Made by a program: the position numbers and the translations under genes. This document shows positions 1 through 57,096 of a stretch of DNA of 57,096 nt, piece after piece. Position 1 is the stretch's first letter, and each line of letters opens with the position of its first letter. The notes beneath the pieces were generated by a model, which had not been told where the DNA came from, searched no databases, and was given only the letters and a program-made list of their open reading frames with translations. Origin of the DNA: Acidobacteriota bacterium (GTDB lineage: Bacteria; Acidobacteriota; UBA6911; JACQSX01); NCBI GenBank assembly GCA_036507075.1, contig DASXQR010000132.1:1-57096 (forward strand), in the 5' to 3' direction.

Positions 1-860
1 GGCTCCGTTTCCTTGATCAGATCGGCCGACTGGTCGAGGAAGGCTGTCTAATCGTGTACGCATTTTGTTTAATGTTCAATCACTTCCACCTCCTGTGCGA
101 AACACCTTTGAGCGAACTCGGTCGTTGGATGCAAGAATTGCTGGGCGGCTATGCATCCCAATTTAATCTGCGGCATGACCGAGTGGGCCACCTCTGGCAG
201 GCCAGGTACAAGGCAGTGCTCGTCGAAGATGGCGAGTATTTCCTTGATTGTTCGCGATACATCCATCTCAATCCAAAGCGAGCCGGAATGGTCGATTCTC
301 CTGACCAGTATTATTGGTCGAGCTATTGCAATTACGTCGGCGGGATGCGCTCAGTCGATTGGGTAAGCACCGGTCGTGTTTTGCGACATTTTTCCGGATC
401 AGAAGCGTACAGATCTTTCGTTGATGCCGCAGAACAGGAAACAGCGGCGGCACCGTTCGAACGAGCCACGGCGGGGCTCATCCTAGGGAGCGAAGCCTAC
501 GTCGACAAGGTACGGCAGATGATCGTGATGGCAGCAGATAATCCTGACATCCCAACGATAAGGAAATTGCGTTTCCTGCCATCTCCGTTTTCGCCGTCCG
601 AAATTCGAACCGCTGTCGACATTGTCTTTCGCACTTATTCTGCAACTCAAAGGATGCGGATGCTGATCTATGCGCTACGTCGGCATACTCGACTGACAGG
701 CAAAAGCATCTCAGAAATTACGGGAAAGCGACAAAGCACGGTGAGCCAGGCGGTCAAGGAACTCGAAGAGAGGATACTCAGTAGCCCCGAGTTTGCGGCC
801 GATATCGATCGTCTCGAAGCGGCGCTGCAAAGCAGTCTACTTGACTGCGCTAAAAAATGA
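1..860 (+). CDS. REP-associated tyrosine transposase (RAYT / Y1 HUH) with C-terminal helix-turn-helix; 5'-truncated by window edge
   Basis: YAFCLMFNHFHLL HUH motif, GHLWQARYKA, RYIHLNPKRAG and YYWSSY are typical RAYT motifs. The frame stays open back to base 3. The C-terminus (SISEITGKRQSTVSQAV) is HTH-like. Confidence 0.88.
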   Translation, partial: LRFLDQIGRLVEEGCLIVYAFCLMFNHFHLLCETPLSELGRWMQELLGGYASQFNLRHDRVGHLWQARYKAVLVEDGEYFLDCSRYIHLNPKRAGMVDSPDQYYWSSYCNYVGGMRSVDWVSTGRVLRHFSGSEAYRSFVDAAEQETAAAPFERATAGLILGSEAYVDKVRQMIVMAADNPDIPTIRKLRFLPSPFSPSEIRTAVDIVFRTYSATQRMRMLIYALRRHTRLTGKSISEITGKRQSTVSQAVKELEERILSSPEFAADIDRLEAALQSSLLDCAKK

Positions 861-903
861 ATTCTGAAGACCTGACCCCATCCACCCCATCCACCGGAGA
901 GCA

Positions 904-1359
904 CTACTCAGGAATCACAGCGATCGCTTCAATTTCGAGAAGCAGACCAGACCCGAGGCCTGCCTGGACCAGAGTCGAGGCGGGAGGCGCGGTCATGTTC
1001 AGGTAATCGGCCCGGATTCTTCGCAGCTCCGACGTATTACTAATGTCGGTAACGTAGTAGTTGATTTTTACTATGTCCTGAAAAGTTGCTCCTGCAAGCG
1101 ACAGGCAGCGGGCCAGGTTGTCAAACGTGTTCTTCGCCTGAGCTGCAAAATCCGGCGGAAGCTTGCCGTCGCGGCCGGCGCCTCCCTGTCCCGAAATGAA
1201 AATCAGCCTCCCGGATCGCGATGTCACCACGTGCGTGTAACCCGGTGGCTGGCTTCCATCCCGATTCAAAAACTGTTTGGCCGGCCTGCCAGATTGCATC
1301 TGGCTCCAGAGGAAAGGGGAGAGCAGCAGGAACGCTGCAATGTACAGACGATATTTCAT
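904..1359 (-). CDS. RidA/YjgF family protein with N-terminal signal peptide
   Basis: IFISGQ, AQAKNTFDNL, PPASTLV and LLEIEAIA motifs; hydrophobic N-terminus. Confidence 0.85.
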   Translation of the reverse strand: MKYRLYIAAFLLLSPFLWSQMQSGRPAKQFLNRDGSQPPGYTHVVTSRSGRLIFISGQGGAGRDGKLPPDFAAQAKNTFDNLARCLSLAGATFQDIVKINYYVTDISNTSELRRIRADYLNMTAPPASTLVQAGLGSGLLLEIEAIAVIPE

Positions 1360-1417
1360 GCATCCTCCAACGAAGTATTCCTGTTTGGCACTTGTTTTCT
1401 GCGCAGTGAAGCCTGAC

Positions 1418-1508
1418 CTGGTACTTAGTTACAAAAATTCGAGTTAGAACTTTTCACCACCAAGGCACAAAGAGCACAAAGCAAGACGTGGGGCATGCAG
1501 AGGCCGGT
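1418..1508. repeat. MITE/REP-like element: terminal CTGGTACTTAGTTACAAAAATTCG, CACAAAG-type repeats, and one arm of the 21.3-kb hairpin
   Basis: Matches the reverse complement of 14810-14852 and the arm at about 21320-21374 (AAGACGTGGGGCAnGCAGAGGCCGGT). Confidence 0.7.
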
Positions 1509-1512
1509 GGCT

Positions 1513-2580
1513 TCAGTAAGCTTTACGACGCAAAGCCTCTCTGCGTTCAAGCCGTTCTTTTAATACGGGAAGAATCTTCACCGCCTCTTCCTTGAGACGG
1601 CGCTCTACCACTGTTCGCTTCAGCCACCCCAGCCAGCCGCCAAGCAGATCGACTTCGGACCGATTTACATACGCCAGATAATTGTGCGAGCCGGCGGACC
1701 CTCGCAACACCATCGTCAGGTTGAGGGATCCATTCGTATAATGAGTGGAGAATATCTGCTTGCCGGCTACCACAGCTTCAGGCAAATTTCCGCCAGCCTC
1801 AGGTTTGATCATGCTCACCTGTGTTGCAATGATGACCGGCTTTTGACCATAGAGTTCCTTTGACCAGTAGAGAAACGACTCCATGTCGGGCAACCGAACT
1901 CGGGGGTAGTTTTCCAGGTATTGCACAAGCCGCGGCAAATTTTTGAGAAGATACGGCGAGTGCCGAATTATTCGCGTAAAGCTCGCCTCGACGTTCACCG
2001 CCTGCTTTTGATCCTGATAGTCGGGAATGCCCTGGTGTCCGCGGTCCAGATAAGCTTTAGCACGATCCAGCACAATGTGCCGAAATGCATTCTGCAGCGC
2101 CGGCGCATCTCGCGGACCCCCGATTGCTGCCTTCCGCAGACGCTCCATCTCCCCGGCGCCAAGCTTCAGATTGCAGTCGCCGATCTTGCAGGCGCCGATA
2201 CCTTCCAGATCCGCGTCGCCCAAGGCAAGGCTGTCGAGGTCATGAATGTTGGGCGTATCTGAGAAGCGGCGGATTGCCAGTACCAGAGGACCGCGTTTGA
2301 AATCTGCTATCTCACGTACATTTTCAATGAGAGTGACGCCGGCTGCCTTCACCCTCACGATTGCAAGAATCGCGAGTTCCTTGTCCGAACCTGGGAGCAC
2401 GCGCACCAAGACCTCGCCGCGATCCAAAGCCTGGCGTTCTGCGGCTGTCACCACCACGGCAGGGTAGAAAAAAGAAAACGTTTCGTCGGAAGCCCCGGCT
2501 GCGCGCAACGGGCAGATAAGAATACATTCAACCAACAGGAGCAGTATCACACGCGCGCGGATGCTTCGGCCGGGCTTCAT
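1513..2580 (-). CDS. Secreted hypothetical protein
   Basis: Long ORF with signal-peptide-like N-terminus. Start moved to ATG 2580 because the longer start lies in a repeat. Confidence 0.7.
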   Translation of the reverse strand: MKPGRSIRARVILLLLVECILICPLRAAGASDETFSFFYPAVVVTAAERQALDRGEVLVRVLPGSDKELAILAIVRVKAAGVTLIENVREIADFKRGPLVLAIRRFSDTPNIHDLDSLALGDADLEGIGACKIGDCNLKLGAGEMERLRKAAIGGPRDAPALQNAFRHIVLDRAKAYLDRGHQGIPDYQDQKQAVNVEASFTRIIRHSPYLLKNLPRLVQYLENYPRVRLPDMESFLYWSKELYGQKPVIIATQVSMIKPEAGGNLPEAVVAGKQIFSTHYTNGSLNLTMVLRGSAGSHNYLAYVNRSEVDLLGGWLGWLKRTVVERRLKEEAVKILPVLKERLERREALRRKAY

Positions 2581-2598
2581 GGTGAACAGGAATGTTTG

Positions 2599-2625
2599 CA
2601 CCACAAAGGCACAAAGGGCACAAAG
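2599..2625. repeat. CACCACAAAGGCACAAAG-family repeat (single arm)
   Basis: Same motif as at 1455, 5835, 14763, 16399, 21322 and 23739. Confidence 0.7.
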
Positions 2626-2644
2626 TCAGGCCTGGCGGCGACAT

Positions 2645-5600
2645 TCATCTCTGGGCTTCAAGAAAAGCGATCAGGTCGGCCAGCTCCGGGCGCGTGAGCG
2701 ATTGATCCAGGCCTTCAGGCATGAGCGAAACGTTGGACGGCTGCATCGAACGGATCTTATCCCGAGGGATCCGCAGCTTTGAATCCGGGCCCGTAACAAG
2801 CACGATGGAATCTGCGGTTTGTTCCGCTCGAATGCCCGAATAGACCTCGTCGCGGGTCTCCACTCGATATGTTTCATGCTCGCGCACAAAACTGGCGCTG
2901 GGAAAGATGATCGCTTCCAGCAAATCGTGCCGCGAGCGGATCGCGCCAACCGAGGTCAGATCCGGTCCCACCTGCCCACCCTGGGCTCCGATGGTGTGGC
3001 AGCTCGAACAGGCCACCTTCTGTCCGAAAAAGATCTTCAGGCCGCGCGCGACATCTCCGCCACTCAACCTGGATTCGAGCTGCTGCAGGCGCTGGACGCG
3101 CGCCTGGCGCACTCTTTGAAAGCGATCCAGCAGCGGTTTGGCAGATTTCTGTATCGCGTCGGGATAGCCGGCAAACAACTGCTGGAGCTGTTTTTCGCCG
3201 AACGCTTCCAGCCCTTGTGACGATTTCAGCAGCCCGGCCACCAGCACTTCGCCTACTTCCCGGCTGCTGGCGCCGCGGAAGGCATCCAGCAGGCCGGGCA
3301 GGATGAGAGGATCGGCCTCGGGGATATACTGCCGCGCGATTACCATTAAATCCGGCTCGGTCAATCGCGCGCGTCCGAGAACCTGAGATGCGGCAAGTCG
3401 CAGGGCAGCCTCCTTGTCCTTTGCAAGCTGCCGGAGGAGGAAATTGAAGTGTACAGAAGAAAGCTGGGGGCGCGAGGTAACCAGCGCTCCAATGGCGGCC
3501 GTTCGAAGATCAGCCGTCTCAGCGTCATTGCTTGCAATACGCGTCAATTCATCCGCCCATTCGGTGATCTGGTGTGAACGGATCAAGGCCAAGGCGCGCG
3601 AACGCGCCTTTATGTCGGTATCCTTCAATATCCCCCCGATGCTTTGAATCCAAAGCGTGGGAAGCTGCTTTAAGGGGCAGCGGTCCATCGTATCCAGCAG
3701 AAGTATCTTTCGCTCCGTTGGGGCTGCCGGATCACCGAGTAATTCCGCTATCATCTGTTGCACGCCAGAATCCCGGCAGAATGAAACCAGGGCTTCCCCC
3801 AGAGCTTCGGATTCGTCCGCAGATAATTTCGGATCACGCAAGCGCGAACGTAAAAACGCAAGCACGTTGCCGGACCACTGTGGATGGCGCGAAGCTATCC
3901 AGAGTGCCGCATGACGCAAATCCCTGTTCGCACTACCCAGCAAAGCAGTAAGCTGTTCGGCTTTGAGCGGACTGTTTTCCATCTGATCCAGTGCGATAAC
4001 CGCTGCTTTGCGCACTTTCGGTGAAGGATTTTTCAAGGCGGCAATGAGTGGGGCGGGTTGCTGCAGGCTCATGAGCGAGAAAATGATCGAGTGCTCCACA
4101 AATCGATCGTCGGGGTTGGCTGAAGCAGCTATCAACGCCGGAACGGCATGGTCATCCTCGATTTGCCCAAGGGCAGCGGCAGCCTGCCGCCGCACGGGCG
4201 CCTGGTCATTCCTGACCATCTCGATCAGACGACCGACGGCTTCACCATCGCGCGCCATCCCCATCGCCCGAGCCGCCGCCACCCGAACCTGAAGGGATGT
4301 ATCCTTCAACGCGGCCCGCAAAACTTGCCCGGCTTTCGGTGTGCCGATTCTAAATAGAGCAAATAACGCCGCACATCGGACTTCTGCCGGCGCCGAACTA
4401 TGCAGCATTTCAGCGAGAGGAAGGACGGCTCTTTCACCTGCCTGAACCAGCAGCTCGACAGCTTTGTCTTGAACTGCCGGCCTTGAGTCTTTGAGATGGG
4501 AACACAATTGCGCCGGGGCGCGTGTTTCCAGCTTCAGAGCATTTCCCCGAGGGTCATTGATCCGCGGTGAATCTTTCCTGCGGACGCGATAAATCGCTCC
4601 CCGAACCTCCGGTCTCTCCACAATCGACAAAGGACAACCTTTGATAAACCACCCCCCTGTGTCTACCACCAGCAGGCTGCCGTCGGCATCTTCGATTACG
4701 TCGGTGGGATGGAAATAAGGATCGTCGGACGTCAAGAAGTCTTCATCCTCGGTTCGAAAGGTAGCTGCGTCGCGAAACAGCTTGTGTCGCTGCACCCGAT
4801 GCGGATTGAACTGCGCGCTGAATAAGTTGCCCCGGTATTCGGGGCCGAAAGCGGTGCCCCGGTATCGGGCCAGGCCGGAAGGCGCAATCCGCGCAAACTT
4901 TGTCATCACTGGCATCAAATCGCCGGTGCGCTTTAACTCTTCGATTACGGGATGCGGCTTGGGGTAGACGCCTCCTTCCACCCAGTGAATCAGAGCATCA
5001 CGCTGGCCCTGTTTCGGATCGCTGAAGTACGTCATCGTGCCGATCATTTCTCCGGCAGGCGTAAAGATCAGCTCAACAGGATTATCGAATCCGCCGGCAC
5101 TGATCCATTCCAGTCCCGACCCGTCGGGCCGGCAGCGCCAGATCCGCGCGCCTTTTCCTTCCAGGGTGGCGCCCTCTTTGGTCTTGATCTTGTACCCGCG
5201 TCGCGCGTCGGTCAGGTAGAGCCAACCATCCGGACCAAAGAAGGGCCCGTGCAAAAGGGCCCCGTTTACACTCAAAGTCCACCCGGTCAAAACAATCTCG
5301 CGGCGGTCAGCGACGCCATCGTCATTGGTATCATCGAAGCGGAGCAGATCCGGTGACGCCGTAACATAAAGACTCCCCCGATACCAGACCGCTCCCTGGG
5401 GAAGCGGAATTCGATCCGCAAAGAGTTTTCCGCTGTCGTACACCCCATCCCCGTTTGTGTCTTCCAGGACACGAATCACATAGCTGGGGTTTTTCAGCAT
5501 GTCTTCAGTAGTCATCGTGTTGGGGCTGGTCGACTGGCACAGGAAGAGGCGGCCGCGGTCATCTAGGCTGGCAAACATGACGTAGGGCGCCAGATCTGGC

Positions 5601-5773
5601 CCGGCCGCTTGTTCTACGGTGAAGCCTTTCGGGACGTGAATTGCGGCCAGCCCCGTCAAGGCGCGCGGTTGTCGGGTCATCCCGGCCTGCTGGGACAAAG
5701 CCGCCATAACCAGCAGGCCGAGGGCGGCTAGGAATGCAAGGATCTTCAGGAAGTTTTTGTTGTGGGATGACAC
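2645..5773 (-). CDS. PVC-type heme-binding CxxCH protein (beta-propeller, HEAT repeats, cytochrome c domain)
   Basis: LEDTNGDGVYD, FGPDGWLY and FHPTDVIEDADGSLLVVD propeller motifs; HEAT repeats; CSSCH...VGPDLT...SLMPEGL at the C-terminus. Confidence 0.88.
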   Translation of the reverse strand: MSSHNKNFLKILAFLAALGLLVMAALSQQAGMTRQPRALTGLAAIHVPKGFTVEQAAGPDLAPYVMFASLDDRGRLFLCQSTSPNTMTTEDMLKNPSYVIRVLEDTNGDGVYDSGKLFADRIPLPQGAVWYRGSLYVTASPDLLRFDDTNDDGVADRREIVLTGWTLSVNGALLHGPFFGPDGWLYLTDARRGYKIKTKEGATLEGKGARIWRCRPDGSGLEWISAGGFDNPVELIFTPAGEMIGTMTYFSDPKQGQRDALIHWVEGGVYPKPHPVIEELKRTGDLMPVMTKFARIAPSGLARYRGTAFGPEYRGNLFSAQFNPHRVQRHKLFRDAATFRTEDEDFLTSDDPYFHPTDVIEDADGSLLVVDTGGWFIKGCPLSIVERPEVRGAIYRVRRKDSPRINDPRGNALKLETRAPAQLCSHLKDSRPAVQDKAVELLVQAGERAVLPLAEMLHSSAPAEVRCAALFALFRIGTPKAGQVLRAALKDTSLQVRVAAARAMGMARDGEAVGRLIEMVRNDQAPVRRQAAAALGQIEDDHAVPALIAASANPDDRFVEHSIIFSLMSLQQPAPLIAALKNPSPKVRKAAVIALDQMENSPLKAEQLTALLGSANRDLRHAALWIASRHPQWSGNVLAFLRSRLRDPKLSADESEALGEALVSFCRDSGVQQMIAELLGDPAAPTERKILLLDTMDRCPLKQLPTLWIQSIGGILKDTDIKARSRALALIRSHQITEWADELTRIASNDAETADLRTAAIGALVTSRPQLSSVHFNFLLRQLAKDKEAALRLAASQVLGRARLTEPDLMVIARQYIPEADPLILPGLLDAFRGASSREVGEVLVAGLLKSSQGLEAFGEKQLQQLFAGYPDAIQKSAKPLLDRFQRVRQARVQRLQQLESRLSGGDVARGLKIFFGQKVACSSCHTIGAQGGQVGPDLTSVGAIRSRHDLLEAIIFPSASFVREHETYRVETRDEVYSGIRAEQTADSIVLVTGPDSKLRIPRDKIRSMQPSNVSLMPEGLDQSLTRPELADLIAFLEAQR

Positions 5774-5799
5774 GAGATTCTCCGCGGCGAGAAACAGGC

Positions 5800-5859
5800 C
5801 TTCGTGCCTTGGTGCCTTGGTGGTTAAAAAATCTCACCACCAAGGCACAAAGGCACCAA
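5800..5859. repeat. Inverted pair of CACCACCAAGGCAC-family repeats
   Basis: CTTCGTGCCTTGGTGCCTTGGTGG ... CCACCAAGGCACAAAGGCAC. Confidence 0.7.
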
Positions 5860-5873
5860 TAACTAAAAGAGCT

Positions 5874-8800
5874 TCACCACTCAAAACGCAACTGCATCTG
5901 CATGCGCCGGCTGTTGGTCTTTTCCGGGTTCCATTCCGGCACCGCCACAAGTTGTCCCGCATCCGGCGATGTGATGTCGTTCACCGGAGGCACAAAATGG
6001 GGATGGTTGAAGATGTTGGAGATTCCCGCGTTGTATGTCAGCGAGTAGCGCTCCCGTATCTGGAAGGTCTTTACCAGCGCCAGGTGGTGAACATTCAAGC
6101 CGGGCCCCTGGAGCACATTGACCCCGCTGTTTCCAAATCTTCCCTTGGGCGGCTCCTTGAACGCTGCTTTATCAAACCACCGATCCACACCGCGCTGGCC
6201 GCGGGACAAATTGCCGTCACCGACCTGGTCCGGAAGGCCGCCGAAGGTGTTTGTATTGGAGGGATCCGAACCGGAAAACGCGGGCGAAAAGTAGGCGCCG
6301 GTCGCGAAAAAGCTCATCGTCTGAAGCTTCCACCCTCCCAGGATTTGATCGACGATGCCGGGCGCGTCAGACAGATAACGCCGGCCCCGGCCGAACGGAA
6401 GCTCGATGATGGACGTGACAACGGCGCGCTGTCGCTGTGTGAAGTCGTCGCGATTCCAGTTGTTTGTGACGTCATACGGGTTTTCGGTATTTAAGAAGTT
6501 GTGCAGGTTGCAAGCCAGAGTGTAATTTGCGTTGAACGTGATCAGACCCATTCTGCGCTTTGCTTCCAGTTGCAGCGCGTCGTATTTGGATTCGCCGTCT
6601 TCCCGGATAAATGTCGCGCCCACAAATTGTGGAAAAGGCCGCCGGTCCTGGGTGAAAGGCGTCAAACTGGGTCGCGGTTTGTTCAGATTGAGCGAATAGT
6701 TCAAGCCGCGGCTGCGCGAGCCGACATAAGAGACGCGAAATCCCAGGTCAGCAACCTCTTTCTCCACGCTCAGATTGAACTGATGGATGACTCCGTTCCT
6801 GGTCTTGATCGGATAACCGGAGACACTCTGTGAAGGAATCGCCGCCAGAGCGAGGTTGGCCGGAAACGGTTCCGGGAATGCAAACAGCGGACTCCCGCCT
6901 TCGATCCGGTTTGTGTAGCTCTCGCTGATCTGGAACGGTCCCCCGCCTTGGAGCCGGCTGAAGGGATCCAGCCGCTCCGTGTAGAGGCCGTAGCCGCCGC
7001 GGATCACCAGATCCTCGCGCAGGCGGTAAGCGAAACCAAATCGTGGACGAAAATCGTTCTTTGCCTCCTCGGGCACAACGTTGCCGGGCACGATCTTGAT
7101 GGTTTTGGGGAAAAGAGGACTGACGCGCGAGAGCGCGGCCTGGGGCACAATTACGTTTCCTGTCTGTGGATCCCAGTTGAGCTGCAGGCCGTCATCGAAA
7201 GTCGGCGAAATGAAGTAGTCCCACCGCAGACCATAGTCGATGTTCAATCTCTGGCTTACCTTGAACGTGTCCATCGCATACAGAGCCAGCTCGCCCGCCC
7301 TGCGCCAGCGGTCCAGGAGAGGATCCAGCCGCACGCTGGTGCGCGGGATGCCCAGCAGGAAATCGGCATAGCCGATTCCTGTAAAGGATCCGTTAAAGCT
7401 AAAACGGCCGTACGTGCCTTCCTCAATCACGGATCTGAAGCTGTTGAACTTGTTGTACTGCACGCCGAACTTCCAAACGTGGCGATCCTTCGACCAGGTG
7501 AGCGAGTCTTCATACGAAAAATCATACTCGTCATTGACCGTTCCGCCTGGTATTGCACGCAGGCTCGTCAGGCTGGTCACTCCGGAGAAATCCATCCTCG
7601 GGAATCCCATCGCGCTCAGGCCCTTCGGATTGACTCCCTTCAAGCCGATTTTGGAAACCGCTTCGTCTCCTTTTGGCGGCGTGAAATTGTCCACGGTGAT
7701 TCCGTCGCGCACCTTGTTGCCATTGAATCCGAAACGGAACGTGTTCACGATGACGGGCGAGAACACATGCGTATCCGACAGCACGCCTTTATCGTGATAT
7801 CGCGTCCTGGTACGCGCGAAAGCAGGCAGCAGATTGGCCAGAACATACGGAGACCAGTAATATTGATATCTGAAGAACAACGAGTTGCTCTTGGTCAGGT
7901 TGTGATCCACCCGAAACAACGGATAGTCAGCCAGAAAGTAGTCATCGGGGTACGGGAAATTGAACCCGAAATTGTTGCTGAACTTGTCCGGCCCTCCCAG
8001 ATTGGGCGTGGGAAAGTAAATCTCCTGAACCTTGCGGGACGTCTCGTTCTGACGATTCGCCGGAATGATATTGTTGGGAAAGGCTTGTCCGGTCAGCGGA
8101 TCGACAATCGTTCTGGAGAATTGCGAGAAATCTCCCTGCCGCATTTTCAGCGTCGGCACGCTGGCCAGAATGAAAGAACCGGCAGGCACACGGATGTGCG
8201 TCCAACCTATATAGAAGAAAGTCTTGTCCTTGATAATTGGCCCGCCCGCGTCCGCGTAAAAATCATGAAATTTGTAGTGTGTTTTCTCCGGATCAAAGAA
8301 GCTCTTCGCTCCCAGAGCGGAGTTCGTATGCTTGTAATATGCCATGCCATGCCAGGCATTGGTGCCGTGTTTGGAGGTGGCATTAAAACTGGCGGCACGG
8401 GACTGATCGGCCGTGTTGTTGACCGTGACGACCTTGACCTCATCGTAGGTGTAAATATTCACCGACTGATTCCCGGAGCGGTCATTCTGGACTCCGTCAT
8501 CCTGCGCCGATATTTGGGTGCTCCTCTGGCCTGAGATCGTGACATTCCACCCGGCTCCCTGCACCCCTGGCAATGTGGTGAGCAGCCCAAGGGGGCCAGG
8601 GTAGGGCGATTCGGTGTCCACCTGCGGCACATCTTTGAACTGGTCGGCGGTAATGGCTCCCGCGATTGTGCCGCCTTCGGTGCTGATGAGCGCTGCGCCC
8701 GCCTCTACGGTAACGTGCTCGGTAGCCTCGCCCACCTGCATCACCGCGTCGATGCGCCGCGCCTGCCCGCTTTCCAGCGCGATGTTATCAGCCACAAATG

Positions 8801-9107
8801 TTTTGAAGCCGGGCATCTCAACGGCCAAACGGTAGGTTCCGGGCTTTAAATCAGAGATCTCGAAATTCCCGTTGTCGTCTGTAATAACCATTCTTGCCCG
8901 CACGTTGGTCATCATGTCCGTGACCATCACCTCCACGCCGGGCACCACCGCTTTGGATTGATCCGTGACAGTCCCGCGAATCGTTGATAGCGCAGATTGG
9001 GCCATCAGCGGCCCGCCGGCGCATAAGACGAGAACCATTATTCTCAGGAAAAATCGGACGGACGCGCTGTCCGCACTGCTCGAACAAGGACTGAAGGCTT
9101 GCCGCAT
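5874..9107 (-). CDS. TonB-dependent receptor (Oar-like, carboxypeptidase-regulatory N-terminal domain)
   Basis: TIRGTVTDQSKAVVPG, GLRWDY and RFGFAY motifs; C-terminal MQMQLRFEW; GGAGG ribosome-binding site. Confidence 0.92.
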   Translation of the reverse strand: MRQAFSPCSSSADSASVRFFLRIMVLVLCAGGPLMAQSALSTIRGTVTDQSKAVVPGVEVMVTDMMTNVRARMVITDDNGNFEISDLKPGTYRLAVEMPGFKTFVADNIALESGQARRIDAVMQVGEATEHVTVEAGAALISTEGGTIAGAITADQFKDVPQVDTESPYPGPLGLLTTLPGVQGAGWNVTISGQRSTQISAQDDGVQNDRSGNQSVNIYTYDEVKVVTVNNTADQSRAASFNATSKHGTNAWHGMAYYKHTNSALGAKSFFDPEKTHYKFHDFYADAGGPIIKDKTFFYIGWTHIRVPAGSFILASVPTLKMRQGDFSQFSRTIVDPLTGQAFPNNIIPANRQNETSRKVQEIYFPTPNLGGPDKFSNNFGFNFPYPDDYFLADYPLFRVDHNLTKSNSLFFRYQYYWSPYVLANLLPAFARTRTRYHDKGVLSDTHVFSPVIVNTFRFGFNGNKVRDGITVDNFTPPKGDEAVSKIGLKGVNPKGLSAMGFPRMDFSGVTSLTSLRAIPGGTVNDEYDFSYEDSLTWSKDRHVWKFGVQYNKFNSFRSVIEEGTYGRFSFNGSFTGIGYADFLLGIPRTSVRLDPLLDRWRRAGELALYAMDTFKVSQRLNIDYGLRWDYFISPTFDDGLQLNWDPQTGNVIVPQAALSRVSPLFPKTIKIVPGNVVPEEAKNDFRPRFGFAYRLREDLVIRGGYGLYTERLDPFSRLQGGGPFQISESYTNRIEGGSPLFAFPEPFPANLALAAIPSQSVSGYPIKTRNGVIHQFNLSVEKEVADLGFRVSYVGSRSRGLNYSLNLNKPRPSLTPFTQDRRPFPQFVGATFIREDGESKYDALQLEAKRRMGLITFNANYTLACNLHNFLNTENPYDVTNNWNRDDFTQRQRAVVTSIIELPFGRGRRYLSDAPGIVDQILGGWKLQTMSFFATGAYFSPAFSGSDPSNTNTFGGLPDQVGDGNLSRGQRGVDRWFDKAAFKEPPKGRFGNSGVNVLQGPGLNVHHLALVKTFQIRERYSLTYNAGISNIFNHPHFVPPVNDITSPDAGQLVAVPEWNPEKTNSRRMQMQLRFEW

Positions 9108-9253
9108 AGGACCCCTCCTTAATTCAGTTCTGTCCTGGTTTGAAGGTTAGATTGTGTATGAAACATAAGACCACTTCGAATACTTTCTGTCAAATAATCT
9201 TTGACGCGAAATTGCGGCTCTGCCGCCGGCCTCTGGCGGCAAGGCTTCGCCTC

Positions 9254-9360
9254 GCGGAGAGACGGCCTGAGGGCCGTCTCATGAGGGCCGTCTCAGGGAA
9301 TGTCGCGGCATCACCCTGCCGTCGACTTTGCCCGAGACGGCCATCGGGCCGTCTCTCCAC
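9254..9360. repeat. REPIN-like pair GGAGAGACGGCC-N-GGCCGTCTC
   Basis: Two palindromes in inverted arrangement; related to 24350-24374 and 45615-45636. Confidence 0.6.
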
Positions 9361-9412
9361 TCAAAAATGTTGCAAAAACTGTATAATCAGGCCATTCCGC
9401 GGAGGTTGTCTT

Positions 9413-10573
9413 ATGGCGACCGAAGTTTCCTTGCCAGTTCCAGAGCTTAGACAGGCTCCCGCCACCGGGACGCCGGAGGCTGTGCCCGAGCCGAAAGCTG
9501 AAACCGCTGGGCGACTTGCATCGCTCGATGCCTTCCGCGGTTTCACCATGTTCTGGATTATTGGCGGAGCCGCCGTGGTGAGATCGCTCGCAATTCTGGG
9601 AAAAGATCCCGTCACCGGATTCCTGGCGTATCAAATGGAGCACACGCCGTGGCGCGGGTTGAGATATTACGATTTGATCTGGCCTTCCTTCATGCTGATG
9701 GTGGGGGTTTCGGTCGCGTTTTCTTATGCCAGCCGGTCGCGCGTGCAGAGTCACGGCCGGATGACAGGGCACGCATTCGCCAGAGCTCTGATACTTTTTC
9801 TGCTCGGCTCGCTGCGCACTTCCGTTTCATCAGGCTCGGCGGCCTGGATCGAGCTCAGCAGCGCGCTTCAACCGATTGCGGTCGCCTATTTCATTGCATT
9901 TCTGCTGGCCGGAAACTCGGCGCGTCTTCAGGCCGCCGCCGCCGCCGTCATCCTGGTCGGATACGGTCTGCTGCTGCACTTCGTGCCGGCACCGGGCATC
10001 TCGCCTGGAAGTTACCAGAACAACTTAAATCTGGTGAGCTGGGCGGATGTTGCCGTGCTTGGCCGGACACACCCTGAAGGGTGGGGAACTGTGCTTTCGA
10101 CGATTCCCACCATCGCCACCACTCTTTTAGGTTTACTGATTGGTGAGCTCTTGCTGAGCAGCCGGACACTCGCCTACAAAATGAAAATCATCGGCTTAAT
10201 CGGTGTCTCTGGAATTGCTCTGGGATTAGCTCTGGATCCCGTGGTACCGGTCGTGATGAAACTCTGGACCGTCTCCTACGGCATCGCTTCAGCCGGTTGG
10301 GCTTGCCTGCTGTTCTTATTCTTCCTTTGGATCATTGACGCCCGAGGCTACCGCGGGTGGTCATTGGCATTTGTGGTAATCGGCATGAACGCGATTGCAG
10401 CTTATCTTGCCGGTACGCTGGTTTCTTTTTCGCGAATCGTTTCCCCCTTTACAAATCTAATCGCACCGTGGCTCGGAGTGTCGGGCGCATTGGTCAGGCC
10501 GCTGGCGGTCCTTACCGTTGAATGGCTTGTCCTGTACTGGATGTACAGGCGAAAGATTTTTATCAGAGTGTGA
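9413..10573 (+). CDS. HGSNAT/NagX-like (DUF5009-type) membrane acyltransferase
   Basis: RLASLDAFRG, DLIWPSF, HPEG, KLWTVS and GMNAIAAY motifs; GGAGG before ATG 9413. Confidence 0.85.
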   Translation: MATEVSLPVPELRQAPATGTPEAVPEPKAETAGRLASLDAFRGFTMFWIIGGAAVVRSLAILGKDPVTGFLAYQMEHTPWRGLRYYDLIWPSFMLMVGVSVAFSYASRSRVQSHGRMTGHAFARALILFLLGSLRTSVSSGSAAWIELSSALQPIAVAYFIAFLLAGNSARLQAAAAAVILVGYGLLLHFVPAPGISPGSYQNNLNLVSWADVAVLGRTHPEGWGTVLSTIPTIATTLLGLLIGELLLSSRTLAYKMKIIGLIGVSGIALGLALDPVVPVVMKLWTVSYGIASAGWACLLFLFFLWIIDARGYRGWSLAFVVIGMNAIAAYLAGTLVSFSRIVSPFTNLIAPWLGVSGALVRPLAVLTVEWLVLYWMYRRKIFIRV

Positions 10574-10598
10574 ATTCCCGATTCCGCTTTGGCCTGAC

Positions 10599-11774
10599 AT
10601 GATCCTGCTTCCCCTGCTTTACCTGTTCTTCAATTTTCAGACGGCAGGCCAGAACGAAACCAGCGAGAAAACAGACGCCGCTATTGCTGCGGTCGCGGCC
10701 TGCCGTCCCTGCCACGAGGAGATAGTTCGAAGGTTTGTCAACACCGCGCATTTCAACACATCTCGCCCGGCCGCCGCCTATTCAGTCAAAGGCAGGTTCT
10801 CGGATGGTCATAACATCCTCAGGACCGTCAAGCCGGAAACCTACTTTAAGATGGAGCAGCGCGATGGCGCGTTTTATCAGACCGGCTATCAAAGGACAGA
10901 AGGCGGCACACAGGTCAGAACTGAAAAGTTTGACCTGGTCATGGGCTCCGGGAGAAAGGGACAGTCATACCTCTTCTGGAAAAATAGCCTGCTGTTTCAA
11001 TTGCCCGTCTCTTATCTGACCGGAATCAATGACTGGGTCAACAGCCCGGGATATGTTGATGGAGAAGTGCAATTTGACCGCATCATTCCGCCACGGTGCC
11101 TGGAATGCCACGCCACAAATTTCACACTGGAATCGACTGCGGGCCGCGTGAAATATGCGAGTGAGTATCTACTGGGTATTTCCTGCGAAAAGTGCCACGG
11201 CCCGGGCGCTCGGCATGTGCAGTATCAAACCGATAATCCGCAGGAAACATCCGCGAAATACATCCTGAACCCTGGAAGCTTCAGCCGCGCCAGAAGAATA
11301 GATAACTGCGCCCTCTGCCATTCGGGTATCGGACAGCCGCGACGGCCATCTTTTAGCTACAAGCCGGGAGAAAACCTGGAAAAGTATTTCGCGCCACAAT
11401 CCCAGGCGAATGCACGGCCCGATGTCCACGGAAACCAGGTTGCTTTGCTGCGCCTGAGCAAGTGCTTTGCTTCCAGCAGCGACTTGACCTGCTCGACCTG
11501 CCATGATGTTCACAGGGAACAGAGAAGTACCACCGAACTTTCCCAGAGATGCGCGCGCTGTCATCAGCCTGATAAGTGCGGTATGTTCATCAAGCTGGGA
11601 AAGCAGATAGCGGAAAATTGCATCGACTGTCATCTTCCGAACCAACCGAGTCGATTGATCACAATTATGAGGCCCTGGGGGAATTACGCGCCATCGTATC
11701 GCAATCATCTAATCGGTATTTATCCGGCGGAGACGGCAAAGTTTCTGCAGCGACTGAAGGAGAACAGAAGGTGA
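10599..11774 (+). CDS. Multiheme c-type cytochrome (7 CxxCH motifs)
   Basis: CRPCH, CLECH, CEKCH, CALCH, CSTCH, CARCH, CIDCH; signal peptide from ATG 10599. Confidence 0.85.
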   Translation: MILLPLLYLFFNFQTAGQNETSEKTDAAIAAVAACRPCHEEIVRRFVNTAHFNTSRPAAAYSVKGRFSDGHNILRTVKPETYFKMEQRDGAFYQTGYQRTEGGTQVRTEKFDLVMGSGRKGQSYLFWKNSLLFQLPVSYLTGINDWVNSPGYVDGEVQFDRIIPPRCLECHATNFTLESTAGRVKYASEYLLGISCEKCHGPGARHVQYQTDNPQETSAKYILNPGSFSRARRIDNCALCHSGIGQPRRPSFSYKPGENLEKYFAPQSQANARPDVHGNQVALLRLSKCFASSSDLTCSTCHDVHREQRSTTELSQRCARCHQPDKCGMFIKLGKQIAENCIDCHLPNQPSRLITIMRPWGNYAPSYRNHLIGIYPAETAKFLQRLKENRR

Positions 11775-13426
11775 AGGGCGTCTCAGTTGCAATCGGATGC
11801 CTGCTTGCACCCGTTTTTCTCTACCAATCCCCATCCCCCGGCCCTCGGGTGCGGTTCGTGGACGTGGCGTCGCAGTCGGGAATCACATTCAAGCATGAGA
11901 ATGGCGCCTCAAAAAACAAGCTGCTGCCGGAAACATTCGGCTCCGGCGTCGCATGGCTGGACTACGACAACGACGGCCTGCTCGATTTGTACTTCATAAA
12001 CGGCGCCGATCTTTCACAGGGAAAAGCATCGCCGGGAAATGTTCTATACCGCAACGTGGGTGGCGGAAAATTCGTCGACGCTACCGCCAGGGCCGGTACC
12101 GGCGGCCATGGCGCTTTCGGAACGGGAGTCGCCGTGGGAGATTACGACAACGACGGATTTGTTGACCTGTACGTGACGAACTTTGGCGCTAATATTTTGT
12201 ATCACAACAACGGCAACGGCACATTCACGGACGTGACTGCCAAAGCGGGAGTGAGCGGCGGCGGCTGGAGCAGCAGCGCCGGATTTTTCGATTTCGATCG
12301 CGACGGCAGGCTGGATTTGTTCGTAGCGAAATACCTGGATTACAACATTGACGACAATCCGTACTGCGGATTTGAAAGAGAAGGATATCGGATGTACTGC
12401 GATCCGCGGCTGTTTGACGGAGTTCCGAACCAGCTTTTCAGGAATAAAGGGGACGGCACCTTTGAAGACGTATCGAAGCCGGCTGGTATTGCCAATCCCG
12501 CGGGCAAAGGATTGGGCGTTGCTTTCGGAGATTTTGATCTGGATGGCTACGTCGATGTCTACGTAGCCAACGACGGCGTCCGCAATTTCCTGTATCGAAA
12601 CAGCGGCAACGGCACTTTTGTCGATCTGGCCTACAGCGCCGGCGTCGGTTTCGACGGACACGGGAAACCGCAAGCGGGAATGGGGACGGAGTTTGGGGAC
12701 TACGACGGCGACGGGCTGCCCGACATATTCGTCACGAATTTCTCAGAGGAGCTCAACACCCTGTACCGCAATCTGGGAAATCTGGCGTTTGAAGATATAA
12801 CCGAACAGGCCGGTTTGAGTTCTGGCTTCCTGCCGCTTGGATTTGGAACAAAGCTGTTTGACTTCGACAATGATGGAGATCTGGATATTTACGTTACCAA
12901 TGGACACGTGATCGACAACATCGCGTTATATAACAGCCGGCTTTCTTACGCCCAGAAGGATCTGCTTTACCGGAACACGGGAGGGCGCTTTCGAGACGTG
13001 TCTGCGGAAAGCGGTTCCGCCTTTCAAATCGAGCATGTAGGGCGGGGAGCCGCCGTGGGCGATTTCGACAATGACGGGGACTTGGATATTGTTGTGTCCA
13101 ATTGCGGCCAGCGCCCTATTTTGATGAGAAATGATGGCGGAAGCCAGAACCATTGGATCGCCATCAGGGCACGCGGCAGAGAAAGCAATTCCTTCGGTCT
13201 GGGTTCCAAGGTCCGTGTTGAAACCAACAGCAGAGTACAGTCAAAAGAAATCAATAATGCAGGAAGTTACCTGAGCAGCAGCGATATCCGACTGTATTTC
13301 GGTCTCGGGCGTGAATCCAGGGTTAAGCGAATTGAAATCCTGTGGCCCAGCGGAAAACGACAGTCGTTAACGGACGTAGCTGCGGATCAGTGGCTGCAAC
13401 TGGACGAAGCACGAGCCGAACGATGA
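11771..13426 (+). CDS. CRTAC1-family FG-GAP repeat protein with ASPIC/UnbV domain
   Basis: Repeated DYDNDG/DFDNDG motifs; GSYLSSSDIRLYFGLG...IEILWPSG; GTG start overlaps the upstream stop (GTGA). Confidence 0.9.
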   Translation: MKGVSVAIGCLLAPVFLYQSPSPGPRVRFVDVASQSGITFKHENGASKNKLLPETFGSGVAWLDYDNDGLLDLYFINGADLSQGKASPGNVLYRNVGGGKFVDATARAGTGGHGAFGTGVAVGDYDNDGFVDLYVTNFGANILYHNNGNGTFTDVTAKAGVSGGGWSSSAGFFDFDRDGRLDLFVAKYLDYNIDDNPYCGFEREGYRMYCDPRLFDGVPNQLFRNKGDGTFEDVSKPAGIANPAGKGLGVAFGDFDLDGYVDVYVANDGVRNFLYRNSGNGTFVDLAYSAGVGFDGHGKPQAGMGTEFGDYDGDGLPDIFVTNFSEELNTLYRNLGNLAFEDITEQAGLSSGFLPLGFGTKLFDFDNDGDLDIYVTNGHVIDNIALYNSRLSYAQKDLLYRNTGGRFRDVSAESGSAFQIEHVGRGAAVGDFDNDGDLDIVVSNCGQRPILMRNDGGSQNHWIAIRARGRESNSFGLGSKVRVETNSRVQSKEINNAGSYLSSSDIRLYFGLGRESRVKRIEILWPSGKRQSLTDVAADQWLQLDEARAER

Positions 13427-13478
13427 CGTTGCTGGTTGGGAACTGTTTGCTTTTTAGCAAGTTTTCCTAATCAACTTC

Positions 13479-13620
13479 CAAATGCGGAATGCGGAATGCG
13501 GAATGTGGAATGCGGAACGCAAAATACGGATTGCGGATTGCTGAATATCTGCAGCCTAAGGCTTCGAAGCCGGGGCCAGAAACTCTTATTCCGCATTCCG
13601 CATTCCGAAATCCGCATTTG
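13479..13620. repeat. Inverted heptamer (GCGGAAT)n / (ATTCCGC)n array between convergent genes
   Basis: Read directly; forms a hairpin with a non-coding loop. Confidence 0.85.
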
Positions 13621-13627
13621 AAGGCGG

Positions 13628-14749
13628 CTACCTTGACTTCTTTCCCGGCTGCCTTGCTTTCTCCCTGATTTGTTCCAGCAGAGGCGCGTCCACCGGGCAC
13701 CCAAGTTTCTCGGCTTTTAACGCTTCCTCTAATGAGCGGGCGTATTCTGCCCGCGCGAACAACACTTCAGCTAGCTGCCGGTGCGTATTTCCGTGGTCCG
13801 GACTGATCTCGAGCACGCGTGAATAAGCCTGCAGCGCTTCCGCGTTCTCAGCTCGCTGTTGATGGATCAATCCGGTCTCAAAAAAGACGTCGGCCTGAAG
13901 TTGCTGAAAATAGGGCGAGCTGAGAAATCGCCTTCCCTCCGGCGTTGCCAAAGCCAATTCCTTCAGCGCAGCAGCAAACAGTTTCTCGCGCCGGTAAACC
14001 TGCGCAAGCTTAAGGTGACCTTCGGGACGAGAAGGATCGAGTGCGATTGCTTTTTGAAACAATTCCCGGGCCGCTTGCAGGTTCTCTTTTTCAAAATAAA
14101 TCGATCCGAGCGTGAGGTACATCTCGGGAATCACGTATTCTGACTTGACGGCGATCTGTAATTCCCGGATTGCGTCTTCTGGCTGCTTAAGATCCAGGTG
14201 CGCCAGTCCGAGATAGTAGCGGGCGGCAGTGAGAGAGGGGTCCAGTTCCAGTGCCTTCTTGTTTTGCCGAACGGAAAGTTCAGGGTTGCCTGACTTGCGA
14301 TTCGCCTCTCCAAGCAGTGCCAGAAAGTACGGACTGTCCGGTTTCGTTTTCAAGCCGCGCTCCAGCTCTTCCTTCGCTCGCTGCGTTCGACCCAGCTCCA
14401 GGTAAATCTTCGCAAGATAAAATCTGGACCAGATCAAACCTGGATCGATCGCAAGCGCCTGCGCCAGCTCCGCCTTGGCTTCGGCGATCATTTCGTGAGA
14501 GCCTTGCAAAAAATATGCCTCACCCAAGAGCATATGGGCTTGGGCGGACTTCGGATCGAGAGCGACAGCCGTTTTGAGCTCCTCAATGGCTTTCCCTATC
14601 TGATGTTGCTGCAGGTATGCAGCGCCCTTGCGTAGAGCCGCTGTTTGCGCATCTGCCTGCTTATCGTTCTGCAAGGCCGGGAGGATCAAGGAGGCGAGCA
14701 GGAAGGCGGGCAGCGAAAAAACTGAGAGAAAGCTCAGCATGAGCCGCAT
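13628..14749 (-). CDS. Tetratricopeptide repeat protein, exported
   Basis: Repeated ALxLDP...AHxxLG units; signal sequence. Confidence 0.88.
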   Translation of the reverse strand: MRLMLSFLSVFSLPAFLLASLILPALQNDKQADAQTAALRKGAAYLQQHQIGKAIEELKTAVALDPKSAQAHMLLGEAYFLQGSHEMIAEAKAELAQALAIDPGLIWSRFYLAKIYLELGRTQRAKEELERGLKTKPDSPYFLALLGEANRKSGNPELSVRQNKKALELDPSLTAARYYLGLAHLDLKQPEDAIRELQIAVKSEYVIPEMYLTLGSIYFEKENLQAARELFQKAIALDPSRPEGHLKLAQVYRREKLFAAALKELALATPEGRRFLSSPYFQQLQADVFFETGLIHQQRAENAEALQAYSRVLEISPDHGNTHRQLAEVLFARAEYARSLEEALKAEKLGCPVDAPLLEQIREKARQPGKKSR

Positions 14750-14750
14750 T

Positions 14751-14852
14751 CTAGTACTTTTTCACCACAAAGACACAAGACACAAAGTTGACGCCTTTGT
14801 GCCCTTTGTGTCTTTGTGGTGAAAATTTCTAACCCGAACTTTTGCAACTAAA
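14751..14852. repeat. MITE-like element with internal CACAAAG hairpin
   Basis: Starts CTAGTACTT; internal inverted repeat; right end matches the reverse complement of 1425-1460. Confidence 0.7.
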
Positions 14853-14892
14853 CGTTTACAATTGACAGATCACAACCAATCGAGGAGGCGCC

Positions 14893-15777
14893 ATGAAGTC
14901 CGAAACCCGAAGCATTCTTCGAATCTGTTTTTTGATTGTACTGCTGCTTCTGCTGTCGTCGAATTCATTCGCGCCGGCTCGTTCGCACCAGGAAGATGCC
15001 GCCGTTACCCCCGCGCAGACGATTGAACTGTTCAATGGAAAAGACCTGACCAATTTCTATACCTGGCTGGTTGACTCCAAATTTGAAGACCCCGACAAGG
15101 TCTTCACTGTGGTTGATCAGGTGGATGGCGAGCCTGCGATTCGATCCAGCGGGCAGCACTGGGGCGGCCTGATCACCAGGGAGCGATATGCCAATTATCA
15201 TTTGAGCGCACAGTTTCGCTGGGGCTCCATAACCTGGGGAGCCCGCAAGAACAGGACCAAGGACAGCGGGATTCTGCTGCACTGCCAGCAGCCCGAAGGC
15301 GCCTACGACCCGGATTTCAACGCTCCCTGGATGCGCTCGGTTGAGTTTCAGATCATCCAGGGAGGAGTAGGCGACATCATCCTGGTGCGGGGCCATACAA
15401 AGGAGGGCCGGCGAATTCTGCCCTCAGTCACAGCGACTGTGAAGCAGGACCGCAACGGCCAGTTTGTCTGGGATCCCAATGGTCAATCCAAGACCTTTGA
15501 GGGTGGTCGCATTAACTGGTACGGGCGCGATCCCGACTGGAAAGACCAGATCGGGTTCCGCGGCAAAGAAGATGTGGAAAGCGCGGATGGACAGTGGAAC
15601 CGGATCGAGGCATTCTGCGACGGCGCTACCTTTACTTATCTGGTTAACGGCAAGATTGTAAACAAAGCTTCCGGCTCCGATTTGACCGCGGGTAAACTGC
15701 TGTTTCAGTCTGAAGGAGCGGAGATCTTCTTCCGCCATATCGAGCTGCGCCCGCTGCCGGCAAAGACGTCCCAATGA
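14893..15777 (+). CDS. DUF1080 / 3-keto-disaccharide hydrolase family protein
   Basis: LFNGKDL, DSGILLH, GQWNRIE and QSEGAEIFFR motifs; GGAGG RBS. Confidence 0.88.
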   Translation: MKSETRSILRICFLIVLLLLLSSNSFAPARSHQEDAAVTPAQTIELFNGKDLTNFYTWLVDSKFEDPDKVFTVVDQVDGEPAIRSSGQHWGGLITRERYANYHLSAQFRWGSITWGARKNRTKDSGILLHCQQPEGAYDPDFNAPWMRSVEFQIIQGGVGDIILVRGHTKEGRRILPSVTATVKQDRNGQFVWDPNGQSKTFEGGRINWYGRDPDWKDQIGFRGKEDVESADGQWNRIEAFCDGATFTYLVNGKIVNKASGSDLTAGKLLFQSEGAEIFFRHIELRPLPAKTSQ

Positions 15778-16364
15778 AGACTTGTCCCTGGCCCCGTACC
15801 GACGCTTTGATGATCGCATACCATGACACAGAGTGGGGTGTTCCGCTGTATGACGATCGGAAGCTTTTTGAGTTTCTTGTTCTTGAAGGCATGCAGGCCG
15901 GCCTGAGCTGGCGGACGATTCTGCACAAGCGTGAGAATTTCCGCCGCGCGTTCGATGGCTTCGACCCGGAGAAAGTGGCGCGCTATGGAAAAGCAAAGAT
16001 TGAAAGGCTCATGGCCGATGCAGGCATCATTCGCAACCGGCAGAAAATCGAAGCCGCAGTGAAGAATGCTCGAGCCTTTCTTGCAATTCAGGAGAAGTCT
16101 GGGAGCTTTTACCAGTACGTGTGGCAGTTCACGGAAGGAAAGCCGATTTTGAATCGCTGGAAGAGTCTGAAGGATCTGCCTGCCTGCTCGCCTGAATCCG
16201 ACGCGATGAGCAGGGCCCTCAAGGAAAAAGGATTTCGCTTCGTTGGCTCGACCATCTGCTACGCGCACATGCAGGCTACCGGCATGGTGAACGATCATCT
16301 TGTCGCGTGCTTTCGCCACACTGAATGCCGGAAATGCGCCCGAGATTTGCCGGCGGGACTCTAG
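15774..16364 (+). CDS. tag: DNA-3-methyladenine glycosylase I
   Basis: YHDTEWG, LEGMQAGLSW, IIRNRQKI, FVGSTICYA and NDH motifs. Confidence 0.95.
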   Translation: MKTCPWPRTDALMIAYHDTEWGVPLYDDRKLFEFLVLEGMQAGLSWRTILHKRENFRRAFDGFDPEKVARYGKAKIERLMADAGIIRNRQKIEAAVKNARAFLAIQEKSGSFYQYVWQFTEGKPILNRWKSLKDLPACSPESDAMSRALKEKGFRFVGSTICYAHMQATGMVNDHLVACFRHTECRKCARDLPAGL

Positions 16365-16589
16365 CACTTCGTTCCATAAATTCGCATAAGAAGTGTTTAC
16401 CACAAAGGCACCAAGGCACGAAGGGTAATGAGGAATGCGGAATGGGGAATGCGGAATGCGGAATAACTTCAAGTTATCTCTTCAAAACTTGGAGCAAACC
16501 ACTTCTTATTCCGCATTCCACATTCCTCATTCCCCGTTCCGCATTCCTCATTACCCCTCATAACCCTTCGAGCCTTGGTGTCTTTGTGG
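16361..16589. repeat. Nested repeat: CTAG-initiated end, outer CACAAAG inverted repeat, inner GCGGAAT heptamer inverted array
   Basis: Outer arms about 16399-16425 and 16563-16589; inner arms about 16425-16465 and 16507-16556. Confidence 0.8.
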
Positions 16590-16604
16590 CAAGAATCTCA
16601 TCCA

Positions 16605-18092
16605 GTGACCAACAGCTCGCTTTTAACAGCCGATAACGTTACGAAAGCCTATGGGGGAGTTCAGGCGCTCAGAGGTGCTTCCTTCCAACTGCGCGCGGGC
16701 GAAGTTCACGCTCTCGTGGGCGAAAACGGCGCGGGAAAATCAACACTCGTCAAAATCATCACCGGCGCTGTGCAGGCCGATCAAGGGCAAATTACACTCG
16801 ACGGCCAGGTGATCTCGAATAATTCACCGCTGGCAGCCAAGTTGTTCGGCATCGCCGCCATCTATCAGCAACCGGCGCTTTTCCCGGAATTGACAGTAAT
16901 GGAAAACATCGCGCTCGGTCTGGAGCACAAGCGCGCGTGGCGCATTGACTGGCGGCAGCATGGTCGCCAGGCAGAGGAACTGCTGGCGCGCGTAGGCGCA
17001 AAGATTGATCTGCAGACCTGCGCGGGTGACCTCTCCATGCCTCAGCAGCAGCTCGTGGAAATCGCACGCGCCCTGGGCGCTGACGCCAGAACTCTGGTCA
17101 TGGACGAGCCGACCTCATCGCTCTCTGAGGAGGAAACCAGGAACCTGTTTCGCGTGATTGGGGAACTGCGCGCGCAGGATGCCGGCATCATTTACATTTC
17201 ACATCGACTCGATGAGTTGCCGCTGATTGCCGACCGCGTCACCGTGCTGCGCGACGGCCGTACAATTGAGACGCGCGAAATGTCAAAAGTGGATCGTCAC
17301 GAACTGATCCGATTAATGGTAGGGCGGGAGTTATCCGCGGTTTTCCCGAAAAAGTCCGTTCAGCCGGGCGAAACAGTTTTGGAGCTTCACCGGCTCAGCT
17401 CTCATGCCACCGGTGTGCGGGACGTGTCATTAACGGTGCAGGCTGGCGAGATTCTGGGACTGGCCGGGCTTGTCGGTTCGGGCCGCACAGAACTCGCGAG
17501 GACACTGTTCGGCTTGACGCCGGTGGATGGCGGAACAGTTCTGCTGCGCGGTGAGCCGGTCGGCATCAAAAGTCCGGCGGATGCCGTCAGGTTGGGGATC
17601 GCCTATCTGCCCGAGGATCGCCGGAGACACGGCGTGATTCTCGAGATGGCCATAAGCCCGAACATGACTTTGGCGGCGCTTGATCGGCTGTCGCGTTTCG
17701 GTTTTCTCGACTTCCGGCAAGAACGTCGAATCGCCGCAGCCTACGCTGAACGGCTCGGGATCAAAACGCCCTCGCTGCGGGCGGCTGTCGCAACGCTTTC
17801 GGGAGGCAACCAGCAGAAGGTGGCGTTGAGCCGCTGGCTGGCGACCAAGCCGAGCGTGCTGGTGCTCGATGAGCCCACGCAGGGAATTGATGTGGGCGCA
17901 AAGGCCGAGATTCATTCTCTGATGGTTGAACTGGCCGCACAAGGGTTGGCGATCCTGATGATTTCGTCCGAGCTGCCCGAGATCCTGGGAATGAGCGACC
18001 GCATCGCGGTCATGCATGCCGGCACAATATCGGGAATATTGGATCGCGCCGAGGCCACGCAGGCAAAGGTCCTGGCACTGGCCCTGGGATGA
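16605..18092 (+). CDS. Sugar ABC transporter ATP-binding protein (two ATPase domains), probably for rhamnose
   Basis: GENGAGKS, MDEPT, LSGGNQQK and LDEPTQGIDVGAK motifs; GTG 16605 chosen because it lies outside the repeat. Confidence 0.92.
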   Translation: MTNSSLLTADNVTKAYGGVQALRGASFQLRAGEVHALVGENGAGKSTLVKIITGAVQADQGQITLDGQVISNNSPLAAKLFGIAAIYQQPALFPELTVMENIALGLEHKRAWRIDWRQHGRQAEELLARVGAKIDLQTCAGDLSMPQQQLVEIARALGADARTLVMDEPTSSLSEEETRNLFRVIGELRAQDAGIIYISHRLDELPLIADRVTVLRDGRTIETREMSKVDRHELIRLMVGRELSAVFPKKSVQPGETVLELHRLSSHATGVRDVSLTVQAGEILGLAGLVGSGRTELARTLFGLTPVDGGTVLLRGEPVGIKSPADAVRLGIAYLPEDRRRHGVILEMAISPNMTLAALDRLSRFGFLDFRQERRIAAAYAERLGIKTPSLRAAVATLSGGNQQKVALSRWLATKPSVLVLDEPTQGIDVGAKAEIHSLMVELAAQGLAILMISSELPEILGMSDRIAVMHAGTISGILDRAEATQAKVLALALG

Positions 18093-19033
18093 AACTCAAC
18101 CGCTACAAACGCGAAATCTCGGCCGCTTTGGCTTACGCTGCTCTGTTATTGCTGGTCGGATTGGTGGCACCCGGCTTTTTCAGCGTGGCGAACTGGCACG
18201 ATCTGGTGATGAACAATGCGCCGGTGCTGGTTGTCGCCGTGGGGATGACGCTCGTAGTCCTGTGCGGTCACATCGACATTTCCGTCGGTTCGCAGTTTGC
18301 CGTGTGCAGCGTGGCCGTCGCCTGGCTGGCCAAGGCCGGAATCCCGATGCCGCTGCTGGTGCCGGCGGCAATTGTATTCGGCGCAATGCTCGGCGCGGTA
18401 AACGGCTCGCTGGCAGCGCGGTTCAAGATCCCATCTATCGTTGTTACGCTGGCGACAATGGTGGCCTGGCGTGACGGGTTGCGCTGGATCACCGAGGGCG
18501 CGTGGGTGCAGAACCTCCCCGTTGATTTTCAATGGTTTGGCCTGGGGCAGGTCCCCGGAGAGTTGCTTATAGTGGCCGCGTCGGCAACCGTGTTTGGCGT
18601 TTTCGTGTGGCTGCTGAAAAATCTCTGGGCGGGGCGGGCCATTTACGCAGTCGGATCGGATGCTGAAGCAGCGCGGCTCGCCGGCATCGAGCCCGGGACT
18701 GTGGTCTTCAGGGTGTTTGTAATCATGGGCGCGCTCGCGGGCCTGGCGGCGCTGTTGAATGCCGTGCGCTTTGCGCAAGTGCCGGGCAATTCCGGATTGG
18801 GCCTGGAGATGAAGGCGATTGCCGCAGTTGTGGTGGGCGGCACGGCCATTACCGGCGGGCGCGGATCGTTGGTCGGAACGCTCATCGGCGTCGCCTTGCT
18901 TGGGACCATCGGCACGGCGCTGATCTTTCTGGGAATTAATCCTTTTTGGGAAAAGGCGATTCAAGGAGCGGTAATCCTGGCCGCTCTGGCTTCAGACGTA
19001 GTGCTGGGACGTTTGAGCCGTCAGAGAATTTAG
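18089..19033 (+). CDS. Sugar ABC transporter permease
   Basis: IDISVGS, GRAIYAVG..AARLAGI and IAAVVVGGT..GGRG motifs. Confidence 0.92.
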   Translation: MKLNRYKREISAALAYAALLLLVGLVAPGFFSVANWHDLVMNNAPVLVVAVGMTLVVLCGHIDISVGSQFAVCSVAVAWLAKAGIPMPLLVPAAIVFGAMLGAVNGSLAARFKIPSIVVTLATMVAWRDGLRWITEGAWVQNLPVDFQWFGLGQVPGELLIVAASATVFGVFVWLLKNLWAGRAIYAVGSDAEAARLAGIEPGTVVFRVFVIMGALAGLAALLNAVRFAQVPGNSGLGLEMKAIAAVVVGGTAITGGRGSLVGTLIGVALLGTIGTALIFLGINPFWEKAIQGAVILAALASDVVLGRLSRQRI

Positions 19034-19037
19034 GACT

Positions 19038-19135
19038 GTAGCGACGCGATAAATCGCGTCTGAGGAGGGCGCAATAAATCGCGCCAGGACGCGACATGTC
19101 GCGTCCAACTCAGACGCGGCATGCCGCGTCTCTAT
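19038..19135. repeat. GTAG-type REPIN (GTAGCGACGCG...CGCGTCTCTAT)
   Basis: Four short palindromes; near-identical layout at 24206-24326. Confidence 0.8.
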
Positions 19136-19162
19136 AAAAATAGAAGGATCGTTAAAGACGGC

Positions 19163-21280
19163 GTGTCAACTGATCAGGGTCCGAAAAATCATCGTCCTTC
19201 GCGTCTTCGAGGTGAGCTTTCCACAGTTTCTCAGACTTGGCGCGAACAATTGTTTCCCAATAACGAGTGGGCATTGCTGCTCGTACTGCTGTTTGAATGT
19301 ATTGTCTTCAGCCTCACCGGCGGAAATTTTCTGACATCAGCGAATGCTTTCGAAATAACACGTTTGAGCGTTGAGGTCGGGTTGCTGGCCCTTGCGCTCA
19401 CGGCGGTCATTATCACTGGGGGAATTGATCTCTCCGTTGGCTCAATGATGGGACTGGCGGCAGTCGTTTTGGGCAGTCTGTGGCGCGACGCTCAAGTTCC
19501 TCTGCCGCTGGCGGTCGTTTTGACGCTTCTTGTTGGCGGTGCCGGCGGGGGACTGAACGCGCTTCTGATTGCGCGCTTCAATTTACCTCCACTGATCGTC
19601 ACGCTCGGCACCTTATCGCTTTTTCGCGGCATGGCCGAAGGCCTGACGCGTGGTATCGAGAACTACTCGGGATTTCCACCGAAGTTTCTCTTTCTCGGAC
19701 AGGGCTATCTTGGCGGTGTAACTCCTCCGCAGTTATTTGTGCTGGTGGCGGCGATTATCGGCTACGGATTGTTGCTGCATCGCACAGTCGTGGGGCGCAG
19801 TCTTTATGCCATAGGGTTCTCCGCAGAGGGAGGTCGTTATGCGGGGATTCCTGTCGCTCGCCGTCTTAGTCTTGTCTACGTGCTCTCCGGGCTGGTTGCA
19901 AGCCTGGCGGCTGTTATCTATGTGGCGCATATTGGCCAGGCGAAATCGGACGCGGGCATAGGTTTTGAGCTGATGGCGATCACAGCCGCCGTACTCGGTG
20001 GCACATCGATCTACGGCGGTCGCGGAACTATCTTTGGAACAGTTCTCGGCTTTTTTGCCATCGTAGTCCTGCAAAACGGCTTGCGCTTGAGCGCGCAGCC
20101 GTCGGAACTGGCGGGAATTCTCACCGGAGCATTATTGATCCTTACCATTCTGCTGGATCGCGTCTGGAGACGCGCCGAGGCGGAGCCCCGCGCCCACATT
20201 ATTGAACAGGAGAGTGACGTGAAAAATTCACAAGTCGCCGTTTTGAGTACGGTCATCTTGATTGCCGCCCTGACTGTAGCCGCAAGTAACTGGTTTCTGG
20301 TTCGCTCGCTGCGGCAAGAGCTTCGGAATGTGGCTGATGCGCCGGGCTCGTCTGCAGCAACCATTGGCGGCGGCCGCAAGCCCGTGATTGCAATGATGCC
20401 GAAAGCAAAAGGCGATCCCTATTTTGTCAGTTGCCGCCAAGGCGCCGCGGAGGCGGCAAAGGAATTGGGAGTCGAATTGCTGTGGGACGGACCCACTGAT
20501 CTTGATCCCGCCAAACAGAACGAAGCGGTCGAAGCTTGGATCACCAGAGGAGTTGATGTGATCGCCGTAAGCGTTGAGAATAAGGTCGGGATCTCAACCG
20601 TGCTGCGTAAGGCGCGACAGAAGGGCATTCGCGTGATCACCTGGGACGCGGATGCCGAAAGAGATGCGCGTGACTTCTTCATCAATCAGGCCACCCCGCA
20701 GGGCATCGGTTACACGTTGACAGATGAAGCGGCGAGAATTCTGCGCAATCAGGGCGAATTTGCCATTGTTACGGCCAGCCTGACCGCCGCCAATCAGAAC
20801 GAATGGATCAAACATATCAAGGCGCGATTGGCAAAAAAATATCCTTCCATAAAGCTGGTGGCGATCCAGCCGAGCGAAGGGGAGCGCGATCGCGCGTTCG
20901 CCGAGACCCAGACAGTCTTGAAGGTCTATCCGAACGTCAAGTTAATCATGGCGATTGCCGCTCCGGCAGTACCGGGAGCTGCCGAAGCGGTCAAGCAATC
21001 GGGTCGCAGCGATGTGAAAGTCATCGGGCTCTCTCTGCCCAATATGTGCAAGCCTTATGTACATGCGGGAGTGATCGAAAGCATCGTGCTGTGGAACACG
21101 CTGGATCTCGGATATCTCACGGTTTACACATCGCGCGCTTTGAGTGCGGGTGAACTGAAGCGAGGCGATCGCCAAATTGCGGCGGGGCGACTGGGCAGGA
21201 TCGAAGTGCGCGATGACGAGGTGATGCTCGGTGCTCCGTTTATTTTTAACAAATCGAATATTGATCGATTTAGTTTCTGA
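19163..21280 (+). CDS. Fused sugar ABC permease + substrate-binding protein (RhaS/LsrB-like)
   Basis: Permease motifs up to about 20170, then MMPKAKGDPYF...WDGP...LWNTLDLGYL with no intervening stop. Start uncertain because ATG 19121 lies inside the REP. Confidence 0.85.
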   Translation: MSTDQGPKNHRPSRLRGELSTVSQTWREQLFPNNEWALLLVLLFECIVFSLTGGNFLTSANAFEITRLSVEVGLLALALTAVIITGGIDLSVGSMMGLAAVVLGSLWRDAQVPLPLAVVLTLLVGGAGGGLNALLIARFNLPPLIVTLGTLSLFRGMAEGLTRGIENYSGFPPKFLFLGQGYLGGVTPPQLFVLVAAIIGYGLLLHRTVVGRSLYAIGFSAEGGRYAGIPVARRLSLVYVLSGLVASLAAVIYVAHIGQAKSDAGIGFELMAITAAVLGGTSIYGGRGTIFGTVLGFFAIVVLQNGLRLSAQPSELAGILTGALLILTILLDRVWRRAEAEPRAHIIEQESDVKNSQVAVLSTVILIAALTVAASNWFLVRSLRQELRNVADAPGSSAATIGGGRKPVIAMMPKAKGDPYFVSCRQGAAEAAKELGVELLWDGPTDLDPAKQNEAVEAWITRGVDVIAVSVENKVGISTVLRKARQKGIRVITWDADAERDARDFFINQATPQGIGYTLTDEAARILRNQGEFAIVTASLTAANQNEWIKHIKARLAKKYPSIKLVAIQPSEGERDRAFAETQTVLKVYPNVKLIMAIAAPAVPGAAEAVKQSGRSDVKVIGLSLPNMCKPYVHAGVIESIVLWNTLDLGYLTVYTSRALSAGELKRGDRQIAAGRLGRIEVRDDEVMLGAPFIFNKSNIDRFSF

Positions 21281-21287
21281 AAAAGAC

Positions 21288-21508
21288 GGTTATGAAGGGG
21301 GATGAAGGCAGGGGAACTTTAACCACAAAGACACAAAGGCACAAAGGGAAGACGTGGGGCAGGCAGAGGCCGGTCAGCCGGAAAAACCCTTGACCGCTTT
21401 CACTTTTGGACAGCTGACCGGCCTCTGCCTGCCCCACGTCTTACTTCGTGCTCTTTGTGTCTTTGTGGTTAAAGTTCCCTCTGCCTTCATCCCCCTTCCT
21501 TCATAACC
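21288..21508. repeat. About 220-bp long inverted repeat (MITE-like; may act as bidirectional terminator)
   Basis: Arms of about 90 bp, nearly perfect, between convergent genes; contains CACAAAG units. Confidence 0.85.
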
Positions 21509-21513
21509 CTTGC

Positions 21514-23709
21514 CTACCGCAGGAATGCCTCTGGCAATCCTCCGTCGACCACCAGAATCTGACCTGTGATCTTCGACGACCGCTCTGAGACCAGAAACAG
21601 TGCTCCTTCGGCCTGGTCCTCGGGCGTAATGGCAGACTTGGTGAGCGTGCGCTGCGCGTAAAAATCGGCCAGCTTGCGTCGCAGGATTTCCGTCTCCTCG
21701 GATTCGTCAAACGGGATCTCGTATTTGGCCAGCGATGCGATCACGCGCTCGCGCGGGAACATGCTTGAACCGGCAATGACTGTGGCCGGCGCCAGGGCAT
21801 TGACTCTCACCAGCGGCGCCAACTCCACTGCCAGACCGCGCACCAGATGATTGGCGGCCGCCTTGGAGGCGTCATAGGCCAGCGAGCCCTTCTTCGAGAC
21901 CACCGCATTCACGCTTGTGGTCAGCACCAGGCTGCCGCGAAGACCCTGCTTTTCCCAGATGTGCCGCGCTTCATCTGCGACCAGGTGGCTGCCCAGCACG
22001 TTGATGTTGAATGTGAGTTTCCACTGTTCATCGCTGATTCGGCCTTCCCGGTCCGGTGAAGGGAACAGGCCCGCCGTGACGATGACGTGATCGAGCCCGC
22101 CATAGGCCAGGACGGTTTGCTTGAGCATCTCGCGCACGCTCGCGCGATCGGTAATGTTGACTGAAAGGCCGATCGCCGGGCCGCAGCCTGAAATTCCCGA
22201 GCCGGCCACGCCGATTCCCGGACCGTGAATATCGGTCAGCTCCCGGGCTGTGGCTTCGGCGGCCGTCTTGTCCAGGTCCGCGCAAATCAGATGAGCCCCC
22301 TCGCGGGCGATCCGGCGCGCTACCGCCTTTCCAATCCCGCTGCCGGCTCCTACTACCAGCACGATGCTGCGCGCCAGCTCCCTTTCCGGCGGCATCCGCT
22401 TCAGCTTTGCTTCTTCAAGAAGCCAGTACTCAATGTCGAAAGCTTCCTGAGGCGGCAGGGCGACATACTGATCGATCGCCTCAGCTCCGCGCATAACTTC
22501 GACGGCGCAGTTGTAGAACTCAGCCGTCACGCGCGACTCGCTTTTGTTCTTGCCCCGGGCGATCATTCCGATTCCGGGGATCAGGATCACTGTCGGATTG
22601 GGATCACGCATCGGCGGCGAGTCCAGCCGCTTGCAGGTGTCGTAGTATGCCGCATAATCTCTTTGGTAATGTTCCAGCCCGGCACTGAGTTTTAGCTTCA
22701 GCGCGTCAATGCTCTCTCTTTGCGGATCCCAATTCAGATACAAGGGTTTGATCTTCGTCCGCAGGAAGTGATCAGGGCATGAGGTCCCCAATTGTGCCAG
22801 ACGCGCCGCATCGTGACTATCCACGAAGCGAAGAATCGCCGGGTCGGACTGCACGGTGGCAATGAGGGGCTTTCCCGGCGACATCTGACCGCGCAACCAG
22901 GGTAGGAGCTCAAAGAGAACTTCGTTCCGCTTTTCCTCGGTCAGCGATTTGTATTTGAGTCCCCCGAATGTTTTCTCTCCCCTGTCTTTCGATGCGATGT
23001 AGGCGGCGGCCTTCTCGGTAAGGGCGAGCGTCAAGTCATAACAAGCCTTATCGTCGTCGGCCCAGTTGATCAGACCGTGTTGTCCCAGGACGACGCCCTT
23101 CAGGCCTGGATCAGATCTGCATAGCCGCTGCAATTCGAGCGCCAGTTCAAAGCCGGGGCGCAACCAGGGAGTCCATCCAATCTCATTTCCGAAGATTTCA
23201 CCCGTCAGCTCCCTGGAACGCCTCGCAGCGGCAACGGCGATCACCGAATTCGGATGCACGTGATCGATGTGCCTTGCGGGAACAAATGAATGCAACGGCG
23301 TATCAATTGAAGGAGCTCGAGGGTTAAGGCTGAAGGTGCAATGAGGGTAATAACCCACCATCCGATCTTCGGCTTCCGTCTTTGGTCCTCCCGGTTCGGC
23401 CGAAGCGTAGATCTTTTGCAGCGAAAGCAGTTTTTCCTGGTAGAGCGAGGCGAAATTTTCCAGCGTGCTGGTGCGGAGGTCGCCGCCTGAACCTTTTACC
23501 CAGAGGACTTCTACTTGATGACCGGTAAGCGGGTCCTTCTCGAGGAGCTTGGCGGAAGTATTTCCGCCCCCCGTGTTGGTAATACGCTGGTCTGAACCGA
23601 GCAGGTTGGAACGATAAACCAGCCGTTGTGCGGGCGAAAGCCCGGCGGCGACTCCAGCGTTCCAAAGATAGTTCACGTGTTTGTACTTGACTGGTGTAAG
23701 CGTGGGCAT
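21514..23709 (-). CDS. rhaEW: Bifunctional rhamnulose-1-phosphate aldolase / short-chain dehydrogenase
   Basis: TNTGGGNTS, VKGSGGD, PSIDTPLH, GTSCPDHFLRTK and IEYWLLEEAKL, followed by an SDR domain (GAGSGIG, YDASK). Confidence 0.92.
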   Translation of the reverse strand: MPTLTPVKYKHVNYLWNAGVAAGLSPAQRLVYRSNLLGSDQRITNTGGGNTSAKLLEKDPLTGHQVEVLWVKGSGGDLRTSTLENFASLYQEKLLSLQKIYASAEPGGPKTEAEDRMVGYYPHCTFSLNPRAPSIDTPLHSFVPARHIDHVHPNSVIAVAAARRSRELTGEIFGNEIGWTPWLRPGFELALELQRLCRSDPGLKGVVLGQHGLINWADDDKACYDLTLALTEKAAAYIASKDRGEKTFGGLKYKSLTEEKRNEVLFELLPWLRGQMSPGKPLIATVQSDPAILRFVDSHDAARLAQLGTSCPDHFLRTKIKPLYLNWDPQRESIDALKLKLSAGLEHYQRDYAAYYDTCKRLDSPPMRDPNPTVILIPGIGMIARGKNKSESRVTAEFYNCAVEVMRGAEAIDQYVALPPQEAFDIEYWLLEEAKLKRMPPERELARSIVLVVGAGSGIGKAVARRIAREGAHLICADLDKTAAEATARELTDIHGPGIGVAGSGISGCGPAIGLSVNITDRASVREMLKQTVLAYGGLDHVIVTAGLFPSPDREGRISDEQWKLTFNINVLGSHLVADEARHIWEKQGLRGSLVLTTSVNAVVSKKGSLAYDASKAAANHLVRGLAVELAPLVRVNALAPATVIAGSSMFPRERVIASLAKYEIPFDESEETEILRRKLADFYAQRTLTKSAITPEDQAEGALFLVSERSSKITGQILVVDGGLPEAFLR

Positions 23710-23735
23710 GAGGAATTCGTATTTAGCATGAAAGA

Positions 23736-23797
23736 ATTCACCACAAAGACACAAAGGCACCAAGATTTCTTGTGCCCTTTGTGTCTTTGTGGTGAAT
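23736..23797. repeat. CACAAAG-family hairpin
   Basis: ATTCACCACAAAGACACAAAGG ... CCTTTGTGTCTTTGTGGTGAAT. Confidence 0.85.
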
Positions 23798-23811
23798 CTT
23801 TTCACGTGTTT

Positions 23812-24159
23812 TCATGTCAAATGAAAGATCTCCGGTATAGGCTCCATCTGTTCGTCTGCTTTGCGCCCGGGCATGCCATCAAAGAATTCGGCCATTTCTG
23901 CCTGCCATTTGCGGTTCACCTCCGCGGCGGCCATCAGTTGCAGGGCCCGGTTGAAATCGGCGGTCTCAAGATATCCGACGAGCAGACCATCATCGCGCAA
24001 AAACAAGGAGTAGTTGTGCCAGCCGGCCCGGCTAAGGGCTTCGAGCATCTCAGGCCAGACAGCGGCGTGGCGGGCCTTATACTCTTCCAGCCTGTTCCGT
24101 TTCACCTGCAAACAGAAGCAGATTCTGTGAAGCGTGTTGGTGGACTCGTTATGGTTCAT
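23812..24159 (-). CDS. rhaM: L-rhamnose mutarotase
   Basis: EYKARHAAVWPEM, NYSLFL, VNRKWQ and EIFHL motifs. Confidence 0.92.
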   Translation of the reverse strand: MNHNESTNTLHRICFCLQVKRNRLEEYKARHAAVWPEMLEALSRAGWHNYSLFLRDDGLLVGYLETADFNRALQLMAAAEVNRKWQAEMAEFFDGMPGRKADEQMEPIPEIFHLT

Positions 24160-24205
24160 GAGGATTTGTCACCGACTCACCGCCCGACGCCGTCAAGTTT
24201 GGGCC

Positions 24206-24374
24206 GTAGAGACGCGATACATCGCGTCTGAGGCGGGCGCGATAAATCGCGCCCAGCGCCGCTTTGCGGCTCTCCGGACGCGACATGTCGCGTCCAACTC
24301 AGACGCGGCATGTGCCGCGTCTCTACGCCTGAAAATCTCAAAGCTCCAGGTAGACGGCCCAGCGGGCCGTCTAC
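24206..24374. repeat. GTAG-type REPIN plus single GTAGACGGCCC-N-GGGCCGTCTAC palindrome
   Basis: GTAG at the left end and CTAC at the right end (24326). The second palindrome (24350-24374) contains the rhaB stop codon. Confidence 0.8.
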
Positions 24375-25891
24375 CTAAGTTTCGGGGCGGCTTCTAGCCG
24401 CCGCGCCGCTGATCCTTCGCCGCAATAAGACAACAGCCTGCTGTATGCGCTGTCCCACTTTTCTGTCTCTGCGGGTTCAAACACCCGCGCAGGAAAAGAC
24501 TGCTCGATCAAGTCTCGCGCCTCGTCCAGGGAAGCAATTGCGCCGATGCTGACCATCTGCATCGCCAGATTTCCGAGCGCCGTGGCTTCGGCGGGCCCAG
24601 CCAGAACTTTCCTTCCTGTCGCGTCGGCCGTGAATTGGTTCAGCACCGAATTCTGTGAGCCGCCGCCAATAACGCGGATCTGTTCGACTGGAATGCCGGT
24701 TAATAATTCCAACTGCTCGAGCACAATGCGATACTTCAGAGCCAGGCCTTCCAGCACGGCCCGCACATACGATCCCGGACCGTGAGGAGCGGGCTGGTCA
24801 GTTTTGAGACAGTATTCGTCGATTGCTCGCGTCATGTCGCCGGGCCGGACAAATAGAGGATCATCGGGATCAACAATTCGCCGAAAAGGTTCCTCGGCAT
24901 CTGACATCGCCATTAGTGCCTCCCATTCATAACTTCGTCCGTTCTTGTTCCAGACGCGACGACAGCCTTCCAGCAGCCACAAACCGGTGATGTTCTTGAG
25001 CAGGCGAATGGTTCCGAACACTCCGCCTTCGTTGGTGAAGTTCAGCCGTTGCGATTCTGCCGTAACGACCGGTGCTTTCACTTCGGTCCCTAGCAGTGAC
25101 CATGTGCCTGAGCTCAGAAACGCTGTTTTGCCAGTGGCTCTCACCGCGGCTACCGCTGAACCGGTGTCGTGGCAGGCCGGGGCGACTACGGCTGTCGAGT
25201 CCAGACCCGCATGCTCTGCAAGATCCGGAATCAGCCCGCCGATCACTGTGCCAGGCTGAACAACTGGCGCGAGCATGTGAGTTGGAAGGCCGAGGTCGCG
25301 CAACAGTTCGCGCGACCAATCACCGCTCCTGCAGTTCAAAAACTGCGTGGTGGTTGCATTTGTGTACTCACAGGTCACTTCACCGGTGAGCCAGAAATTA
25401 ATAAGATCGGGGATGGTGACCAGAAAGTCTGCGGCCGCGAGCACCTTCGGCGTCCTTTGCGCGGCGGCGTAAAGCTGGTAAAGAGTGTTGATCGGCAGGA
25501 ACTGGATGCCGGTGGTATGGTAAATCCGGTCGCGAGAGACACGCTCGAACACGCGCTCCATCATTCCGTTGGTCCTGCTGTCCCGGTAATGATACGGGTT
25601 CTCCAGCAGCACGCCGCCCTCGCCTAAAAGTCCATAGTCGACTCCCCATGTGTCAACGCCGATGCTTGCCAAAACCTCGATGCCGTTGGCGCCCAGCGAA
25701 CCTAAAGTTGACTGGATTTCGCCCCAGATTCGGGGTATGTCCCAGTGCAACTCACCGTTGTACTTCACCGGATCATTGCGGAATCGGTGAATCTCCCTGA
25801 TCGATAAGCGGCCGTCTCCAAGACATCCGACAACGGCACGGCCGCTGGCTGCGCCCAGATCGAAGGCCAGAACGGCGACGTTTCTGCTCAT
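24371..25891 (-). CDS. rhaB: Rhamnulokinase
   Basis: FDLGAASGR, GVDTWGVDY, HDTGSAV, SSGTWSLLG, FTNEGG and EATALGN motifs. Confidence 0.93.
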   Translation of the reverse strand: MSRNVAVLAFDLGAASGRAVVGCLGDGRLSIREIHRFRNDPVKYNGELHWDIPRIWGEIQSTLGSLGANGIEVLASIGVDTWGVDYGLLGEGGVLLENPYHYRDSRTNGMMERVFERVSRDRIYHTTGIQFLPINTLYQLYAAAQRTPKVLAAADFLVTIPDLINFWLTGEVTCEYTNATTTQFLNCRSGDWSRELLRDLGLPTHMLAPVVQPGTVIGGLIPDLAEHAGLDSTAVVAPACHDTGSAVAAVRATGKTAFLSSGTWSLLGTEVKAPVVTAESQRLNFTNEGGVFGTIRLLKNITGLWLLEGCRRVWNKNGRSYEWEALMAMSDAEEPFRRIVDPDDPLFVRPGDMTRAIDEYCLKTDQPAPHGPGSYVRAVLEGLALKYRIVLEQLELLTGIPVEQIRVIGGGSQNSVLNQFTADATGRKVLAGPAEATALGNLAMQMVSIGAIASLDEARDLIEQSFPARVFEPAETEKWDSAYSRLLSYCGEGSAARRLEAAPKLR

Positions 25892-25897
25892 GGTCCT

Positions 25898-27097
25898 TTA
25901 CACGTAGCTTGTGACCGAAGAGGCATTCTTTACGGCGCGCTCTGCTGTGATCTTCTCCAGATAGCCGCTCTGCCGGAAAGCATCCATCGGGTCTTCCGGG
26001 AGACCCTTGGATCGCGCCCATTCACGGATAACCGGCCGCACATCGGTCGAAAAGGCATTCTTCAGACAGGATTCCGCATCCACAAGAGAGCATGAGACCT
26101 GGTATCTTGCGAGCCGCTCGTGATCCACAATGGCCGCCTTCGCGAAGAGTTCCTGCGCCGTCGTGATCGTCTGGATCATGGCTTCTATCTTGCCTTTGAG
26201 GTTGTGGCTCTGGTCGATCATGTAGGCAATGTCGGCACGCCTGCCGGTCTCCCATTCGAAGAAGCGGATTTCGTGGAACACGCGAAATATCTGGTAAGGA
26301 TCTATTGACCCCATCGTCAGATCGTCGTCGGCGTAGCGGCGATCGTTAAAGTGGAAGCCGCCAAGCATGTCAAAGTCGAGCAGCCAGGCGACAATCTGCT
26401 CGACGTTTTGACTCTGATAGTGATGTCCCGTATCCACCAGGACTTTGGCTTTCGGACCGGCTGCCTTTGCCAGCAGCAGTGCCATGCCCCAGTCGGCAAT
26501 GTCGGTGTGGTAGAAAGCCGGCTCGAATGGCTTGTACTCCAACAGCATGCGCTGCTGCTTTGCAAGCCTGGCATGAATTTCTGCCAACTCCTGTTCGAAC
26601 CATTTTCGCCGCCGACGAATATTCTGTGTTCCGGGATAATTGGAGCCATCCGCAAACCAAAGTGACAGGTCCCGGCTCCCCAGAGCCTTGGCGATCTCCA
26701 GACTGTCAAGAATGTGCTGCAAGGCGGCCTGGCGAACGGTCGGATCCGGATTGCCGAAAGAGCCGAACTTGTAGATCTGGTCCTCGAACACATTCGGATT
26801 GATGGATCCGGCGCGCACACCGTGTTTGGAAGCCAGTTGTTCTACTTTGCCGATCCCGCCGATGCCGTCCGGGAAGTCCCACAGTACATGGAGGGCCATC
26901 GTGGAACAAACACCAGTGAGACGGTGAATCTGTCCGGCATCGCTGAATTTCTCCTCAATTGTCGTGGCTGCGGCAGGCTGCAGGAATTTTCCGAATCGCG
27001 TGCCGGTATTGGCGAAGCCCCAGGAAGACAGTTCAATGCTGAGGGAATCCAAAGCTTCAAAGATGATCTCGGTTTGCCTGGTAGTGGTCATTCTCAT
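25898..27097 (-). CDS. rhaI: L-rhamnose isomerase (RhaI, xylose-isomerase-like subtype)
   Basis: SWGFANTGTRF, WFADGSNYPG, EYKPFEPAFY, DTGHH, FHFND..YADDDL and MIDQSHN motifs. Confidence 0.9.
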   Translation of the reverse strand: MRMTTTRQTEIIFEALDSLSIELSSWGFANTGTRFGKFLQPAAATTIEEKFSDAGQIHRLTGVCSTMALHVLWDFPDGIGGIGKVEQLASKHGVRAGSINPNVFEDQIYKFGSFGNPDPTVRQAALQHILDSLEIAKALGSRDLSLWFADGSNYPGTQNIRRRRKWFEQELAEIHARLAKQQRMLLEYKPFEPAFYHTDIADWGMALLLAKAAGPKAKVLVDTGHHYQSQNVEQIVAWLLDFDMLGGFHFNDRRYADDDLTMGSIDPYQIFRVFHEIRFFEWETGRRADIAYMIDQSHNLKGKIEAMIQTITTAQELFAKAAIVDHERLARYQVSCSLVDAESCLKNAFSTDVRPVIREWARSKGLPEDPMDAFRQSGYLEKITAERAVKNASSVTSYV

Positions 27098-27137
27098 TTC
27101 CTGTCGACAAAAGGATTCCCCTAACCTGGCTGTCGTG

Positions 27138-27217
27138 TCAAAGACTTTCCAGCATTGCGCCCCGCATTCCTCAATGCAGAACGTTGGCGCGGGGATCGTG
27201 CCCTCAAAGACCTTTGA
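27138..27217. promoter_or_regulatory. Candidate operator sites TCAAAG-AC-CTTTGA (27204-27217) and an imperfect copy (27138-27151)
   Basis: Palindrome upstream of rhaI; related GAAAG-AC-CTTTC at 28640-28651. Confidence 0.5.
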
Positions 27218-27340
27218 AAGGCTAAGGCTTTGTCTAAAGAGCCTGCCTCGCTGCCAAACGTCGGAACCACGCCTGGATTGCTTGCGTTTTGCATAGCAAA
27301 ATGTTAAATCGAATCATTTCCAGAGGATGACCGAGGTATT

Positions 27341-27462
27341 CACCGCGAAGGCGCGAAGACGCGAAGGGTTTCGATCGACAGCATCGATCGGTTGATGGAA
27401 GCTAATCATCGCCGCCCTGTTTGAGTCAGCCGAGGCTTTCGCGTCTTCGCGCCTTCGCGGTT
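27341..27462. repeat. ACCGCGAAGGCGCGAAGACGCGAAG inverted repeat
   Basis: Arms about 27341-27366 and 27437-27462; same periodic style as the CACAAAG family. Confidence 0.8.
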
Positions 27463-27487
27463 CGGTTTTTTTGGAGCAGGGCCATCA

Positions 27488-28621
27488 ATGGGCACTTCAC
27501 GCAGCCGCTACATCATAAAGTCCCTGGTTCACGCGTCCCAGGTGTTGTCTGCCTTCGAGAACCCGGGAGAGGTTCTGCGCCTGCGAGATGTGGTTTCAAG
27601 GACTGGGTTGAACAAGGGAATGTGTTTCCGGCTCCTGTACACTCTTCACGAGTGCGGATTTCTCGAGAAGGTTGGTCAAAACAGCTATCGTTTGATTTCG
27701 GAAATACATCGCCGGCGGAGATATCGGATCGGCTACGGGGCACAGGGCCAGGACAGTTCATTCCCGCGTGAAGTTCATGCCGGGTTGGTCCGGGCCGCAG
27801 AGAGAGAGCAGGTGGAGCTGATCGTGGTCGACAACCGTTATCAGCCGAAGATCGCGCTGCGGAATGCCGATCATCTGATTCACGAACAGGTAGATCTGGT
27901 CATCGAGTTTCAAACCGACGAGGCGATCGCGCCCGCCATCGCCTCAAAGTATCTGGAAGCGCACCTGCCTTTCATCGCGATCGATATACCCCATCCCGGC
28001 GCGACTTACTTTGGCGCTAACAATTACGAAGCGGGGCTGATCGGAGGGCGACACCTGGGACGCTGGGCAAGAAAGATTTGGGATGGAGCGGTCGACGAAA
28101 TCCTCATGATCGAGCTGGCACGGGCAGGCTCCATCCCCCAGGCGCGCATTCGCGGAATGCTTGCCGGCATTCATGAAATAGTTCATGGATCTGAATCCTG
28201 TCCCGCGGTTCATATTGATGGCGACGGGCAATTCAAGGCCGCCCTGGAGCGGGTGCGGAAGCATCTGCGCGAGACCCAGGCGAAGCGAATTCTGGTTGGC
28301 GCGGCAAATGACCCGAGCGCGCTCGGGACACTGCGGGCATTTCAAGAGGCCGGCCGTCCGGCTGATTGCGCCGTGGTGGGGCAGAATGCCGAACCGGAGG
28401 GCCGTGCCGAGCTTCGAACTCCGCGCACCCGTCTGATCGGCTCGGTAGGATATTTTCCGGAAAAGTATGGTGACGGTTTGATGCGCCTTGCTTTGGATAT
28501 GCTGGCAGGCAAGGTCGTCCCGCCGGCAGTGTTCATCAAACACCATCTCATTACGCCTGAAAACGTGAACCACTTCTACCCGAACGACAGCCTGCTTGCC
28601 GTGGGAGCCGGCGCAGTGTGA
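27488..28621 (+). CDS. Transcriptional regulator: IclR-type HTH fused to RbsB/LacI-type sugar-binding domain
   Basis: YIIKSLVHASQVLSAF...LRLRDVVSRTGLNKGMCFRLLYTL HTH; then IAIDIP, YFGANNYEAG, ANDPSALG; divergent from rhaI. Confidence 0.85.
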   Translation: MGTSRSRYIIKSLVHASQVLSAFENPGEVLRLRDVVSRTGLNKGMCFRLLYTLHECGFLEKVGQNSYRLISEIHRRRRYRIGYGAQGQDSSFPREVHAGLVRAAEREQVELIVVDNRYQPKIALRNADHLIHEQVDLVIEFQTDEAIAPAIASKYLEAHLPFIAIDIPHPGATYFGANNYEAGLIGGRHLGRWARKIWDGAVDEILMIELARAGSIPQARIRGMLAGIHEIVHGSESCPAVHIDGDGQFKAALERVRKHLRETQAKRILVGAANDPSALGTLRAFQEAGRPADCAVVGQNAEPEGRAELRTPRTRLIGSVGYFPEKYGDGLMRLALDMLAGKVVPPAVFIKHHLITPENVNHFYPNDSLLAVGAGAV

Positions 28622-28639
28622 GAACCTGCGAAAAAATCA

Positions 28640-28651
28640 GAAAGACCTTTC
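28640..28651. promoter_or_regulatory. Candidate operator GAAAGACCTTTC upstream of the TonB receptor
   Basis: Palindrome sharing the core of the 27204 site. Confidence 0.45.
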
Positions 28652-28833
28652 AACAGTACCGCGTCGCGCGGACCGCGCTGCGTCACAAAGCACACGAAGA
28701 ACCATTTACGCGCGGTGTATACTCTTCTTACCGCCAAAGATTTTCAGTTTCAGCCTGCAGCCTTCGCGCCGCGCCGCCGCCTGGGAACGGCGGGACCGGG
28801 ATGCCGGTGCCGGCGCAAGGAAGGGAGCGACTT

Positions 28834-31800
28834 ATGACCAACAAGATTGGTTCGGTGTGCTTGTGCCTCGTGCTAGCGCTTTTCCTTCCGGCTGGTTCCG
28901 CCCATGGGCAGGGACTCACCGGGCAAATATCCGGTTCGGTTCAGGATCCGGCTGGAAGTATCGTTCCCGGCGCGGAAGTGGAGCTGGTGGACAACGGTAC
29001 GGGCCAGAAGCGACAAGCGGTCACCGATGACAGCGGAAGTTTTGTCTTCGCTCAGTTGTTGCCGGGCCGCTACAAGCTCAGCGTGAGTCTGGTGGGATTT
29101 AAAAAATACGAGCAGCAGGACATTGTTCTTACCGCCACGGAACGCGTCGAGCTCCGCCGGATTTCACTCGAGTTGGGTGAATTGAACGAAACAATTTCCG
29201 TTAAAGCGGAGGCTGCCCGACTTCAGACTCAGAGCGCCGAACGCTCCGGGTTGATCAGCGCTTCGCAGATTCAGGATCTTTCGCTGAAAGGACGCGACTA
29301 TTTAGGCCTGATCCGGCTGCTTCCGGGCGTGCTGGACACGGCAAATCGTGAGGCCCCGGGTTGGAATAACCTGGGCGGCATCACCATTAACGGCAACCGG
29401 AGCGGGACGATCAATTTGACGCTGGACGGCGTCTCCAGTCTGGACACCGGCTCGATGACCGGCCCGTACCTGGCTCCAGGGCTGGATGCAATTGCCGAGG
29501 TAAAGGTCCTGCTGACCAATTATCAGGCTGAATATGGTCGCAGTTCCGGTGGGACCATCAATGCGGTCATCAAGAGCGGCACGCGCGACTTTCATGGCGG
29601 CGCGTTCTACTTCAAACGGCATGAGCAGTTCAACGCCAACGAATACTTCAACAACCGGAACGGATTGCCCAAGCCGCAATACCGGTTCAACTATTACGGC
29701 TACAACATCGGCGGGCCGGTGCTGGTGCCGGGCCTGATCAAAAATCGCGAGAAAGTATTTTTCTTCTGGTCACAGGAATTTCTCCCGCGCCGCTCTCCCA
29801 CGCGCCAGGGTCAGATCACCTACCCTACAGCGCTGGAGAGAAAGGGAGACTTTTCGCAAACCTTCGACACCAATGGAAGGTTGATCCCCATCATGGACCC
29901 GCTTAACAACCGGCAGCCCTTTTCAGGGAACATCATTCCGCAGAATCGAATCGACAAAAACGGTCAGGCATTGCTGAACATTTTTCCCCTCCCCAACACC
30001 AGCGATCCCGCGTTCCGCTTCAACAACGTTTTTCAAAGCACGGTGGACCATCCGCGGCGCGAAGAGATTCTTCGCGTGGATTGGAATGTGGGACGCAATA
30101 CCACCTTCTACGCGCGCGGCATCCAGAATTACGAGGCGTTCAAGGGCGATTTCAATTTTGTGCTGGCGTCCAACGTGTGGCCGCAGTTTCCCATCAACTA
30201 TCAAATTGAGAGCCGGGGAGTTGTGAGCACCCTGATTCACACGTTCAATCCCACGCTGATCAACGAGTTTACTTTTGGCGTGAATCGCGCTTTGCAGACC
30301 GTGAGTCCGCTGAATCAGGCGGGAATCGACCGCAACAACCGGACCAAGCTGGGATTGACCCTTCCGCAGTTCCATCCGGAGATCAATCCGCTCAATCTGG
30401 TGCCCAACGCCACGTTCGGAGGAGTCCAGAATGCCCCGCAACTGGATATCGAACAGCGCTTTCCCTTCTTTGGTACAAACAACATCTGGAACTGGTCGGA
30501 CAATCTGAGCAAGATTTATGGCGCGCACAATCTGAAGGTTGGAACCTATATCGAGTGGACCACGCGTAATGCGGCGCGCTCCTCGCGCTTCAACGGCACG
30601 TTTGATTTCGGCAGAAACGTCAATAATCCCTTCGATACCAACTACGCGTTCTCCAATGCGCTGCTTGGCTATGTCAACAGTTACACGGAGTCCGACAAGC
30701 ATCCGAACGCGCACGCCCGGTATTGGAATGTGGAGTGGTTTGCGCAGGACAACTGGAAGCTGAACAGGCATTTGACTCTCGATGTCGGCGCCCGCTTTTA
30801 TATGATCCAGCCGACATACAGCGCCGCAGACGATCTGGCCATATTCGATCTTCAGAGTTTCAATCCGGCCAAAGCGCCGCGTTTGATCGAGCCTTACCGC
30901 GCTACTCCCAGCAGCACAAGGCAGGGAAGAAACCCGGTAACGGGAGAGCTGTTGCCCGAGATCAAGATCGGGACGTTTGCTCCCGGAACAGGCGACATTT
31001 ACAACGGCATGAAAATCTTCCACGAGAAGGTCATGAAGACCCCGCCCATTCAGGTGGCGCCGCGAGTCGGTTTCGCGTGGGACATCCACGGAGATGGGAA
31101 AACTGCGGTCAGAGGTGGCATTGGAATTTTTCCGGATCGATACAACGATGATCAGATCCTGCAGTTGGTGGAACAGCCGCCGCTGGTTAACACGCCGACC
31201 GCCAACTACACCACCATCAAAGATCTTCTGAGCACCTCCCTCAGCTTGAGCCCGGCCAGTGTCTTTGCGATCCAGCGTGATTATGATCCGCCCACCAGTT
31301 ACAACTGGAGCGTGGGCGTGCAGCGGGACCTTGGATTCAAGACAGTGCTCGACGTGGCCTATGTCGGATCGGTGGCGCGCCACCTGCTGCAGCGGCGGAA
31401 TTTGAACGCGCTCACGTACGGCACCAATTTCCTGCAATCCAGTATTGACCCCACCCTTACCGGAAACAGGCCGCTTCCCGCCAATTTTCTGCGGCCGTTC
31501 AAGGGCTACGGCGATATCAACTATATTGAGTTTGCCACGTCTTCGAACTACCACTCAATGCAGATGCAGGTACAGCGGAGATTTTCTGAGAACTTCATGT
31601 TCGGGTTTACCTGGACGTGGTCAAAAGTGCTGGACTTCGTTGATGGGAACAACAACAACGTCAACCCGTTTGTCGATTTCCGCACCCGGCATTACGGGCG
31701 GGCCGGTTTTGACAGGTTGCACAATGTGGTCATCAACTATGTTTACAAAGTTCCCGGACTGAGCCCGTACTGGAGCAACCCATTGACACGCTGGGTGACA

Positions 31801-32295
31801 GACGGCTGGGAGATTTCCGGCATTACCTCTTTTGTCAGCGGACAGCCTCTCGGCATTGGGTACAGCTTTGTGCAAGCGGTTGATATTACCGGCGCCACAG
31901 GTGTTGCGGATTCCACCCGTGTAAACCTGGTAGCAGACCCGAACCTGCCGAAGAGCGAGCGAACGCGGCTGCGTCATTTTCGCACTGAAGCGGTGCGTCC
32001 TCCGGATGCGGCCAGTTTCGGGATCGGCAACGCACCCAAAGATCCGATCACCGGTCCCGGAATCAATAATTGGGACATCTCGATATTCAAAACTTTCCCG
32101 CTGGCGAACGACGGTGTACGCCGGCTGCAGTTTCGATGCGAGATGTACAATGCATTCAATCACACTCAATTTTCCGGTGTTGACACCGGCGCCCGCTTTG
32201 ACGCGCAGGGCAATCAGGTCAACAGCCGCTTTGGCGAGTACACGTCCGCGCAAAATTCGCGGCGCATTCAAATGGGTCTGAAGTTTTATTTTTGA
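28834..32295 (+). CDS. TonB-dependent receptor (Oar-like)
   Basis: QISGSVQDPAG, AEYGRSSGG, AQDNWK and APRVGFAWD motifs; ends IQMGLKFYF; GGGAG before ATG 28834. Confidence 0.92.
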   Translation: MTNKIGSVCLCLVLALFLPAGSAHGQGLTGQISGSVQDPAGSIVPGAEVELVDNGTGQKRQAVTDDSGSFVFAQLLPGRYKLSVSLVGFKKYEQQDIVLTATERVELRRISLELGELNETISVKAEAARLQTQSAERSGLISASQIQDLSLKGRDYLGLIRLLPGVLDTANREAPGWNNLGGITINGNRSGTINLTLDGVSSLDTGSMTGPYLAPGLDAIAEVKVLLTNYQAEYGRSSGGTINAVIKSGTRDFHGGAFYFKRHEQFNANEYFNNRNGLPKPQYRFNYYGYNIGGPVLVPGLIKNREKVFFFWSQEFLPRRSPTRQGQITYPTALERKGDFSQTFDTNGRLIPIMDPLNNRQPFSGNIIPQNRIDKNGQALLNIFPLPNTSDPAFRFNNVFQSTVDHPRREEILRVDWNVGRNTTFYARGIQNYEAFKGDFNFVLASNVWPQFPINYQIESRGVVSTLIHTFNPTLINEFTFGVNRALQTVSPLNQAGIDRNNRTKLGLTLPQFHPEINPLNLVPNATFGGVQNAPQLDIEQRFPFFGTNNIWNWSDNLSKIYGAHNLKVGTYIEWTTRNAARSSRFNGTFDFGRNVNNPFDTNYAFSNALLGYVNSYTESDKHPNAHARYWNVEWFAQDNWKLNRHLTLDVGARFYMIQPTYSAADDLAIFDLQSFNPAKAPRLIEPYRATPSSTRQGRNPVTGELLPEIKIGTFAPGTGDIYNGMKIFHEKVMKTPPIQVAPRVGFAWDIHGDGKTAVRGGIGIFPDRYNDDQILQLVEQPPLVNTPTANYTTIKDLLSTSLSLSPASVFAIQRDYDPPTSYNWSVGVQRDLGFKTVLDVAYVGSVARHLLQRRNLNALTYGTNFLQSSIDPTLTGNRPLPANFLRPFKGYGDINYIEFATSSNYHSMQMQVQRRFSENFMFGFTWTWSKVLDFVDGNNNNVNPFVDFRTRHYGRAGFDRLHNVVINYVYKVPGLSPYWSNPLTRWVTDGWEISGITSFVSGQPLGIGYSFVQAVDITGATGVADSTRVNLVADPNLPKSERTRLRHFRTEAVRPPDAASFGIGNAPKDPITGPGINNWDISIFKTFPLANDGVRRLQFRCEMYNAFNHTQFSGVDTGARFDAQGNQVNSRFGEYTSAQNSRRIQMGLKFYF

Positions 32296-32312
32296 TTGAG
32301 TAGAGCCTTGAT

Positions 32313-32723
32313 CTATTCGTTGATCACCAAGGATACGCCTGTGAGCGCCAAATGGAAGTCTGTAGACCAGCAAACTCGAATTCGATGGACCTTCATGAGG
32401 TGAAGGCCGACTGCGTCGGTCATCGTAAGATCCTGATCCGAAAACCGGCGAAGGAAGTCGGTCGCGGCCCTCTGCTCTTTGAGGCCAACCTCCACTGACG
32501 CCAGCGGCGTCATGTCCTCGATCATGGCCAGAAATTGAAGCGCACGTGTTCGATCGTACCGTCGCAGAAACCAGGCATGTCCCTCAGCTACAACCAATGT
32601 CGTTGTCAGCAACGAGGGAGGAGCCGAGAACAGCCGCCGGAACAGTCGGTGATATGTGTCAGATCGGTCTGCGAAGGCGATCAAAGCCGATGTATCTACG
32701 TAAGCTTCAGTCTTTCCAGCCAT
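32313..32723 (-). CDS. vapC: PIN-domain (VapC-like) toxin
   Basis: YVDTSALIA, VVAE, LTMTDA and STDFH motifs. Confidence 0.88.
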   Translation of the reverse strand: MAGKTEAYVDTSALIAFADRSDTYHRLFRRLFSAPPSLLTTTLVVAEGHAWFLRRYDRTRALQFLAMIEDMTPLASVEVGLKEQRAATDFLRRFSDQDLTMTDAVGLHLMKVHRIRVCWSTDFHLALTGVSLVINE

Positions 32724-32931
32724 ACACGACGTCGTCGATATGTTGGCTGGATGCAGAGTCGCCAGACTCTACCATCCCGGCGTAACGCATCCATGGTTTG
32801 GTTTCGTTCACCGGAAGCATAGTGCGGAGGGAACGGCGCAGAAGCTCAGCTAAGGAGATTCCGAGTCGCCGGGCCTCCCGCTTCGCCGCAGAGTACTCGT
32901 CCTCTGTCAGGCTGATCTGGGTCCGAATCAT
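32707..32931 (-). CDS. CopG/ribbon-helix-helix antitoxin (VapB-like)
   Basis: MIRTQISL...GISLAELLR; ends HIDDVVYG; overlaps the toxin. Confidence 0.85.
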   Translation of the reverse strand: MIRTQISLTEDEYSAAKREARRLGISLAELLRRSLRTMLPVNETKPWMRYAGMVESGDSASSQHIDDVVYGWKD

Positions 32932-32966
32932 GATAACAGCTTACATTAAGATGTTATCACCCGCAA
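32931..32966 (-). promoter_or_regulatory. Leaderless sigma70-type promoter with operator
   Basis: TTGCGG-17 bp-TAAGCT, 6 nt before the ATG; overlapped by the inverted repeat TGATAACA-N13-TGTTATCA (32931-32959). Confidence 0.6.
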
Positions 32967-33076
32967 GCCCGCTTGCCTTTACTCAGTGCTGCTTCGGATC
33001 CCGGCGGTCGGTCAATGTTTTTGAGCGCAAAGCTGCGGTTCTAGATGCGAATCGCAGGTACCCCAAGTGTGCAACT

Positions 33077-34918
33077 TTATTGCTTTTTCTCTCCGAGAAT
33101 TGATTCGGCGTAGCGCAGGTCTCCGGTCAGGCCGTCATAGTACTGAAAAATGACCTGCGGCCGCGGGAAGGCGACCCAGCGAGTCTCACCAGCCTGTGGC
33201 GGGCTGTTGAAGACGTTGTTCACCTGCACTACGCAGTAAAATGGGAATCGCAGTTGCGGGCGCGGTATATCATCGAGAAAGTAACTGGACCAGCGGATCT
33301 CCACCTTGCGCCCTCTGGAATCAAATACACCGTTGGCCGGACGGTCACCTTCATCGCCGGCGCGATGATTACTCGAATTGTGAGGTCCGGATGCAAATTC
33401 CCAAACCCGATCCGTGACCTTGATGGCAAAACTGTTGTGAAGATCTCCCGTCAGCACGAAGACCGGTCTGCCAAGACTGTCCCAGAATGCGATGAGCTCT
33501 TCACGCTCGCGCAGGAACACGGTCCAGGCATCGTCTTTGTTCGAAGCGCGTATGGCGCCGCCGCCAACGTGGGGCACGGTGAGATTAACTGAAGATACGA
33601 CAAAAAAGAAATCCGCGTCGCTGGCCGACATTTCTCTCTTCAACCAAGCCTTTTGCTTCTGTCCCAGCATTGAGATCCCCGGCTTGCCGGGATTCTCAAC
33701 GTCATGCATCTGCCGAAACGTGCGGGTATCGAGCATGAAGAAATCGCAATTGGCGATCCTCATCCGGTGGTGCGAAAGCCGGCCGATGGAGTACGATTGG
33801 ATGCCGTTGTGCCTGGCTGCGGGACGAATCCGCAAGCGGTTTTTGTCCAGAACCTGAACAATTTCGTACACGCCGGCATTGGGATCGCCTCCAACTTCGT
33901 CCAACCGGTTGTCATTGACTCCGGCCGTGGGACCACCCCAGTGTACATGCAGGTTGGCCGCCTCTTTCAAATCGAGGCGCGTAAAATCGGCGTTAGGATC
34001 GGTCAGTACATTGCTCCCACTTTCAAGTCTGGCCCTCCCGAAGGCAATTTCCTGTTTGTGCTCGATCGGATTACTCCAGCCGAGGTAGTCAAACCAGGCC
34101 TGAATTCCTATATCCCGAAAAACAGCGCGGCGGTCACGTAGACCGATCTCGCCTGCTCCATACACGTCGTTGAGAATCTCGTGGTCGTCGAACGTGAAAA
34201 ATGAAGGGATGACCCGATGCCAGGCAGCGAGATTCTTTCCCCTTTCCAGGTAAACTTTATAGTTTTCCCACACGCCCACGATGGTGGGAGCGTACCGGAC
34301 CAGTGCAGGGGTCTTCGCGGCCGTGATCCCCACTTGCCCGAGCCACTCTTCGGTCGAGTAGTCCCTGCGGTCCTCGTAGAGCCAGTCCCCGTTAAGGATG
34401 GCAAAATTGATTTTCTCCTGCAGCTTTTCGATCATGGTCTTAAAGGCGGGCAGCTCGGGTCCGCCTCCTGAGCCGACGGCTTGATTGTTGCCGCAGGCGA
34501 ATTCGAAACTGAAATTAAACAACCCTCGCGGATTGTGCAGCGGGTGGCGCGTATCTGCCGGATCGGGCAGCGTGCGAAAGGATCCGCCCGGTCCGGACTC
34601 AGCGGCAGCTCCCGATGGAATGTCGGTTCGATAATAGTACCGGGTGTTGGATTGCAGCCCTTCAATCAACGACCAGCCGGTATTATCCCGCTCAAGCCGG
34701 GTAGTCACAGGCTCAGAAATTTGATCCAGACGCTCTGGATGGGTCCCGTATCGGAGGCGGAATGAACCGGCGCGTGAGGTTCGCGCCCAAATTCCAATTT
34801 GATGGGCGCCTAGTCTTCCTAGAATGGGCCCGTGGGTGATCCGATTTGGAAGCAAAGTCTGTGCCGAGACCGCCAACGTTGCAACGATCAGCGCACACGC
34901 GAGTGCAATTCTACGCAT
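33077..34918 (-). CDS. Alkaline phosphatase D family protein
   Basis: HGPILG, GDWLYE, DDHEI.ND, LDTR, MLGQKQKAWL and LTGDLH motifs; signal peptide from ATG 34918. Confidence 0.85.
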   Translation of the reverse strand: MRRIALACALIVATLAVSAQTLLPNRITHGPILGRLGAHQIGIWARTSRAGSFRLRYGTHPERLDQISEPVTTRLERDNTGWSLIEGLQSNTRYYYRTDIPSGAAAESGPGGSFRTLPDPADTRHPLHNPRGLFNFSFEFACGNNQAVGSGGGPELPAFKTMIEKLQEKINFAILNGDWLYEDRRDYSTEEWLGQVGITAAKTPALVRYAPTIVGVWENYKVYLERGKNLAAWHRVIPSFFTFDDHEILNDVYGAGEIGLRDRRAVFRDIGIQAWFDYLGWSNPIEHKQEIAFGRARLESGSNVLTDPNADFTRLDLKEAANLHVHWGGPTAGVNDNRLDEVGGDPNAGVYEIVQVLDKNRLRIRPAARHNGIQSYSIGRLSHHRMRIANCDFFMLDTRTFRQMHDVENPGKPGISMLGQKQKAWLKREMSASDADFFFVVSSVNLTVPHVGGGAIRASNKDDAWTVFLREREELIAFWDSLGRPVFVLTGDLHNSFAIKVTDRVWEFASGPHNSSNHRAGDEGDRPANGVFDSRGRKVEIRWSSYFLDDIPRPQLRFPFYCVVQVNNVFNSPPQAGETRWVAFPRPQVIFQYYDGLTGDLRYAESILGEKKQ

Positions 34919-34978
34919 GAACAACTCAGACTCATTGAGAGATTCCATTACCTTGCCCCCCGTTGATATCAGCCGATG

Positions 34979-35773
34979 TCAGTCAAACGTAGGCATCAGC
35001 GGCGGCGCAGTTTGCCGCGTCTTCTGCAGCTTGAATGCAACCGAATAGGGGCGGATTTTGCTGTTCTCCAGCTTTCTTCTGTTCTCGGCGAGATGATATC
35101 TGTCTTCCCTGATCCTGGGTTCCTCAAAATCAGCGACGACAAACCGTGACGCCTTGAATTCCTTCCAGTAGTAGGAAAGAGGCCGATGAAACCAGATGAA
35201 CTCAGATTTGAAATGAGCCCATGGAGGATCCGTGCATTTCCTCTCCTCGAAGTACGGGAAATTCCAGCAATAAGATATCTCCGCGCCGTTTTTGGAAACT
35301 GTTGCACCCCCTTGCGGAAAGCAGGGATGTGAGAACACGAGAACCGCCACACCGTCGATTCTGAGAACGCGGTTGAAGGCTTGCATGGTTCCCCGAACGT
35401 CAGGTGTATCCATGAGCAGATAATTCGCGATCACAATGTCAAAGTGCTGATCATCGATTGTGTGAAGCTCAGAGCAGGAATCAACTCGGAAGTCGACATC
35501 TGGATACCTCGAACGCGCCACTTCGATCATTCTCTCCGAAAAGTCGACGCCCGTAACGAGAGCGCCCTGGTCATGGAGTTTCTTCGACAAATACCCCGTG
35601 CCGCAACCTGCGTCGAGCACGGCAAGCCCGTTCACGTCGCCTGCGAATTTCCACAACACGGGGTCGGAATTCAGAATTCGGTTGCTGTCTCCGTGGTCGC
35701 CAACCTGGATCTGCCAGTCGTCGGCCACGCGGTTCCAAGAATTCCGGGTTTCTTCAAGCTCTCTGTTGCTCAT
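34979..35773 (-). CDS. Class I SAM-dependent methyltransferase (probably a former gene cassette)
   Basis: VLDAGCGTG, HPCF and FHRPLS motifs; the 3' end runs through a half attC. Confidence 0.88.
   Translation of the reverse strand: MSNRELEETRNSWNRVADDWQIQVGDHGDSNRILNSDPVLWKFAGDVNGLAVLDAGCGTGYLSKKLHDQGALVTGVDFSERMIEVARSRYPDVDFRVDSCSELHTIDDQHFDIVIANYLLMDTPDVRGTMQAFNRVLRIDGVAVLVFSHPCFPQGGATVSKNGAEISYCWNFPYFEERKCTDPPWAHFKSEFIWFHRPLSYYWKEFKASRFVVADFEEPRIREDRYHLAENRRKLENSKIRPYSVAFKLQKTRQTAPPLMPTFD
34982..35029 (-). other. Half attC-like site
   Basis: GTCAAACGTAGGCATCAGCGGCGG resembles the TCTAACGATAGGCATCAGCCGCG arms at 40308 and 50683. Confidence 0.55.
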
Positions 35774-35791
35774 AAAGGGTTTTCCGAGACA

Positions 35792-38700
35792 CTAAAAGAT
35801 CAGCTTCAACGCAAACTGGATTTGGCGTCCCGGCAGGGCCGACGAGAGTTCGCCTGGATTAGAAGAATCAAAGCTTCTGCTCAGCCCGCGAAAATTCGCG
35901 TGATTGGGCAGGTTGAAGAATTCCGTCCGCAACTGCAGTTTCTTGTGCTCAGTGAATTCGAAGTTCTTGAACACCGACAAGTCGACGCTGATCAAACCCG
36001 GCGCCGAAGCGGTATTGCGTCCGGCGTTGCCCCAGTTGCCGGGCGCCGGATTGCGGAAAGCCGCCGGGTTGAACCACTGCTCACGACTGCGGCCCGCCGG
36101 TGGTTTGAGGGAGATGCCGGCGATGACGTCCGGGCGAGTGTCGCCGCCCGCGTTAGAGAAATTCGTGCGTGCGCTTACAGTGAAGGGATTTCCGGTGTTG
36201 AAAGCATGGATGCCCAGAACCTGCCAGCCTTTCAGCAATACTTTCGCCGGACCCTGCAGGTCGCGCCCAAACGGCAAGTCATAGGTATAGCTGACCACAA
36301 ACCGGTGCGTAATGTCATAGTCGGACCGCGCCTTCTCGGCGCCCCAGTTTCGCTGGTCGCGAGTGCCAACACTATTGTCAAACCCCAGCGAGGCTTGAGA
36401 TGCCTCGTCTATCGACCTGCCCCAGGTGTAGGCGGCGAGGAAACCGAGGCTGTTCGAGAAACGCTTCTCGGCCTTGGTCTGCAGCGAGTGGTAGGTTGAG
36501 CTATTGCAGGAGCACCAGTATGTGAGACTCCCAGCAAGGAAGGGGCGGGGTCGACGCGAGTTGGTCGGGATACTGCCGTCGGCGGTCGGAGTGGGTTGGT
36601 TGGCATCACGAAATTCGTACAGCTTTTTGCCCGCCGAGCCGGCGTAGGAAATCTCCCATACGGTGCTCCACCCCAGATCTTGCTGCACGCTGAGATTCCA
36701 ATGCTGCACGTAAGGGTTGCGGAACCCGGGGTCGAGTGAAAATAAGGCGGCGGCCGTCGGCCTTGAGAAGACGTTGGCCGGCAGCCCGCGGGAAAGCTGG
36801 TTGACCTCGGGGTGGGGTACGCCGAAGGTGACCGGGTCGAACCTTGACTCCACGTAGAAAGGCGGGCTATTGCCGGGGTTCGGGATGCTCAGCGGACCCG
36901 CTTCATAGGAGGAATAAAAAATCCCATAGCCTGATCGGATCACGGTCTTTGGAGCCAGTTGGTATGCAAAGCCCAGGCGGGGCGCCCAGTTATTCCTGTC
37001 CTGGGGGACGAGCTGGCGCGGAGCCTTGCGGTTAACAGGCACCTCGGGAAAGAAGTTCGACGCCAGCGCATCGTTCCGGCCTTTGACAATGTCAAGCGCT
37101 CCGGTAGCCAGATTGAAGTTAGCCTGAGCGTCATACCTCTCGGTGGCGTGGGTAATAAACTCGTAACGGATCCCGAGATTCAAAGTGAGTTTGGGGGTGA
37201 GCTTGATGTCATCCTGGGCGTAGAAAAAATAGCCTGGCTGCTGGAACGTGTTGTCGATGAAGGAGGAGATTCTCGTATTGTCCGTTCTTCCCAGCAGGAA
37301 GTCGGCGAAGCCGAGACCGGTGTTGGCGCGGTTAGCGGGGTCGCGTGTGAAATTGCCGGTGAAACCGAAGCGGCCGCGCGGCGTGGGCGGCTGCAGGATG
37401 CTGAAATCGACCTTCGGTTTGTATTCGACGCCGAATTTCATGGTATGGCGGCTGCGCACCACACCCAGAGTATTGATGATGTGCACGACATTCTCAAACT
37501 CGCGGGTCGGCTGAAACGTGGCGCTGCCGAAGCTGGTCACGCCGCTTACATCGAAGCGCGGCAAGCCGCCATTGCCTGCGGAAAACGGGATACCTGGAAG
37601 ACCTATCTGGGCCGAAAGATTTTCGTCGGAGTTGAACTGCAGGCGTTCGCTCCGCAGGCGGGTGTAGCCGATGCGAAATTCGTTGATCACTCGCGGCGAA
37701 AAGGTGTGGGTCTCGCTGATCACTACGCTGCGCGTGTTGTTGACCCAGTCGCCCGAGGAAAACTGGGCGGCGGCCAGAGGTGGAGGAATCCGGGCCGGCG
37801 GTGTCAGATCCTGATTGGACATACTGAAGCGGCCGAAGATCGTATCCTGGTCGGAAATCTTATGGTCGATGCGAATGTCTCCCTGGTCCGTACGATTTGG
37901 CTCGATTGGGCTGATCAGGTAATTGTTGGCAACGCCCGAACGGGAAGCCGATCCCGGCACGGTTGGATTTGGCATCAGACCGATCAGTTTGACTGACACG
38001 GGATCGAATCGGGAGCTTGGAATCTGGTTGTTAGGAAATGGTTGCCGCGTGTCGGGATCCAGGATGGTATTGAAACCGCTGAAGTCCCCTCGCCGCCATG
38101 CCAACGGGGCAACCGTGGAAAGGAACGTCTGGCCGGTGCGTATGATCGTTCCCTGATAATCGCCGAATAAGAAGGTTCGATTCATCCGTAAAGGACCACC
38201 CACCGCCGCGCCAAACTGGTTCAGGCGGAAAGGAGGTTTGCGCGGGGCAAAAAAATTTCTGGCATCCAGTCTGTCGTTGCGGAGGAAGTGAAAGACAGTT
38301 CCATGCAATTCGCTTGTGCCGGACTTGATGTTGACATTCATCACCGCCCCGCCGGAGCGGCCGAACTCGGCGCTCATGGAGTTGGTCTGGACGCGGAACT
38401 CCGAGATGGCGTCGGGGGAAGGGCCGTAGACGAAACTCGCCTCGTTGGTCAGATCCTGAGAGAGACTGTTGTTATCGATGCCGTCGAGCAGATAGTTGTT
38501 CTGGTAGGGGCGGACACCATTGGAACTGAAGCCGCCCGTTCTCTCGTCGCGGGCGCCGGGAGCGGTGGGAAGAGTGCCCGCCGTCAGCACCGCCAGTCGC
38601 GTGAAGAAGCGGCCGTTCAAAGGCAGATCAACGATTCGCTGGCTCTCGATCACCTGGCCGAGGTAGGAAGTGTCGGTCTGCAGCGCGGGCGCGGCTCCGG

Positions 38701-39073
38701 TGACCATGACCGTGTCGCTGACCTGGCCGACTTCCAGGACCACGTTAACCCCGATGCGATCCTGCACACTCAGCGTGATGCCGGAACTGACCGACCTCTT
38801 GAATCCCGGCGCCTCCACTATCACCGAGTAACGACCGACCGGCAGGGTCGTGGCGACGTAATTGCCGGCGGCATCAGTAATGGTTTTGATGACAACGATT
38901 CCGGTACCCTCGTTGGTGATGGTCACCGTGGCGCCCGGCATCATCGCGCCACTGGGGTCGGTGACCGTTCCCACGATCGAACCGGTGGTTGTTTGCGCAA
39001 GGCAGAACTCTGCTGAAAAGGCAACGCAGGCCCCTGCCGAAAAAATGACCAAAATCCAGATGCTCTTGGACAT
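35792..39073 (-). CDS. TonB-dependent receptor (Oar-like)
   Basis: TTGSIVGTVTDPSG, LPLNGR, SAEFGRSGG and APRLGFAY motifs; ends IQFALKLIF. Confidence 0.93.
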   Translation of the reverse strand: MSKSIWILVIFSAGACVAFSAEFCLAQTTTGSIVGTVTDPSGAMMPGATVTITNEGTGIVVIKTITDAAGNYVATTLPVGRYSVIVEAPGFKRSVSSGITLSVQDRIGVNVVLEVGQVSDTVMVTGAAPALQTDTSYLGQVIESQRIVDLPLNGRFFTRLAVLTAGTLPTAPGARDERTGGFSSNGVRPYQNNYLLDGIDNNSLSQDLTNEASFVYGPSPDAISEFRVQTNSMSAEFGRSGGAVMNVNIKSGTSELHGTVFHFLRNDRLDARNFFAPRKPPFRLNQFGAAVGGPLRMNRTFLFGDYQGTIIRTGQTFLSTVAPLAWRRGDFSGFNTILDPDTRQPFPNNQIPSSRFDPVSVKLIGLMPNPTVPGSASRSGVANNYLISPIEPNRTDQGDIRIDHKISDQDTIFGRFSMSNQDLTPPARIPPPLAAAQFSSGDWVNNTRSVVISETHTFSPRVINEFRIGYTRLRSERLQFNSDENLSAQIGLPGIPFSAGNGGLPRFDVSGVTSFGSATFQPTREFENVVHIINTLGVVRSRHTMKFGVEYKPKVDFSILQPPTPRGRFGFTGNFTRDPANRANTGLGFADFLLGRTDNTRISSFIDNTFQQPGYFFYAQDDIKLTPKLTLNLGIRYEFITHATERYDAQANFNLATGALDIVKGRNDALASNFFPEVPVNRKAPRQLVPQDRNNWAPRLGFAYQLAPKTVIRSGYGIFYSSYEAGPLSIPNPGNSPPFYVESRFDPVTFGVPHPEVNQLSRGLPANVFSRPTAAALFSLDPGFRNPYVQHWNLSVQQDLGWSTVWEISYAGSAGKKLYEFRDANQPTPTADGSIPTNSRRPRPFLAGSLTYWCSCNSSTYHSLQTKAEKRFSNSLGFLAAYTWGRSIDEASQASLGFDNSVGTRDQRNWGAEKARSDYDITHRFVVSYTYDLPFGRDLQGPAKVLLKGWQVLGIHAFNTGNPFTVSARTNFSNAGGDTRPDVIAGISLKPPAGRSREQWFNPAAFRNPAPGNWGNAGRNTASAPGLISVDLSVFKNFEFTEHKKLQLRTEFFNLPNHANFRGLSRSFDSSNPGELSSALPGRQIQFALKLIF

Positions 39074-39144
39074 TGTGGCCTCCCGGGGTTGAAAACTCAG
39101 TTCTTCTTCGGAAATGGAATCCTTCTCACTCGTCTAACACAGTC

Positions 39145-39166
39145 ACAAGACGACGGCAACAGCTTT
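39145..39166 (+). repeat. 22-bp direct repeat ACAAGACGACGGCAACAGCTTT, copy 1
   Basis: Exact copy at 45322-45343. Confidence 0.8.
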
Positions 39167-39277
39167 CTGCCTTCTTCCATCGGGATCACGATCTTTCGGT
39201 CCACCTCGCTCGAGGCGCGCCGCTCGTCGGTCTGCAGCAGCTTGGTGGGCTGCCGTATGTTGGCTTAGAATGACTCC

Positions 39278-39523
39278 ATGACCGACCGAGCACAAGCACT
39301 GCTTCGCGAAGCCCTGAACCTTCCGCCCGACGAACGTGCCGACGTCGCTGCCGAATTGTTGGCGAGCCTTGATGAACCGCCGACCGAAGACCCGGTGGTT
39401 GTGCAGGCTGCCTGGGCGAAAGAGATCGAGCGGCGAGCCCGTCGCGTTCTGGCCAATGAATCCGCAGGCGAGCCTTGGGAAGATGTGCGCGAGCGAATCT
39501 CCCGCCGTCTGACCGAGCGGTGA
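39278..39523 (+). CDS. Addiction-module antitoxin component
   Basis: ALNLPPDERADVAAELLASL..AWAKEIERR..PWEDVRERI; TAGAAT 6 nt upstream suggests leaderless expression. Confidence 0.88.
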   Translation: MTDRAQALLREALNLPPDERADVAAELLASLDEPPTEDPVVVQAAWAKEIERRARRVLANESAGEPWEDVRERISRRLTER

Positions 39524-39664
39524 CGCCTCGGTTCCGAACTGAACCCCGAAGCCTCTGCCGAACTCGATGAAGCGACTCTCTGGTACGAACAACAACGGAG
39601 CGGTCTTGGGTGTGAGTTTCTCGCAGCCATCGATGCTGCTCTGGAATTCATCGATCGTGGTTAG
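39520..39664 (+). pseudogene. RelE/ParE-family toxin, frameshifted and truncated
   Basis: GTGA overlap start; extra C in GAACCCCGAA; then PEASAELDEATLWYEQQRSGLGCEFLAAID, cut off at the GTTAGGC core site. Confidence 0.8.
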
Positions 39665-39852
39665 GCGCCGGGCTCCGGTACCTGCAGATCGCGACAAATC
39701 TTGCGCGCTAGGAAGTCATTGATGTCGCGATGACGTGGCACAGTCGACGACTTACGAGCTGGCCGATTCACGTAGACGGTATGATTGCTGCCTTCGCGAA
39801 GAAACTCGCAACCGTTCCGCTCTAAGTGGCGGATCAGGTCGCGTCTTTTCAT
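39661..39852 (-). CDS. hicA: HicA toxin
   Basis: MKRRDLIRHL..REGSNH..VPRH..ICRDL; stop codon lies within GCCTAAC. Confidence 0.9.
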   Translation of the reverse strand: MKRRDLIRHLERNGCEFLREGSNHTVYVNRPARKSSTVPRHRDINDFLARKICRDLQVPEPGA

Positions 39853-40067
39853 TTTGGCGTTAGAGAGAGTGGTTCCCGGATAACTTGGCGACCCCGAAGT
39901 GTCTCTTCTGCCATTATGCGGTTAGCTTCGAGCACCAGTTCGACTGCCTCCTGCAGATTCGATCTCGCCTCCTCAAGCGTGGCACCCTGCGTGTTGGCGC
40001 CGGGCAACTCTTCAACGAAACCAATGTAGCCCTCAGGCACTTTCTCAAAGACTGCTGTCAACTTCAT
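39849..40067 (-). CDS. hicB: HicB antitoxin (short form)
   Basis: ELPGANTQGATLEEARSNLQEAVEL; TGGTAGAAT extended -10 upstream. Confidence 0.9.
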   Translation of the reverse strand: MKLTAVFEKVPEGYIGFVEELPGANTQGATLEEARSNLQEAVELVLEANRIMAEETLRGRQVIREPLSLTPK

Positions 40068-40121
40068 GTTCACGCCCATCCCGGTGATGCAATTCTACCA
40101 TGCGCTGCTCGCCGCAGAAGA

Positions 40122-40211
40122 CGCTTACAATATGGAGTGCAGCGGCGAGCGGGGCGAATCCGCTGCGATGACGGGTCAGGCCGACCCCGCCGCGGAGCCT
40201 CGTGGTTAGGC
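40122..40211 (-). other. Degenerate attC-like site
   Basis: Minus strand GCCTAAC ... GTAAGCG with internal palindrome. Confidence 0.5.
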
Positions 40212-40307
40212 AGTCTTGGTTACTTCGAGTGATTTTACCTGACCACAGGCCCCTCAATTGGGACAGCTGGGCAAAACCAACGCTCGTCTGTCTCTAAACT
40301 GTCAGCG

Positions 40308-40394
40308 TTCTAACGATAGGCATCAGCCGCGTGCCCAAGACAAAGTTGCGATCGCAGAACAGTTGCGGCACGTCGGCTGCATGCTGTGGTAGGC
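40308..40394 (-). other. attC-like site
   Basis: TTCTAACGATAGGCATCAGCCGCG...CGTCGGCTGCATGCTGTGGTAGGC; imperfect palindrome with bulged bases. Confidence 0.7.
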
Positions 40395-40966
40395 GTGAAG
40401 TCCCAGCTAGTGACGACCAATATCGACCAATATTGCCTGTCACAATTGTCTGGAACAAATCCAGATCTGGTGGCTATTTAGGAAACTGTCGATGCGATTT
40501 TCGTGCTAGTTGGCAGAGGACACCCAATCGAAAACCAAAGCCGGTCATGGATAAGAGTAAGCCTCTCCCGAATGAGGGTCCAGTTGGTGGGAATCGTCGC
40601 ACGCGGGCAAAGCGGGTTTCAGAGAACGTGAAAACAGCATTATCTGTGCTGTAACATCCCGTTCTGCTTAGGTTCCCAAAGCGAATTGGTGACAGACAAT
40701 GACGACGTTGACAATGACGACGTTGTTTTGCTGTGCGATGTGTTTGGGGAAGATCGTGTTCGTGTGGCAGCGATTGGCCGAACAGCACTGGCAACTGGGT
40801 TACCCATGCGAGGATGCTGACGCTCGTGCAAAACTACTTCAACGCCAAAGGCCGCACGGCCGCAGAGGAGTACTTCTGGAAGAACTCCATCGCCGCCCAC
40901 CGTTGGGCCAATTGTGATCCCGGCCAGCCGGACCTCAGGGCGGGGAACGCTTCCACTGGGCTACGG

Positions 40967-42856
40967 TTAAGGGGGAAGGCCCACGCGGCGTTGCAAATCC
41001 TGGAAGCGCCGATCGGAGCGCAACCGATCCAGGCGGGGGTCCAGCTTCATCCAAATCATCCAGTGGGAACGTTCTTGGAAGGCGAGCTCCAGCTCGCGCA
41101 GTGCCTGCTCGCTGCGTCCCAGCCCAGTCGAGATTGCCGCAAAGCCATACTCGGGAACATATTTCTTTTTGGCAAGCTGCCGCAGTTCGCGAGACATCTT
41201 TTCTGTCTCGACGGCGTGGCCTGCAAGCGCGTGGGCGTGCGCAAGGGAGAGAGGGGGCACGGGGCTCCCAACGAGCCGCTGTGTGGTAATGGTGAATTCC
41301 TGGATAGCCTGATCGTATTTCTTTTGCTGCTCATAGGTGCGGCCCAGCCAGAGCCGCGCCGTGGGAAATCGTGCGTCCATCTCCAGAGTCCTGCGAAGTT
41401 GCTGTTCCGCTTGGTCGTACTGCCGAGCCAGATAGGAATGCCATCCCAAGTTGGTGCTGATGGCCAGGGAAAGGGGATCCAATTGCCGGGCGAGCTGGAA
41501 TTCCGCGGCAGCTTCGTCCAGGCGGCCCATGGCCATCAAGAAAACTCCGTACCATTCGTGGGCGCTGGCGTAGTTGGGGTTCAAGGCCAGGGCCCGTTTG
41601 AACTCGCGCTCGGCTTCCGGAAAATTCCAGTCGTAGTACAGGCGGGTGTAGGCAAGAGAAGCGTGCGCTTCCGCCAGAGTATCATCAATCTGGACGGCTT
41701 TTAGCGCAGCCGCCTGCGCTTGTCCGAATGCCGCGCGCGGCGGCAGGTAGTTCAGATAAGCCAGAGCGGAGTATGAGTCGGCGAGCCCGGAGTGCGATGG
41801 CGCATAATTCGGATCGCGGCCAACGGACTCTTCGAAGTGGCGGACGGCCGTCTCAAGTGACTCGCCGCTGCGTTTGTTCCAGAAATAACGCCCCTTCAGG
41901 TACAGCTCGTACGCTTCGGGGTCCAGCGAGGGAGGGGTGCGGCCCTGCATCTGACCCGCAGGCAGGGCCACCTGGATCTGCCGCGCAACAGCCAGGGAGA
42001 CTTCACGCTGGATCGACAGTAGGTCGTTCAGGTCGCGGTCGAACGTGTCGGCCCAGAGATGCGTCTGATCGACGACCTGGATCAACTGGGCGGTGATGCG
42101 CACGCGACCGCCTTCGCGCCGCACGCTGCCTTCCAGCACATAATCGGTTCCCAGTTCCTTCCGGATCAAGTCGAGCGGCCGCTCAGCGCGCTTGAACCGC
42201 ATCACGGAAGTGCGCGCGATGACGCCCAATCGTTCCGGATTCAAGCGTCCGAGCTGTGTGATCATTTCCTCCGTCATGCCCTCGGCGAAGAATTCCTGAG
42301 CCGGGTCGTCGCTCAGATTCTGAAACGGGAGCACAGCCAGCACTATCTTCCCCTGACGTGTTGGCGCCGAGTGCCTCGAATCCCAGCGCAGAGCGTAAAT
42401 TCCCATGATCAACGCGGCGATAATTCCCAGGAGCCATAACCAGGAAGCCCGAGACGACACTGCACCTTTCGGCAATGGAGCACCGCGCGACTCGGCCAGC
42501 GCCGGAGTAGGCGTGCCATGGTTGCCGGATTGCGCGATGGCTTCGACGGGCATAATGAACCGGTAGCCCTTGCCGACGACGGTTTCGACAAAGCGAGGTT
42601 GTTCCGCGTCATCATCCAGCGCCATACGGATCTTGCGGATGGCGGTGTTGATGCCGTGTTCCGTGTCCACGAATACCTCGCCACCCCACAGCTTGCCGGC
42701 GATTTCTTCCCGTGTGATCAACCGGCCCCGGTTCTGCACGAGCAGGACGAGCAGTTCCATGGGTATCTTCTCGAGCTTGAGGGTCCGATCGTTGCGGCGC
42801 AGCTCGTATCGCTCCAGGTCGATTTCGGAATCGCCAAACTGGAAACGCGTGAGCAC
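40967..42856 (-). CDS. CadC-like winged-helix regulator with transmembrane segment, TolB-N-like domain and TPRs
   Basis: INTAIRKIRMALDD..FVETVVGKGYRF; LAVLPFQNLS; EAYELYLKGRYFWNKR. Confidence 0.9.
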   Translation of the reverse strand: MLTRFQFGDSEIDLERYELRRNDRTLKLEKIPMELLVLLVQNRGRLITREEIAGKLWGGEVFVDTEHGINTAIRKIRMALDDDAEQPRFVETVVGKGYRFIMPVEAIAQSGNHGTPTPALAESRGAPLPKGAVSSRASWLWLLGIIAALIMGIYALRWDSRHSAPTRQGKIVLAVLPFQNLSDDPAQEFFAEGMTEEMITQLGRLNPERLGVIARTSVMRFKRAERPLDLIRKELGTDYVLEGSVRREGGRVRITAQLIQVVDQTHLWADTFDRDLNDLLSIQREVSLAVARQIQVALPAGQMQGRTPPSLDPEAYELYLKGRYFWNKRSGESLETAVRHFEESVGRDPNYAPSHSGLADSYSALAYLNYLPPRAAFGQAQAAALKAVQIDDTLAEAHASLAYTRLYYDWNFPEAEREFKRALALNPNYASAHEWYGVFLMAMGRLDEAAAEFQLARQLDPLSLAISTNLGWHSYLARQYDQAEQQLRRTLEMDARFPTARLWLGRTYEQQKKYDQAIQEFTITTQRLVGSPVPPLSLAHAHALAGHAVETEKMSRELRQLAKKKYVPEYGFAAISTGLGRSEQALRELELAFQERSHWMIWMKLDPRLDRLRSDRRFQDLQRRVGLPP

Positions 42857-43030
42857 GGTATTTCCCTTTCAGGTAGACTCGACTATAGCGGACTGCTGAT
42901 TACCCCGTAAAGCATTCGATTTGCTACCTTCATCCTTTCTTTACCGAACCTTTATTTCCTCTGCATTGCCGGCGTTGAGACGATGAGGCACCCTGCGCTC
43001 GCGTCCACAATCACTTTTAAGGAGGTTCGT

Positions 43031-43765
43031 ATGAATTTTGGCAAATTGGGACTCTTGTTTTGGCTGGCGACTGTCGCCTCCGCCGCGCAGCCGCCGTGCG
43101 CCGCCGCGCAGGCGTTGTCCTCCGGCAACATCTGGCCCGAAGATGAGGTCGCGTTTGAGCTGATCGGACAGGTAAAAAACTCTCCGCCCGCAGGGCCAGG
43201 ACTGCCTGCGACGTCGGTCCAATATGGTTACCTGCCGTACATCAATGGCCTCACCACAGAGCAGGTCTTTGATACTGGTGGGTCGAAGAACGAAACGACG
43301 GCACGGTTCACTTTCTATAACGACTCCGTCACGGTGCGCGTCGTTCCCCACGGGCGATGGACGATTGTCACGCGCGAAGGGACAATGACGATTTATCACG
43401 ACGATACGCCGGATGGTGACCTCACTACGCCGAACCCGGACTCATTCCGCGACGGCATAGCGGTGCTGACGTCCACGTGGCGTCATCAGGTGATCTTTGA
43501 GGCCGCGCACTCCGGGCTCTTCTTTGTCACCTTTGAGAACAAGGTTACATCGGTTGAGCCGTTCTTCCTGGAGGGCAGCGAAATTCGCCTCGCAAAGATC
43601 GGAGACCGTTACCGGATCAATCTGGTCGGAGGACTGGATCCGGCCGGGCTCGTGAACGGCAAATTCGCGGGCACTGCTACGGTGTTGGGAAACAGGAAGC
43701 TTCAAAACACAGCGCCCCCGGCGCTGCTACTTGAACCACTTAACTGGCGTCGATCAGAGCCGTGA
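43031..43765 (+). CDS. Secreted hypothetical protein
   Basis: GGAGG RBS, signal peptide, beta-rich sequence; divergent from the regulator. Confidence 0.7.
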   Translation: MNFGKLGLLFWLATVASAAQPPCAAAQALSSGNIWPEDEVAFELIGQVKNSPPAGPGLPATSVQYGYLPYINGLTTEQVFDTGGSKNETTARFTFYNDSVTVRVVPHGRWTIVTREGTMTIYHDDTPDGDLTTPNPDSFRDGIAVLTSTWRHQVIFEAAHSGLFFVTFENKVTSVEPFFLEGSEIRLAKIGDRYRINLVGGLDPAGLVNGKFAGTATVLGNRKLQNTAPPALLLEPLNWRRSEP

Positions 43766-43924
43766 CCGTAAGGGGAGCGTAAGGCTTTGCTCTAAGCAGG
43801 TTCAAGTTTGTGTTCGGGGATGCGGTAGCGAGCGCGGTTGCACCGACTGTGTGAGCCGGAAACGACTATCAGAAACTTGTTCCCGTTATGGGACACACCC
43901 GATCGCAATCGCTCGCGGTTCTGA
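43754..43924. repeat. Degenerate TCAGAGCCGnGACCGTAAGGGAGCG-type REP cluster
   Basis: Left unit 43754-43779; inverted GCTCGCGGTTCTGA at 43911-43924. Confidence 0.5.
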
Positions 43925-44066
43925 ACGCTCAACGCCCGGAGCGCCACTGTACGAATGAGTTTGAAGGGCGGCCGTCCGGCAAAAATCGCTCACTCTTTAG
44001 GGGTTCTGGGTGTATTTTGCGTGTAAAAAAGTAGAACCGGAATCTTCCATAACCGAGGTAAAGCCT

Positions 44067-45146
44067 ATGCGACATCCTATATTGGTGAGGTTTAGCTATG
44101 GTCTACCCAGCCTCGTGGTTGTGCTGGGCATCATAATTGCAGCTCCCAACGCCTTTTCGCAGGGCTGAGTGCCGGCCCGATTCATGGCGCTCAGTTTGGG
44201 CGACGAAGGCGTGACACATCTCCCAGGCGGCCAATGGCAGACGACGGTCGCTTATCGGTTCCTCCATGGCGAAGACGGGTATATCGGCGACCGCTTCGAT
44301 CCAAATTACGCAAGCACGATCGGAGCAGTTATCGATATTCACTCGCTCGATATCCAGACTACCTATGCTTTCAACAAGCGCTCCAGCATGACCCTTACCT
44401 TGCCGCTCGTGCACGGAAGGATCTCTAGTTTTCGCGATCACGAAAACGATGGGATTCATCGCCACACCATGAGGGGCCGTGGGGTTGGCGATGCCAGGTT
44501 GCTTGCGAACGCTTGGCTGCTTGATCCGGGGAAGCACCCTGATGGAAACGTCTCCGTGAGTCTCGGCTTCAAGGCCCCGACGGGACGCTCCAGTGCGCGC
44601 GATAGGGCCTATCGGCCTACGGGACCAGTAGTAATTCCGGTCGATATCGCAATCCAGCCCGGCGACGGCGGTTGGGGTATGGTTGTGGAGAGCGTGGCCT
44701 ACGGAAAGGTCTTGCCGCGGGCCCTTGTCTATGCGGCCGGCTTCTACATGTTTAATCCTCGCGAGAAAAACGGCGCCGTGACCACCATTCCCGTTTACGG
44801 TCAATACCGGCCCCTGTCCGTTCCCGACCAGTATCAGGCCCGCGTCGGATTGAACTATGCGCTCGCCCCGCAAAAGAGACTGTCGGTCAGTCTGGGCGGG
44901 AGGATCGACGGAATTCCCAGCCGCGATGTGTTCGCCGGGAATGACGGCTTTCGACGGCCTGGCATGGCGGTGTACATAGAACCGGGTGTCAGCTTTGCGC
45001 GGGGAGCAAACGTGTACAACGTATTTGTGCCTGTGGCTACGTATCGGAACAGGACACGAAACGTGTACGACGTTCGGTTCGGTGGCCACGGACCAGGCGC
45101 ATTTGCGAATTTCCTGATCATCGCGAGTGTGACGCGCAGGTTCTAG
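44067..45146 (+). CDS. Outer-membrane beta-barrel ('transporter'-like) protein with in-frame UGA at 44166-44168; probable selenoprotein
   Basis: GAGGT RBS, ATG, signal peptide ending AFS, then QG-UGA-VPARF in frame with the 325-aa ORF. GVGDARL, SLGFKAPTG and IQPGDGGWG barrel motifs; terminal Phe. Confidence 0.75.
44175..44210 (+). promoter_or_regulatory. Candidate bacterial SECIS element
   Basis: GCC..TTC..CGCTCA-GTT-TGGGCG..GAA-GGC stem-loop; apical loop starts with G, 25 nt after the UGA. Confidence 0.55.
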
Positions 45147-45321
45147 GATTATTCCCGAGCAGTCCCGCAGCCGATGTTCAGTTCTGTAACGCAGATCGGC
45201 GAGCCCCGGGCTATTTGTCCGTCTTATTGAAACACTCGCACGGTCTTGCGCGCCTGGCAAAGCGCCTCGTTACTAAATGCGCAGACCACTAATGTCCGGT
45301 GAGAATCGGCTACAGATCCCT

Positions 45322-45370
45322 ACAAGACGACGGCAACAGCTTTGTGCTGACACAGCTTTGTGCTGATTTT
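45322..45370 (+). repeat. 22-bp direct repeat copy 2, with tandem ACAGCTTTGTGCTGA duplication
   Basis: Read directly. Confidence 0.8.
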
Positions 45371-45534
45371 TCTATAGACTCATCGGACAGGTTATTTGAA
45401 ATAAATCGCAAGCCATGGCCAAAGCATTCTCGAACGGCTGACCTGCGGTCACATGACCTCTGAATCGCACATACGGTTCAGAATTATCCCAACGGCGCTG
45501 CTTCGCAGCGCCGCGCGCTGCGAAGCAGCGCCCC

Positions 45535-46215
45535 GTAGCGACGCGGCATGCCGCGTCAGAGTCGGGCCGCGACATGTCGCGGCCACTGGGAGTTTCTACA
45601 TTTTTAAGAGTGAAGAGACGGCTCAAGGGCTGTCTCGCGAAGCACAGAGCCACGTCCCGCAAGGGCGTGGCGGCAGTTTCAGGTGAATGTCAAGCCGACT
45701 GACCATGCTTCCGCCACGCCCTTGCGGGACGTGGCTCTGTGCTTCGCGTGCCCGGGCTTGCTCGGGCGGACGGCTATTTCGGCAAGGAGACCAGCCCGTG
45801 CGCGGCGAATCTACCCGTCTCCACGGCGTCAGTACCGCGGGCGTCAGCCCGTGCGCGGCGAATCTACCCGCCCCCACGGCGTCAGTACCGCGGGCGTCAA
45901 CCCGTGCACGGCGAATCTACCCGCCTCCACGGCGTCAGTGCCACGGGCCTAAGCCCGTGCGCGGCGAATCTACCCGCCTCCACGGCGTCAGTACCACGGG
46001 CGTCAGCCAGTGCACGGCGAATCTACCCGCCTCCACGGCGTCAGTGCCACGGGCCTAAGCCCGTGCGCGGCGAATCTATCCGCCTCCACGGCGTCAGTAC
46101 CACGGGCGTAAGCCCGTGCCTGGCCGGACATGTCGCGGCCAGGCACGGGGCAGCCAACCGCAAAGGGGCCGCGACATGTCGCGGCCAACTCTGACGCGGC
46201 ATGCCGCGTCGCTAC
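45535..46215. repeat. Composite REP structure: outer GTAG-REP inverted arms enclosing a perfect 38-bp inverted repeat and a tandem array
   Basis: Outer arms 45535-45584 and 46167-46215; inner inverted repeat 45636-45673 and 45711-45748. Confidence 0.85.
45793..46118. repeat. Tandem array of six 53-bp units
   Basis: GAATCTA recurs at 45807, 45860, 45913, 45966, 46019 and 46072; each unit carries a CACGGGC-N-GCCCGTG hairpin. Confidence 0.92.
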
Positions 46216-46289
46216 AATGTCCAAACTCTGGGGGCCTGCTTCGCAGGCCGCGGTACTGATAATGGTAAAGACGAACCGATCTCTTGGAA

Positions 46290-46961
46290 TCAGGGCTCGA
46301 TCTTTCGGCACGTGAGTACACCTGAGTCGACGATCTGCCCCTGGCGCGAGATGGCGTTGAAATACATCTCGGTGCCGGTGATCTCGGCGGCCATAAACGC
46401 CAGATCCGTGTCGAATCCCCTCGCCGTAAGGCCCGTACTCCGGTCGATGTTGCCCTCCCGCAGCTTACCCCCGGACCCCACGACGAAATACGTGATTCCC
46501 TTCTGAGGTTTGATGCGCTCGTAGAAGTGGTCGTGGCCGTTGAGCACGACGCTCACGTTGTACTTCACGAAGAGCGGTTCGAGCACCTCGCGCAGGCGCA
46601 GGTCCGAGCCGTGCCGGTCGCCTGACGAATACAGGGGATGGTGAAAGAAGACGATATTCCAGTCGCTGCTCGATGCCTTCAGCTCCTTCTCAAGCCACTC
46701 GATCTCTTCCGGTTCGGGGTAGGTGCTCTCGAAGGCGAAAAAGCTGACCTCAGACTTAGGCCTGAATTTGTAATAGAGCTTACCTTCCATATTGAAGAGC
46801 TTGTAAAAGCGCTGCTCACGCGCGTCGTGGTTTCCGAGCAGTGTCGGTCCGACCGGGGGCTCCTTGGCCTCGAGAGCCGTGATGGCGCTGTTGCGACAAC
46901 CGGCACCGGTCAAAATCAGGAGAAGGAGGAGGGCGACGAAAAACGGATTACGTGTTGGCAT
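46290..46961 (-). pseudogene. Calcineurin-like metallophosphoesterase with probable in-frame internal deletion
   Basis: Has GNHD, HHPLYS and GHDH motifs but lacks the upstream GDxG and GDN metal-ligand motifs; the leader joins LGNHD directly. Confidence 0.7.
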
Positions 46962-46977
46962 GGTGGGCTCCGTCGGG

Positions 46978-47631
46978 TTATTTTGGCAGTGCGTCTTCGA
47001 TGAAGTCCGCGATGACGTGCGCGTGCACGTCTAACAGGATAAGCCTGTCTCCAATGAACCGGTATTCCAGGTCCTCGGTCAGCTTTGGGAACGTCTGCAG
47101 CACCTGGGGCGGAATAGTAGACAGCGGCACGGTATCGGGATAACGACCGTTGACGGTAAGGGTGATTCCGACCGGATTCTCGTCCATTATTGACGCCTTC
47201 AACTGCTTGCCATCGGACCCTCCGAAAACGTTGGCGAGCAAACGTTTGATAACGGGTCGCGCCTCCGGTGTGAAGATGTCTCCGGGCCTGGCAGTCGCAC
47301 GGGCTTTTTGCACCAGTTTTTCCAGCGCGCGCTGGTTCCTATCGATCTGCTCGGGCGTCGCTTCCTTCGGCAATTTCGGCAGCGATCGCTCGAGCTTGAC
47401 GTGCAGGTCCACGTATTCCTTCAGACGATCATTCATAGTCGCGAGCGCCTCCGCGTCCGCCGGGGTCAGCGGCCCGACGACACGCTCGGTCGGCGGCGCC
47501 GAAGCCGGGGACGCAGACGTTGCCGGAGGAGGAGGGGGAACGTCGCCACCTCCGCACCCGGACAGAGCCAGGGTGGCCGATGTGATAAGTAGGACGACTA
47601 CGTTCCGTGCCGCTGCCGCAGACGTGCGTAC
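46978..47631 (-). CDS. Hypothetical lipoprotein (start uncertain)
   Basis: LALSGC lipobox, Pro-rich linker, LPKL..EYRFIG..LILLD tail; no clean start codon. Confidence 0.6.
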   Translation of the reverse strand, partial: VRTSAAAARNVVVLLITSATLALSGCGGGDVPPPPPATSASPASAPPTERVVGPLTPADAEALATMNDRLKEYVDLHVKLERSLPKLPKEATPEQIDRNQRALEKLVQKARATARPGDIFTPEARPVIKRLLANVFGGSDGKQLKASIMDENPVGITLTVNGRYPDTVPLSTIPPQVLQTFPKLTEDLEYRFIGDRLILLDVHAHVIADFIEDALPK

Positions 47632-47806
47632 ACTCCCGTTTACTGTCGTATCGAACGGCGACCCCACACCAAAACCAGACCCGTGCGACAACCTGATCGC
47701 ACGCTGTTGAGAATTTTCTCCCGAAGTGTGATTGGGAACCACGCTTGCAGTATAACAACGAATCTGGTGCGGGGCTCGGCGGCGGGATGGTAAGTCTTTT
47801 AGAATC

Positions 47807-47850
47807 TGGTGGAGACGAAGGGACTCGAACCCTCGACCTTCCGAATGCGA
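47807..47850 (-). tRNA. 3' half of tRNA-Ala(CGC); att-site remnant, not a functional tRNA
   Basis: TCGCATTCGGAAGGTCGAGGGTTCGAGTCCCTTCGTCTCCACCA: anticodon, T-arm, U70, A73 and CCA present; 5' half missing. Confidence 0.75.
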
Positions 47851-47953
47851 GTGGGTTCCGGGCAAACCGCCCCGGCCCGCTCGTGGTGCGGCTTTCACGC
47901 GGAGACCCGAGCCGCCCCTGGACGGACAGGAGGCGATCACGCAAATAACTTAG

Positions 47954-48012
47954 AAGAGACTGAGGAAGAGACTGAGGGGAAGAGACTGAGAAGAGACTGA
48001 GTGCCTCTCACC
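47954..48012. repeat. Four copies of AAGAGACTGAG ending in TGCCTCTCACC
   Basis: Copies start at 47954, 47966, 47980 and 47991. Confidence 0.85.
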
Positions 48013-48224
48013 ATTGAGAATCGAAAATCCAAGTGTGGTGGGAGCTTGTGTAACTCTCGTGTTCTTTTTGAAGCGAGACTTTTCCGACCTTTTCCGGCTT
48101 GACCACAATACCGCGGGAACTTTTGTGGTGACGAAGTGGAGAACAGACTCGGTGCCCTCGGGATAACAAGAGGACAATTCGCAATCCAGAAACCGTGATG
48201 GATCGGGCTAAGCACCCCGGATAA

Positions 48225-48401
48225 CTTGGACTTTATGCCAAGACCGGAACTATGGGCTGGGAGGAACGAATCGATGGAGGTGGTTTTTTTAGTTCTCCGG
48301 AGTGGTTCGCGGCTCAGGGTGATCGCCTTTACGCCGCCGGGTTCATCCGCAAATCCGACCGGACTTTCGACTTAACCGTCCGCGCCTACAAGACGCACTG
48401 A
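48225..48401 (+). pseudogene. C-terminal fragment of a PQQ-like beta-propeller protein
   Basis: AKTGTMGWEERID...AAQGDRLYAAG...LTVRAYKTH*; no start. Confidence 0.45.
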
Positions 48402-48618
48402 GCTCCATGATCGCCAGACATTGCAGCACCTGACAAACCGCTTCCAGGGCGGACGGCGCTGCGCGCCGCCGCTGAACCTAGGTCCCCTTTAAGCGAAATG
48501 GGGACAGTCCCGAAACAAATCGTCCAGATCCAGGTTGCCAGGTGGCATTCGTGATAAGATCGGCGCAAATTGCTATCTCAAGACAACGGCACCACTCGAT
48601 TCTAAAGGAGCAAACGGT

Positions 48619-49089
48619 ATGACAAAGAGACTGTTGGCGTTTATCGTTGTTGGTTTCTTTCTGACGATCGCGCACTTCGAGGCTCACGCCCAGAGCCAGG
48701 CCAAACCCGCAGCGAAGAAAACGGTTCTCTGGTCCGCCGGAGAGCTCAAATGGCAGGCGGTTCAGAACGTGCAGGGAGTGCAGCGAGCCGTACTTGCGGG
48801 CAATCCAGACAAGGGACCCCACCGGGCCATGATCAAGTTTGCGGCAGGAACCGAAGTGCCTCTGCATACCCATACCGCGGATGACTGGGGCGCCGTCATT
48901 TCGGGCACGCTAGTTATCGGGATCGAAGGTCACGCCCCAAAGGAACTGGGACCCGGATCCTATTTCTTGACACCCGGGGGAGTGAAACACACGACGAAGT
49001 GCAAAGCAGGTTCGGACTGTGTCTTCTATTCTCAGTTTGTCGGAGCTTTCGATTTGAAGCCAGCAGAACCTACCGCCGGGAAGAAGTGA
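48619..49089 (+). CDS. Secreted cupin-domain protein (DUF4437-like)
   Basis: PLHTHT..VISG..LGPGSY..PGGVKH; AAGGAG RBS; signal peptide. Confidence 0.85.
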   Translation: MTKRLLAFIVVGFFLTIAHFEAHAQSQAKPAAKKTVLWSAGELKWQAVQNVQGVQRAVLAGNPDKGPHRAMIKFAAGTEVPLHTHTADDWGAVISGTLVIGIEGHAPKELGPGSYFLTPGGVKHTTKCKAGSDCVFYSQFVGAFDLKPAEPTAGKK

Positions 49090-49133
49090 ACCGTTTAAGT
49101 TGGCGCGCGGCGGGCCTCGGTTCCAGTCGCGTG

Positions 49134-49493
49134 TTAGATCGCATCTTGCTTTTCCGCCGCGCCGACTGTGCTCCGCATGAGTGAGAAAAGGGTCGTCGCA
49201 GCCATCCACCCGACGATGATTACCAGTGCTCCAACGCTGGCCCGGCCGACTGATCCTGTAATCAGGGTAAAGACCGTCATGGCTGCATTCGTTGCAACGC
49301 AGAACCAGCGCAGCCCCGGTGCCGTTCCACCGTATGTCCGGCTGAGGAGGTTGACCGCCCCGGTCAGCACCATCGCAATGCCGCCGCTGAAGAACCACAC
49401 CGCCGCCGCCGTCAGGGTGCGAGGTGTGGAGGCCATGTGGAGTATGCCCAAGGCGATAATTCCCCAGCCGAGTACTCCGTACACCGTGCGCAT
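49134..49493 (-). CDS. Small membrane protein, gene cassette
   Basis: Four hydrophobic segments; GGAGG RBS; stop codon in ATCTAAC, followed by a truncated attC. Confidence 0.75.
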   Translation of the reverse strand: MRTVYGVLGWGIIALGILHMASTPRTLTAAAVWFFSGGIAMVLTGAVNLLSRTYGGTAPGLRWFCVATNAAMTVFTLITGSVGRASVGALVIIVGWMAATTLFSLMRSTVGAAEKQDAI

Positions 49494-49529
49494 ATGGCCT
49501 CCAGAAAGATAGCCGCGATTCCTGCGACA

Positions 49530-49620
49530 GTCTAACGCTCCAGCGTCAGCCGCGCGCCAGGAAAGGTATCAATTCAAAGGAATAGGGGTGGCGCGTCGGC
49601 CGCATGCCGTTGGTTAAGGC
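49530..49620 (-). other. attC site
   Basis: Minus strand GCCTTAAC ... GTTAGAC, 91 bp, palindromic. Confidence 0.75.
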
Positions 49621-49633
49621 GCCACGAAGTTTC

Positions 49634-50203
49634 TTAATCAGCACCCTGTAGTTTCAACCATTTCCCGAGGTAGTAGTAATGCACGGTAGACGCTTTTTCT
49701 AAAAAACCATCCTCTATCCCCTCGTGATCAATCGGTGGCGGCTTGGACGCACCAGACTCTCTGTAGGCCCTATAGTGATCTATTATGTACTTCTTGCCGA
49801 CCGCATAGATGACTCGGGAATAGCCAATCTGACCGTCGTCGATTCTTTGCAGCAGATTTTCATCAGGCAGTTTCTCAATTTCCGATACTCGTTCCGTGGA
49901 GCCTCCCCAAAATATCAGGATGGAGGACCTTCCGTTCCTGCCACAGAGAACGGCCCAATCAGTCTGACCCTTCCTCATAAACTGTCCGCGTGTGACGTTA
50001 TGTGGTTTTGCGCTGGCATAAGTCTGGGGAATGGTGCACCGATGTGAGCGAAGATATTTCGCTATGTTTTTTGGTAACTGCGGAAAGGCGCCTGGGGCCA
50101 GGCGTCTGATTTGAGCTTGCGCAACAGCCCACTCATTTTGTGGTTTTTGAACATGGGTGGCGTGGACTAATGTTAGTAGTCCTAATACGAGAATCCTGTT
50201 CAT
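49634..50203 (-). CDS. Secreted hypothetical protein, gene cassette
   Basis: Signal peptide, lower GC, bounded by attC-like sites. Confidence 0.75.
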   Translation of the reverse strand: MNRILVLGLLTLVHATHVQKPQNEWAVAQAQIRRLAPGAFPQLPKNIAKYLRSHRCTIPQTYASAKPHNVTRGQFMRKGQTDWAVLCGRNGRSSILIFWGGSTERVSEIEKLPDENLLQRIDDGQIGYSRVIYAVGKKYIIDHYRAYRESGASKPPPIDHEGIEDGFLEKASTVHYYYLGKWLKLQGAD

Positions 50204-50208
50204 CGCTT

Positions 50209-50297
50209 ATCCTTACGCGCTTCGGCGGCCGCATGGCGATAATTCTACCTGCCGGCACTTCACTGCGGCCACTGCCGGGTGCAGCCGCTTGTAAGGC
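50209..50297 (-). other. Degenerate attC-like site
   Basis: Minus strand GCCTTACAAGCGGCTGCA ... GCGCGTAAGGA. Confidence 0.55.
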
Positions 50298-50480
50298 AGC
50301 TGACGGGGACTTGAGGGAAACGCGTCGACAGGTGGCCTTGGACCAAAACCCATTTCACCGCGACCGAACGAGCGCGACAACCTGTTCGATGATCCTGACA
50401 TGATCGACGACCCGACGTGCAATGCCAAATGGGCGTGGCAACCTGCCAAGAGGTAGCAATGAAAAACAAAGGCCGCTGCG

Positions 50481-50663
50481 TTACTTCGAACTGCCCGAGC
50501 GCCCCTGAAGGACCAGAAGGGCGAGTCCACCAATGAGAAAGCCGGCACCAACGCCAAGAAAGGCCTGCCGACCAGAAACGCCGAGCGCGAGGAAGATCAC
50601 GCCCAGTACGACAAGCGAAACGCCCGATCCACTAAGCGTAGCAGAGCCCCATTTGCTTTTCAT
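50481..50663 (-). CDS. Small two-TM protein, gene cassette
   Basis: GGAG RBS after the GTTAGGC core; stop codon in TAAC. Confidence 0.65.
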   Translation of the reverse strand: MKSKWGSATLSGSGVSLVVLGVIFLALGVSGRQAFLGVGAGFLIGGLALLVLQGRSGSSK

Positions 50664-50682
50664 TTCTCCATTCCAGTTGTCT

Positions 50683-50737
50683 GCCTAACGATAGGCATCA
50701 GCCGCGCGCGCAAGACAATCTTTGCGATGTGTTATGC
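50683..50737 (-). other. attC-like site, internally deleted
   Basis: Matches the 40308 copy up to TTGCGAT, then jumps to GTTATGC. Confidence 0.65.
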
Positions 50738-50767
50738 GTCGTGCGCGCCGCCACCATCCTCTGCTTC

Positions 50768-51157
50768 TTATCCTGTTTGCCGTTCGCCGAACCAGTAGCA
50801 GAGACCGTCCGGCGCAACCACGTAGAAGACCTTCCAAGGCGTATCGTCGTGTTGTTCGATGTCGAACGCGGATATCTCCTTTTCCAAGCCGTTCGCCTTC
50901 AGCTCGGCGAAGGCCGATTCGGCACTATCAACCTCAAAAGCGCAGCCGTCCTGCGTCGGATCGCCACCGTTTTCGGCCAGGCCTATCTGGACGCCATCCC
51001 TGCCCAGGACTGCCGACCTGTGCGGCGAATCGCTCCGCGACAGAACCCGGAAGCCCATTACCATTTCGTAAAAAGGGATCGCGGCTTCCAAGTTTCCGAC
51101 CGGCAGGTTCATGTTGTTTCCCTGATACCCCCATGCGCTTTTGAACTCTGCCTTCAT
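50768..51157 (-). CDS. VOC/glyoxalase-bleomycin resistance family protein, gene cassette
   Basis: LPVGNLEAAIPFYE..MGF; FYVVAPDG..YWF. Confidence 0.85.
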   Translation of the reverse strand: MKAEFKSAWGYQGNNMNLPVGNLEAAIPFYEMVMGFRVLSRSDSPHRSAVLGRDGVQIGLAENGGDPTQDGCAFEVDSAESAFAELKANGLEKEISAFDIEQHDDTPWKVFYVVAPDGLCYWFGERQTG

Positions 51158-51310
51158 TCCGGCCCCTTCGCCTGTGAGTAAGCTTTTCAATACGTCCAAG
51201 TCATCTGAGTCAGTCTGAATGAATAAGTTACCGTGCGCCATGAAATAAATCCGCCCGTTGGCATTTCTTTTGCAAATGAAAGGCGGGCAGGCACAAGGCG
51301 TCCCAGGTCT

Positions 51311-51547
51311 TCAGATTGGTGCACCGAAGGCGATTGGTAGGCCCGGACGAGAAACGAATACGTCCCAAACTCGCCCACATCCGCCGCCGCACATTAAGCC
51401 GCGGGCTTCGATGGCTTCGCCAATGAAAATATCCCAAAATTGCTCGAGCCGAGCGTCGTCGAGTCCCTCAGATAGTTGGAATCTGACCTCGAATCCAAAT
51501 TCGCAAAACTCGCCGCGGTGCAGCTTTTTACGAAGTCTCTTTTTCAT
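51311..51547 (-). pseudogene. YggL (DUF469) family protein, C-terminally truncated cassette
   Basis: KKRLRKKLHRGEF.EFGF..AIEARGL.CGGG; ends early. Confidence 0.7.
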
Positions 51548-51574
51548 TCCTGTTTGTAATATGCACCCTCTGCA

Positions 51575-51650
51575 GCCTAAGCATAGGCATCAGCCGCGGT
51601 CAAGCGGCGGGGACAAGCAGTGGCGCGTCGGCTGGATGCCGTGGTTGAAC
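51575..51650 (-). other. attC site whose inverse core (GTTCAAC on minus strand) is the element's left inverted repeat
   Basis: GCCTAAGCATAGGCATCAGCCGCG...CGCGTCGGCTGGATGCCGTGGTTGAAC. Confidence 0.7.
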
Positions 51651-52192
51651 TAAATCCGCCTGCGGCGGATAGATAAAAACCCTCGGCCGATCGTTTTCTT
51701 TTTCAGATTCACATTAATCTGTAGTGGGACTCAGTATTCCTTTCCAGGGAGCAATGCCGCCCCCCGGAAAGGAGATACTGTATGACACCGTTACGTCAAC
51801 GGATGATTGAGGATATGCAATTGAGGGGGTTTTCGGCAAGAACTCAAGAATGCTATGCGGCCGCTGTGGGCCAACTGGCAAAACATTATCATTGCAGCCC
51901 GGACCAACCAGGCGTTTTTATTCCCAGTCCATGTGCTGTCGGTCATTTTTCGCGCCCAGCGCACTGCTCTGTCTGGCGCGCGCTCTTGCAGCCGCGTTCA
52001 CCTGCTCGTGTGTCTACAATCGTGTATTTGGATGGTTTCAGGAGGCTACTTCACGTTACCGACTGCCGTTCGTGTGGTTTCACCCATTCACGCACGCTCT
52101 TCTTTGCGCAACACCAGCTGACTGGTTCTGCTCGAAAGCGCATTGAAATTCCAAACACCTGCCCACCAGCCCACCCCGGGATTTAGTTCAAC
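51644..52192 (+). mobile_element. Internally deleted tyrosine-recombinase + IS91-like transposase element
   Basis: 14-bp inverted repeats GTTGAACTAAATCC (51644) and GGATTTAGTTCAAC (52179); integrase N-terminus MTPLRQRMIEDMQLRG..SPDQ (51782-51907) fused to an IS91-like fragment FLFPVHVLSVIFRA. Confidence 0.75.
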
Positions 52193-52276
52193 CCAGGATT
52201 TTGTCGCGGCTTACCAGTCGGAACTTTGTCATATCCTGCCGACTCACGCGCGACAAGAATCCTTAATTTGTTCGGT
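52186..52276 (-). other. attC site, subfamily 2
   Basis: Minus strand ACCGAAC ... GTTGAAC; AGGATTTTGTCGCG pairs with CGCGACAAGAATCCT with one extrahelical base. Confidence 0.7.
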
Positions 52277-52280
52277 GGCG

Positions 52281-52520
52281 TTATTTGGCAGCGAATTCGG
52301 GCCGCGCGTACGACTCAAGGAATCCGCAGCCCGAACAGCGGAAGGTGCCCACGGGAATGCACTTGTCGGTAGGCACTTTTGTCACGGACCAGAAGGCCTT
52401 CTCCGGTGCTCCCTCGACCCAGTTGATGACCAGGCGCCCCCCTCCTGCGTGGAAATCGACGATGAACCCCTGAACCATTTCGCTCTTGCACCTGGGACAT
52501 CCAGTCTTTGCCTCGCTCAT
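52281..52520 (-). CDS. Small zinc-ribbon-like protein (DUF6487-like), gene cassette
   Basis: CPRCKSEMVQGF...RCSGCGFLESYA; GGAGG RBS. Confidence 0.78.
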   Translation of the reverse strand: MSEAKTGCPRCKSEMVQGFIVDFHAGGGRLVINWVEGAPEKAFWSVTKVPTDKCIPVGTFRCSGCGFLESYARPEFAAK

Positions 52521-52742
52521 GCTTGAACCTCCGAAAAAGGAATTGGAGTAAGTCGCTGTCCACCGCCGAGCTTCTGTTTATGTGGTTTCCAGGTAAACCC
52601 GCTTCCTGGTTTCACTTCCAGATAACATGGCCCAGCGGATTCCGCATAAGCCGTTTCTTACCCACTGGTCAGAGTTGTCTTTACGATATCAACCGTTTGC
52701 GCCGGCGTTCTCCAACCTGGAATACACCAGCCGATGCACTCA

Positions 52743-52840
52743 GGATTTAGTTCAACCCAGGATTTTGTCGCGGCTCACCACTCGGTCCTGTGTCCCATAC
52801 TGCGGTACCGCGCGCGACAACAATCCTTAATTCGTTAGGC
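52743..52840 (-). other. Second element end (GGATTTAGTTCAAC) fused to a subfamily-2 attC
   Basis: Near copy of 52179-52276; minus strand GCCTAAC ... GTTGAAC. Confidence 0.72.
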
Positions 52841-52879
52841 GGTGGTCATCCCAAGTTTACGACATTGGCGTTACCGCGG

Positions 52880-53010
52880 TTAATCTAAATCGGGAAGCTG
52901 GTCTCGTGAGATGAGCAGCTGAATGGATCGTCCCTGACCTGGCACTCTCGTGATAAAGCCATTGCGTTCCAGTGTCAGAATCATTTGGTGCACAGTTGGA
53001 GGGGGCAACC
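52880..53010 (-). pseudogene. 3' fragment of a MarR/LexA-like winged-helix protein cassette
   Basis: PPTVHQMILTLERNGFITRVPGQGRSIQLLISRDQLPDLD*; N-terminus missing. Confidence 0.65.
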
Positions 53011-53016
53011 CTCGCC

Positions 53017-53105
53017 GCCTAACGCCCGGCATCAGCCGCGCGCCAAGAAATGTAGCGATCCAAGGGAACCGCGATGGCGTGTCGGCTGCATGCCGATTGT
53101 TAGCT
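53017..53105 (-). other. attC site
   Basis: GCCTAACGCCCGGCATCAGCCGCG...GTCGGCTGCATGCCGATTGTTAGCT. Confidence 0.75.
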
Positions 53106-53192
53106 GGCGCTATTGTTGAGTGGTAGTCCGCGCATAGTCAGCGTTGCAGGTTCATCCCTGAAGATCAGCACGGATCTGCACCTAAATTTTCT

Positions 53193-53287
53193 GTCGCCCC
53201 TGCCGGGGCTCAGAACTTTTTATGTTCCACCAACCCAGGGCGGCGCTTCGCTTGCCCTGGGCTACTTTCTTTCGTCCCTTCGGGACT
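53193..53287. repeat. CGCCCCT-GGGGCT / CCCAGGG-CCCTGGG REP-like cluster
   Basis: Three short hairpins downstream of the receptor gene. Confidence 0.6.
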
Positions 53288-53475
53288 GCACGGAGCCAGC
53301 CAACTCGAAGTAGACGGCGTAACGGTCGTAATATTCCACGGAGAATACGCCGTGTAGCACTATTCCTATTTGTGTTGCTATTCGGGCGCACCCTGTTATC
53401 GCGCGCGTTACACGGTTGCTGGAGCGGCCTAAACAAACGGCATCAAGCCGGAACCTGCCGCCTGGAGCTGACTGC

Positions 53476-56400
53476 TCAAAACTCCAGGCGAATTCCCATG
53501 CGGAAGGAGCGCGGGCCGGAGGCGTCCAGGTCGGACACGTCGCCTACGCCGCTGATTACGCCCACGGCGGCAGCGGAGCTGATGTTGACGGCCGGGTTGG
53601 ACCAGTTGGGATGATTGAAGAAGTTTGTGGCAGTCAGCTCCCAACGCAGCCGCATGCCTTCGCTGACACGAAAATTCTTGAAGAATCCCGCATTGAAGAT
53701 ATTGGAACCCGGTCCTTTGATGACACCTTTGGCCGCCGTTCCAAAGGAGCCGGTCTTTGGCGCCGCAAACGCTGCGGGATCAAACCAGCGATTCACGGAT
53801 TGCTGGCTGCCAGGAAGATTCGGGTCGCGAAGTTGATCGGGACGCAATGTCACCTGTGCCGGAGTGGAGGATGACGTGAACGCAGTTCCGACCGGGTCGG
53901 GTCCGGTCCATTGTGGAGTGAGGAACTGTCCGGAATGCAAGGCATACACTCCGCTCAGCTCCCACCCTCCCGCCAGGAATTCGATGAACCGATTGGCAGA
54001 ATGCAGGAAGCGCTTGTTCCTCCCGAACGGCAGCTCATAAATGAAATTCCCGGTGACGCGATGAGTGGGAATGTCCAGCCAGACGCTGCGCTCGCGGAGC
54101 CGGTCATATGCGTTCTCGGGCGACTGCCCGCGATCCAAATCGCCGATGTCGCGAGCCCAAACCCAGGAGAACTGATAGGAAAGCCCTCGCAGGTACCGGC
54201 GCTCCGCTTCGAAAGTCAAAGAATGATACTGGTGCCCGGCGCCGTTTCCAATGTAAGTGATGGCGGGATACCTCGGAAATCGACGTGGCTTCTGAATGTA
54301 GGGTCTCGAATCCGGAACCGGCTGGTTGATGTTGTAACCCCACTCTCCCTGGCGGGTGTTTGTTCCGATGTAGGAAAGCCGGAATCCGGTGTTCCATCGC
54401 TGGTGCTCGACGGTAAGGTTATATTGCACGCTGTAGGGAGTGCGCAGATCCGGCTGAACAGCCGACGGCAATGTGATTGTCGTCGGCCCGCCGACGCTCG
54501 CCGGAAACACCCGCGGAAAAATAACCGTCGGAGCCGCGGCCGGATTTGTAAAGCTCGGCTCGTTGATCACAAATGGCGCGCCACCGGCCGGCAGTGAGCG
54601 CGAAACGACGTCATAAAAGATTCCGTATCCGGCGCGGAGCACGGTGTCCTGCCCCCAGGGGCGAACGGCAAGCCCGATTCGAGGAGCAAAGTTGTTCCGC
54701 TCCGTTTTCAGCAACAACTTGCCCGGAAAGCCGGCGGCCCCGGCTTCCACCACATCGACATAACCCCGTGGGAGCAACGGGCTGATTTTGTCCAGCGAAC
54801 CGTCAGGGACAACAATCCTGCCGGTTGTCACATCGAAGAGGGACTGGCGGCCTGCATCTTCTGACCACGAAGGATGGATTTCGTAGCGCAGGCCCAGGTT
54901 AAGCGTGAGCCGCGGTGTCAATTTATAATCGTCCGTCACGAAGAAATCGTAGGCCCAGCGCAGGCGGTCGATCCGCACCTGGGGGAAGGCGCGCGACGCG
55001 GTGGTTGGAATCCCCAGCAGAAAGTCGGCGTAAGGATGGCCGGTGAATCGGTTCGAGAACGACACGTTTCCAAATAAAGCTGTGGGGGCCTGGCTATCGG
55101 AAAAGCGAACGCGTGACAGTATGAAACCGGACTTGACGTTATGGCTGCCGCGCGTCCAGGTCAGATGCTCCTGAAACTGCTGCGCGTTATTCAGAAAGCC
55201 GGGGTGTCGCCACTCCGTTTGACTGATCTCCGTTACCCCCAAGCCGGAAAAAGTCACGCGTAACAGACCATTGATGTCTGGAAGATCGTCGGCGAGCCCC
55301 ACGATTCCAAGTTGACTGACTATCTCTTTTCCCATCAGCGGGCCATGCCGCGGGTTGTCGTTATAGGCGAACCCCCAACGGAATTCGTTAATCATGTTTT
55401 TCCGCAAGGTATGCGTGTATGAGAGGTTCATAGCGCGGGTGTCCCTTGTCTGCCACCGCTGGCCGATGGTCGGCAGGTCGCTGTCAAAACCGCGGCTGTG
55501 CGAGCGATTCCAGGTCCAGCGACCGAAGACGAAAGAGTTTTCGGAAAAACGATGGTCAACGCGCACCGTGTAGTAGGTTGAAGGATCGAAAGGCCGCGTT
55601 TTCATTTCGCGATAGTTTTGACTTCGGAGCACCGAAGTATCTCCGAAATTCGGCAGCGGATAAAAACGCTGCTGGATGCGTTCGGAGACCGAATTGATTC
55701 GGTTGGCCGGGATAATGTTTCCCGGGAACGGGGCATTGTTGGAGAAAGGATCTCTTAAAACGGTCCCAGGGAGCAGCGCAGAGAAATCGCCCTTGCGCCA
55801 GTTCGGAAGCGGGACCGTCGGATTGAGCAGTTGCTGGGACAGGCTGCCGCGAGACGTCTCAAAGGAGGAGAAGAAGAAGCTTCGATTCCGCCCGTCGTAG
55901 ATTCCCGGCACGCGAATCGGCCCGCCGATCGATCCCCCGGGCGCGTGCCGCACGCCTGTTGCGCGCGCTGAAGCAAATGGATTGCGCGCTCGAAAGAACG
56001 GAGTCGCATAGTAGTCGAAGACGTTTCCGTGGAACTGATTGGTTCCGGATTTGGAAATAATCGTGACCTGGCCGACGGCGCCGAATTCTGCGGTGTTGTT
56101 GGCCATATCGACGCGCACCTCCTGGAAGCTCTCGATGTTGCTGACCAGCGGCGAGATCTGGGTGCCGTCGAACGCATTGCTCAGCGTGATTCCGTCAATG
56201 GAAGCGTCGGACTGGTTGACCCGGCTTCCGGCAAAACGCCGCGCGGCCGACCCGGCGCCGGCCTGCAGGACGCCGGGTGTAAGTCCCAAAAAATCCCAGA
56301 GCTGGCGCGTGTTCAGCGGCAGGGACTTGAGGGCGCTGGCGTCTTTCATGTCGCTGATGCGCGCCGTTTCCGTCTCGATCAGCGTTGCCCCGGCCGAGAC

Positions 56401-56751
56401 TTGAATCGAGGACTCCAGCTCACCGACTTCCAGCCCGATGTCGACGCGGCGCAAGTCCTGGGCGGCGAGCTGCAAGTGGACGACAGATTCCTTGAACCCG
56501 GCCAGTTGAGCGGTAACGGTATACTGTCCTTCGCGCAACTGCGTCAGCGTGTAATGGCCGGAGTCGTTGGTCAACGCGCTGTAACGATAGTTGCTTGCCA
56601 GATGAACGGCGGTGACATTCACTCCCGGGACCACGGCTCCGGACTTGTCGGTCACAATGCCGGTGATCGTGCCAAACGTAGTCTGAGCGAAGAGCGGACT
56701 GCTCCACAGGATCAGAACTATCGCGAATAGAGTTTGTAGAAATGGTTTCAC
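53476..56751 (-). CDS. TonB-dependent receptor (Oar-like)
   Basis: TTFGTITGIVTDKSGAVVPG, LNLGLRYE and NNFAPRIG motifs; ends FRMGIRLEF; GGAGGT before GTG 56751. Confidence 0.92.
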   Translation of the reverse strand: MKPFLQTLFAIVLILWSSPLFAQTTFGTITGIVTDKSGAVVPGVNVTAVHLASNYRYSALTNDSGHYTLTQLREGQYTVTAQLAGFKESVVHLQLAAQDLRRVDIGLEVGELESSIQVSAGATLIETETARISDMKDASALKSLPLNTRQLWDFLGLTPGVLQAGAGSAARRFAGSRVNQSDASIDGITLSNAFDGTQISPLVSNIESFQEVRVDMANNTAEFGAVGQVTIISKSGTNQFHGNVFDYYATPFFRARNPFASARATGVRHAPGGSIGGPIRVPGIYDGRNRSFFFSSFETSRGSLSQQLLNPTVPLPNWRKGDFSALLPGTVLRDPFSNNAPFPGNIIPANRINSVSERIQQRFYPLPNFGDTSVLRSQNYREMKTRPFDPSTYYTVRVDHRFSENSFVFGRWTWNRSHSRGFDSDLPTIGQRWQTRDTRAMNLSYTHTLRKNMINEFRWGFAYNDNPRHGPLMGKEIVSQLGIVGLADDLPDINGLLRVTFSGLGVTEISQTEWRHPGFLNNAQQFQEHLTWTRGSHNVKSGFILSRVRFSDSQAPTALFGNVSFSNRFTGHPYADFLLGIPTTASRAFPQVRIDRLRWAYDFFVTDDYKLTPRLTLNLGLRYEIHPSWSEDAGRQSLFDVTTGRIVVPDGSLDKISPLLPRGYVDVVEAGAAGFPGKLLLKTERNNFAPRIGLAVRPWGQDTVLRAGYGIFYDVVSRSLPAGGAPFVINEPSFTNPAAAPTVIFPRVFPASVGGPTTITLPSAVQPDLRTPYSVQYNLTVEHQRWNTGFRLSYIGTNTRQGEWGYNINQPVPDSRPYIQKPRRFPRYPAITYIGNGAGHQYHSLTFEAERRYLRGLSYQFSWVWARDIGDLDRGQSPENAYDRLRERSVWLDIPTHRVTGNFIYELPFGRNKRFLHSANRFIEFLAGGWELSGVYALHSGQFLTPQWTGPDPVGTAFTSSSTPAQVTLRPDQLRDPNLPGSQQSVNRWFDPAAFAAPKTGSFGTAAKGVIKGPGSNIFNAGFFKNFRVSEGMRLRWELTATNFFNHPNWSNPAVNISSAAAVGVISGVGDVSDLDASGPRSFRMGIRLEF

Positions 56752-56772
56752 GGTTACCTCCTTAATTGGCCT

Positions 56773-56950
56773 GGGAGTGGGAGAGTGGGCGAGCGGGGGA
56801 GCGGGGGAGCGGGGGAGTAGGGGACGTAAACTTCGGGCGCCGATAGTTCCACGCTCCGGACGATCCGCTTGACCTTTGACCCTGCAGTTCCCACACTCTG
56901 GACGATCCGCTTGAACTTCGATTCTGCGGTCCAATCCGGAGCGTCCGCTT
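56773..56950. repeat. Octamer repeat (GGGAGnGG) followed by about 2.5 copies of a roughly 42-bp unit
   Basis: GGACGATCCGCTTGA recurs; explains the spurious N-terminal extension of the ORF. Confidence 0.65.
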
Positions 56951-57014
56951 GCTTACCCGGATTATTCATAAACTGAAAGAATTGGCCGCTGATCTACTCG
57001 GAAAACACGGATTA

Positions 57015-57096
57015 GTATCGGGGTCGAGGGATGGGCTCCATCACTGCAGTGTGTTAGTTTCGCCGAGCGTCGACGCCCATCCCTCGACCCCGATAC
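57015..57096. repeat. Perfect 22-bp inverted repeat at the window end
   Basis: GTATCGGGGTCGAGGGATGGGC ... GCCCATCCCTCGACCCCGATAC. Confidence 0.85.

Follow-up and report, generated by a model that had tools for sequence, protein, structure and literature searches.

The window, by which we mean the whole 57,096-nucleotide stretch of Acidobacteriota DNA that was analysed, carries towards its right-hand end the remains of an insertion element lying among integron attC sites (Table 1). The sequence GGATTTAGTTCAAC occurs there three times (51644-51657 on the minus strand, 52179-52192 and 52743-52756 on the plus strand) against 0.21 copies expected, a count that was reached in 0 of 100 shuffles. A repeat search returned inverted arms of 15 nt with 100% complementarity and a spacing of 521 nt, and the unit from 51644 to 52192 measures 549 bp. 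Within it, an open reading frame starts at 51782. Its match to Phage_int_SAM_4 is confined to residues 4-42, and over 42 aa it shares 95% identity with an integrase of full length (289 aa) encoded on another contig of the same genome, C81. A piece of about 40 codons, in a frame different from that of the integrase piece, was picked up by tblastn with the transposases of relatives (68% identity over 19 aa, E 1e-4; 62% over 26 aa, E 2e-4). The domain match, the identity to the C81 protein and the transposase piece bear out the initial annotation, which had described the locus as the remnant of an element carrying an integrase and an IS91-type transposase.

Table 1. Coordinates of the features at the locus, with the strand and the evidence for each.
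Feature	Position	Strand	Evidence
Resident target attC of the type common in this genome, minus its R'' box	51575..51644	-	Pattern match, fold
IR-L, left terminal inverted repeat GTTGAACTAAATCC	51644..51657	+	Repeat searches
Left subterminal palindrome ATCCGCC-TGC-GGCGGAT	51654..51670	+	Read from sequence
First 42 codons of an IntI-like tyrosine recombinase gene, remainder deleted	51782..51907	+	Sequence and domain matches
Internal fragment of an IS91-family (Y2 HUH) transposase, about residues 186-221	51903..52031	+	tblastn with relatives' transposases
Right-end non-coding region of the element	52017..52178	+	81% identity to remnant on contig C46
IR-R, subterminal right inverted repeat GGATTTAGTTCAAC	52179..52192	+	Repeat searches
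Hairpin B1, terminal hairpin of the element and true right end, oriIS-like	52193..52270	+	Fold, conservation
Remaining half of the R'' box that the insertion divided in the target attC; top strand ACCGAA	52271..52276	-	Read from sequence, analogy with filled and empty sites of relatives
Cassette ORF, DUF6487, 79 aa, its attC split by the insertion	52281..52520	-	ORF list, domain match
Solo right end: IR-R (52743-52756) and hairpin B2	52743..52834	+	Repeat match, fold, alignment
Uninterrupted resident attC, boxes GCCTAAC and GTTAGCT, two bulges on the plus-strand 3' arm	53017..53105	-	attC scans, fold

The remnant maps onto full copies as their left 265 bp, a piece of the transposase gene and their right 176 bp, and we read 51644-52270 (627 bp) as an internally deleted, non-autonomous copy of an IS91-family element with a full length of about 2.4-2.5 kb. 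Both genes are lost and the copy is dead; any movement would depend on the action of an intact copy on its ends. No complete transposase gene was found in the assembly of this genome (233 contigs); the C81 copy retains the Zn_Tnp_IS91 start and runs off its contig. The element proper begins with TTGAAC (51645) or at the preceding G, the position of the cut being ambiguous by up to 3 nt because GTT is shared. The left palindrome occupies the position of the terIS palindrome of the IS91 family, and relatives have a palindrome in the same place, exchanged for GCGC-TTC-GCGC in the Chloroflexi subtype. At the other end, hairpin B1 pairs 52195-52208 with 52249-52263, has a bulged G at 52257 and closes with the 3' tail TAATTT and the final G at 52270, and 4 nt separate the half-box that follows from the cassette ORF's stop codon.

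One cassette further on, 52743-52834 is the solo right end of a second copy. Its hairpin B2 has its stem at 52759-52827 with a bulged C at 52821 and ends in the tail TAATTC and a G at 52834. It is 83% identical over 100 nt to B1, both hairpins being about 90 nt long, and is directly followed by the target half-box TTAGGC (52835-52840); the B2 variant is also present on contig C152. Upstream of this end, 52521-52742 gave no match to the complete relatives in tblastn or blastn, and a four-way alignment leaves at most about 35-40 nt there that could be element-derived.

The attC that was hit reads on the plus strand as the 5' box GCCTAAG, a 5' arm, a loop, a 3' arm with two single-base bulges and the junction G at 51644. 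This is the type of the uninterrupted site at 53017-53105 and of seven co-oriented sites beside an intI remnant on contig C10. A strict attC scan and a bulge-plus-box detector each recovered only 53017-53105 from the window and are too strict to be used for counting, and Rfam scans gave no match to an attC family anywhere, the clearest textbook-like site included.

A total of 256 relatives was found, and a set of 80 from at least six phyla was analysed. Intact relatives encode a transposase with Zn_Tnp_IS91 and Y2_Tnp domains (for relative L020, 353 bits to NF033538, 'IS91 family transposase', with a cut-off of 125) and an integrase with Phage_int_SAM_4 and Phage_integrase domains. The transposase frame is open over at least 360 aa in 36 of the 40 complete copies, some of which lie on contigs of 0.5-11 Mb. 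The left end of the family consists of TTGAAC, 7 nt and a small palindrome, and a recognisable left terminus of the IR-L form is present in 69 of the 80 relatives. At the right end the left terminus recurs in inverted form, and after it come a conserved bulged hairpin and a tail of 6-7 nt. Of the 40 complete copies, which derive from Acidobacteriota, Gemmatimonadota, Chloroflexota, Planctomycetota, Verrucomicrobiota and others, 39 have the hairpin directly after IR-R. In the alignment of these hairpins pairing holds in 94.3% of cells, compared with 36-51% when the partner is slid, and both sides have changed in 10 of 15 base pairs, a level of covariation reached in none of 500 shuffles. Four identical copies in one metagenome-assembled genome (L018-L021) are instructive with regard to the boundaries, as their left flanks differ up to ...G|TTGAAC while on the right the four agree across the hairpin as far as ...GTTAG and diverge afterwards.

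From this we conclude that the right-hand hairpin is part of the element and not a resident attC, and that the mobile unit spans from TTGAAC to the last G of the terminal hairpin. As the hairpin belongs to the element, the perfect 14-bp repeats, though real, do not bound the unit as had been proposed: the right repeat is subterminal and the hairpin lies beyond it. The proposal that the unit is formatted as a cassette with an attC hairpin on each side likewise survives in part, namely in the TTGAAC start, the hairpin followed by G|TT and the resident attC on the left; the hairpin on the right is the element's own and the insertion is at R'' and not at the box used by IntI. A second right end is indeed present at 52743, with IR-R and a hairpin similar to B1, but the hairpin that had been assigned to the same attC subfamily covaries and travels with the element. 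A boundary at TAAATCC...GGATTTA, with GTTC as a classical IS91 target, was considered and rejected, as the hairpin travels with the element.

At the two junctions, the left end has the form NTTG and the right flank the form NTTN, which is mostly GTTA, GTTG or GTTC. Where the first base is not G it is usually the same on both sides (C/C in L037 and L060, T/T in L072 and L073, A/A in L074), and a mismatch occurs at two loci, L050 and L083, with A on the left and G on the right. Only GTT is common to both sides; no longer repeat and no target duplication were found. If the ends are joined as in a circle, the two repeats, IR-R and IR-L, can pair around the hairpin in the window copy and in 35 of 36 relatives. 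The resulting junction fold consists of an outer stem formed by the boxes, an asymmetric internal loop and an inner stem with a bulge.

We find that the left flanks of intact relatives are strongly enriched for attC-type hairpins, in line with the initial suggestion of an attC-targeting element. The two-bulge attC signature was present at the junction in 17 of 63 left flanks and in 70 of 5040 control windows (odds ratio 26, p 9e-17). It reached 15 of 28 in the subtype to which the window copy belongs and 2 of 30 in the Chloroflexi subtype, and several copies (L072, L073, L037) lie in surroundings without a visible hairpin; attC targeting may therefore be limited to some clades, or the signature may miss other types of attC. 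Signature-positive flanks have one and the same polarity in 17 of 17 cases, and a strict RYYYAAC box at the base of the hairpin in 11 of 17. The mean folding energy of 100-nt left flanks was -18.6, compared with -14.8 in controls (p 4e-4). A looser measure, any terminal hairpin of at least 14 pairs, is unspecific and gave no significant difference (29/63 versus 1720/5040, p 0.06). The attC sites in the left flanks vary in loop length. The identical copies L018-L021 sit at different attC sites, and unoccupied attC sites in the same arrays and on the same strand read ...CTGCAA-5 to 6 nt-GTTAGGC. Contigs of four soil metagenomes contained neither an empty site nor a circle junction, an absence that is uninformative as contigs cannot show rare forms; the joints seen in them were hairpins of other copies that differ in loop length, or short-sided joins linking repeated attC boxes.

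The point of insertion is the GTT of the box beside the bulged arm of the resident attC, that is, the R'' box between the cassette ORF and its attC, and the genes of the element are antisense to the cassettes in all cases. The orientation was read from the bulged, longer arm, which is the 3' arm on the coding strand of the element, from the cassette ORFs, which are on the strand opposite to the element, and from contig C10, where seven co-oriented attC sites are followed by the intI remnant on the plus strand. The argument leans partly on the canonical architecture of attC sites. Both in the hairpin of the element and in its targets the bulges adjoin the junction, which is opposite to the polarity for bottom-strand recombination by IntI at R', and insertion at the R'' box is the mirror image of the position at which IntI cuts. 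Taken over independent copies, the sequences support a targeting of attC by the element that is specific for both site and orientation.

We consider it very probable that these are insertion sequences of the IS91 family, with a Y2-HUH transposase and an upstream recombinase resembling integron integrases, that insert at the GTT of the attC R'' box, and that the window holds a deleted copy and a solo end of this family. By analogy with IS91, the transposase would nick the hairpin end and peel off a single strand, which would close to a circle. In the circle, pairing of the terminal repeats around the hairpin would give an attC look-alike whose 3' base carries the cut site, ^GTTG. A target attC, when folded, would likewise offer ^GTTA, and donor junction and target would be cut and joined at this GTT. 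Cutting would follow the rule of IS91, by which the left-end tetranucleotide resembles the tetranucleotide flanking the right end. The recombinase would most likely serve in recognition of attC or in one strand exchange. As the shared GTT leaves the cut ambiguous, an HUH cut (^GTT) and a tyrosine-recombinase crossover (G|TT) both fit.

The recombinase has as its best NCBIfam match the integron integrase model TIGR02249 (204 bits, below the cut-off of 265). The match falls into two stretches and leaves out positions 181-215 of the profile, and about 31 residues are missing relative to the IntI fragment of this genome. The enzyme is thus nearest to integron integrases but lacks the additional domain specific to IntI, which reads extrahelical bases. 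This family match could suggest that the IntI-like enzyme alone recombines the look-alike with a folded single-stranded attC, on the strand opposite to that used by IntI, the HUH enzyme supplying single-stranded copies or being a passenger. The ends resemble R boxes (GTTGAAC and GTTCAAC) and are located in a duplex stem, the setting in which enzymes of the IntI type cut, whereas unpaired DNA is the usual substrate of HUH enzymes; the junction fold has the stems and internal loop described above, and most copies keep both genes intact together. On the other hand, the enzyme lacks the IntI-specific domain, the rule for ends and target is exactly that described for IS91 relatives without any recombinase in the available text of PMC13181058, copies also lie in DNA without a hairpin (L072, L073, L037), and the data do not separate the two enzymes. 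We regard such a self-mobilising cassette as conceivable but rather unlikely. Our more speculative suggestion, to which we would give little weight, is that the two enzymes act together: the HUH enzyme would make a single-stranded circle, and the recombinase, lacking the domain by which IntI chooses its strand, would join the attC look-alike of the circle to the opposite strand of a resident attC. Failure to terminate at the left end (1-14% of events in IS91 relatives) might then carry along the adjacent attC and the cassettes downstream of it. If so, the element could shuttle cassettes between arrays without intI, such as the decayed arrays of this genome, and recombinase and captured hairpin together could mark a lineage near the origin of integron integrases.

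An ordinary gene cassette, with both genes as cargo moved at R' by the IntI of the host and the inverted repeat as an extended R''/R' stem, is a very improbable reading that the boundaries already contradict. The unit does start with TTGAAC (TTRRRY) and end with a hairpin and G, and the GTTCAAC before the hairpin is complementary to the start. However, with the bulge and the longer arm on the 3' side IntI would open the other box and leave the hairpin upstream of the integrase gene, an arrangement found in 0 of 39 complete copies, and the target junction is at the box beside the bulged arm (R'') and not at R'. Reading the top strand instead would require the left-hand attC to belong to the unit, but this site varies among identical copies and between the window and C81; in addition, the two genes have an upstream region of their own and are antisense to the array. 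Chance repeats or a mis-join of repeated metagenomic sequence are hardly credible as an explanation: although the assembly is fragmented (233 contigs) and breaks at these repeats, and depth at the element ends is 8-40 times baseline in soil runs, the three repeat copies exceed every shuffle, 39 complete copies independently show this architecture, with contigs of 0.5-11 Mb among those that carry them, and error-free contigs of baseline depth from two runs cover 51863-52208 (interior and right repeat) and 51300-51671 (left junction).

The attC-targeting IS91-type reading that we favor can be compared with what is known of this family. In the available text, the ter and ori ends of IS91-family elements are distinct and have subterminal palindromes, the tetranucleotides are GTTC at the left end and GTTC/CTTG in the target, with a conserved T, and single-stranded circles are the functional intermediate; in IS91 itself orf121 lies upstream of tnpA, its stop codon overlapping the tnpA start (PMC13181058). 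As far as these descriptions go, our element shares with IS91, IS801, IS1294 and IS1294b the Y2-HUH transposase, two unlike ends, the tetranucleotide resemblance with its conserved T and the lack of a target duplication, and with IS91 a gene upstream of tnpA, the int and tnp genes overlapping by 4 bp in a relative on a Herpetosiphon plasmid. It differs in that this upstream gene encodes a 289-aa IntI-like tyrosine recombinase and not Orf121, in the 13-14-bp inverse of the left terminus that lies immediately internal to the right hairpin, a feature not given for the canonical members in the same text, and in its target, which is not any GTTC/CTTG but the GTT of a single box of a folded attC, used in one orientation. 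As flanking tetranucleotide, GTTA or GTTG is found in most cases. ISfinder also lists IS91-family members that have an integrase gene upstream (ISShvi3, ISSod25, ISAzo26, ISWz1 and others), with the gene pair as here. The available part of a published account of the integrase-IS91 gene pair reports that no IS was found interrupting attC, and the target rule, the hairpin and the polarity do not appear in it. The literature that was searched, to which subscription journals, ISfinder and TnPedia did not belong, contained no account of a rule by which IS91-type elements would target attC.

IS1111-attC elements and group IIC-attC introns insert near the 5' end of attC, between ORF and attC and antisense to cassette transcription, according to the available text of PMC3001079. 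As far as described there, IS1111-attC elements (ISPa21, ISPst6) and these introns resemble our element in position, orientation and a lifestyle as integron parasites. They move by a DEDD transposase and as a retro-homing ribozyme, respectively, whereas the element encodes an HUH enzyme and a tyrosine recombinase, and unlike the element neither bears an attC look-alike at its own end. With integron cassettes and IntI the element shares, on its coding strand, the TTRRRY start, the bulged hairpin and G|TT end and the TIGR02249-like recombinase; it differs in that the crossover is at the R'' box in donor and target alike, the mirror of IntI, that its recombinase is without the IntI-specific insertion of about 31-35 residues, and that it has no attI or Pc and carries two genes antisense to the array.

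To our knowledge, the attC-homing mobile elements described so far are of two kinds only, IS1111-attC insertion sequences and group IIC-attC introns. A third kind, combining a rolling-circle transposase, an integron-like recombinase and an attC look-alike and spread over at least six phyla, would be of interest for research on both integrons and single-strand DNA transposition. As donor and target are both used in the mirror sense of IntI, the family could serve as a natural test of strand choice in attC recombination. We point out that, because the hairpin passes by eye for an attC, automatic integron annotation could count too many attC sites and report apparent cassettes where solo ends such as 52743-52834 are present, and that these ends mark cassettes severed from their own recombination sites.

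The sequence facts reported in the initial annotation, a unit with integrase and IS91 pieces between inverted repeats, were borne out. The repeat GGATTTAGTTCAAC is counted three times in the window against 0.21 expected, a number reached in 0 of 100 shuffles, and a repeat search returned 15-nt arms that are perfect complements with 521 nt between them, the unit between the repeats being 549 bp long. The ORF at 51782 matches an N-terminal integrase domain only over residues 4–42, and over a length of 42 residues it shares 95% identity with a full 289-aa integrase that the same genome carries on contig C81; the final 176 bp of the remnant are 81% identical to another remnant on contig C46. Judged from its sequence, the remnant is made up of a left end, 42 integrase codons, about 40 transposase codons and a right non-coding end, a composition that amounts to two internal deletions. 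Coordinates are collected in the table.

Features of the window
Feature	Position	Remarks
Resident-type hairpin	40308	degenerate
Resident-type hairpin, attC	50683-50760	truncated: 5′ box, 5′ arm and loop kept; bulged 3′ arm and GTT box gone
Resident-type hairpin	51575-51644	adjoins remnant
High-depth stretches in soil contigs	51620-51683, 51748-51875, 52132-52259, 52708-52771	
Inverted-repeat sequence GGATTTAGTTCAAC	51644-51657 (inverted); 52179-52192 and 52743-52756 (direct)	3 copies in window
Short IS91-transposase piece	about 51903-52031	after integrase piece
Solo right end: repeat and hairpin	52743-52834	at most ~35–40 nt of element sequence upstream; same variant on contig C152
Resident-type hairpin	53017-53105	complete

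With the C81 integrase as query we obtained 80 relative loci, out of 256 confirmed, and the MAG labels of these 80 include Acidobacteriota, Gemmatimonadota, Chloroflexota, Planctomycetota, Verrucomicrobiota, Bacteroidales and others. Upstream of the integrase gene, 69 of the 80 carry the left terminus TTGAAC followed by TAAATCC, TCAATCC or TAAGCGC, and in 41 an inverted copy of this terminus was found 2.25–2.65 kb downstream. Directly 3′ of the inverted copy stands a hairpin, then a 6–7-nt tail and then NTT, in 39 of the 40 loci with enough downstream sequence; the fortieth (L076) apparently represents a false right end. In an alignment of 19 short-loop members the stem is paired in 94.3% of cells, compared with 36–51% for slid partners, 10 of 15 pairs have changes on both sides, and the observed covariation was reached in 0 of 500 shuffles. 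Because of this pairing, two-sided change and covariation, we regard the hairpin as a part of the element under structural selection. What had been named a distinctive attC subfamily at the right-hand side is thus the element's own terminal hairpin and not a resident attC. Two loci (L010, about 8323-8350, and L017, about 8356-8385) carry a tandem duplication of the hairpin 3′ half, tail and GTT, as might follow from double use of the right end or from slippage.

The boundaries are defined within one Gemmatimonadaceae MAG, which has four copies identical to each other (L018–L021): their left flanks are unrelated up to ...G/TTGAAC (slash, boundary), and their right sides are the same through the hairpin to ...GTTAG and divergent beyond. 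Empty attC sites in the same arrays and on the same strand end ...CTGCAA, 5–6 nt, GTTAGGC, and filled sites read ...CTGCAA, 6 nt, GTT/GAAC...element...hairpin...GTT/AGGC, with GTT as the sole sequence common to both junctions. This comparison, which the initial annotation had proposed, puts the insertion point of the unit at the GTT that belongs to the box after the bulged arm. This box corresponds to R″ of an integron and stands between the cassette ORF and its attC. Within the window, 4 nt separate the stop codon (52281-52283) of a DUF6487 ORF from the split half-box (52271-52276), and the remainder of the attC of this cassette is found across the remnant, at 51575-51644.

The resident hairpin type occurs 15 times genome-wide, in clusters. 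On contig C10 the stretch 3494-12739 contains seven co-oriented resident sites and, after them, an ORF of 71 codons that is an intI remnant (12524-12739, + strand), and for this reason we take the resident hairpins to be the integron attC sites of this organism; an Rfam scan gave no model matching them. On the window + strand the resident attC has two single-base bulges, six pairs apart, in the 3′ arm. As canonical attC architecture places the extra bases on the R″–L″ arm, the + strand is the 'bottom' strand. This polarity agrees with two independent checks, namely that the small cassette ORFs (YggL-like, DUF6487, glyoxalase-like and a winged-helix fragment) are on the − strand, and that the C10 intI remnant is on the + strand, on the side where the array should begin. 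The truncated attC at 50683-50760 is truncated on the side at which these elements insert. Just past the last attC, at 53234-53287, there is an Acido-Lenti-1 RNA (49.6 bits, gathering score 37), which supports an Acidobacteriota-like origin.

The proposed enrichment of relatives beside attC sites was supported. We defined an attC signature as a hairpin ending at the junction with two single-base bulges 5–7 pairs apart on the 3′ arm, and searched the 63 loci whose left flank is 135 nt or longer, together with 5040 control windows drawn from both strands of these loci. The signature is present in 17/63 left flanks versus 70/5040 controls (odds ratio 26, p 9e-17), whereas a looser hairpin measure is not significantly enriched (29/63 versus 1720/5040, p 0.06). 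The ATCC-type subfamily, which includes the window copy, has the signature in 15 of 28 flanks and the Chloroflexi-type in 2 of 30. All 17 signature flanks have one polarity relative to the element, and in 11 of them the base of the hairpin also holds a strict RYYYAAC box; some copies (L072, L073, L037) lie in DNA with no visible hairpin.

The transposase of intact relatives belongs to the IS91 family: it reaches 353 bits with NF033538 (cut-off 125) and also matches Y2_Tnp and Zn_Tnp_IS91. In 36 of 40 complete copies its reading frame runs uninterrupted for 360 aa or more. The best curated family for the recombinase is the integron integrase TIGR02249, with 204 bits against a cut-off of 265; the match is split in two and leaves out profile positions 181-215. 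Compared with the genome's own IntI fragment (contig C29), ~31 residues are missing at the same place. Given the score and the gap, the recombinase is IntI-like, but not an IntI. We file the element as an IS91-family subgroup with a recombinase.

IS91-family elements are described as having two dissimilar ends with subterminal palindromes, a tetranucleotide at the left end that is GTTC in IS801 and IS1294, and a target tetranucleotide GTTC/CTTG, with a conserved T, beside the right end (PMC13181058); transposition gives no duplication, and the functional intermediate is described as a single-stranded circle (PMC13181058, 2026). The present family fits this scheme: its left end reads NTTG, and NTTN flanks its right end. 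Rare non-G bases are the same on both sides in five loci (C/C in L037 and L060, T/T in L072 and L073, A/A in L074) and disagree in L050 and L083. Unlike the IS91 plan, the family adds the inverted copy of the left terminus. For 35 of 36 relatives, and likewise for the window remnant, a modelled circle junction has this copy base-paired to the left terminus with the hairpin enclosed; the fold starts with a box stem on the outside, continues through a 2-by-6 internal loop to a bulged stem inside and closes in a variable loop. The modelled junction is an attC look-alike whose 3′ base carries the cut site, in the way that the GTT is presented by the target attC. In donor and target alike, the box that is used is the one next to the bulged arm, the mirror of IntI. 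Either the HUH enzyme or the recombinase may be the cutter, as the sequence fits both. We loosely favor a model in which the cuts come from HUH chemistry and the recombinase would either recognize attC or carry out one exchange.

Two attC-targeting classes are already described, the IS1111-attC elements and the group IIC-attC introns; both insert near the attC 5′ end, antisense to cassettes (PMC3001079), which is the same insertion area and orientation as in the present element. For the present element we found no description of a target rule, hairpin or polarity in literature searches outside ISfinder, TnPedia and subscription journals. Contigs from four soil metagenome runs reproduce the window arrangement piecewise at baseline depth, and the summed depth on the element ends and integrase start is 8–40x the flanking-cassette baseline, which indicates that many relatives live in these soil communities. 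Joints in these contigs include hairpin variants with loops 33–37 nt shorter; no empty site or circle junction was seen among them, and contigs would miss rare forms.

Element remnants in the assembly are found on C81 (start), C46, C10, C152 and twice in the window. One further copy, which runs off contig C81, is probably intact, and no complete transposase gene is assembled. The solo right end follows the winged-helix ORF fragment at the would-be R″ box of that cassette (GCCTAA/C, 52840-52834). The remnant on C10 (27296-27722) carries the transposase C-terminus. The sequence TGAAATAAATCCGCC at window positions 51241-51255 agrees with the element's left terminus and hairpin start at 14 of 15 positions; it coincides in place with the glyoxalase-like ORF's start codon, in the interval separating two cassette ORFs with no intervening attC, and is possibly another scar of an element copy. 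The gene pair is also found in a cultured Chloroflexi strain, on Herpetosiphon aurantiacus plasmid pHAU01 (2995-4991), where integrase and transposase overlap by 4 bp and have no annotation beyond 'integrase family protein' and 'putative transposase'; this strain is a candidate organism for experiments.
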